Of a DNA stretch of 27,903 nt, positions 1 through 27,903 are shown piece by piece (positions within the stretch are counted from its first letter, which is position 1; each line of letters starts with the position of its first letter). A model generated the notes under the pieces. It did not search any database and had not been told where the DNA came from. It was given only the letters and a program-made list of their open reading frames with translations. The stretch is from an uncultured virus (IMG/VR IMGVR_UViG_3300011113_000755). The position numbers were made by a program, and so were the translations under genes. Where the stretch lies: the IMG/VR virus record IMGVR_UViG_3300011113_000755, positions 1-27,903 of that record. One strand, given 5' to 3'.

Positions 1-17
1 TAGTCCCCTTCACTTCT

Positions 18-119
18 ATGACTGACAAAACCGCTTGGGAGGAATACTGCGAAGCCAGCCTTGACCTGAGCGATCAGGACGATGTTGGCGAACCCGTGGA
101 AGAACCTCCCACTGATTAG
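18..119 (+). CDS. Small acidic hypothetical protein (33 aa, MTDKTAWEEYCEASLD...)
   Basis: ATG at 18 and TAG at 117-119, translated by hand. Flanked on both sides by TAGTCCnCnTC. Confidence 0.5.
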   Translation: MTDKTAWEEYCEASLDLSDQDDVGEPVEEPPTD

Positions 120-136
120 TCCACGTCGTTAGTGGG
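108..136. other. Candidate recombinase target (att-like) site, 11-7-11 imperfect palindrome
   Basis: CCCACTGATTA-GTCCACG-TCGTTAGTGGG. The arms are 8/11 complementary and the site lies immediately upstream of the recombinase promoter. Confidence 0.4.
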
Positions 137-141
137 TTTAG

Positions 142-175
142 TTGACAAGAGGCGGGCGGCATAGTAGTGTGCCGC
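142..175 (+). promoter_or_regulatory. Sigma70-type promoter of the recombinase with an overlapping palindrome
   Basis: TTGACA (142-147), 17 bp, TAGTGT (165-170). An inverted repeat GCGGCAT/GTGCCGC (156-175) spans the -10. Confidence 0.55.
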
Positions 176-192
176 TCTCCTCAACCCATGTC

Positions 193-1047
193 ATGCCATC
201 CACTCTTGCTGAACTTTGGAGCGCCTTCGTTGAAGAGCGCTCCATTTCTTTGTGTCCCACAAGTCTTACTTCGGACTATAGGCAGGTGACCAAATGGCTA
301 GGGCGTTGTCCGATTCAAGATATTGATGAAGCACGAAAAATCATGATTTGGATTCTTGGCGAAAAACCTATACTTACATCTAGGCGTGTTGCAATGTATA
401 CAAAAACCATGTACAAATGGGCGGCACAAGAAGATGTTGCTTACATTACCAAGAACCCTTTGGCAAGTTTCAAAATGCCAAAAGCGCCGCAACGAGACGA
501 AGAAGTAATCGTAATTCCCCGCAACGAAGTTGGATTGGTACTGGCCGCTTTAGAGGCGAAGTTGACTTACAGGAATGTCAATTGGGCTTGGTATACAGAA
601 TTTATGCTTCAAACTGCAATGCGAACAGGAGAAGTGCGTGCTCTGCTGTGGGATGATATTAAAGAAAACAAAATTCTTGTTCATCAAAATTACACGTTGA
701 CGCATGGCTTGAAAAATAGTACTAAAACCAACAAACGGCGTTGGGTGCCATTGAATAAAAAATGTCAAGAAATTTTACAATTATTACCACAAGCTGATCG
801 TTTTATTTTTCCTTGGGATCGACTGGCATTCCAAAGTTACTTTCGTAAGAAACTTCAGCCACTTTATCGCGCCGAATTAATCACTCATTTATATCGGCCA
901 TACGATTGCCGCCACACTGCAATTAGCCGATGGATTGAAGCCGGCATTCCCGTGCCTCAAGTGGCAAATTGGGCCGGAAACACAAGTGAAATTATTTTCA
1001 AACATTATTGCAACAGCACGAAAGAATATGAAATGCCTGAGCTGTAG
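193..1047 (+). CDS. Tyrosine recombinase / phage integrase family protein
   Basis: Catalytic motifs MRTGE (R), TKT (K), PYDCRHT (HxxR variant), WAGN and KHY (Y), plus an N-terminal core-binding region. ATG 193 is preferred because the TTG at 142 is the -35 box. Confidence 0.9.
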   Translation: MPSTLAELWSAFVEERSISLCPTSLTSDYRQVTKWLGRCPIQDIDEARKIMIWILGEKPILTSRRVAMYTKTMYKWAAQEDVAYITKNPLASFKMPKAPQRDEEVIVIPRNEVGLVLAALEAKLTYRNVNWAWYTEFMLQTAMRTGEVRALLWDDIKENKILVHQNYTLTHGLKNSTKTNKRRWVPLNKKCQEILQLLPQADRFIFPWDRLAFQSYFRKKLQPLYRAELITHLYRPYDCRHTAISRWIEAGIPVPQVANWAGNTSEIIFKHYCNSTKEYEMPEL

Positions 1048-1113
1048 GCGGTTTACCGAAGATTCGCTTTTTTGAAACATGGATTAAACTAACTGAGAAC
1101 GTTTTGTTTGACC

Positions 1114-1437
1114 ATGGCCTCTCAAGCTACTGAATTTTCTTGGAATATTGCCAACATGGAGCGCACGCTTTCTGATGGCATTGTTTATACCATTCACTAC
1201 ACCATTGATGCCTTTGATGGCACGTATCGTTCCGGCGCCTATGGTTCTATTGGCCTGGAAGCGCCTGAGGAAGATGCTGCCATTCCCTATGGCGATCTAA
1301 CCAGCGAAATCGTAGTGGGCTGGCTACTCGACAAACTGGGCGAAGATAAAGTGGCGGAAGTGGAGGCCGCTCTGCAAGCCCAAATTGACGAGCAAAAAGC
1401 CCCCACGAAAGGCGCCGGCGTGCCTTGGGCTAGCTAA
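1114..1437 (+). CDS. Conserved tail-associated phage protein
   Basis: WNIANMER...DGIVYTIHY...GAYGSIGL...IPYGDLT...GVPW is a widespread small family found next to tail-fibre genes. Confidence 0.7.
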   Translation: MASQATEFSWNIANMERTLSDGIVYTIHYTIDAFDGTYRSGAYGSIGLEAPEEDAAIPYGDLTSEIVVGWLLDKLGEDKVAEVEAALQAQIDEQKAPTKGAGVPWAS

Positions 1438-1460
1438 GATTTTACTTTCGCCGTCCTCCA

Positions 1461-1598
1461 TTGGCAGTAAAAAGCAAAATTGGCGCCGCGTCGTCAAAGC
1501 GCATCATCCTTCGCAAGCCTAAAAAAACCAGGCAAGGCCAAGGGAAAAATAGTAAAGCTTCTCATGGGCGTAAATTAATGCGCGGTCAAGGAAGTTAA
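1461..1598 (+). CDS. Small basic protein (45 aa, ...KPKKTRQGQGKNSK...RGQGS)
   Basis: TTG start, TAA at 1596-1598, followed directly by a terminator. The K/R-rich PKKTRQG...RGQG motif resembles small cyanophage basic proteins. Confidence 0.65.
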   Translation: MAVKSKIGAASSKRIILRKPKKTRQGQGKNSKASHGRKLMRGQGS

Positions 1599-1600
1599 AC

Positions 1601-1622
1601 AAGGGCCTTCGGGCCCTTTTTT
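1601..1622 (+). terminator. Rho-independent terminator
   Basis: AAGGGCC-TTCG-GGCCCTT followed by a T-tract. Confidence 0.8.
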
Positions 1623-1673
1623 CTTGAATAAAACAATGCAAGGCTATAATAAAAACAAACAGAAGGAAGGGAA

Positions 1674-2015
1674 ATGTATTATCCCGCCACTTACAACATA
1701 GTGGTGCTGCAGAATTCCACTTATCGGATGCAAATCACTGCAACGCAAAGCGGCGGCACTCCCATTAATCTTACGGGATATACGATTGATAGTGATATTT
1801 GTGGGGCAATTGATGGACAAATTGTGGCAAGTTTTGTCCCGGCAATTACCAATGCGGCCAGTGGTGTTTTCCAGCTCACGCTGCCACCTACTGTTTCTAG
1901 CGGATTAGAAGTGGGACTTTATAACTATGACGTAAGTGCAACGCAAGCTGGAGGAGATCGTTACTATTGGTTAAAGGGCACTTGCACGGTGTCAGGCACT
2001 TGCTCTAGGAACTAA
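1674..2015 (+). CDS. Tail/fibre adaptor-like structural protein (paralog of 3949-4287)
   Basis: PATYNI...PINLTGYT...GVFQLTL...YNYDV...YYWLKG beta-rich motif pattern, in the tail module. Confidence 0.7.
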   Translation: MYYPATYNIVVLQNSTYRMQITATQSGGTPINLTGYTIDSDICGAIDGQIVASFVPAITNAASGVFQLTLPPTVSSGLEVGLYNYDVSATQAGGDRYYWLKGTCTVSGTCSRN

Positions 2016-2017
2016 TC

Positions 2018-2698
2018 ATGCCGGATATTATTCTCACTGTTGTTAGTGGAGAGCCCGTAGATATTGGGCTTTCCATTCCTGGCGTGCAAGGTCCAATGGG
2101 GCAGAGTACTCTGCCCTCTGGGGGTACGGTTGGTCAAATTATTACCAAGGCTAGTTCTACAAATTATGACGCATCGTGGACTTCCACGGCTTCTGGGCTA
2201 ACGCTTCGTAATTCCACCATTTCTGGCACCACTGTTTTAGGCAATATTTCTGGCGGCACTTATTTGGCTCCAACCATTACTGGCGCCACTGTTAATGGAC
2301 CAACAATTAATGGGGGATCGGCTAATGGCACAGCCCTTTCCAATGCCATTGTAGATGGCTGCACCATTGACAATTCGACGTTTGAAGACGGCACTATTTT
2401 TAATATTACGCTTTCCGGGACAGTCACTAATACTGCCACTGTTACAAGTGGTATTTACAACAATGCAAGGCTTTCTTCTCCAATTGTTATTTCTCCAACT
2501 ATCTCCGGAAATATCACCGCATCTGGAGGAGTCACTGTTTTTGCAAGTGGGGCGTCGATAGGCTTTTTTGGCGCTTCTCCAGTGGTTTGCCCTTCTGGCA
2601 TTTCCATTCCAAGCGGAGGCTCTTCTACTGCAGAAGTGCTTACTTCTTTAAGCGGCGTTATCGTCGCGCTTCGTAATCTTGGCCTTATTCGTGGATAA
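2018..2698 (+). CDS. Tail fibre-like protein, Gly/Ser/Thr-rich
   Basis: Short collagen-like PGVQGP followed by PSGGTVGQIITKASSTNYDASW, and repetitive (P/S)TI(S/T)G beta-helix-like units. Confidence 0.7.
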   Translation: MPDIILTVVSGEPVDIGLSIPGVQGPMGQSTLPSGGTVGQIITKASSTNYDASWTSTASGLTLRNSTISGTTVLGNISGGTYLAPTITGATVNGPTINGGSANGTALSNAIVDGCTIDNSTFEDGTIFNITLSGTVTNTATVTSGIYNNARLSSPIVISPTISGNITASGGVTVFASGASIGFFGASPVVCPSGISIPSGGSSTAEVLTSLSGVIVALRNLGLIRG

Positions 2699-2700
2699 TT

Positions 2701-3924
2701 ATGGGACAAATCATTGCTGGCAACGAACAATTTGAAACTCATATTGAGGCAGATTATCGCGGGCAAATTTTAAAAACTGGTCCAGACAGTGGTGCTGTAG
2801 ATGCATTTGGGCGCACTCGGACAAGTGCTCCATTTACGCTTTTTGATAGTACCATGCGCTACGACAAGCGTAGTGATCAATGGTTTGATAGCACAACTGG
2901 TGGGGGAGTTGTTTCTTATTTGGCCAATCAAAGCAGTGTTGCCTTGACTACTACCACTGCTTCTGGCGATACTGTTCTGCGTAGAACTAGGCAAAATTTC
3001 CCCTATCAACCAGGGAAAAGCATGATGGTGCTGCAAAGTTTTGTGGGCACTGCGCCAACTGCTGATCTCATCCAAGAAGTGGGGCTTTTTAATGATAACA
3101 ATGGCATCATGGTGCGTGCCAGTGGCACCACTTTGCAATTTGTCATTCGCAGTAAAGCTTCGGGCAGTATTGTAGAAAGCGTAGTTAACCAATCATCGTG
3201 GAATATTAATACGCTTGATGATTTAAATTTTGCTAAAGCTCAAATTTTAGCTATTGATTTGGAATGGCTTGGCGCCGGAAGGGTGAGAGCTGGTTTCGTT
3301 GTTGATGGAGAAATTATTTATTGCCATGAGTTTGATCATTACAACGTTTTAGACAGCGTTTATATGACCACGGCTATTCTGCCGTTGTCCTATCGCATTC
3401 ATAATGCTTCCACCCAAGCATCGGGACGCACGTTAAAACATATTTGTTGCAGCATTTTAAGCGAAGGCGGTTATGAGCCCGATGGTGCCATTTATTCAGT
3501 AAATCATGATCTAGCAAGCGTGCCCAACACATCTGGCGAGCGCCTTACTGCTGGTATTCGCATGGCAAGTGGTCGTACTGGCAATGTAATTTTGCCAGTG
3601 AGAATTTCCACTACAACTAACTCTTCTGATTTAGTGCTGTGGAGATTACGTCTCAATCCAACATTAAGTGGAGTGACGTGGAGCGCTGCTCAAAATGGAC
3701 GCGGTAATGTAGAGGTGACTACTAGCGGCGCGTTTTCTGGCGGCACCATCATTGACTCCGGGTTTGTTTCGCAAGGCAGTGCTAACAATTATGCAGTAGC
3801 AGAGGCTGTTAGGCTTGCTTTAGGACAAAACGCTGCTGGCGAAAGCGACACTCTTGTATTAACTGTAGACAGCCCTACCAATGCAAAAGCATTAGGAATG
3901 ATCGGCTGGGTGGAAATTGCTTGA
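2701..3924 (+). CDS. Virion structural protein (lectin/beta-sandwich-like, DAFGR motif family)
   Basis: DAFGRTRTS...YQPGKS...DLEWLGAGRVR motifs typical of a cyanophage structural family, in the tail operon. Confidence 0.65.
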   Translation: MGQIIAGNEQFETHIEADYRGQILKTGPDSGAVDAFGRTRTSAPFTLFDSTMRYDKRSDQWFDSTTGGGVVSYLANQSSVALTTTTASGDTVLRRTRQNFPYQPGKSMMVLQSFVGTAPTADLIQEVGLFNDNNGIMVRASGTTLQFVIRSKASGSIVESVVNQSSWNINTLDDLNFAKAQILAIDLEWLGAGRVRAGFVVDGEIIYCHEFDHYNVLDSVYMTTAILPLSYRIHNASTQASGRTLKHICCSILSEGGYEPDGAIYSVNHDLASVPNTSGERLTAGIRMASGRTGNVILPVRISTTTNSSDLVLWRLRLNPTLSGVTWSAAQNGRGNVEVTTSGAFSGGTIIDSGFVSQGSANNYAVAEAVRLALGQNAAGESDTLVLTVDSPTNAKALGMIGWVEIA

Positions 3925-3948
3925 TTACAATGAAAGAAAAGGCTCATC

Positions 3949-4287
3949 ATGATTACGCCAGGTAAGCACGACATCACTATTTACCAAGGCGCCACATTTG
4001 AGCTGCAGGTGCAATATAAAGACAGTACTGGTGTACCAGTAAACATGAGCGGATATACTATTGCCAGTAAACTTTACAATCGTTTAGGCACTGCAAAACT
4101 TCGTGATTTTACTGCTTCGTATGTAAATCAAGCTAGTGGCATTTTTAAAATTCGCTTAGAAGCTTCTGGTACAAGCGGGCTAACTGAGCAGGGGCAATAT
4201 GATATTTTGGTGACTGAGCCGAGCAATGATGTGTATTATTTAGTTGAAGGTAATGCATATGTTAATCGAGGACTTAGCTTCCAATGA
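3949..4287 (+). CDS. Tail/fibre adaptor-like structural protein (paralog of 1674-2015)
   Basis: PGKHDITIYQGATF...PVNMSGYT...GIFKIRL...QYDILV...YYLVEG. Confidence 0.7.
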   Translation: MITPGKHDITIYQGATFELQVQYKDSTGVPVNMSGYTIASKLYNRLGTAKLRDFTASYVNQASGIFKIRLEASGTSGLTEQGQYDILVTEPSNDVYYLVEGNAYVNRGLSFQ

Positions 4288-4694
4288 CAGTAATTGTTCA
4301 AGAATCTACTACCATTCTTGATCTTACCCAACAAGCTTCTCCTTCCATTGTTATTAATGAAGAGGAGAATAGTATTGTTGTTTCCGCAAGCTCTAGTCCT
4401 TCAGTTATTGTTGAACAAGCCACGGAAGTGGTGCTTGAATATTTTGGCAATGGCCCCCAAGGTGTACCAGGGCCCGGCATCATCCCTAGTGGCACTACTG
4501 GGCAAGTATTAGCCAAGACAAGCAATACTAATTATGACACGCAATGGAAAACGCTAAGTTTAAGCGACTTGTCTGATATTAATATTGCAAGCAAAGTGAA
4601 TGGTAGCGTTCTTGTTTATGATGGAGGAAGCCAAAGGTTTGTGGCTAATTCTTCTTTCACTTCCAACACATTGACGGACGGGGGTAATTTCTAG
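4284..4694 (+). CDS. Short tail fibre-associated protein
   Basis: GPQGVPGPG followed by PSGTTGQVLAKTSNTNYDTQW and LSDLSDI...GSVLVYD, ending DGGNF. ATGA overlap with the upstream gene. Confidence 0.7.
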   Translation: MTVIVQESTTILDLTQQASPSIVINEEENSIVVSASSSPSVIVEQATEVVLEYFGNGPQGVPGPGIIPSGTTGQVLAKTSNTNYDTQWKTLSLSDLSDINIASKVNGSVLVYDGGSQRFVANSSFTSNTLTDGGNF

Positions 4695-5668
4695 TGAGTA
4701 ATGTCATTCGCATTAAGCGTCGGGCTGCTGGTGGCAGTGCAGGTGCTCCGTCAAGCCTGGCTAATGCCGAGCTGGCTTATAACGAAAGCGATGCCGGAAA
4801 TGGCATTCTTTATTACGGCTATGGCACTGGAGGAGCTGGCGGCACTGCCACGCAAGTAGTGGCCATTGGCGGAGACGGTGCGTTTGTCAATTTAACTGGC
4901 AATCAAACAATTAGTGGTAATAAAACATTTACGGGCACGGTTAGCCTTACGACTGTTAGCGGCTTGACTACTACTGGGGATGTTGTTGTTGGTGGAAATC
5001 TTACCGTTAATGGCACCACTACCACTGTTAATAGCACCACTGTTACTGTTGACGATAAGAATATTGAACTTGGCAGCATCACAAGTCCCAGTGATGCCAC
5101 GGCTGATGGTGGCGGCATCACGCTAAAAGGCACCACTGATAAAACATTTAACTGGGTGGATGCGTCTGATTCATGGACGAGCAGCGAACACCTTGATTTA
5201 GCAAGCGGCAAATCTTATCGCATTAATAATACAGTTGTACTATCTAGCACTGCCCTGGGGGCCGGTGTCGTCTCTTCCAGCCTTACTTCTGTTGGCACGA
5301 TTAGCGGAGGTACTTGGCAGGGTACGGCTATTGGCACTGCTTATGGCGGCACTGGCGCCGCCACTGCGTCTGGCGCTCGTACCAATCTTGGTCTCGCCAT
5401 TGGCACAGATGTGCAAGCTTATAGCGATGTGTTGGCAGATTTTGCGGGGCTTACGCAAGCTGCTAATAAACTTCCATATTTTAATAGTTCTACGACTGCC
5501 ACTACCACTGATTTATCTTCTTTTGGACGTTCTTTGATTGATGATGCAGATGCATCGACGGCTCGTACCACATTGGCGTTGGGAACAATGGCTGTTCAGG
5601 ATGCCAGTAATGTGGCGATTACTGGCGGCACAATTAGTGGCGTGACTATCGACGGCGGATCATATTGA
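4694..5668 (+). CDS. Tail fibre protein
   Basis: N-terminal IRIKR...APSSLANAELAYNE; NLTVNGTTTTVNSTTVTVDDKNIELG...ADGGGITLKG; GGTGA...ARTNLGL; C-terminal IDGGSY. Confidence 0.8.
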   Translation: MSNVIRIKRRAAGGSAGAPSSLANAELAYNESDAGNGILYYGYGTGGAGGTATQVVAIGGDGAFVNLTGNQTISGNKTFTGTVSLTTVSGLTTTGDVVVGGNLTVNGTTTTVNSTTVTVDDKNIELGSITSPSDATADGGGITLKGTTDKTFNWVDASDSWTSSEHLDLASGKSYRINNTVVLSSTALGAGVVSSSLTSVGTISGGTWQGTAIGTAYGGTGAATASGARTNLGLAIGTDVQAYSDVLADFAGLTQAANKLPYFNSSTTATTTDLSSFGRSLIDDADASTARTTLALGTMAVQDASNVAITGGTISGVTIDGGSY

Positions 5669-5677
5669 AGCTAAGCT

Positions 5678-5699
5678 AAGGCCGCATTAGCGGCCTTTT
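5678..5699 (+). terminator. Rho-independent terminator
   Basis: AAGGCCGC-ATTA-GCGGCCTT-TT after the tail fibre stop. Confidence 0.65.
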
Positions 5700-5700
5700 C

Positions 5701-5880
5701 ATGGAAGATCTATGGTACAAGCAGCAAGTGGAAGCTTTAAGTGAAGCTTTGCACGAATTAAGCTGCGATAGCCCCGAGCAAGTTAGACAAGGGCTTCGTG
5801 ACGCCATCGCATCATGGACTGATCATCACGAAAAAGAACTCGTCAAATGGAAGGCCCTGAAGCAGCTTCTAAGCCTTTGA
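5701..5880 (+). CDS. Hypothetical helical protein (59 aa, MEDLWYKQQVEAL...)
   Basis: ATG 5701 to TGA 5878-5880, translated by hand. It fills the gap after the terminator. Confidence 0.55.
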   Translation: MEDLWYKQQVEALSEALHELSCDSPEQVRQGLRDAIASWTDHHEKELVKWKALKQLLSL

Positions 5881-6262
5881 GCGTGTAAGTAATGCGAAGC
5901 TCTCCTCCGAGGGCTTTCACGGCGTCGCTGGCATCGTCTGGCGGCGCCTGTTCAATCATGACGGAAGGAACAATGGCATCAGGCAGGGGAGTAATTTTGG
6001 CAGCAGGAAAAAGCTTTTGAGCTTCGCTTGCCAATGCATTGGCCTTTGTTTCTCTTTCTTCTTTTTCCCATTGTTTGACGAGCATTGCAGCTTGCTCGTC
6101 CACTTTCTCCATAACAATTTTGGTTTTCCATTCTGCCCAGTCTGGCCGGCAATAGGCCATGAGCATTTTGAACCATGGTTTAAAAGCAAGAGAGGGCCAC
6201 TTGGTAGTGGCCCATAATCCTGCTTCGTAGCACAAAGCATTTGCCCAGGATTGCCGGCTCAT
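5843..6262 (-). CDS. Hypothetical protein in the lysis cassette
   Basis: ORF translationally coupled (ATGA) to the endolysin stop. Confidence 0.65.
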   Translation of the reverse strand: MSRQSWANALCYEAGLWATTKWPSLAFKPWFKMLMAYCRPDWAEWKTKIVMEKVDEQAAMLVKQWEKEERETKANALASEAQKLFPAAKITPLPDAIVPSVMIEQAPPDDASDAVKALGGELRITYTLKGLEAASGPSI

Positions 6263-7203
6263 CCTTCTTGATAGACGCTCACGAAAACAGTTCCAGATTT
6301 TGTTAATGGTAAAAGCCGATCTTTGAGGTCGGAATTATGACAACGAACGCAGCCATGCGTGGGGAATAAGGGTTGTTTGGGCGCCCATGCGCCAGGCCAT
6401 CCACATGCGCTACCGCCACCATGGATCATGATTCCAGCACGGCCATATTTATTTTCCTGATTTTCTAACTCCACCATGTCGAAGCTATACCATCCATAGG
6501 ACATAAGCGTGCGATCATAAGCCGGTTTATCGCCATATTTTTCATAGTCCTTGTAAACAGTGCCAAGTTTATAAAGACCAGGAGGAGTGTCTGAATTTGT
6601 AAGTTTAAATTCAAAATCACTATATTGTCCGCGAGCAAGACAGGGGATTTCCCAGAGAAGCTTTCCTTCATAGGAGAAAGCTTTCATGGTTTCGCTGATG
6701 TCGTTGACGATTAAATGACAATCGCCTTGTTTAAAACCAAAGTCTTGCGGGCGTTTCTTGGGGCCAATCATGATAATTTTGGAAGATTCAGGGGCATATT
6801 CCTTCATCAAGCGAGAAAGCTTGGTGGGATATTCCGGGTCGGTGGCGTAACGTTGCTCATAAAGAGCACGGGCAGCCGCATAACGATTAGGCGAATTATT
6901 GATGCCCTTGAAATGACGATAGTCTTTATACCATCGCGTAACAAGGTAATCCAGGCAAGCTTCAATGGAAGGAAAATCAATGAAGCCTGCCGTAATGGTC
7001 ACCCATTGACCGTCATACCACTCTTGCGTGGTTGTGGCAGTGCCAGGGCCTTTAAGGCCTAAATAATTATTCTTGCCAGAAGTGTGCTTACCAAAGCCAC
7101 TTTCTAGGCAACATTGAGCTGCCACGAGTTCGGGATAGCGCGAACCAAGCCGTTTGGCAATGGCAAAGCACCTATCCCAGAAAGCCTTGTTTTCGGCTTC
7201 CAT
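6259..7203 (-). CDS. Endolysin: N-terminal glucosaminidase (GH73-like) plus C-terminal L,D-transpeptidase (YkuD-like) domain
   Basis: AAQCCLESGFG...NNYLGLKG...YATDPEY (GH73); TPPGLY...IMIHGGG...THGCVR (YkuD HxxxC signature). Confidence 0.85.
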   Translation of the reverse strand: MEAENKAFWDRCFAIAKRLGSRYPELVAAQCCLESGFGKHTSGKNNYLGLKGPGTATTTQEWYDGQWVTITAGFIDFPSIEACLDYLVTRWYKDYRHFKGINNSPNRYAAARALYEQRYATDPEYPTKLSRLMKEYAPESSKIIMIGPKKRPQDFGFKQGDCHLIVNDISETMKAFSYEGKLLWEIPCLARGQYSDFEFKLTNSDTPPGLYKLGTVYKDYEKYGDKPAYDRTLMSYGWYSFDMVELENQENKYGRAGIMIHGGGSACGWPGAWAPKQPLFPTHGCVRCHNSDLKDRLLPLTKSGTVFVSVYQEG

Positions 7204-7209
7204 TGTGGT

Positions 7210-7353
7210 CTATTTCCCCACGCGGAAAATTGTCTTCAAGCCTTCCATAAGAAGTTGAAGAAGGTTGTTGCTTTTAAGAGGAGAGTGATCAAGAATTTGA
7301 TCAGCAGCGGCAATCAAAATGCCGCCAATCACGAACCATTCGGCGCCAGACAT
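7210..7353 (-). CDS. Small membrane protein, putative holin (47 aa)
   Basis: MSGAEWFVIGGILIAAADQILDHSPLKSNNLLQLLMEGLKTIFRVGK has a hydrophobic N-terminus and lies directly upstream of the endolysin. Confidence 0.55.
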   Translation of the reverse strand: MSGAEWFVIGGILIAAADQILDHSPLKSNNLLQLLMEGLKTIFRVGK

Positions 7354-7384
7354 GGTAGTAACAATGAAGGGCTATATTTATAGC

Positions 7385-7594
7385 CTAGCGACGAATTTCA
7401 AGAGAACGCACACGCGATTCCAAAGCCGTAATGCTTTCGGTGAGCGTGTCAAGTTTTTCAGTGATGCTTTCAATTTGTGTGGCAACTTTTACTTGTTGAT
7501 TACCAACTGTAATCAGCATTGCTCCAGTCGAGAGCAACATGCCAGCGGTCATTGTGACCACAAAATTTGCCAAACCTTCTTGAAAGCTCTTCAT
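7385..7594 (-). CDS. Membrane-anchored coiled-coil protein (lysis-associated?)
   Basis: One hydrophobic segment followed by a heptad coiled-coil tail. Confidence 0.6.
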   Translation of the reverse strand: MKSFQEGLANFVVTMTAGMLLSTGAMLITVGNQQVKVATQIESITEKLDTLTESITALESRVRSLEIRR

Positions 7595-7680
7595 TGGAGG
7601 GCGCTCATTTCCTAATTATAAACACTCTCCGAAGTTTATTTTTTGGCGATAGATTAGGAGCAAGAAAATTAAATAATGCC

Positions 7681-8160
7681 ATGCTTAGAGCGAATGGTCC
7701 CGATGAGCTTTTGCATTCCCTCATTGAACTTCGCCCTGGAGATGCCCGCCGACGTTTTAGAAAAAGTATTTTTGAAGACTATCCGTTAAAGGGGCCATTG
7801 GGTCATTGTGCTTGTGCTTATTGCGGCAAATGGAACGAGAAACTGACCATTGACCATATTGTTCCCAAGAGCAAAGGCGGTCCACATTTTGCAAAATATA
7901 ATTTAGTGCCATCATGCAAGAGTTGTAATTTAGACAAGGGAGCAGAAAAGATTTTTGAATGGTGGCGTCCACAGGAATTTTGGACTGCCAAGCGAGAGGA
8001 GCTGTTGACTATGTGGGTGTACCAAAATAGCTTTGTGAGTGCTCACACTTCGCTTCAGGATGTGGAGGCATATGCTGAGCAGCGCGGACTTTATATTCCT
8101 TCGCAAGAAAAAGCCCCCATTATTGGGGGCTTTGTTTTAGCGGAAAGTTTTGCTGCTTAA
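7681..8160 (+). CDS. HNH endonuclease
   Basis: CAYCG...LTIDHIVPKSKGG...NLVPSCKSCNLDKG. ATG 7681 is preferred as start. Confidence 0.9.
   Translation: MLRANGPDELLHSLIELRPGDARRRFRKSIFEDYPLKGPLGHCACAYCGKWNEKLTIDHIVPKSKGGPHFAKYNLVPSCKSCNLDKGAEKIFEWWRPQEFWTAKREELLTMWVYQNSFVSAHTSLQDVEAYAEQRGLYIPSQEKAPIIGGFVLAESFAA
8110..8133. terminator. Bidirectional terminator between convergent units
   Basis: AAAGCCCCCA-TTAT-TGGGGGCTTT with A and T flanks, inside the HNH 3' end. Confidence 0.65.
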
Positions 8161-8543
8161 ACATCGTTAATTGGGCTAAACATTGGCTCATCAATGGCTT
8201 TGTCTCCAATGCGAGCGCCAGGCATAGGACAGAAACCATCTTTGCAATTGTTTTCAATGGTAGCCAAAGCTTCAGCTTCTTCTTCATTTTCTAAGGCAAA
8301 AATGAGAGCCTTTAAGTACCATTTTGCTTTTTTTAAATCTTCTAAGCCATTCTTTTGTTCATAGCGCCAAACATATTTAATTACGTTTCCTTTTAGGAAG
8401 CCCCTAAAGGCTTCTGGGCTCATGCTGCTTTCTAAAGCTTCAATGGCTTCAATGCCACCAGAAGCATAGTGAACGGGACGGTTTACAGAGTCAAACACTT
8501 TGGGCGGTCCTTCAATGGGGAATGGTTCAAAAGGAAGAGCCAT
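8157..8543 (-). CDS. DUF3310 family protein
   Basis: DSVNRPVHY...IEAIEAL...GFLKGNVIKYVWRY..KNGLEDLKKAKWYL. Confidence 0.85.
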   Translation of the reverse strand: MALPFEPFPIEGPPKVFDSVNRPVHYASGGIEAIEALESSMSPEAFRGFLKGNVIKYVWRYEQKNGLEDLKKAKWYLKALIFALENEEEAEALATIENNCKDGFCPMPGARIGDKAIDEPMFSPINDV

Positions 8544-9231
8544 TAGCTTCAAAAGCTTCAAAAGCTTCTGGCACTATAGGTCGTGCCAATTGATGCAGGG
8601 CCTGAGCATAGGCTTGAATTTCGCCTTGTGCATCATGGGCTTCACGAAGACTTAGGAAATGTAGAAGGGCTTGCAAGCTACATGTCCAGACAAAGCTGGT
8701 ATAGGCAGCAGTGGGCATCACGCCACGCGCCTGTTCCTTGCTCACCCCCATGGCAATAAGGCTGTTGTAAGCCTGTTTAGCGGCCTGTAAGCCCTTCGCA
8801 TATTCAATCATGCAAGAATGATTGAGGCTCTCTTCCATGGGGCCGGCTGATGCCTGTTTGTTGCTCTCACTTTGCCGCCGGAACTGGCGAGGCATGTAAA
8901 ACTGATCCTCCTCGGCTTCGCAATAGCGGAAGCTTTTTTCGTTCCAGCCAAGCTGATCATTGGCAAACGTACCACCAATCACATGCTTCCACCATTGTCG
9001 AGCAATAAAAAGCGGAGTTTTCACTTGCCATTTGAAAATCACACCACGGAACGGACTGGTGTGTTTGTGCTTAACGAGATAGTTTAGAAGTTTCTGGTCG
9101 CGCTCAGACCAGCCTTCCTGTTCTGTATCAAAGCTTTGCCGAGCATCGGCAACAATATCAACGGAACTCCCCATCCAATCAATGAGGCGCACCATGCTGA
9201 TGCCGTCTTGAAGGGGGTCAATGGAGGCCAT
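8527..9231 (-). CDS. thyX: Flavin-dependent thymidylate synthase
   Basis: HKHTSPF, PLFIARQWWKH, WNEKSFRY, EQARGVMP, LLHFLSLR...AQGEIQAYA. Confidence 0.92.
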   Translation of the reverse strand: MASIDPLQDGISMVRLIDWMGSSVDIVADARQSFDTEQEGWSERDQKLLNYLVKHKHTSPFRGVIFKWQVKTPLFIARQWWKHVIGGTFANDQLGWNEKSFRYCEAEEDQFYMPRQFRRQSESNKQASAGPMEESLNHSCMIEYAKGLQAAKQAYNSLIAMGVSKEQARGVMPTAAYTSFVWTCSLQALLHFLSLREAHDAQGEIQAYAQALHQLARPIVPEAFEAFEANGSSF

Positions 9232-9535
9232 AGAACAAGGAAGCGGGGCGTAGGCGTTGCATGCTGATTGTAGGGCTTATGTCCGTCGCTTGATGCCAAA
9301 TGACAACGGCTTTGCGTCGATTTCCTTGTTCTACAAAACCAATGAGAGTGCCAATGATGCTAGTGGCCATCCATCCAGCAGCAGTCGGCTGAATGTATAC
9401 CACTTCTTCTCCTGGCTCCCATTCGTATTTGCGTGGAGTGCGTGGAAGCCAATAAGGACGGTAGTCCGAAGCATTAATTACGGCCTTCTTCCCATCGTCC
9501 ACACGGTAAACAAACTGCTTGCCATCCCTCTTCAT
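9218..9535 (-). CDS. Hypothetical protein (SH3-like C-terminal half)
   Basis: ORF coupled to thyX. ATG 9535 is preferred as start. Confidence 0.6.
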   Translation of the reverse strand: MKRDGKQFVYRVDDGKKAVINASDYRPYWLPRTPRKYEWEPGEEVVYIQPTAAGWMATSIIGTLIGFVEQGNRRKAVVIWHQATDISPTISMQRLRPASLFYGLH

Positions 9536-9565
9536 CGTTAGGCTAAGACAAGAACGGAAAGAACA

Positions 9566-9937
9566 ATGACTCATTTTTCTATTCCAATTGAACTAAGCTA
9601 CGATGGTCGTAGTTATATGACAGCTATGGGACCATTTGAACGCAGTTTGGAGCGTGACTTTTCTTTGGCCGTCAATAAGAAAGCCTTAGAAGAATGCGAT
9701 GACATTAATAAACTGCGGGAAGTGGCTGGCAATCTTTTAGAAGGCTGGAGCAATATGCAAAGCGCCGTTGGCGCTTTAGTTAAGGAAAATCTTGAACTAC
9801 GGCAAGCCATGGCCATTCGTGACTATGACTTGCAAGCAGCCTCGGAACTGTTAGGAGAAGCAGCAGAAGCTATCGAGGAGCATCAAGCGCAGCGGCGATC
9901 TTCCCAAGCCAAAAGGCGTCTTTGGCCGTTTGGCTAG
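9566..9937 (+). CDS. Hypothetical coiled-coil protein
   Basis: ATG start, 123 aa, helical. It is the only + strand ORF inside the leftward operon. Confidence 0.7.
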   Translation: MTHFSIPIELSYDGRSYMTAMGPFERSLERDFSLAVNKKALEECDDINKLREVAGNLLEGWSNMQSAVGALVKENLELRQAMAIRDYDLQAASELLGEAAEAIEEHQAQRRSSQAKRRLWPFG

Positions 9938-10235
9938 TCAATAAAAATACTCGCCATCCACACATTGTGGCAAGGTTGAATTTACGGGCATCTCGCTCGT
10001 AACCACTGCCAGTGACGTGACGGCCTCGATTGAAAGTGCCGCCCTGTATTTCAATGAGACTACGGGATGGCAAGTGAGCGAAGTCGGCCCGATACCGCTT
10101 GGATCGCTTTGATTTTGCATAACGTTCTTGAAAATCAGCTTCCCAGGCTTCTACATCGCTGAATTCCCTTACCAAAGTAAGGCGGGGAAAATTAGCTTGC
10201 CATAGCCCGAGAAACTGATCTTCAAGAGCACTCAC
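9870..10235 (-). CDS. PD-(D/E)XK endonuclease (DUF559/Vsr-like, possible resolvase)
   Basis: SALEDQF...YRADFA...LIEIQGG...GRH...YERDARKFNLA...GWRVF. Confidence 0.8.
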   Translation of the reverse strand: MSALEDQFLGLWQANFPRLTLVREFSDVEAWEADFQERYAKSKRSKRYRADFAHLPSRSLIEIQGGTFNRGRHVTGSGYERDARKFNLATMCGWRVFLLTSQTAKDAFWLGKIAAALDAPR

Positions 10236-10238
10236 TTG

Positions 10239-10823
10239 CTAGACGGCAGCAAGTGTTACTTTAGCGCCTTGATTTTGATACTTACCATCTGCATAGGCCT
10301 TGTCTACGTCAGACGCTAGTTGTACCAGCATCACTTGCACAATACCTTCATTGGCATAAATACGCACTGGAAAAGCGCAGGGATTGACAATGCAAATAGT
10401 GAGATGGCCAGACCAGCCAGGCTCAATTGGCGTAACGTTAATGATGGTGCCTTGGCGAGCATATGTAGATTTACCATCGCAGATGCCCATGATATTAGAA
10501 GGCATTGTAATGCGCTCTAAACTCACGCCAAGCCCATAGGACAATGGCGGCAGGATGAAATAGGAATCGCCACGCTCGTGATATAGCGGTGCGTCGTAAA
10601 GCATGCTTTCTTCAAACCGCTTCACATCAAGAGCTTTGCAGTGGCAATTGTTATCGATAATGCGGAAGTCGTCTGGCGATAGGCGCAGATCATATCCTGC
10701 ATGGGACAGGCCATAAGACAAAGCTTTGTTGCCGCTTTCGTTTTCGCGGCACTTTTCGCCCGTGTAAGGGAAGAAGATGTCGTTTTCAGCGAGGATGCTG
10801 ATTTGCTTGTCAGTGAGAAGCAT
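10239..10823 (-). CDS. dcd: dCTP deaminase
   Basis: SYGLSHAGYDLRL, GKSTYARQG, TPIEPGWSG, IYANEGIVQ, KYQNQ. ATG 10823 is preferred as start. Confidence 0.92.
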   Translation of the reverse strand: MLLTDKQISILAENDIFFPYTGEKCRENESGNKALSYGLSHAGYDLRLSPDDFRIIDNNCHCKALDVKRFEESMLYDAPLYHERGDSYFILPPLSYGLGVSLERITMPSNIMGICDGKSTYARQGTIINVTPIEPGWSGHLTICIVNPCAFPVRIYANEGIVQVMLVQLASDVDKAYADGKYQNQGAKVTLAAV

Positions 10824-11013
10824 TGTTTTTAGTACGAGAAAACAAGCCCATAGAGAGCCAAACAAGAACAGCAGCAGGCCAAAAGGGCACGGACGGCCAA
10901 ATTGATTGGACCGCCCATGCCCCTAAGCAAGCTGCTCCAAAACTAACGCTAATGACAATGGCAAATGCTAAAAAATAGACCGGCCAGTCAATAGGCTCTT
11001 TGGAGCGCGTCAT
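10810..11013 (-). CDS. Small two-TM membrane protein
   Basis: Two hydrophobic segments; chained in the operon. Confidence 0.65.
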   Translation of the reverse strand: MTRSKEPIDWPVYFLAFAIVISVSFGAACLGAWAVQSIWPSVPFWPAAVLVWLSMGLFSRTKNNASH

Positions 11014-11015
11014 CT

Positions 11016-11300
11016 TCAGAACAGATCGTCAGAAGACGAGGAGCGGCTGCTGCTGCCACCACCATTGCCTTCGTTCTTCCAGAAGCTGGAATAGGCTTTG
11101 GGGCTGTTCTCCAGCTTGTTGACAGTCACTTGCCCTTTGAAATGAGGGGAAGTGTCCTTGTCACGCTTGTCGTTGTCCCACAGCGCCACACGGAAGCTGT
11201 AGTTACCTTGAGCATTAGGACCAGCCTTCTTGGCTGCATTAAGGATGTCTGGCGTCAGATCGACAGTGCCAGAAAAGACGGGAAGATTGCCAGCGGGCAT
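11016..11300 (-). CDS. Putative single-stranded DNA-binding protein
   Basis: Small beta-rich protein (VALW...PHFKGQV) with a Gly/Ser linker and an acidic DDLF C-terminus, next to the exonuclease. Confidence 0.55.
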   Translation of the reverse strand: MPAGNLPVFSGTVDLTPDILNAAKKAGPNAQGNYSFRVALWDNDKRDKDTSPHFKGQVTVNKLENSPKAYSSFWKNEGNGGGSSSRSSSSDDLF

Positions 11301-11369
11301 TGAGTGTTCCTCTCGGAATGTAGTGGACCCTGGATGGGCTGCATTAGCTTAACCAGTCTTCATTAAAAA

Positions 11370-12137
11370 TCATGCCGCCCTATCCATAGAAATTGTTAAG
11401 GGACGCCTGCCAGGGTAGTGGTTGAAGAAAAACTGCTGCGTTTTTTGCATCATCAGACCACTCTGTACCACTAACTCAGCCGCATCCAAGCTGACAATTT
11501 GAGCTTCCTGACCTTTGCCAGTATCGGGATCATGAATGGCAATGGCGCAATGGGCCTCTTCAATTTCAATGTCATACATCTGCTCAATCGCCTGTACATA
11601 AGCGCCGAGCTGCATGCGATAGTCGGCCAGTTGCGTATCAGGCTTCAGCTTGAAGCTTGTTTTCCAATCTAAAAGTGCCGTATTGCCATTGGCCATGGTT
11701 GCCAGCATGTCAAACGTGCCGGAATAGCCAATCTCCTGAGCGGGATCGTACCAAGCAATGGCGCTTTCCACGAGCAATGGGCTATCCACACGCTCCAAGA
11801 AGCCACCAATGGAATCAAAATAAGGAACAAACGATGGATGGGAATCAAGATGAGTTTCGATGTCCTCCCCATTCCAGAAGTCTTCCAGAAGGCCGTGCAG
11901 CCAATTGCCTCGTTCTACGGCATTGCGAGTGCGACGATTGGCTTCTTCATCGCCCACTTTCTTCCGCCAGTTCATGAGCGCTGCAATCTTGCCAGGCGGC
12001 GAACACGCGCTCGCAATAGTCGTCACAGAGGGCAAAACACACCCTGCGGGGACATTGGGAAAATCGTCGCAAACGTAATAACGTTTTTTGTTGATCTGCA
12101 GCCGGTTGGGTTCGTAACGCAGAAACTGACGGGGCAT
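11370..12137 (-). CDS. PD-(D/E)XK exonuclease (Cas4/MGME1-like phage exonuclease)
   Basis: LPSVTTI, WRKKVG..EA, RGNWLH, GYSGTFD, LLDWKTS, QLGAY. Confidence 0.88.
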   Translation of the reverse strand: MPRQFLRYEPNRLQINKKRYYVCDDFPNVPAGCVLPSVTTIASACSPPGKIAALMNWRKKVGDEEANRRTRNAVERGNWLHGLLEDFWNGEDIETHLDSHPSFVPYFDSIGGFLERVDSPLLVESAIAWYDPAQEIGYSGTFDMLATMANGNTALLDWKTSFKLKPDTQLADYRMQLGAYVQAIEQMYDIEIEEAHCAIAIHDPDTGKGQEAQIVSLDAAELVVQSGLMMQKTQQFFFNHYPGRRPLTISMDRAA

Positions 12138-12172
12138 GTGAAGACGTTGAAGACATAGATCGTAACAACCCA

Positions 12173-12415
12173 TCAGTAGGAGGAGCCGTAAGACTTAGTG
12201 CAATAATTGCCGTTCTTATAGGTGTTTAAAGGACAGGCAGATCCATTATCAGCAGGAATAGACCATTTAGTTCGATTGCTAGTGCTGGGCTGGCAATAGC
12301 TTCCTGCGTTGTAATAGCCGAGGGGGCAACTACCAATGCGAGGAATGGGAAAAGTTTGAGCCAATGCAGGAAATGGCGCCAAAACAATGTAGGAAAAGAG
12401 GAGAATGGTTTTCAT
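12173..12415 (-). CDS. Secreted Cys-rich small protein
   Basis: Signal peptide (ALA) followed by two repeats, CPLGYYNAGSYC and CPLNTYKNGNYC. Confidence 0.7.
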   Translation of the reverse strand: MKTILLFSYIVLAPFPALAQTFPIPRIGSCPLGYYNAGSYCQPSTSNRTKWSIPADNGSACPLNTYKNGNYCTKSYGSSY

Positions 12416-12735
12416 TTTTCGTTCATGTCCCAGAAATAATCGCAGCCCTCTTCATCGCATGGAGGCGCTGCGAAATAGCTTTGCCAGCGATCAGCAGGCG
12501 CCATGTAGCGCCAACAGTTTTCTTTGACAGGGCAGTTGTCCCCGTTACACATAGCGATGTCAGGCATGAGGATTTTGCGGGCAATTTGAGCGAGATAAGA
12601 ACGGTCCACAAGAGGATCCGTAGCAATTGCTTCAAACACAGCAGCAATGCGTTTATTACTACTAAGCGTGTCATCAGGAAAGCTCCAGAAAGCCTCGTGG
12701 CATTTCTCGATGAGACGCGCATGATTAGTCAACAT
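12412..12735 (-). CDS. Hypothetical protein with a C-terminal Cys-rich motif
   Basis: PDIAMC...CPVKENCWRY...QSYF...CDYFW. Confidence 0.7.
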   Translation of the reverse strand: MLTNHARLIEKCHEAFWSFPDDTLSSNKRIAAVFEAIATDPLVDRSYLAQIARKILMPDIAMCNGDNCPVKENCWRYMAPADRWQSYFAAPPCDEEGCDYFWDMNEK

Positions 12736-12919
12736 CGAGGGCTACAGGGGAATAGTCTTCAATAACGTGGCTCATGCCGTCAAGCACATTCTTACCACTA
12801 AAACCACAACCCAGCATGAAATGGTAAAAATTCTCAACAATATCAGGACAGTAAATGTCCTTAAAAGAAACGGAGACCTTACGCTCTCCTTCTTCATGGA
12901 CAAATTGATAAGTGCTCAT
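12725..12919 (-). CDS. Hypothetical protein
   Basis: MSTYQFVHE...IVENFYHFMLGCGF; chained in the operon. Confidence 0.6.
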   Translation of the reverse strand: MSTYQFVHEEGERKVSVSFKDIYCPDIVENFYHFMLGCGFSGKNVLDGMSHVIEDYSPVALDVD

Positions 12920-13050
12920 CGGGAAATCAGGAAGCGGAAGGCTGAAATGGTCAGGAACAAAATGAGGCACGAGAAGGCAACCAAAAGAAACAAGCCAAGA
13001 GGATCATGAGCCAAGGAGGGCGGCAGGATCGTCGTCAATTGGACATCCAT
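12916..13050 (-). CDS. Small single-TM protein (44 aa)
   Basis: MDVQLTT...PLGLFLLVAFSCLILFLTISAFRFLISR, with ATGA coupling to the downstream ORF. Confidence 0.5.
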   Translation of the reverse strand: MDVQLTTILPPSLAHDPLGLFLLVAFSCLILFLTISAFRFLISR

Positions 13051-13075
13051 CGCGATCTACACATAGGGAACCATT

Positions 13076-13097
13076 AAAGGCCCGCTGAAGGCGGGCC
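13076..13097 (-). terminator. Probable terminator
   Basis: GGCCCGC-N5-GCGGGCC stem followed by TTT on the minus strand, after the Sak-like gene. Confidence 0.5.
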
Positions 13098-13107
13098 GCT
13101 GCCGTGT

Positions 13108-14052
13108 CTATTGCTTTTTTGCGACGAACGCCTCAATGGTGTCCACCATCATTTCAACGTCAGTGCAAGTTGCCACTGCGTCCATTTCCACCTTCATAGC
13201 AGCTTTTGTAATGCGAATGCCTTGTTCTTTGGTCCATGCCGTAAGCATGCCAATAACAACATTCTTAAAAGAAGCCATATCCTTGACTTCCGTGGCACGA
13301 GTCATGCCAAGGGTTTCAAGCGCCATCTTGCCTGCAGCCATGCTGCGTTGCTCATCTTCATAGCCAAAAGGATTGGCTTTACAAAAAGCTAAAAGCGCGG
13401 CTTTGGCGTCGAAAACTTCTGCATCATTGCTAGTTGCTTTGCTTGCCACATCAGCAGGCGAAATTGATACTTTTGCTGGAGCTTCTTTTGGAGCATCTTG
13501 CTGGAGAGCGGGGCGGGATGCCTTCGTAGTAGCTTCTTCTTTAGGAATGTCTTCGCCCGCATACAGGCGTAAACCAAGGCCAGTAAAAGTTGCAATAGCC
13601 TTAACACTTGCACGTTGACAGTTGTCACTAATCGCACGTCCGTCTAATTGTTGAATGGCATTATGCTTCCTGTCCATTACAGGGAAAACAAGAGCAGCAG
13701 TGCGACGGATGCCGTCCGTAAGGTAAGGACGAAGATAGTAATAACCAGGGCCGCCAAAAACCACTTCACCGATGGTTTTCTCCTCAAAAGCCACATAAAG
13801 GGCAGGAAAATGCTCCTTAAGGTAGCGGAAGGCAAACGGCCAGGAAAGATAGGAAAGACCTTTGTAATCTTTTTCAATGTGGGCACCAATGTCGGGAGTG
13901 TCATAAGCAGCCTTGAAAGCTTCAGCGCTAATTTCCAACGGAGCAAAGACGCCGTTGTAGCGATCAAGCATGGCTTGTTTAGTAAAGTCTTCCATGGAAG
14001 AAAAATCAGAAGGGGCGTAAACAGTGAGGGAGGGGGAGGGGAGGGCGATCAT
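13108..14052 (-). CDS. Sak-like (DUF1071/Rad52-like) single-strand annealing protein
   Basis: GLSYLSW, PVMDRKHNAI, QRASVKAIATFTGLGLRLYAGEDIP. Confidence 0.85.
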   Translation of the reverse strand: MIALPSPSLTVYAPSDFSSMEDFTKQAMLDRYNGVFAPLEISAEAFKAAYDTPDIGAHIEKDYKGLSYLSWPFAFRYLKEHFPALYVAFEEKTIGEVVFGGPGYYYLRPYLTDGIRRTAALVFPVMDRKHNAIQQLDGRAISDNCQRASVKAIATFTGLGLRLYAGEDIPKEEATTKASRPALQQDAPKEAPAKVSISPADVASKATSNDAEVFDAKAALLAFCKANPFGYEDEQRSMAAGKMALETLGMTRATEVKDMASFKNVVIGMLTAWTKEQGIRITKAAMKVEMDAVATCTDVEMMVDTIEAFVAKKQ

Positions 14053-14303
14053 TTTTTAGCTTTCATCGGGCTTTCTTCTCCGTAGAACAAAATAAATTTT
14101 TGTTCAATCTCTTCGTTTTGATAGAGAAGGGAACAACCAGGCAGCGGCCAATCAGGAACAATCCGCGCATCATTGACCGGCTCCAAATGGTCGCTGGAAT
14201 AACCTTCCATAAAGCAACCTTCTTCCCAGCACAGTTCAACTTCCCCATCACCATGGAGAATCATGAACTGTTCTGCTGCGTTTTTAAGCTGAGAAACTTT
14301 CAT
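14049..14303 (-). CDS. Hypothetical protein
   Basis: MKVSQLKNAAE...HGDGEV; coupled to the Sak-like gene. Confidence 0.6.
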   Translation of the reverse strand: MKVSQLKNAAEQFMILHGDGEVELCWEEGCFMEGYSSDHLEPVNDARIVPDWPLPGCSLLYQNEEIEQKFILFYGEESPMKAKK

Positions 14304-14553
14304 AGCTGTAGCCAAGGACCAGAGGTTCTTCGGGGGAGTCGATGAGAGCAGCATAGTCTTCAATCAGGGAAAAGGCCCCATCAGAAAGAGTGGCTGAACC
14401 TTCCCAAATTGGCGTGGAGCGAATGAGACGCTCAAGGGTTTCGCTGTTAGAGAGACGAGCTTCATGGGCAATATTGCCCAAATGATTAAAGGCGGTGTCA
14501 GTCAAGCTGAGGTGACGCCCCTTTTTCGTCTCCCCGTAATCTTTGGATTTCAT
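14284..14553 (-). CDS. Ribbon-helix-helix-like transcriptional regulator
   Basis: KKGRHLSLTDTAFNHLGNIAHEARLSNSETLERLIR fits the CopG/RHH pattern. It is the first gene of the divergent operon. Confidence 0.6.
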   Translation of the reverse strand: MKSKDYGETKKGRHLSLTDTAFNHLGNIAHEARLSNSETLERLIRSTPIWEGSATLSDGAFSLIEDYAALIDSPEEPLVLGYSYESFSA

Positions 14554-14707
14554 ACGGGCGGAGGGAATGGCCAATATGGACAACGGATACAGATTAGCCA
14601 GGATGTCCAGGGCGTCAAGCTTGCTTCCTGAAGATGCCGTTAAGAAAGCTGGCGCAATGGCAGAACCCTGTTTTTCCTGCTAGAACCGCCTGATCTCCTG
14701 CGCGAAC

Positions 14708-16717
14708 ATGGCATTCTCAATCCTGGACCATTTGGCAAAGCTTGAGCCAAGCGACCACCCAGGAAAATTTATCTGCCCCGCCTGTGGCGGCAATGACTTC
14801 TCCGTTAACGAGGGCAATGGTGCATACAATTGTTTTAATGATCAAAGCGCCAAGCATCGCGCCGAAATTCGCAATGCCTTAGCTCCCTTACAACGCTGGG
14901 AGCGCCCCATTCGCCCTTTTCAGAAATATACCTTCTCCTACCAAAACCGTTCTGGCGACAGCGTTTTGGAGGTGGTGCGTGACGATAGCAATGGCAAAAA
15001 GGCCATTCGTCAAAACTATCCAACCATTCCACAATCATCGCCCAAACGTAAAAGCTTGGTTGATGAAATACGCACTAATATTCTTCCTTATCGCTACAAA
15101 GAAGCAATTGATTTTGCTGCGGCAAATAGCCTGCCAATTTTTGTAGTTGAAGGAGAACTTTGCTGCGACAGGCTATGGGAAATCGGCTTGCCCAGCGTCA
15201 CTTTCCTGGGTGGTAGCGGTCAATACCGCAGCAATGGTGACTACAGCCTTTTGTTTCGCGGCAAACAATTGGTGCTCTGCCCAGATCGTGATGAGCCCGG
15301 CGTTGCGCTCATGCGTGAGGTGGCTTCAGATAATCCTGGCTGCCAATGGCTCTACGCAGATCCAGACAGCTTTGAATGGGAAAGCCTGCCACAAAATGGC
15401 GGCTATGACATGGCCGACTGGTTGGACGACGGAGCCGATAAAGAACTTCTCCTTTCTTCCATCGTCTACCGAGACAAGCACGAAGGCCGCGATGGGCGGC
15501 CCTCCTACGAAGAAGTGATCAACACGTTTGAGCGCATGGTTGGCCTTTATGGCAACGATGCAAGGGTGATTTTTGAGGCCAGGGAATGGCTCACCACCCA
15601 CGACCTCAAGATGCCTGGCGCTGAGGTGGAGAAGCTCATCCTTGAAGCCAAGGCTCGCGTGCATGGCCGTGAGGAGATGGAGGTGATGGACGCCAAAGCC
15701 ATTGCCATGTCGGAAGACGCCCGTAAATGGACCATTGCTGGCATCCTTCCTGAAAGTAGCGTGATGCTGCTTGCAGCAGCGCCTGGAAGCGGCAAATCAA
15801 CTTTGTTGTACAACTGGGCGCTTCACATTGCCACTGGCACGCCCTGGAGCAATCGTCGTTGTAAGCAGGGCAAGGCTCTCATTATTCAATGCGACGAGCC
15901 CACTGTTGACGCCGCCGAGAAGATGCAAATTATTGGCTACGACGACCATCCCATTCTTGACAATGGCGACATCAGCTTTGTAGACCGTTGGCGCTTCTCC
16001 AATATTCGCCAGCTTCAAGATTTCATCAAAAAGAACCGGCCACAGTTGGTCATGATTGATAGCCTCACCAGTTGTCTTGCTGGCATGGACGTGGATCTTA
16101 TTAAAAGCGATGCTGGCAATTGTATTTATGAACTGCGCGATATTGCTAATGAATATGAATGCAGCATTGTCATTCTTCACCATTTAAACAAAAGCGGCGG
16201 CATTCGTGATAGTTCCAGTTTTGAAGCCAACGTTAGTGAAGTGGTGAAGCTTTACCGTCAAGACCAGAACTATGACACCACGCAGTTTATCTTTGAATGG
16301 ACGAAGAGCCGTAGTGGTTTGGCTGGCAAGCACTACGTGCGGCGAGACCCGGCTACATATGGTTGGTACTATGACGGTCCCATTAATGGTGGCCGCGAGG
16401 AGCTAGAGAAGATTGTCCAAAAGCTTGAAGCCAATCGCAACGAACGATTTGATCGCAAGCAATTAGGCATGTTTGTTTCCGGCATGGACTCCACCCTTGC
16501 TGGCCGACTGGCCGAACAAGCCCGCCGTCAAGGGCTTATTACTAGCAGCTTCAATGTGGGGCCAAATGGCGAACGCACTCGCCTGTACCACTCCTGGGAC
16601 TACGATCCTGCTGCAAATGTAAAACCAGCCAATTCCATTGTTCCTTCCAACATTGGCCCAACCATTGAAGACACTTGGCTGGAAACAGACAAGGAAGAAG
16701 ATGATATTTGGTTTTAG
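14708..16717 (+). CDS. DNA primase-helicase (Zn finger, TOPRIM, RecA-like AAA_25 helicase)
   Basis: CPACG..C; VVEGE and PDRD (TOPRIM); APGSGKS Walker A; MIDS Walker B; ILHHLNK. Confidence 0.9.
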   Translation: MAFSILDHLAKLEPSDHPGKFICPACGGNDFSVNEGNGAYNCFNDQSAKHRAEIRNALAPLQRWERPIRPFQKYTFSYQNRSGDSVLEVVRDDSNGKKAIRQNYPTIPQSSPKRKSLVDEIRTNILPYRYKEAIDFAAANSLPIFVVEGELCCDRLWEIGLPSVTFLGGSGQYRSNGDYSLLFRGKQLVLCPDRDEPGVALMREVASDNPGCQWLYADPDSFEWESLPQNGGYDMADWLDDGADKELLLSSIVYRDKHEGRDGRPSYEEVINTFERMVGLYGNDARVIFEAREWLTTHDLKMPGAEVEKLILEAKARVHGREEMEVMDAKAIAMSEDARKWTIAGILPESSVMLLAAAPGSGKSTLLYNWALHIATGTPWSNRRCKQGKALIIQCDEPTVDAAEKMQIIGYDDHPILDNGDISFVDRWRFSNIRQLQDFIKKNRPQLVMIDSLTSCLAGMDVDLIKSDAGNCIYELRDIANEYECSIVILHHLNKSGGIRDSSSFEANVSEVVKLYRQDQNYDTTQFIFEWTKSRSGLAGKHYVRRDPATYGWYYDGPINGGREELEKIVQKLEANRNERFDRKQLGMFVSGMDSTLAGRLAEQARRQGLITSSFNVGPNGERTRLYHSWDYDPAANVKPANSIVPSNIGPTIEDTWLETDKEEDDIWF

Positions 16718-16801
16718 GCCAATAGTGAGGGAGGCTCTGTAGCTAGCCTCCCCGTCGTCTACCGCAGCGGACGACTAATTAAACTATAGAAGCAATTTAT
16801 C

Positions 16802-16826
16802 AGCACCGTTTTAACGGTGCTTTTTT
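16802..16826 (+). terminator. Rho-independent terminator
   Basis: AGCACCGTT-TT-AACGGTGCT followed by TTTTT. Confidence 0.75.
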
Positions 16827-16829
16827 ACT

Positions 16830-16970
16830 GTGAAAATCATTTGGCAAGAGGACGAAACGGCCAAGGGGCCGTTTCTTGAGGAGCCCATCGAGGAAGATGT
16901 GCTCATGGAAGACGATGAAGAGGAAGCGGAGCAGTCTCAGCCCAGCGCTGGACAGGGTTTCGGCTGGTGA
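16830..16970 (+). CDS. Small acidic hypothetical protein (46 aa)
   Basis: GTG start, MKIIWQEDE...EDDEEEAE...GFGW. Confidence 0.45.
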   Translation: MKIIWQEDETAKGPFLEEPIEEDVLMEDDEEEAEQSQPSAGQGFGW

Positions 16971-17030
16971 TCATGTGCCAATAGGCTCACTGTCCTAATT
17001 GGGCTTGTGGCGATGGGTTAAACTGGTCAC

Positions 17031-17165
17031 GGAAAGTCCCGAGCGCAACCAAAATCCTGCACTCAGCTTTCCAGCGTTGCCAGAAACCTTCAGGTATGGC
17101 CGCTCAGACCAGAGTGGAGCCCCCAAGGGCGGAACGGTTCCAGCGGAAGGCCAAACTAGCCTTCC
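17031..17165. other. Dense multi-hairpin non-coding element (ncRNA or origin candidate)
   Basis: Six adjacent stem-loops with no credible ORF; see findings. Confidence 0.4.
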
Positions 17166-17210
17166 AAAAGAAAAACCTTCCCTAGCATTGCAAAGATTAA
17201 TTTCTAAACA

Positions 17211-17444
17211 ATGCTTAACGCTCCCAAGGCTGTAGACAAGCTGCCCTTGCTTGAACATAATGGCGTGGAGATTCAGCCGATTCTTCACTACGGTTTCTCC
17301 TCTCCGAAGAAAGGGCCGCAACCAGCGGCCCGTACTCTCTACGGAGCAAAAGATGGCAATGGAGAACGCCATTGGCGTTCTAGCCTAGATGAAATCAAGC
17401 AATTGATTGATAAAGGCTTTGCCATTGATAATCCAGAACAGTGA
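17211..17444 (+). CDS. Hypothetical protein
   Basis: ATG ORF of 77 aa that starts a gene chain. Confidence 0.7.
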   Translation: MLNAPKAVDKLPLLEHNGVEIQPILHYGFSSPKKGPQPAARTLYGAKDGNGERHWRSSLDEIKQLIDKGFAIDNPEQ

Positions 17445-17599
17445 AGAATTTTTCGCCTGATGAACTAGAGCGTTTAATTGACGCCAAAATTCGTCAGCAC
17501 GAAATTAGAGTGGCTCTCACTAGCGGCGCTATAGGCGCCGCTTTATTTGCCGGCATTTTTCATGCCATTGCATTGTTGCGTTATGACCTTCATGCCTGA
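17441..17599 (+). CDS. Small membrane protein (52 aa)
   Basis: GTGA overlap; IRQHEIRVAL followed by a hydrophobic segment. Confidence 0.55.
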   Translation: MKNFSPDELERLIDAKIRQHEIRVALTSGAIGAALFAGIFHAIALLRYDLHA

Positions 17600-17765
17600 C
17601 CAGCCAGCGTCGCCGTTCTTGTCTGATGAAGAATGGAAGGAACTTTGCTCCTTAAAAGAAGCCATTGATTGCTACCCGGCGGCTGTAGCTGCCTCCAAAA
17701 TGGAACGTTTCACTGAATTGTTTGTAAGGACGCTGGAGGGAAAGGGAGATACAATGCGAGGATAG
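17592..17765 (+). CDS. Hypothetical protein
   Basis: LSDEEWKEL..LKEAI...PAAVAASKMERFTELFV. Confidence 0.6.
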   Translation: MPDQPASPFLSDEEWKELCSLKEAIDCYPAAVAASKMERFTELFVRTLEGKGDTMRG

Positions 17766-17779
17766 TTATCTTCTCCTGC

Positions 17780-18532
17780 ATGGCACGTCCAGAAATTAGT
17801 TTCAGCACGCCAGAAGAAGAGCAAGAATATGCTCGTAAAGCATTAACAAAAGCTGGTATTTCTGAACATCAGTTTGAATCTATTCGTGATATGAAATCGA
17901 CTGGTGGCACTGGTGCCACTGGCTATAGCAAAGAAATGCTTGGTCTTAGGCGATGGATGGTTCAGGAACTCCTCGCCGCGTCAATGAGCAATCGACAGAT
18001 TGCGAACGTCTTAAAGCTCAGTAAAGAAACTGTCAATGGCGATAGGAAATTTAATCGCCTGCTCTACACGGAAGAAATCCTGAAAAATCAGGATACGCAT
18101 CGGGCACGGCTGCTTAAGGAACAGATGGACCTTAAGGAAATGGCTCTGCAAAGTTTTGAAGCCAGCAAGCGCAGGCGCACGATCATTACGAATGACGACG
18201 GTTCTGGTAATGACAAGCAAACCATCAAAATTGAAGAAAGTGCTGGTGATGCATCGTTCTTGAACGTAGCCAAGAGCAGTCTGGTTGAACAGGCTAAGCT
18301 GCTTGGCCTGAACGAGGCCAAGCCCGTCGAGCAGCAAGACACTTCCTACAGGAAATTCTTGCAAGACCTTTCCTCAACCATTGAAAAAGAAAAAGAAGCT
18401 AAAGCTACGGAAGAGCGTAGGGAGCATGCCCTCCCCGCTTCAGCTCAGACCATTAGTTTTGAGCCTGATCAAGAGCAGGAAGCATGGCCTGAAACAGTGC
18501 CTTTACAAACAATTAACGAAGACGACTATTGA
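17780..18532 (+). CDS. HTH DNA-binding protein, terminase small subunit-like
   Basis: HTH MSNRQIANVLKLSKETVNGD, helical middle, GDASFL...QAKLLGL motif. Confidence 0.6.
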   Translation: MARPEISFSTPEEEQEYARKALTKAGISEHQFESIRDMKSTGGTGATGYSKEMLGLRRWMVQELLAASMSNRQIANVLKLSKETVNGDRKFNRLLYTEEILKNQDTHRARLLKEQMDLKEMALQSFEASKRRRTIITNDDGSGNDKQTIKIEESAGDASFLNVAKSSLVEQAKLLGLNEAKPVEQQDTSYRKFLQDLSSTIEKEKEAKATEERREHALPASAQTISFEPDQEQEAWPETVPLQTINEDDY

Positions 18533-18580
18533 CAACGATGGGCAAAGGCAACAGACTATTGCCAGACGATTTTCCTTTCA

Positions 18581-19009
18581 TTGGACGATTTTTCCACAGT
18601 CAACGACTTCCTTCGCCAAACGGCCATTGCTAAGCAAGGAAAACGACTGGCTATTGCCGCCACTGTTGGCGACCATTTAAACGATCCTGGTACTGTCGGG
18701 CTACCGCCCGCCATTGCGGAGATTGTTGGTGATTTAGTGCAACAATTTGGCGATGAAGCCTATCGTCAATTGGCTTTGTTTTCTCTCGGCAAATGGTTTG
18801 AACATCACATTCATACCATCGACCAGCTTTTTCAAAAAGACAACACCGAAGGTGCTTGTTCAGCATTAATGGACGCCACTCGCATTTCAGACTCTCTCCA
18901 TCTCCTTTGTGAGCTTGGCAGCTTTAGTGGAGATGATGAATGGAAGCAAATGCTCAATAATGAAATCAGCCAGGCTATTTTGGAAACATTGGAAGAGGAA
19001 AACAGTTGA
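18581..19009 (+). CDS. Hypothetical protein
   Basis: 142 aa ORF with a TTG start after a pyrimidine leader and TTGACA at 18529. Confidence 0.7.
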   Translation: MDDFSTVNDFLRQTAIAKQGKRLAIAATVGDHLNDPGTVGLPPAIAEIVGDLVQQFGDEAYRQLALFSLGKWFEHHIHTIDQLFQKDNTEGACSALMDATRISDSLHLLCELGSFSGDDEWKQMLNNEISQAILETLEEENS

Positions 19010-19011
19010 TC

Positions 19012-19179
19012 ATGGCCTCATGCCGCACTTTTCTCATTGTCACTAAAGACGGCCAACGCATTGCTTTAGGCGCGATGTCGCCTAAACAAGCGGAGCATTT
19101 TCTTCATGTGATGAGGCCCGATTTAAAGGTGGCTTTAGTTGAAGAGATTAAGCCCCTGCCAGAACCTGAGGACGAATGA
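19012..19179 (+). CDS. Hypothetical protein (55 aa)
   Basis: MASCRTFLIVTKDG..., translated by hand; fills the gap and has ATGA coupling. Confidence 0.55.
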   Translation: MASCRTFLIVTKDGQRIALGAMSPKQAEHFLHVMRPDLKVALVEEIKPLPEPEDE

Positions 19180-19370
19180 CTTTTTCTTTTCATTGCAACT
19201 GCACCACTGGCCATCTTCGCATGGGAAAATTTTGTTTTCGGTGGCGCAATGCACTGCCTCGCCACTCTCTTGTTTACATTAGTCACCATGATTGGTACTA
19301 CGGTTCTTTTGGACTGACTATTATTTCCTGGGATACGCGCACCAAGACAATTGCTCGCGTAATTCATTAA
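19176..19370 (+). CDS. Hypothetical protein
   Basis: Chained ORF with coupled start and stop. Confidence 0.5.
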   Translation: MTFSFHCNCTTGHLRMGKFCFRWRNALPRHSLVYISHHDWYYGSFGLTIISWDTRTKTIARVIH

Positions 19371-19372
19371 CC

Positions 19373-19774
19373 ATGGACGAGCAGCTTTCTTTTGTTACAG
19401 GGCTTCCGCCCACTGTCAGCATTTGTATTCCGCCTGAACTAGAGCAGGATGCAAAGGCTTTGGCAGCAGAAAATCCGCCCATCCACCCCGCATGGGCTAA
19501 GGCTCATCGTAAAGGGCGGCATTTTGTCATTACCACCAATGAGCTTGATGACATTTCAGAAATTGCAGATTTTGCCCGTTGTTGCATTGAAGAGCCGGCT
19601 GAACCATTATCGAAGGCGCGTCGCCAGGCATTACAAATTCTTCTTGATCGGGCTTACAGGCATGCGGAATTAGAGCCGATGGGCCATTGCCATTGCATTG
19701 CCTCCAAATGGCGAGAGCAGCCACTGCGTACTGGCACCATGGCCAAAGGACTAAGGGGCTATAAGCGACGCTAA
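19373..19774 (+). CDS. Hypothetical protein
   Basis: ATG 19373, MDEQLSFVTG... Confidence 0.65.
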   Translation: MDEQLSFVTGLPPTVSICIPPELEQDAKALAAENPPIHPAWAKAHRKGRHFVITTNELDDISEIADFARCCIEEPAEPLSKARRQALQILLDRAYRHAELEPMGHCHCIASKWREQPLRTGTMAKGLRGYKRR

Positions 19775-19810
19775 TAGTTATTTGGCTTGACGGCAGGATC
19801 CGGCTAGGGC

Positions 19811-20185
19811 ATGATGCAGGGCGAACAGGCGAGAGCCTCTCCTCCAAAGTTTATGACCGTCAGTTTCCACCACTTCCTGCCAGACCAGCCAGTATCGGCT
19901 TTCCATGATGGCCGCATCCGCATGAGCTTTGGCTCTCCCATTGTGGAATGCTTGATTGCCGTGCCGGAGCTGCAAGGCTTCATTATGACGCTTGAGCAGG
20001 CCATTGATGACGAGCCTAGCCATGCTCAACAGCAAGCTCTACGCCACATCCTCTGCACGCTCAAGGCAACATATCAAATGCATTTGCAGCAGCATGAGGA
20101 GCTAATGAAAGACGCCCCCGTAGGGGCGGATTTTGAGGAATATATGATGAGCTATACCAAGGCTATTCAGCAAGGAGAAATTTAA
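19811..20185 (+). CDS. Hypothetical protein
   Basis: 124 aa ORF in the chain. Confidence 0.65.
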   Translation: MMQGEQARASPPKFMTVSFHHFLPDQPVSAFHDGRIRMSFGSPIVECLIAVPELQGFIMTLEQAIDDEPSHAQQQALRHILCTLKATYQMHLQQHEELMKDAPVGADFEEYMMSYTKAIQQGEI

Positions 20186-20394
20186 TGGAAGACGATATTT
20201 TTCTTAAACCTTGGCAACAGTCTTATAGCGGACAACGTTATGGAAGATTGTCTGATGCTTTTTATGATTACATTGATCATGACGAAGCGGAAGTTTTCCT
20301 CGCTGATTTGTTAAAAATGATTGATGAGGATAAAGATTTTTATCAAAAGAAAATTATGATGCTTGAAGCATTAAAAGAGAGGATAAAGCCATGA
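20185..20394 (+). CDS. Hypothetical protein
   Basis: Coupled ORF, AT-rich. Confidence 0.65.
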   Translation: MEDDIFLKPWQQSYSGQRYGRLSDAFYDYIDHDEAEVFLADLLKMIDEDKDFYQKKIMMLEALKERIKP

Positions 20395-20600
20395 GCAAGG
20401 ATTTTAATGCTCCAGATTTTGACATTCCATTTGCCATTATTAATGAATGGGAAGCATTATTAAAGAAACAAGGTGTTTGCGCTTCTTTTTATGCTGCTGC
20501 AGCATGGGGCTACAAGCGATGCATGCTCGATTATGACGCTGCTGTAGTAGCCATGGCTAAAGTTGTTCCGCCTCCTAACGACCTTGACGACAATGATTGA
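20391..20600 (+). CDS. Hypothetical protein
   Basis: ATGA-coupled ORF. Confidence 0.6.
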   Translation: MSKDFNAPDFDIPFAIINEWEALLKKQGVCASFYAAAAWGYKRCMLDYDAAVVAMAKVVPPPNDLDDND

Positions 20601-20883
20601 ACTACAAGACGAAAGCACGCTTCTGTGCCCAAACTGCAAGGGTAATTATCTGCATCAGCTTTCTGCAGAGGTTTACTTTGTTGAAGCGGAAGATTCTGAC
20701 AAGGGAAATGCTTTTGAAATTTCAAAACGCCACGTGCGCTCTGTGCCAATGATGAACAACCCAAGCTCCAGAAGAGATGGTATTCGTGTTGTTTTCCGTT
20801 GCGAATTCTGTGAAGCTTCTCCCTCTCTGACAATCGTTCAGCACAAAGGGCAAACATTCATGTCTTGGGAATCAAATGGTTGA
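20593..20883 (+). CDS. Zn-ribbon protein
   Basis: CPNC..NYLHQ...NPSSRRDGIRV.F.CEFC...QHKGQT. Confidence 0.7.
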   Translation: MIELQDESTLLCPNCKGNYLHQLSAEVYFVEAEDSDKGNAFEISKRHVRSVPMMNNPSSRRDGIRVVFRCEFCEASPSLTIVQHKGQTFMSWESNG

Positions 20884-21028
20884 AAACGATCCTCTCCTCG
20901 ACTACGACCATGACAAACGCTCCATCATGCAGTTCACTACTGCACAATTAGAAAAACGTTTGCGCTATTGGCGTGAAAGGCAAAACGAAGAAATGCTAAA
21001 ACGCTATCGCCTCATCACTTCTATTTAA
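20876..21028 (+). CDS. Hypothetical protein (50 aa)
   Basis: MVENDPLLDY...; fills the chain. Confidence 0.5.
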   Translation: MVENDPLLDYDHDKRSIMQFTTAQLEKRLRYWRERQNEEMLKRYRLITSI

Positions 21029-21030
21029 CC

Positions 21031-21222
21031 ATGCTCTGGTTCAATCGCCATAAATGTCCTCGCCCTTCCTTTAAAGACAGAGTGTTATGCTCTGAAACAA
21101 TTACGCCTAACGGTAGGCGTATTGCAGAGCAAATATTAGAAGGCGACACTCTTATCATTGAACGCCTTTGCAATATCATTGGCGAGATTGATGGTCGATC
21201 TCGTTTTCAAAAGCCCCAATAG
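21031..21222 (+). CDS. Hypothetical protein
   Basis: ATG ORF ending at a terminator. Confidence 0.55.
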   Translation: MLWFNRHKCPRPSFKDRVLCSETITPNGRRIAEQILEGDTLIIERLCNIIGEIDGRSRFQKPQ

Positions 21223-21346
21223 GGGCTTTTTTATTACGCCAACAATGGTCGCCAGGGATGGGCTCCATTCCAAATTCCCAGTCATCGTAATCCTCACCGT
21301 TCCTCAGCTCCTGAGCCAATTGCTCCACGTCAGGACGAAGCTTCAT
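21176..21346 (-). CDS. Small hypothetical protein (56 aa, DYDDWEFGMEPIPGD motif)
   Basis: ATG 21346, translated by hand; lies downstream of the candidate ncRNA and terminator. Confidence 0.5.
   Translation of the reverse strand: MKLRPDVEQLAQELRNGEDYDDWEFGMEPIPGDHCWRNKKAPIGAFENEIDHQSRQ
21209..21232. terminator. Bidirectional terminator
   Basis: AAAAGCCCC-AATA-GGGGCTTTTTT. Confidence 0.75.
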
Positions 21347-21392
21347 AAGATCCAGCTAATGCTGTATTGAGCCTAGCCAGGGATGTATAGGC

Positions 21393-21420
21393 AAAAGAAA
21401 AGGGGCCCAAAGGCCCCCTC
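21393..21420 (-). terminator. Rho-independent terminator (minus strand)
   Basis: GGGGCC-TTTG-GGCCCC-TTTTCTTTT on the minus strand. Confidence 0.75.
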
Positions 21421-21424
21421 TCTT

Positions 21425-21519
21425 GATGGTCTCCGATACCAACTTTTCCTGGCGGCGCCCTCAACGGGACAATCTTCACCAGGAGACAATGCGCCTCGCA
21501 GGGAACCATGAAGCCCCTT
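21425..21519 (-). ncRNA. Candidate structured RNA B (multi-branch)
   Basis: AUGGUUCC/GGAGACCAU closing stem, with UGCG/CGCA, CCUGGUG/CGCCAGG and GUCC/GGGC. G-U pairs favour the minus strand. An upstream TAAAGT -10 and a downstream terminator bound it. Confidence 0.5.
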
Positions 21520-21550
21520 GGCCAAACTTTACAGTCTCGCCCGCATTGTC

Positions 21551-21615
21551 GTCAGCGTCCACCCTTGCGGCCCGCCCCGAAGGACAGGAGCAGCAATTAA
21601 GCCGCTAGGACCGAC
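21551..21615 (-). ncRNA. Candidate structured RNA A (four-way junction)
   Basis: GUCGG/CUGAC and UCC/GGA closing stems enclose AGCGGC/GCUGCU, CCUGUCC-UUCG-GGGCGGG and CC-GCAA-GG. An extended -10 TGnTATGCT lies at 21626-21634. Confidence 0.5.
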
Positions 21616-21753
21616 CACTTCACAAAGCATAGCACCCAATGCGCCTGTTGCATCATTGGCCACCGTCTCGCCAGCCCCCTTGACAAACATGCGACAATAA
21701 GGAATCCGCATCAGGCGACTCGTTGCGGCCTTGCTAGTTATTTTCCCAAACGA

Positions 21754-22107
21754 ATGCTCCGTTATTTAATCCCCCTTCTGCTGCTTGGCAGCGCTCCTGC
21801 TCAAGCGGCAGTATTGTCGTGCGGCCAAGCCAGCTACTATGGCACTGCTTCAGATGGTTACGCCTGGCGTACTATGGCCAATGGCAAGCCCATGAATCCA
21901 AATGCTTTAACTACCGCTCACCCATCACTTCCTTTCGGTACGCGGCTCAAGATAACCAATCAACATAATGGCAAATCTGTCGTTCTTTTAGTGACAGATC
22001 GCGGTCCGTATGTTCAGGGCAGGATTTTAGATTTAAGCGTTGGCGCTTTTTCTAAAATTGCCAATCCACGAAGCGGAATAGTTAAAGTTTGCGCTTCAAA
22101 AGCATGA
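21754..22107 (+). CDS. rlpA: RlpA-family septal ring lytic transglycosylase (DPBB domain)
   Basis: Signal peptide; GQASYYG, ANG, TTAHPSLPFGT, TDRGPY..GRILDLS..AF. Confidence 0.88.
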   Translation: MLRYLIPLLLLGSAPAQAAVLSCGQASYYGTASDGYAWRTMANGKPMNPNALTTAHPSLPFGTRLKITNQHNGKSVVLLVTDRGPYVQGRILDLSVGAFSKIANPRSGIVKVCASKA

Positions 22108-22117
22108 GATAGGATTA

Positions 22118-22141
22118 GGGGATGGATACATCCCTTTTTTT
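22118..22141 (+). terminator. Rho-independent terminator
   Basis: GGGATG-GATA-CATCCC followed by a T-tract. Confidence 0.65.
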
Positions 22142-22762
22142 ATGGCGAAATTTGTAGTTTATGCATTTTGTCGTGAAGACAATACTTTTTATTACATCGG
22201 CAAAGGATCTAAAAAGCGTGCATATTCCAAGCGCCAACAGGGTGTAAAGCCTCCGCGTAACAAAACTAAGATTTTAATTTTACATTCTGATTTAGACGAG
22301 CAAACCGCTTTAAAATATGAACGCTTGTTGATTCAATTTTACGGGAGAAAAGACAATGGAACTGGCATTCTCCGTAACATGACCGATGGCGGCGAAGGTG
22401 TAACGGGATGGGTGCCAGACATTTCTTGGCGACAGCAAAAAAGTGAACGCATGAAGGGGAAAAATAATCCGTTCTATGGCAAAAATCATACCCAAGAGGC
22501 AAAAGACTTGATTTCCGCTAAAAATAAAGGGCAATTGCTTGGCGAACGCAATCCAATGTATGGGATAAGACTTATCGCGGAAAATAATCCCATGTATGGC
22601 CGTTCGCGTCCCGATTTGGCAGAGTTCAATAAACAAAATCCTTCCGCTCGTGGAACAAAATGGTATACAGACGGAAGCAGTGCAGTCAGATGCATTGAAG
22701 GAATGGCTCCAGAAGGGTTTTGGCTTGGACGACCCTCTGTTAAGAAATATGAAAATAAATAG
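22142..22762 (+). CDS. GIY-YIG homing endonuclease with NUMOD3-like repeats
   Basis: VVYAF...YYIGKG...RAY...E..LI..YGRKD.GTGILRN.TDGGEG; NPFYGKNHT, NPMYG x2. Confidence 0.85.
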   Translation: MAKFVVYAFCREDNTFYYIGKGSKKRAYSKRQQGVKPPRNKTKILILHSDLDEQTALKYERLLIQFYGRKDNGTGILRNMTDGGEGVTGWVPDISWRQQKSERMKGKNNPFYGKNHTQEAKDLISAKNKGQLLGERNPMYGIRLIAENNPMYGRSRPDLAEFNKQNPSARGTKWYTDGSSAVRCIEGMAPEGFWLGRPSVKKYENK

Positions 22763-22807
22763 CAAAGAAAAATCGTGATAGTAAATTACTAGCGTAATTA
22801 TTCAACC

Positions 22808-22984
22808 ATGAAAGACCTCGCTTCCTTTTGCTTCGTGACCACAGTGTTTGGCCTTGGAGCCCTTGCTATTGCAGCAGCTCCAGAAGTGATGCCAAACCAT
22901 GAGGGACTAGCCAAGTGCATGCAGCTCCACCCAGAGCGATACTGCCGCATCGCCAACGGCTTCCCCGTACCAGCCAAGCCTTAA
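22808..22984 (+). CDS. Small membrane or secreted protein (58 aa)
   Basis: Hydrophobic N-terminus followed by CMQLHPERYCRI. Confidence 0.6.
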   Translation: MKDLASFCFVTTVFGLGALAIAAAPEVMPNHEGLAKCMQLHPERYCRIANGFPVPAKP

Positions 22985-23000
22985 TCATTGCTTAATCATT

Positions 23001-23035
23001 GCCCCCTTTACAGGGGGCTTTTTCTCGGCTATCTT
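23001..23035 (+). promoter_or_regulatory. Terminator-like hairpin overlapping a sigma70 promoter
   Basis: GCCCCC-TTTACA-GGGGGC-TTTTT; TTTACA, 17 bp, TATCTT. Confidence 0.55.
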
Positions 23036-23066
23036 CACTCTGTTCCCGCTGGCGACAGCTTTCCTC

Positions 23067-23333
23067 ATGGTTCAAACTCCTTTCCTCACGGCCACGCAGC
23101 GCAGCATCTCGCGCATGGTCACCGACACCATTGGCTTCAAATGGTTTTCATACAATGCAGCAGATCGTGCTGTAGCCCATAGGCTACTTTCTGATTACGT
23201 TAAGAAAGCTCCAGAAATTCTTACGCCTGCCGAATTTAAAAAGATGATGGAAGGTAGAAAATACAAGCGCACAAAAGACTTTGTGCAAACATTAGCCGAT
23301 GCCTTGAAAGATGATATTTGGAACAAACTCTAA
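23067..23333 (+). CDS. Hypothetical protein
   Basis: 88 aa ATG ORF after the promoter. Confidence 0.65.
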   Translation: MVQTPFLTATQRSISRMVTDTIGFKWFSYNAADRAVAHRLLSDYVKKAPEILTPAEFKKMMEGRKYKRTKDFVQTLADALKDDIWNKL

Positions 23334-23426
23334 ATAATATTGGGGCAGGGCGAGGTTCTCCATTTTCCTCATCATTGCGCTCCCTGAACATGCTTGCCAC
23401 TACTCGGGCCATGTGGTGGAAGAAAG

Positions 23427-23460
23427 AACAATTGACGCGAATCAATTGTTAATTTAGCAT
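23427..23460 (+). promoter_or_regulatory. Promoter with a perfect 9-bp operator-like inverted repeat
   Basis: AACAATTGA-N6-TCAATTGTT; TTGACG, 17 bp, TAGCAT. Confidence 0.45.
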
Positions 23461-23646
23461 CTGTTCTGCAATTAAGGGTGTCGTCGAACAGTGCAGAGGG
23501 TGCCAGGGGACTGTGGCCCTACGATTGCTCTGCATCAAGCGCATGCCCGTAAGTCCCCAACCATTACGCTTTGTTACAAAGGGGCCCTCAAGGCCCCTTC
23601 TTTCGTATTATTAGCTCAAGCCGCGAGGCCTTCCTCCTTTCTCACC

Positions 23647-23925
23647 ATGGACAAAACCTCCTTCATCCGCCAGTTCATCTACGAAGCTGGCCCCTCTATT
23701 GTCTCCGTCACCTTCATAAAGGCTGACGGCACGCAGCGTCAGCTCAGCTTCAACCCTCGCGACACCAAGGAGATCAAAGGCACTGGCAAGCCTAGCCAGC
23801 TCCCCTCTATCATCCGCTGCCGTGACTTCCGCATTGCTCGCAACGAAGGGCAAGGCGCATGGCGCAGCTTTGATTGCAACCGCGTAACCAAGATCACGGC
23901 CAATGGCCGCACCGTGGCTTTCTGA
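23647..23925 (+). CDS. SH3/Sm-like beta-barrel (WYL_2/DUF2693-like) protein
   Basis: VSVTFIKADGTQR...AWRSF. Confidence 0.7.
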   Translation: MDKTSFIRQFIYEAGPSIVSVTFIKADGTQRQLSFNPRDTKEIKGTGKPSQLPSIIRCRDFRIARNEGQGAWRSFDCNRVTKITANGRTVAF

Positions 23926-23954
23926 ACCATAAGCAACGCTCATGGCTCAAGGGC

Positions 23955-24008
23955 TTGACTCTTGGGCCCCTCACCATCTAACTTTTATTTCGACGGCGCG
24001 ATTCCGTC
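23955..24008 (+). promoter_or_regulatory. Early promoter cassette with 5' hairpin
   Basis: TTGACT, 18 bp, TAACTT; GACGG-CGCGATT-CCGTC. Confidence 0.65.
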
Positions 24009-24032
24009 TCCTCGTTCCTTCTCTTCAAAATC

Positions 24033-25031
24033 ATGAGCCACCAATTCACCTCCGGCGTGTTCTGCAACGGCCAAGCCGCCTGGCACAAGCTTGGCACTGT
24101 CATTGACTTTTCCCTGCCTGCTCGCGAAGCCTTCCGCATGGCCAACGCTGATTGGCAAGTGCAGGCCCGCCCCGTCTACACCAGCGACATGCTGGAAATT
24201 CCTGGCCACAAGGCCATCACCCGCATGGACAACGGCACAGTCCTCTCCATTCAAAAGGACAGCTATAGCGTTGTTCAAAACGAACAGCTCATTCGCATGG
24301 CAGAAGCCCTGCACGAAGAAGCCACCATGGATGCAGTGGTTGTTCTGGCAGAAGGCCGCAAAGTGGCCTTCACTGCGAAAGTGAACAATGCAGAAGGCGA
24401 AGTGGTGAAAGGTGATGAAATTCACCAATATCTCGTGGGCTGCACTTCCCATGACGGTACGGTGAGCTTTCAAATTATGTTTAGCCCCATCCGAGTGGTC
24501 TGCCAGAACACTCTCTCTGCTGCCCTTGGCACCGCCCGCAACAGCAAGAACAAGCGATTCTCCATCCGCCACACCACCAACGCCAACTCTCTCATCTCCC
24601 GCCTGCCTGAACTCATCGACATGCGGCGCCAACAGTTCACTGGCGGCATGGAAGAACTGAAAGCAATGGCTGCTCGCCCCTGCACTTCGGCCCAGTTCAA
24701 GCAATACTGCGAGCAACTGTTTGCTGATCAACTGGCAGGCACCACCAATGCCGTGCGTGGCGACAGCTCTACTGCTCGCCCGAAGCGCATCGAAGACCTG
24801 CCCCTGTGGGACTCCGTTGCAAACAAATTTGAAGGGGACGGCATTGGCTTCGACATCCCTGGCGTGAAAGGCACCATGTGGGGCGCCTACCAAGCCATCA
24901 CGGAATATTTCAGCCACGAAGCGGGACGGGCCAAGGATGATACGGAGGCTGCTCGCCAGCGTCTGGAAAGCCTCTACTGGGGCAATGGAGCCACCACCAT
25001 TGCTCGCGCTCATAGCCTGGCGCTGGCTTGA
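24033..25031 (+). CDS. DUF932 (phage/plasmid-like TIGR03299) protein
   Basis: AWHKLG, ADWQV, YSVVQN, SHDGT, PIRVVCQNTL, IRHT, GTMWGAYQAITEY. Confidence 0.88.
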   Translation: MSHQFTSGVFCNGQAAWHKLGTVIDFSLPAREAFRMANADWQVQARPVYTSDMLEIPGHKAITRMDNGTVLSIQKDSYSVVQNEQLIRMAEALHEEATMDAVVVLAEGRKVAFTAKVNNAEGEVVKGDEIHQYLVGCTSHDGTVSFQIMFSPIRVVCQNTLSAALGTARNSKNKRFSIRHTTNANSLISRLPELIDMRRQQFTGGMEELKAMAARPCTSAQFKQYCEQLFADQLAGTTNAVRGDSSTARPKRIEDLPLWDSVANKFEGDGIGFDIPGVKGTMWGAYQAITEYFSHEAGRAKDDTEAARQRLESLYWGNGATTIARAHSLALA

Positions 25032-25050
25032 TAAGCAAAGGCAATGGAAA

Positions 25051-25112
25051 GGGGGCTTTACAGCCCCCGCCAAATGAACTAACTTTAGTTTCAAGAGGGC
25101 GGAGACGCCCTC
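25051..25112 (+). promoter_or_regulatory. Early promoter cassette with 5' hairpin
   Basis: GGGGGC-TTTACA-GCCCCC; 17 bp; TAACTT; GAGGGCG-GAGA-CGCCCTC. Confidence 0.65.
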
Positions 25113-25130
25113 GCCTCCTCTGAACCAACC

Positions 25131-25334
25131 ATGGACTTCCCCCAAACGCTCCGCACCTACACTGTTTCGCTCATTAATCGTTACGGCGTAGACAAACAAT
25201 ATATTGCCCATCACAACATCACCCTAGACGCCTCTAGCGAGGCTGAAGCCTGCGAGCGTGCCCTGTTCCGTTTCCCTGCCTCCTGGCACGTGGAAGTGAC
25301 TGGTGCCAAGCGTCACGAAAACGCTGGCTGGTAA
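25131..25334 (+). CDS. Hypothetical protein
   Basis: ATG ORF after a promoter cassette; DASSEAEA motif. Confidence 0.65.
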   Translation: MDFPQTLRTYTVSLINRYGVDKQYIAHHNITLDASSEAEACERALFRFPASWHVEVTGAKRHENAGW

Positions 25335-25339
25335 TCACA

Positions 25340-25582
25340 ATGCAACAAGGCTCAACAATTCCCTCTTTAGGCACTAATCAACGCAATCTTTATTTGTATT
25401 TTCTCAATCATCGTAAAAAACATAAAAGCACTCCCTGCTATGTACCAAGAGCCTCTGGCAAGGGAAGCCTCATCCTTGATTATCTTTCCTGCATAGAAAG
25501 CTGCGAAAAGAAAGGGCTTTTCAAAGTAGATAGAACTGCTCCTAATTACACCGGCTGGATTCTCCTTCCCATCGAACCATGA
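25340..25582 (+). CDS. Hypothetical protein (winged-helix-like?)
   Basis: LGTNQRNLYLYF...EKKGLFKV. Confidence 0.6.
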   Translation: MQQGSTIPSLGTNQRNLYLYFLNHRKKHKSTPCYVPRASGKGSLILDYLSCIESCEKKGLFKVDRTAPNYTGWILLPIEP

Positions 25583-25848
25583 CCTTCCTCTCCCCGACCA
25601 TCCCCACCGTCCATCTCAACGGCACTGGTGGCACCTCCCTGCGTGATGAATACGCTGCTGCCTACGATGCCATCGACAAGGCAATTAGGGCATTGGGCGA
25701 CGCTACGTGCAACGCTCGCGATTTTTACCTCCAGTCGGCTGATGCCTACTACCAGGCCAGAGACGAGCGCCGCGAGGCGCTGGGCCATCTCCTAGCAGTG
25801 CGGGACTACACAGGCCGCATCCTGGAAGGCATTTGTGACCAAATGTGA
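25579..25848 (+). other. Hypothetical protein
   Basis: PTVHLNGT...NARDFY motif; ATGA coupling. Confidence 0.7.
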
Positions 25849-25864
25849 AGCAAACGGCCATGGC

Positions 25865-25920
25865 TTGACAGGGGCGGCGAAATCATCTAACTTTTATTTC
25901 GTCAGGGGCGGCGACGCCCC
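25865..25920 (+). promoter_or_regulatory. Early promoter cassette with 5' hairpin
   Basis: TTGACA, 17 bp, TAACTT; GGGGCG-GCGA-CGCCCC. Confidence 0.7.
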
Positions 25921-25936
25921 ACTCTCCGAACAAGCC

Positions 25937-26296
25937 ATGACCACTTTCACCACCACCTGCGCCTGCCCCAACTGCGGCGGCACTGGCAAGCTGCCCCACT
26001 ACAACCACATCGCTAACGGTGATTGCTTTGCCTGCGGCGGCACTGGCTCCCTCACGTTCTCCGACTTCATCGGCACCAACCGTGACGTGGCCCTGGATGT
26101 GATGCTCCGCAACGGCAAATTCTGGTATGCCACGCTCCGTTGCCGCACCTGGAAGAACCGCACCAGCCCCTCCCATGGCGCAACCAAGGAATGGGGCCGC
26201 GATCTTTGGTGCAAGGAGATCAACGATGCAGACGAGGCCCGTGCCATCTGGCGTACCGCTAAGCAAAACGGCATCCTCACCTCCTGCGGCGAATAG
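25937..26296 (+). CDS. DnaJ-type Zn-finger (CxxCxGxG x2) protein
   Basis: CPNCGGTG...CFACGGTG; ATG 25937 follows the promoter cassette. Confidence 0.75.
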   Translation: MTTFTTTCACPNCGGTGKLPHYNHIANGDCFACGGTGSLTFSDFIGTNRDVALDVMLRNGKFWYATLRCRTWKNRTSPSHGATKEWGRDLWCKEINDADEARAIWRTAKQNGILTSCGE

Positions 26297-26305
26297 GCCA
26301 AGCAA

Positions 26306-26362
26306 GGGGCTGGACAACCAGCCCCGAAACGACTATTATTTCGGGCATGGGCAGCGATGCCC
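26306..26362 (+). promoter_or_regulatory. Early promoter cassette with 5' hairpin
   Basis: GGGGCTGG-ACAA-CCAGCCCC; TGGACA, 17 bp, TATTAT; GGGCA-GCGA-TGCCC. Confidence 0.65.
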
Positions 26363-26381
26363 TCCCTTCGTTTTTCAAACC

Positions 26382-26642
26382 ATGACCTCCTTCTCCTTCA
26401 AAGTCGATGCTGGTGGCATCATCATCCGCCACACTGAAGACCAGCTCCTGAGCCTCGTAGCTGCTTTCATCGTTGAAGGCAAGCCTGGTGCAACGCTTTT
26501 GCTCCCCTCTCTGGCCTGGCTGCGTAAAGCAGAAGATGGCCGCATTCTCATGGGTCGTGACGGTTCCATTGGCACCCGCCTGCACAATGAAACCAGCGAC
26601 GACATTGTTGCTCGCATTAAGCGTTGGAGCCGAACCCTGTGA
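26382..26642 (+). CDS. Hypothetical protein
   Basis: ATG 26382 follows the promoter cassette. Confidence 0.65.
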   Translation: MTSFSFKVDAGGIIIRHTEDQLLSLVAAFIVEGKPGATLLLPSLAWLRKAEDGRILMGRDGSIGTRLHNETSDDIVARIKRWSRTL

Positions 26643-26824
26643 CCGCCATCCACATCCTTGCCATCAGCAATAGGGGCCGATCTCGCATTGGCTCCGCTCC
26701 CATCGCTGCCATCGTTGAACAAGACCATCACGACAAGCTTTTTATTGTTATCAATGAAAGTCAATGTCGATGGATAAAGAAAATTAACGATCCTGACTTC
26801 CAAATTATTGGTGACCATCAATGA
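26639..26824 (+). CDS. Hypothetical protein
   Basis: GTGA-coupled; ISNRGRSRIG...RWIKKINDPDF. Confidence 0.6.
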   Translation: MTAIHILAISNRGRSRIGSAPIAAIVEQDHHDKLFIVINESQCRWIKKINDPDFQIIGDHQ

Positions 26825-27126
26825 TCACTACCATCCTTACTTTCCAAGACAATGGCCCTTATTTTGATTGCTCAAGAGGCAGCTACCAAGCTGCCTCGCT
26901 CAAGGAACTGATTTTCCACATTCGCTTGGCCATGGACGATGGCGAACACATCATTGGCATCTTTGGCCCTGATGGCGCCTGCAAGGGCATCTGGCAGCGG
27001 GAGATCGAGGGGCACGTAGATAGCGCAGGCGATTCTATCGTGGATCACGATGCCTATACACTGCTCCGCCCTTCCACCAAGAGCCAATGGACTTGGCAAT
27101 ATCTTCTTTCTGAACTGCAACCATGA
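26821..27126 (+). CDS. Hypothetical protein
   Basis: ATGA-coupled ORF of 101 aa. Confidence 0.65.
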   Translation: MITTILTFQDNGPYFDCSRGSYQAASLKELIFHIRLAMDDGEHIIGIFGPDGACKGIWQREIEGHVDSAGDSIVDHDAYTLLRPSTKSQWTWQYLLSELQP

Positions 27127-27281
27127 TTCTCATTGATTTCTTTGATGAAGCATCCTGCAAAGGCACTGAACTCATCGAAGGCTGGTATTTCTACAGCGAT
27201 AGTGATGAAAGTATTGTTGGAGGCCCGTTTGAAAGTGAAGAGGCGGCCATTCAGGCCGCCTTTGATGGACATGGTTGGTGA
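27123..27281 (+). CDS. Small acidic protein (52 aa, GWYF...GPFESEEAA)
   Basis: ATGA-coupled, translated by hand. Confidence 0.6.
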   Translation: MILIDFFDEASCKGTELIEGWYFYSDSDESIVGGPFESEEAAIQAAFDGHGW

Positions 27282-27443
27282 TTAATTATCAGGCTCTAAA
27301 TTGCCTGCTTCCATCATTTCATCGCGCAACTGTTGCATTAATAAATCTTCTGAGCGCTCCAGAAGCTTGTTCAATGCATCAATGCGCTGCTTTTCAGCCT
27401 TAGTGGCAATGGCGTAGCGTCCCATTGGAGAAAGGAACGGCAT
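27282..27443 (-). CDS. Small hypothetical protein (53 aa)
   Basis: ATG 27443, convergent with an abutting stop; GGCTAAACT -10-like element upstream. Confidence 0.45.
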   Translation of the reverse strand: MPFLSPMGRYAIATKAEKQRIDALNKLLERSEDLLMQQLRDEMMEAGNLEPDN

Positions 27444-27498
27444 GGCAATCTTGCGAAGGACAGCTCAGTTTAGCCTCAATGGGAGAATGCGTCAAGGC

Positions 27499-27612
27499 CC
27501 GGCCAAGAGGGTATAAAATCCGGCTGAAGATGTATTGGATCCGGCCAGCATCCTAAAAGACCCGGCCAGCTTCGTATTTAAGACCCGGCCAGCTCGGTAT
27601 TGCACTCCCCGG
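27499..27612. repeat. Degenerate tandem repeats of about 21-24 bp (CCGGCCAG...GTATT)
   Basis: CCGG cores at 27499, 27520, 27541, 27562, 27585 and 27609. Confidence 0.75.
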
Positions 27613-27628
27613 ATTTTAATTTTCCGCC

Positions 27629-27795
27629 CTTAACCTTCCTTAACCTGTTCTTAACCTGTTCTTAACCTAGTACAAATGTACCATCCTTAACCTTTTCTTA
27701 ACCTTCTCTTAACCTAGTCTTAACCTTCTTTTAATCTAGTACAAACGTACTGCCCTTAACCTTTCCTTAACCTCCTCTTAACCTTGCCTTAATCT
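27629..27795. repeat. Helically phased CTTAACCT array
   Basis: 11 exact copies plus 2 TTAATCT variants at 10-11 bp spacing, in three blocks separated by AGTAC-AAA-YGTAC palindromes. Confidence 0.9.
27669..27751. promoter_or_regulatory. Two cyanobacterial LexA-box-like palindromes
   Basis: AGTACAAATGTACC (27669-27682) and AGTACAAACGTACT (27738-27751), compared with the consensus RGTACNNNDGTWCB. Confidence 0.5.
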
Positions 27796-27832
27796 TTACA
27801 CTTTTAACGTTTCGCAATATATACCCAACCCG

Positions 27833-27903
27833 CCGCGCCAGTTCTTCACCCTTACTCTCCCGCGCTAGTTCTTCACTCTTACTCTCCCGCGCTAGTTCTT
27901 CAC
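27833..27903. repeat. 27-bp tandem repeat, truncated by the window end
   Basis: CCGCGCYAGTTCTTCACYCTTACTCTC at 27833, 27860 and 27887 (partial). Confidence 0.9.

Follow-up and report, generated by a model that had tools for sequence, protein, structure and literature searches.

Does a short sequence that recurs on either side of a mini-ORF, just ahead of a tyrosine recombinase gene, mark sites at which gene cassettes are exchanged, and is the neighbouring recombinase the enzyme that exchanges them? We examined this in a 27,903 nt stretch of DNA from an uncultured virus (IMG/VR IMGVR_UViG_3300011113_000755; hereafter the window), for which an earlier note had proposed an integron-like layout. 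The two motif copies that it described, TAGTCCCCTTC at 1-11 and TAGTCCACGTC at 117-127, were both present, and we confirmed the TAG at 117-119 as the stop of the 33-aa ORF and located TTGACA at 142-147. The search for TAGTCCNNNTC showed these two matches in the window and none more, and shuffled windows showed a mean of 0.37 matches, with at least two in 3 of 100 shuffles. Because this excess is weak and the pattern was defined afterwards, the window by itself cannot exclude chance, on which we agree with the note. The central triplet differs between the copies (CCT in copy 1, ACG in copy 2). The leader that follows copy 1 was also found in two related loci (L002, L005) and in the phage isolates KBS-S-2A and S-CBP3, and leaders of this type were absent before the other gene starts of the window. 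Neither 1-30 nor 100-140 gave a promoter or terminator in a consensus scan. The coordinates of all features are given in Table 1.

Table 1. Features of the window that bear on the motif and its neighbourhood.
Feature	Position	Strand	Remarks
Junction motif copy 1, TAGTCCCCTTC	1..11	+	Record begins on the first base of the motif
C/T-rich leader ACTTCT	12..17	+	Between motif copy 1 and the ATG of the mini-ORF
Mini-ORF, 33 aa	18..119	+	Truncated member of a small conserved family (MxDxxAWxEYCEASLDLSxQ...)
Claimed 11-7-11 palindrome	108..136		Arms match at 8/11; unsupported as a functional site
Junction motif copy 2, TAGTCCACGTC	117..127	+	Natural variants diverge at both edges
Integrase cassette (own promoter, hairpin, int, decayed terminator)	128..1083	+	Missing from one natural variant
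Likely int promoter	142..170	+	TTGACA 142-147, 17 nt, TAGTGT 165-170; read from sequence
Strong hairpin, 13-nt arms, 8-nt loop holding the -10 hexamer	149..182	+	Arms 85% complementary
Tyrosine recombinase (integrase), 284 aa	193..1047	+	PF00589, 47.1 bits; phrog_1 integrase, E 6.5e-38
Leader (TTAAACTAAC...) and DUF7936 gene	1084..1437	+	ATG 1114; PF25590, 121.4 bits
Exonuclease, candidate partner in short-homology recombination	11370..12173	-	phrog_298, E 2.4e-44
Sak-like single-strand annealing protein, candidate exchange enzyme	13108..14052	-	phrog_8492, E 1.8e-52

The relatives of the window exclude chance as the source of the motif. We searched an integrase-anchored set of 72 viral loci, S-LBS1, and the window for 11-mers with at most one mismatch from four variants. 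On the strand of the integrase gene (int), the zones up to 1.5 kb upstream of int held 73 matches in 86,874 bases (0.84 per kb; many loci are closely related, and the counts are not numbers of independent events), while DNA outside these zones held 9 (+) and 14 (-) matches in 581,719 bases (about 0.02 per kb). The opposite strand of the upstream zones held 1 match, unlike the inverted site orientation of a shufflon or invertible segment. Distinct TAG-sites closed an open frame of at least 30 codons in 36 of 52 cases, compared with 199 of 849 for other TAGs in the same zones. Of the 47 integrase-anchored loci that extend 1.5 kb or more upstream, 15 showed no site within one mismatch; several of these 15 have two-mismatch forms and the clade L063-L070 has none. 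The earlier note had made its cassette idea depend on further sites and a changing gene order among relatives, and the scan found both.

The core of the motif reads TAG-TC(C/A)-NNN-TC, usually followed by nCTA. The conserved unit spans 11-15 nt, with 0.7-0.9 bit at positions +12 to +14 from the motif start (CTA or CTT), and conservation drops on either side; within the 11-mer the profile is inflated because instances were chosen by similarity to it. The specific alleles were single-copy in complete relatives, where they adjoin int. The motif is known from freshwater and marine cyanophages of two morphotypes (siphovirus and T7-like podovirus), and it is carried by four cultured isolates, S-LBS1, KBS-S-2A, S-RIP1, and S-CBP3, of which the last three have no integrase at the locus. 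Like the window, the records of L056 and L081 begin exactly on a motif. A genome-wide promoter or late-gene signal was also considered and was rejected, with 11 matches of the loose pattern in five relatives of 72-86 kb versus 16 for the reversed control, and with no such leader before other genes of the window.

The motif is tied to the end of the tail-fibre gene and not to the integrase. In L002, whose integrase (Int) is 91% identical to that of the window, a 381-aa tail-fibre ORF stops at the TAG of motif copy 1, and the counterpart of copy 1 in relatives follows, or contains, the tail-fibre stop codon. The fibre gene of these picocyanobacterial phages carries a C-terminal Peptidase_S74 chaperone domain. 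Among 80 loci anchored on the fibre gene, 66 had the motif at the fibre stop, and a single locus could have up to four copies. Fifty-three fibre-anchored loci have at least 2.5 kb downstream and showed the core in 47, a DUF7936 gene in 43, and int in 5; at least two sites were found in 14 of them, and 12 of these 14 arrays had no int in the covered DNA. When 78 loci were anchored on the motif itself, DUF7936 lay downstream in 57 and int in 8, and an L002-type fibre end lay upstream in 39, with the upstream ORF ends falling into at least six recognisable classes (23 of 78 unclassified). The DUF7936 gene comes after int in the relatives listed, begins 40-140 nt past the fibre stop in many integrase-less loci, and is the conserved right-hand border of the variable region, hereafter the hot spot. 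In S-RIP1 and S-CBP3 a terminator hairpin comes after the motif, which itself follows the fibre stop and is therefore part of the 3' UTR; hairpins often trail the motif in relatives, but vary. Stop-codon read-through or recoding was considered for this position and rejected, with the apparent codon periodicity of the motif broken by many TAA-G-TCC... forms that lie one base off the fibre frame.

Cassettes between motif copies were small, variable, and mostly ORF-exact, and their content differed among relatives, which bears out the bounding role that had been proposed for the motif. They comprise mini-ORFs, a DUF433 gene, an HNH endonuclease gene, a tRNA-Arg gene, hairpins, and tandem repeats. 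Cassette order was read from motif-delimited segments, as ORF clustering without a coding filter was too noisy. In 23 of the 63 integrase-anchored loci whose upstream DNA reaches 300 nt or more, an array bounded by direct copies stood just before int. HNH endonuclease genes lie directly after the motif in L009 and L049, and within the integrase-anchored set this family was limited to 5 loci. ARAGORN showed one true tRNA-Arg in 48 relatives, between two motif copies of L045, and no tRNA in the window. Two motif alleles also occur as tandem 'empty' pairs, separated by 2-3 nt, in L088-L090, L099, L114, and L118. The mini-ORF of the window showed no Pfam or PHROG match; it has homologues in L016, L021, L031, L023, and KBS-S-2A (CPKG_00004), and their distance from int varies.

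The motif is the exact joint between varying left and right partners. The 142 distinct 91-nt motif contexts fell into 80 left-flank and 98 right-flank classes, and unrelated DNA flanks the 11-mer on both sides. Left cassettes ending in ...YPSGAQ or ...QLPDAE and int leaders acaaATG or ccttgagggcTTGACA were found in all four combinations (L019, L073, L018/L020, and L048), with every joint at TAGTCACCTTC. Natural variants of the window locus were read from Logan contigs of four studies, where the contigs cover the window. These departed from the window at 116/117 (X2, X7, X8), at 127/128 (X7), and at 133 (X8). One contig (X16, depth 5.9, 42 letters on the short side) joined 127 to 1084 and skipped 128-1083, and its right joint showed no second motif copy and no shared letters. 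The contig joints are unlikely to be assembly chimeras because 11 nt of identity is far below the typical assembly word, which is presumably 31 for these contigs. In the integrase-less L107/L120 the motif is joined to the terminator that follows int in L025. Not all joints lie inside the motif, since the nucleotide homology of the mini-ORF stops at about window position 91 and not at 117, a DUF433-type gene stands behind four different leaders and its homology begins near the ATG (read by eye), and the right joint of X16 falls at 1083/1084.

Motif copy 2 had been described as the centre of a palindrome at 108-136 next to the promoter of the recombinase. The arms do pair at the number of positions given in Table 1, but the structure folded no better than shuffled sequence (z -0.57, equalled by 56 of 200 shuffles), ranked below the top 25 by length among the 37 inverted repeats of 1-1200, and was not conserved. 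In L015, L017, and L024, TAGTCCACGTC abuts TTGACA with the right arm missing, and L016 retains TCCACGTCacTAGTGGGG without the left arm. Across the window palindrome and the relatives compared, the sites lack an inverted-repeat architecture.

The integrase has the tyrosine recombinase with conserved catalytic motifs that belongs to a phage Int/attP module: MRTGE, YDxRHT, and HY were invariant in 55 distinct relatives, and, as is usual in this family, the R of MRTGE, the R and H of YDxRHT, and the Y of HY are taken to be the catalytic residues. Pfam matched PF00589 alone, NCBIfam gave weak XerD/XerC matches (23.7 and 18.6 bits, far below the cut-offs) and no integron-integrase model, and a PDB sequence search with Int returned nothing at E 0.001 or better. 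The gene starts at ATG 193; TTG 142 falls within the -35 hexamer and is not the start, and alignments with relatives begin at residue 16-21 of the 301-aa integrase frame. Both promoter hexamers are conserved in L002, L003, L016, L008, and L059, and the consensus scan omitted this promoter because its -10 hexamer fits TATAAT at just 3 of 6 positions. The hairpin at 149-182 folded at -27.2 kcal/mol (z -3.84, matched by 0 of 200 shuffles) and is kept in relatives despite changes that include G-U pairs (read by eye); such G-U-compatible changes point to a structure at the RNA level. The integrase and its own promoter are present or absent as a block directly to the right of a motif copy, and no motif was found downstream of the integrase in the relatives listed. 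The integrase looks like swapped cargo of the hot spot and not like the swapping enzyme.

With modest confidence, we favour the reading that the 11-mer is a conserved linker in a fibre/DUF7936 hot spot, that exchange proceeds through short homology, and that the integrase is cargo. The motif would be kept for a local job in the transcript, ending the upstream ORF and opening a G-poor, C/T-rich leader for the next gene; the hosts of these phages make little use of Shine-Dalgarno sites. Its presence at one position in every phage of the group would make it a patch of identity within otherwise diverged DNA, at which co-infecting phages could swap fibre genes on the left and cassettes on the right. 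The exchange would probably be carried out by the exonuclease and the Sak-like annealing protein that the phage itself encodes, selection would retain only the ORF-exact joints, and each gain would leave one more copy, leading to arrays; the integrase would travel in the hot spot without being its engine. Sak is presumably 'Rad52-like'. Rad52-like phage recombinases drive mosaicism on diverged substrates (PMC3945230, excerpt), and mosaicism by way of short conserved boundary sequences is accepted, yet rarely seen (PMC3029335, excerpt). Stretches of 11-15 identical bases are very short for homology-driven exchange, and the use of the motif by Exo/Sak is a candidate route only. Also against this reading stand the joints outside the motif and the integrase-anchored loci that lack a close site, and against the leader role in particular the absence of such leaders from other genes of the window.

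It seems to us rather unlikely that the motif is an expression signal only (for example a processing site, a stop context, or an element of the leader or 3' UTR) with no part in recombination. Illegitimate recombination would then occur everywhere, and selection would keep the joints that spare both genes and the signal, as is consistent with the joints outside the motif (the mini-ORF, 1083/1084, and the DUF433 leaders) and with the 3' UTR position in S-RIP1 and S-CBP3. Phage mosaic boundaries at gene borders also usually lack conserved sequence (PMC3029335, excerpt). However, the same 11 bases are reused as the only shared sequence among all the left and right classes, and these class counts, together with the four combinations and the breaks at both motif edges in contigs of four studies, are more than gene-border selection alone predicts; the tandem 'empty' pairs are likewise hard to explain by a role in expression. 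We think it unlikely that the motif is instead a dedicated, orientation-specific recombination signal for another phage or host enzyme, be it a common phage nuclease or recombinase, a homing endonuclease, or a Chi-like host enzyme. The strict single orientation, the very short and sharply bounded conservation, and the HNH genes that lie as cassettes directly after the motif in L009 and L049 would suit such a signal, as would its occurrence in siphovirus and T7-like podovirus isolates that have hosts, not ancestry, in common. Yet a candidate enzyme was not identified in this analysis, the HNH family is confined to a handful of the integrase-anchored loci, and some joints fall outside the motif. 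Were this reading true, whole tail-fibre genes would be swapped on one side of the motif, and accessory genes would be loaded on the other, among them those for a tRNA, a homing endonuclease, and the integrase itself; the signal would then define an integron-like platform common to unrelated cyanophage families (siphoviruses and T7-like podoviruses), which we hold to be unlikely to the same degree.

The model of the earlier note, in which the neighbouring tyrosine recombinase would behave like that of an integron and excise, insert, or shuffle cassettes at motif copies, we consider very improbable, even though Int is intact and conserved, direct-copy arrays stand just upstream of int in 23 of 63 loci, and one group has no conserved non-coding DNA near int apart from the motif (TAGTCACCTTCacaaATG). 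In most cases the motif and its arrays stand without int (12 of 14 arrays; int in 5 of 53 fibre-anchored and 8 of 78 motif-anchored loci; integrase-free isolates), no motif follows int among the relatives listed, the sites have no inverted arms, the integrase-less variant X16 does not correspond to a deletion between two copies, and no integron-integrase family was matched. In tyrosine recombinases an unequal triplet would block strand exchange if it lay within the overlap region, and the window copies are unlike in their central triplet. We give the least credence of all to one copy being the attP core of a temperate phage, with an attB to match it in the host, such as a tRNA 3' end. Alleles that are single-copy in complete relatives and adjoin int would agree with it, as would S-LBS1, whose only non-coding DNA beside int is 86 nt holding the motif, and an attP beside int that matches host sequence has been proposed for P-SS2 (PMC2784084, excerpt). 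The S-LBS1 paper proposes other att sites, CAGCAGCCGCTTGG, within the portal and helicase genes, and the excerpt of it makes no mention of the motif. Against the attP reading, most motif-bearing phages have no integrase at the locus, a locus can hold up to four copies, and ARAGORN showed no tRNA at the sites; the idea of a tRNA 3' end was rejected on its poor fit by eye to the T-arm and acceptor layout. A scan of species-representative genomes for a host attB or a prophage gave 3 loci and no prophage: two were close matches, on short contigs that are assigned to non-cyanobacterial MAGs and probably come from phages, and the third was unrelated (24% identity).

Among the matches listed, the literature on cyanosiphovirus mosaicism and tail fibres held no description of the motif, and the matches listed for the 11-mers and DUF7936 were unrelated, mostly Cas13a assays and also a yeast chromatin paper. 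Conserved boundary sequences were proposed decades ago and have seldom been seen (PMC3029335, excerpt); here one motif stands at more than 100 junctions. Its position directly behind the tail-fibre gene makes the locus relevant to host range, and two morphotypes with four cultured isolates make the minimal linker length and the enzyme directly testable. The motif may serve as a marker for accessory-gene hot spots in cyanophage metagenomes, and on the linker reading the integrase picture of S-LBS1-like phages would be corrected to that of a mobile passenger of the hot spot.

The arrays resemble integrons in their single orientation, their mostly promoter-less, ORF-sized cassettes, the repeated bounding site, and, in some genomes, the tyrosine recombinase gene beside them. 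Unlike integrons, they showed no IntI-type enzyme with its extra domain, no attC-like imperfect palindromes of tens of bases, and no integrase-dependent adjacent array; the recombinase is co-oriented and dispensable, and arrays exist without it. In the lambda-type layout, tail genes are followed by the non-essential b region, attP, and int. Our locus likewise has a variable accessory region and an integrase just beyond the tail-fibre genes; however, its int is co-directional with the tail genes, and further tail-fibre genes come after it.

T4-type phages have PeSL 'mobile regulatory cassettes', which are said to have been treated by Comeau et al. in 2014. In the description of these cassettes by Arbiol et al. 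2010 (PMC2839356, excerpt), small ORFs that are not essential lie in a hyperplastic region between repeats of a conserved intergenic element, and recombination between copies explains insertions, deletions, and replacements among close relatives, in both of which our locus is similar. PeSLs are composites of a promoter and a stem-loop terminator, are scattered over several regions, and were shown as mini-circles (PMC2839356, excerpt), whereas the motif cassettes are known here from assembled contigs alone. The motif unit of 11-15 nt differs in having no promoter or stem-loop terminator of its own and in containing a stop codon, and it occurs only at a single hot spot, which follows the tail-fibre gene. 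A moron is an accessory ORF with its own promoter and terminator (PMC3029335, excerpt), and the integrase cassette is like one in having its own promoter and a decayed terminator and in being present or absent between conserved neighbours. Most other cassettes, in contrast, are without their own promoter and are joined stop-to-start through the motif.

The linker sequences of the modular theory reportedly go back to Susskind and Botstein and to Clark et al. As in that theory, a short conserved border sequence offers homology between diverged phages (PMC3029335, excerpt), and the same short sequence was found at the junctions of unrelated modules in many genomes. Unlike the earlier linkers, it is one motif at more than 100 distinct junctions, across phage families.

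At a single hot spot, cassettes and tail-fibre genes are exchanged at the 11-mer TAGTCCnnnTC, a conserved junction with a set orientation, independently of the integrase. The earlier note had placed both copies, the ORF stopped by the second TAG and the TTGACA element correctly. The window by itself gave thin evidence for the motif (2 matches against 0.37 expected, with at least 2 in 3 of 100 shuffles); once relatives are counted, its recurrence is well beyond chance.

A protein-seeded scan with the integrase recovered 76 viral loci. Motifs were counted in 72 usable loci, the freshwater siphovirus S-LBS1 and the window, as 11-mers within one mismatch of any of four variants. The 1.5 kb upstream of the integrase held 73 sites on the integrase strand (86,874 bases) and 1 on the opposite strand, compared with 9 and 14 on the two strands elsewhere in the same loci (581,719 bases). 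Where the upstream sequence was 300 nt or longer (63 loci), 43 loci contained a site and 23 more than one; where it was 1.5 kb or longer (47 loci), the counts were 32 and 19. Several of the 15 siteless loci carried two-mismatch forms, and no site was found in the divergent clade L063-L070 (integrase about 64% identical). The distal copy typically contained the stop of a large ORF (440-830 aa), and the proximal copy typically lay 5-260 nt ahead of the integrase. The stretch separating them measured from 50 nt to 1.4 kb and varied in content, with small ORFs, genes for a DUF433 protein, an HNH endonuclease and tRNA-Arg(ACG), hairpins and tandem repeats. The cassette idea of the earlier note was right. 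Distinct TAG-sites terminated a reading frame open for 30 codons or more in 36 of 52 cases; for the remaining TAGs of these zones the share was 23%. The loose pattern was not genome-wide, with 11 matches in five 72-86 kb relatives against 16 for a reversed control.

The cassettes showed further structure. The tRNA-Arg(ACG) cassette (L045 5939-6012, on the same contig as L156) lay between TAGTCCTACTC and TAGTCACCTTC, directly before the integrase. An HNH (HNH_3) endonuclease gene (L009 1785-2276; L049 1244-1735) came immediately after the motif and a hairpin that has a second TAGTCC at its flank; the gene may have entered the hot spot by homing. Repeats of about 11 nt in tandem (TACTTGCTCGG) began in the right extension of the motif and extended to a second copy (L003 5235-5275, L014 5069-5118, L145, L185 and L228). 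Several unrelated cassette gene families upstream of the integrase had one 5' region in common (L003 5300-5370, L023 690-770, L016, L061 and L007/L010). Its hairpin covaries (GGAGCAG...CTGCTCC, GGGGCAG...CTGCCCC), and the genes open identically with ATGACCCAACAAGATTAC (MTQQDY) before their coding sequences diverge; this region is a second kind of common junction within the hot spot. Two short contigs assigned to a Methylacidiphilales MAG (L080) and a Hyphomonadaceae MAG (L081), with integrase copies 86% and 81% identical, are probably misbinned phage contigs.

The large upstream ORF encoded a tail fibre whose C-terminal domain is a Peptidase_S74 chaperone. We used the fibre copy of locus L002 as a query without bias as to the integrase and obtained 80 loci, 66 of which had the core motif at the fibre stop. 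For 53 of these loci the downstream sequence reached 2.5 kb or more: the core was present in 47 and DUF7936 in 43, often only 40-140 nt past the fibre stop, but the integrase in only 5; 14 had at least two sites, 12 of them without integrase. These counts leave unsupported the role that the earlier note gave the recombinase, that of acting on the motif. An exact scan with the 15-mer TAGTCCTACTCNCTA matched at least 120 stretches. In the 78 new loci analysed among the 80 matches listed, DUF7936 lay downstream in 57, the integrase downstream in 8 and an L002-type fibre end upstream in 39; all three were missing from 9, some of which may have matched by chance. ORFs ending at the motif in these 78 listed loci could be sorted into six or more recognisable classes, leaving 23 unclassified. 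The distribution indicates that the motif belongs to the end of the tail-fibre gene, not to the integrase. In the divergent relative L071 the fibre gene converged on the integrase, and the motif TAGTCACCTTC stood at the fibre end on the opposite, minus strand, about 880 nt past the integrase start; the motif thus travels with the fibre gene.

In the two locus sets the motif occurred in 142 distinct contexts of 91 nt, whose left flanks form 80 classes and whose right flanks form 98. Conservation fell to background within a few bases on each side, except for nCTA at +11 to +14; values inside the 11-mer are inflated by the selection of instances. Two left cassettes and two integrase leaders occurred in each of the four possible pairings, joined at TAGTCACCTTC (L019, L073, L018/L020 and L048). 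Near-identical phage contigs from three studies diverged from the window at 116/117, where the upstream letters belonged to fibre ends (...KLEAQ, ...EAKVAALKTQ) or another ORF end; other contigs departed at 127/128 (variant X7) and 133 (variant X8). Assembly chimeras are unlikely at copy 2, because eleven shared bases fall far short of the typical assembly word for these contigs, which we take to be 31. The motif began at the first base of the record in the window, L056 and L081, which fits assembly graphs branching there. Just past the fibre stop in L088-L090, L099, L114 and L118, two different alleles stood 2-3 nt apart (e.g. ...CCTACTCtcTAGTCACCTTC) and look like an empty cassette slot.

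The integrase itself appears to be a cassette. In the relatives listed, DUF7936 always came next after it and no motif lay downstream of it. In the integrase-less loci L107 and L120 the motif was followed, after about 13 nt, by the terminator hairpin that trails the integrase in L025. One contig from one of the four studies (X16; n = 1, depth 5.9, shorter side 42 letters) ran from the end of copy 2 (127) straight into the conserved leader of DUF7936 at 1084, TTAAACTAAC, skipping 956 bases. Its right joint had neither the motif nor shared letters, so it was not a deletion between two motif copies.

The palindrome proposed at 108-136 did not hold up: its arms matched at 8 of 11 positions, folding was no better than in shuffles (z = -0.57), and the right arm was missing in relatives that share the motif allele. 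ATG 193 is the most likely start of the integrase; the TTG at 142 falls within the -35 hexamer of its promoter (TTGACA-17-TAGTGT), which relatives keep. The hairpin at 149-182 was kept in L002, L003, L016 and L059 despite substitutions, G-U pairs among them, which points either to an operator or to structured RNA in transcripts reading through from the tail operon. As a candidate protein-binding site it is preferable to 108-136.

Features of the window
Feature	Position	Detail
Motif copy 1	1-11	
Mini-ORF	18-119	33 aa; first gene from left
Motif copy 2	117-127	
Hairpin	149-182	strong inverted repeat, 13-nt arms, z -3.84; -10 hexamer of integrase promoter in loop
Tyrosine recombinase (integrase)	193-1047	after mini-ORF; PF00589, phrog_1
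DUF7936 gene		next after recombinase
Tail-fibre and fibre-assembly genes	1674-3924; 3949-5668	after DUF7936 gene; two tandem sets, each LtfC-like/phrog_1084 assembly protein, small protein (phrog_22680), large fibre-like or virion structural protein
Endolysin		after tandem sets
Nucleotide-metabolism and replication genes		right of endolysin; include exonuclease and Sak-like single-strand annealing protein
HNH endonuclease and second homing-endonuclease-like gene	7567-8160; 22142-22762	

The window, an entire IMG/VR record of 27,903 bases, was a linear fragment (completeness estimate 39%), and its nearest named phages were Synechococcus phages: the integrase DNA was 69% identical to that of S-LBS1 and the mini-ORF DNA 79% identical to a small gene of KBS-S-2A. 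The tandem sets downstream of the hot spot suggest a fibre module duplicated or acquired twice. Scanning a part of the ORFs in the window brought up no recognisable repressor-like gene. S-LBS1 carried the motif right behind its annotated tail-fibre gene, 86 nt ahead of the integrase. This 86-nt stretch (L078 4906-4991), the sole non-coding DNA beside the integrase, contained an imperfect inverted repeat (CTGGGTCTGG...CCAGGCCCAG) in addition to the motif. The putative att sites of S-LBS1 (MG271909.1) are placed inside the portal and helicase genes in its published analysis (PMC6157547). KBS-S-2A, with no annotated integrase, had one copy before the mini-ORF homologue. The T7-like podoviruses S-RIP1 and S-CBP3 also carried the motif, S-CBP3 as TAGTCCTACTCACTTCT then ATG with the leader of the window; S-B28 lacked it.

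We give somewhat better than even credence to a linker explanation, in which the motif is kept for a role in the transcript and serves as a patch of identity. Its local role would be that of a stop followed by a G-poor leader; the phage exonuclease and Sak-like annealing protein, for which exchange in other phages offers a precedent (PMC3945230), may use it as the only identity patch for exchanging DNA, and selection would trim the products. Joints also occurred outside the motif, at about 91, where mini-ORF homology stops, at a DUF433 gene attached to several different leaders and at the right joint of the integrase cassette, which argues against a purely motif-centred mechanism. It is unlikely that the motif is an expression signal only, with joints shaped by selection, and a dedicated signal for an enzyme other than the integrase is decidedly unlikely.

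An integron driven by the integrase is very improbable; the integron was rejected, as IntI and attC were missing and the system did not depend on the integrase. A plain attP is the most improbable reading. A shufflon was rejected since every site had one orientation.

No description of the motif was found in the literature searched, nor in the main text of the S-LBS1 paper (PMC6157547). Among known systems it most resembles the PeSL mobile regulatory cassettes of T4-type phages (PMC2839356) and the short conserved boundary sequences of modular theory, which are reported to be unidentifiable at most mosaic boundaries (PMC3029335). Unlike these, the motif is only 11-15 nt long, includes a stop codon, is restricted to one hot spot behind a host-range gene and is common to siphovirus and podovirus cyanophages.

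Follow-up and report, generated by a model that had tools for sequence, protein, structure and literature searches.

In a 27,903-nt stretch of uncultured virus DNA (IMG/VR record IMGVR_UViG_3300011113_000755, positions 1 to 27,903; the window, in what follows) the minus-strand segment 21393-21531 had been described in an earlier note, written from the letters alone, as a candidate non-coding RNA or riboswitch-like attenuator. This raises the question whether the locus encodes an RNA in its own right or a leader that governs the gene behind it, and where such an RNA would begin and end. The segment so flagged forms the 3' part of a longer non-coding RNA gene of approximately 228 nt at about 21620-21393 (minus strand). 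We consider it reasonably probable (about 60%) that this gene is the founding member of a family absent from Rfam and that its product is a free-standing, compactly folded RNA of ~228 nt acting through its fold. The free-standing reading is favored because the promoter, the paired ends, the covarying fold, the invariant junction and the terminator persist whatever lies downstream.

Extent and distribution of the RNA family

The source record, 27.9 kb long and estimated to be 39% complete, contains genes for an integrase, a baseplate-like protein, a glucosaminidase/YkuD lysin, ThyX, dCTP deaminase, a PD-(D/E)XK nuclease, a Sak annealing protein and a primase/helicase; no tRNA or tmRNA gene was found in the window. 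Copies of the RNA were gathered by exact-pattern scans built from its invariant blocks and subsequently by nhmmer. The family comprises at least 117 full-length copies including that of the window, 89 of them distinct, on viral, metagenome and MAG contigs and in the Synechococcus phage S-CBS4, and the homologues match the window copy across the whole length of the RNA. From the matches listed, 60 representatives less than 95% identical to each other were taken for the comparative analysis.

Among metagenome contigs, copies were confirmed in 84 (85 matches) of at least 120 pattern-matched loci. A gapped pattern of the junction core matched 38 loci on genome contigs, three of which are true members, all on short MAG contigs (L160, 5.8 kb; L145, 9.3 kb; L155, 20.5 kb). 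The other 35 genome-contig loci and 36 metagenome loci that carry the pattern only (among the matches listed) reach at best 12.8-19.5 bits with the covariance model and are read as chance matches, being GC-rich coding DNA on inspection. In one of them GCCGCGAGGGTGGACGG encodes AARVDG, which we take to lie in an ABC-permease motif; none of the pattern-only loci falls within an Rfam family. Among the matches listed, the RNA thus appears to be essentially confined to phage-like sequence.

S-CBS4 is the sole cultured relative found at the DNA level. When a 1.4-kb query was compared with its genome, the only match was at window positions 21338-21636 (67% identity), the flanking genes giving no DNA match. 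The matching segment lies between gp092, a small ORF on the minus strand, and gp093, which is annotated as 'rare lipoprotein A', in a gap of 416 bp that bears no annotation. Three divergent family members used as blastn queries against other cultured phages yielded only matches restricted to the terminator, in two Klebsiella phages. Since S-CBS4 is cultured, on Synechococcus strain CB0101, genetics, transcript mapping, partner pull-down and structure determination are directly possible for an RNA that packs some ten helices into 228 nt, has more than 100 natural variants with rich covariation and is bounded by a clean promoter and terminator. The family also shows that conserved RNA genes overlooked by protein-centered annotation occur in the genomes of uncultured aquatic siphophage-like viruses.

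The RNA belongs to no known Rfam family, as had been surmised. Rfam 15 (4227 models) at gathering cut-offs gave no match on the whole window. At E up to 10 there were 14 weak matches on 20900-22100, none of them in the core of the RNA except a terminator-like one to ctRNA_p42d (see below), and at E up to 5 the 19 matches in 20 homologous loci included no family recurring in the core. Scans with gathering and permissive thresholds of the window plus 39 related or pattern-matched loci returned only terminator look-alikes and one tRNA elsewhere. The terminator is the sole part of the RNA that resembles an Rfam model. In the open literature as far as it was covered, no description of the RNA was found. 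We rate it as a new family, with a new fold and without a detectable relative, within the known wider category of orphan complex-folded phage and bacterial RNAs.

Covariation and the predicted fold

The complete unit (21620-21393) has a minimum free energy of −108.9 kcal/mol as compared with −89.0 kcal/mol in shuffled sequences (z = −4.24; 0 of 200 shuffles fold as well), and the minimum free energy fold of the window copy alone is the comparative structure. The flagged stretch taken alone (21385-21531) is unexceptional in folding energy (−57.5 versus −50.9 kcal/mol in shuffles, z = −1.69; 11 of 200 shuffles fold as well).

In a MAFFT alignment of the 60 representatives the mean column identity is 53%, and invariant blocks alternate with segments whose variation follows pairing. 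RNAalifold gave a structure of 43 pairs, and compensatory changes were seen in 28. This structure was extended by eye to 64 pairs, which were counted on the MAFFT alignment not fitted to any structure: 88.6% of the alignment cells are paired, as compared with 72.3% in shuffles (0 of 500 reach 88.6%) and 45-55% in controls in which the partners were slid by 1-3 columns, and both sides change in 51 of the 64 pairs. A covariance model (239 positions, 61 pairs) re-aligned 62 full-length members at 81-221 bits; in the fitted alignment 94.5% of the cells pair, a figure that leans towards the model and is reached by 0 of 500 shuffles. Ranked by corrected mutual information, the top 15 column pairs all belong to the structure. 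A conserved structured domain of the kind expected of a riboswitch sensor has covariation support (88.6% and 94.5% of cells paired by the two counts). Across 34 core pairs G-U and U-G combinations number 227 and A-C and C-A combinations 14, which shows that the helices are read on the minus strand of the window. The collection of homologues proposed in the earlier note did reveal strong covariation in the 60 representatives, though for another fold: most of the proposed structure and its boundaries fell away, since the covarying structure differs and the unit is longer (~21620-21393). All letters quoted there are found in the sequence.

The 5' and 3' ends of the RNA pair with each other (P1), and nine further helices are arranged around the invariant junction sequences GGUCCU, CCGNRAGGGUGGAC and AUCGGA; the invariant letters include GGUCC, GGGUGGAC and AUCGGA. 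The 5' strand of P1, GUGGUC (21618-21613), pairs with GACCAU (21431-21426). In this helix 99.3% of the cells are paired; columns 28/246 are G-C in 30 and A-U in 29 sequences, and columns 31/243 C-G in 33 and U-A in 27. The stem AUGGUUCC/GGAGACCAU proposed previously is not borne out (71.3% of cells paired versus 70.8% in shuffles, a value that 128 of 500 shuffles reach), GACCAU pairing instead with GUGGUC, which lies upstream of the start then assumed. P1 is followed by an invariant GG bulge (21612-21611) and by UCC (21610-21608), the partner of GGA (21434-21432).

Next comes the P2 hairpin, AGCGGC-UUAAUU-GCUGCU (21589-21606; 94.7% of cells paired, both sides changing in five of six pairs), the shorter versions of which have a GAAA loop, and then the P3 hairpin, CCUGUCC-UUCG-GGGCGGG (21571-21588), with 78% of cells paired in the MAFFT and 85.8% in the model-fitted alignment and a compensatory C-G to A-U change relative to S-CBS4. 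The invariant junction segment CCGCAAGGGUGGACG (21556-21570) may form a short hairpin, either CC-GNRA-GG or CCGY/GUGG, and its GA is predicted to pair with UC at 21436-21435. All 60 representatives share CCG, AGGGTGGACG and the R position without change, and where letters vary the GNRA pattern is never broken (GCAA, GUAA, GUGA, GCGA or GAAA). The mini-hairpin is a candidate pairing that covariation cannot test because its letters are invariant.

The rod continues with P4, whose 5' strand GCUGAC (21551-21556) pairs with GUUGGU (21443-21438; 95.5% of cells paired, both-sided change in five of eight pairs), and with the 9-bp helix P5, formed by GACAAUGCG (21542-21550) and CGCAUUGUC (21493-21485). 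P5 is top-ranked by mutual information, with 94.8% of the cells paired and both-sided changes in eight of nine pairs; the CGCA once assigned to a local UGCG/CGCA hairpin is part of this long-range helix. The P6 hairpin (21520-21541), which has an internal loop and is capped by GUAA, a GNRA loop, consists of helices 6 and 7 (97.6% and 95.6% of cells paired), all six pairs of which change on both sides.

P4, P5 and P6 also account for what had been taken for promoter boxes. CTGACG (21555-21550), an 18-nt spacer and TAAAGT (21531-21526) are indeed there, but they are the 5' strands of P4 and P5 and the loop of P6, lying within covarying helices, and as boxes they are not conserved.

At 21494-21518 the P7 hairpin, AGGG/CCCU with CAUGG in its conserved loop, precedes the joining segment GCGAGG, whose family form is GYGAGG; in this helix 8, 94.3% of the cells are paired, and in the loop G134 does not vary and the other letters of CAUGG hardly do. 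P8 (21447-21484) is a hairpin of variable length, with an extra inner stem GUCC/GGGC in the window. It is the CCUGG.../...CCAGG hairpin of the earlier note, which is thus supported across the homologues: 66.5% (MAFFT) or 84.7% (model-fitted) of the cells are paired and all pairs change on both sides. The segment 21426-21443 then supplies the 3' strand of P4 (21443-21438), the block A-UC-GGA (21437-21432), found as ATCGGA without exception in the 60 representatives, and the 3' strand of P1 (GACCAU, 21431-21426). A short purine spacer separates the 3' strand of P1 from the terminator. As for pseudoknots, mutual information gave no convincing extra pairs, being blind to the candidate loops, which are invariant.

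Transcription signals and the divergent RlpA-like gene

The structured part has its own promoter directly before it and its own intrinsic terminator directly after it, both recognized from sequence. An extended −10 element, TGcTATGCT (21634-21626, minus strand; TG at 21634-21633, hexamer at 21631-21626), recurs as TGnTAnnnT in 60 of 60 representatives, its hexamer ending 12-15 nt before the invariant GGTCCT. From this spacing transcription probably starts at about 21620/21619. The conserved box lies ~100 nt further upstream than the start that had been proposed, which is thereby displaced. The intrinsic terminator, correctly noted before, consists of a hairpin at 21422-21397 with an 11-bp stem (GAGAGGGGGCC/GGCCCCUUUUC) and the loop UUUG, followed by a U-tract to 21393; it is long, GC-rich, flanked by an A-tract and the U-tract, and carries compensatory changes.

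One metatranscriptome run contained a single contig of 171 nt (21431-21601) that lies entirely within the RNA, and run X3, of uncertain type, one of 238 nt (21384-21619), whose end coincides with the inferred start. Both contigs are weak hints of expression, showing neither transcript ends nor transcription itself. Each sequencing run held less than 40% of the sampled words, and parts without cover are uninformative.

Upstream and divergent from the RNA, on the plus strand at 21754-22107, is a gene for an RlpA-like lipoprotein with a DPBB_1 domain (Pfam E = 2.4e-22) and a signal/lipobox-like N-terminus. A relative of this gene is upstream and divergent at all 95 RNA loci whose upstream flank extends to 500 nt or more. 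RlpA relatives with 36-67% identity are also found at 12 other viral loci without a copy of the RNA. By gene order, then, the RNA appears to require the RlpA neighbor and the RlpA-like gene to occur without the RNA. The strict linkage could reflect a local regulatory role. Pairing of the RNA with the 230 nt on the RlpA side was not conspicuous in a crude duplex test that ignores intramolecular structure (mean z = −0.27, with 3 of 59 loci below −2). Together with the small acidic protein gene on the other side, the RNA and the divergent RlpA-like lipoprotein gene form what is, judged by its recurrence, a conserved module.

The downstream gene, possible functions and known RNAs

In the reading that we prefer, host RNA polymerase would start ~7 nt after the invariant extended −10 box, and P1 would form between the first nucleotides of the transcript and those immediately preceding the terminator. 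The body would fold as a rod of P1, UCC/GGA, GA/UC, P4 and P5, with P2, P3, the GNRA mini-hairpin, P6, P7 and P8 as side arms, and a strong intrinsic terminator would end the transcript. The RNA would then owe its action to its three-dimensional fold, to which a protein or a small ligand would bind; such fold-based binding is suggested because the invariant nucleotides cluster at a multi-helix junction and two loops. We think that it would neither work by antisense pairing nor serve as attenuator of one downstream gene.

Large intricate RNAs with many invariant junction nucleotides are rare and, once solved, usually turn out to be riboswitches, ribozymes or parts of ribonucleoproteins. It is conceivable, although we would not bet on it, that the present RNA represents a new functional class in which the predicted invariant five-way junction is a binding pocket or active site. 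If so, the five-way-junction RNA would be either a ribozyme or an aptamer for sensing or sequestering a host metabolite or signaling nucleotide: a stand-alone RNA made from a host-type promoter and working together with the small acidic protein and/or the RlpA-like module.

The small acidic ORF of 56 aa reported in the earlier note is present downstream on the same strand (21346-21176) and carries the motif RNxxDYDx[WFY]xx[GA]xEP[IL]PxDxxW; its counterpart in S-CBS4 is gp092. Inside the 3' end of the 56-aa ORF, at ~21243-21212 (minus strand), there is a second terminator-like hairpin (Rfam terminator-like matches at 21208-21252). Of 116 loci, 92 have an ORF with the motif no more than 600 nt downstream of the RNA; it is co-oriented with the RNA in 68 of them and convergent in the other 24. 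The co-oriented ORFs start 2-112 nt, mostly 25-51 nt, after the terminator. These 68 of 92 loci show the succession of promoter, P1-closed multi-junction domain, terminator, short spacer and ORF that would be expected of a cis-acting leader, a riboswitch or attenuator whose domain senses a ligand or factor and thereby sets read-through into the small acidic ORF. The usual 25-51 nt leave scant room for a separate promoter, the invariant junction nucleotides look like those of an aptamer, and the second terminator-like hairpin closes the unit after the ORF.

We nevertheless regard a leader as unlikely to be what the RNA is. In addition to the 24 of 92 loci with a convergent ORF, the small ORF was not found in 16 of the 108 loci with a downstream flank of 350 nt or more (one of the 16, L260, was matched by tblastn), and the RNA, its promoter and its terminator are intact in all loci in which the ORF is convergent or missing. 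In the convergent lineages the terminator is followed by a second unit consisting of an extended −10 element, ~100 nt and an own terminator. This candidate for a second small RNA is present in 23 loci and one cut-off fragment and absent from the window; of the 19 pairs predicted for it, 10 carry compensatory changes. The conserved sequence between terminator and ORF contains −10-like hexamers (TAGACT/TAGGCT, TATGCT) that could be the promoter of the ORF itself, and the terminator, being long, GC-rich and provided with an A-tract as well as a U-tract, resembles a constitutive two-way terminator.

The proposed basis of the switch fared no better. AAGGGGCUU and GGGCCCCUU can pair over 9 bp, and GUCUCC can pair with GGAGAC, but neither pairing is conserved: 59.8% of the cells are paired versus 58.8% in shuffles in one case (51 of 500 shuffles reach this value) and 68.8% versus 68.6% in the other (210 of 500), no more than chance, and for mutually exclusive folds there is no covariation in either alternative. 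Nor did mutual information reveal a helix competing with the terminator, as judged from those candidates and the column-pair statistics. What stands is a phage non-coding RNA that ends at an intrinsic terminator; control of read-through is not the general function of the family, since the ORF is convergent in 24 of 92 loci, often with the second unit. In loci of the kind of the 68 of 92 the RNA may in addition be the leader of the small-ORF mRNA.

The RNA and the small acidic protein might instead be a functional pair, either as a ribonucleoprotein or with the activity or synthesis of the protein controlled in trans, which we hold to be rather improbable. Their adjacency in 92 of 116 loci, despite a mean column identity of only 53%, has been kept through at least two inversions, the orientation of the small ORF having changed at least twice on the RNA tree. 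Orientation changes are few, however, and the adjacency may be inherited synteny. Moreover, in one RNA sub-lineage (L124, L160, L239, L250 and L265) a different ORF is at the position of the small ORF, and the motif of the protein is acidic and aromatic, which would be unlike the usual RNA-binding peptides.

Neither a family nor a fold or name was found for the protein. It belongs to an unnamed family with matches in 193 representative clusters; Pfam, PHROGs, PADLOC and PDB-profile searches gave no match, and neither a word-index search, the ESM Atlas nor a profile search of 1.84 billion proteins gave a name. Two long proteins matched by the small-ORF profile are FN3 and RHS repeat proteins and were dismissed as spurious.

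Two further readings can be considered effectively excluded. A DNA-level rather than RNA element (an origin, a packaging site or an operator region between divergent genes) would fit the position between divergent genes and ~4.7 kb downstream of the primase/helicase gene, yet it is very improbable in view of the pairing being read on one strand only (G-U 227 versus A-C 14), the invariant promoter box with a terminator, and the covariation of long-range nested helices. That the region is protein-coding, through the frames of 50-60 aa overlapping the RNA on either strand (open frames of 50-61 aa overlap it in the window), has hardly any chance of being true, since the indels relative to S-CBS4 (8, 1, 3, 11 and 6 nt, between long gap-free identical blocks) are not divisible by three, the reading frame opened by the conserved AUG has only 2-4 codons in many members and the substitutions follow the paired helices. 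A peptide starting at this AUG, in the loop of P7, was rejected as a candidate: its frames have 2-83 codons in the 60 sequences (median 15.5), and none is conserved.

The free-standing, folded RNA that we favor can be compared with several known systems. The raiA motif, OLE, GOLLD and ROOL are orphan complex-folded non-coding RNAs of bacteria and phages, GOLLD and ROOL being phage-associated. They share with the present RNA many helices, invariant junction nucleotides, covariation, a non-coding nature and the lack of a known function. They differ in that none of their Rfam models matches it, in that GOLLD, ROOL and OLE are much larger, and in context, the present RNA being divergent from an RlpA-like gene on siphophage-like contigs.

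Riboswitches that act by termination, such as the lysine, cobalamin and glmS leaders, resemble it in having a promoter, a P1-closed multi-junction domain, invariant junction letters, a terminator and an ORF soon thereafter, as in the above-mentioned 68 of 92 loci. In contrast to them, the present RNA has neither a conserved pairing that competes with the terminator nor a match to an Rfam aptamer; its downstream ORF is inverted or missing in many loci, and the neighbor suggests no ligand.

The lambda pR'-tR' '6S' RNA and HK022 put are likewise short phage transcripts with a host-type promoter and a strong terminator. In the present case nothing indicates antitermination and the downstream context varies, and its fold is far more elaborate than that of put, a two-hairpin RNA.

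With Y RNAs and YrlA-like RNAs it has in common an end-pairing stem with a conserved GGUCC and a bulge on the 5' strand. No Rfam Y RNA model matched at E up to 10, no tRNA-like module was found, and the 20 ORFs of the window scanned with Pfam contain no TROVE/Ro domain; we take this resemblance to be coincidental.

Finally, the match to RF00489 (ctRNA_p42d) mentioned above, at 21391-21421, is weak (26.8 bits, where the cut-off is 50 bits) and is confined to the terminator hairpin and the U-tract. The same model also matches terminators at 13 other places in 20 homologous loci; the match is a generic terminator resemblance.

Second small-RNA candidate

Directly behind the terminator of the main RNA, the predicted folded non-coding RNA, a second small-RNA candidate was observed in 23 of the homologous loci and in one cut-off fragment (L275); it is not present in the window. 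Examples from among these loci are L247:440-570 (minus strand), L249:285-415 (plus strand), L266:590-714 (plus strand) and L223:2647-2773 (minus strand). The candidate is preceded by an extended −10 element, TGTGGTATGCT, comprises about 100 nt with a conserved GUAUGGAAGGCAG, contains a covarying hairpin with the loop CA(A/C)UCAG and has a terminator of its own. Compensatory changes were found in 10 of its 19 predicted pairs, and among the loci scanned no Rfam match was seen.

Small acidic ORF

The 56-aa ORF downstream of the main RNA (21176-21346, minus strand) groups with other small acidic proteins in an unnamed family (193 representative clusters) with variable N-terminal parts, defined by a motif of about 22 residues, RNxxDYDx[WFY]xx[GA]xEP[IL]PxDxxW, which is partly repeated in a few members. 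Within its 3' end lies a palindromic, terminator-like hairpin, AAAAAAGCCCC-TATT-GGGGCTTTT (about 21212-21243, both strands). In many homologues the equivalent hairpin contains a stop codon; the KKAPxGA tail of the ORF may therefore be artefactual in part, the frame being read across a bidirectional terminator.

Neighboring genes and phage lifestyle

A GIY-YIG/NUMOD3 homing-endonuclease-like gene (22142-22762, plus strand) separates the RlpA-like lipoprotein gene, which is divergent from the main RNA, from a small membrane-protein gene (22808-22984). It looks like a recent insertion because in most related loci its two flanking genes directly adjoin. Judged from the sequence, separate promoter or terminator signals seem to be present for each of the RlpA-like gene, the main RNA and the small ORF. 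In these putative signals the three resemble the 'moron' genes expressed from prophages, which often have promoter or terminator signals of their own. The window also contains a tyrosine integrase gene (142-1047, plus strand) and the phage may therefore be temperate.

In 'cellular' genome assemblies the main RNA was found only on three short MAG contigs, L160 (5.8 kb), L145 (9.3 kb) and L155 (20.5 kb), from MAGs labelled Aquiluna, Bacteroidetes and Rhodobiaceae, respectively. These are probably phage contigs binned into the MAGs, whose labels are therefore no guide to the host.

A conserved 250-aa protein (17780-18532, plus strand) matches PHROG 645 (E = 3e-15), which carries the label 'Rnase E'. 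In Pfam the protein yielded only a weak match, under the family cut-off, to a LuxR/GerE-type helix-turn-helix. The PHROG label looks doubtful; the protein seems likelier to be a transcription regulator.
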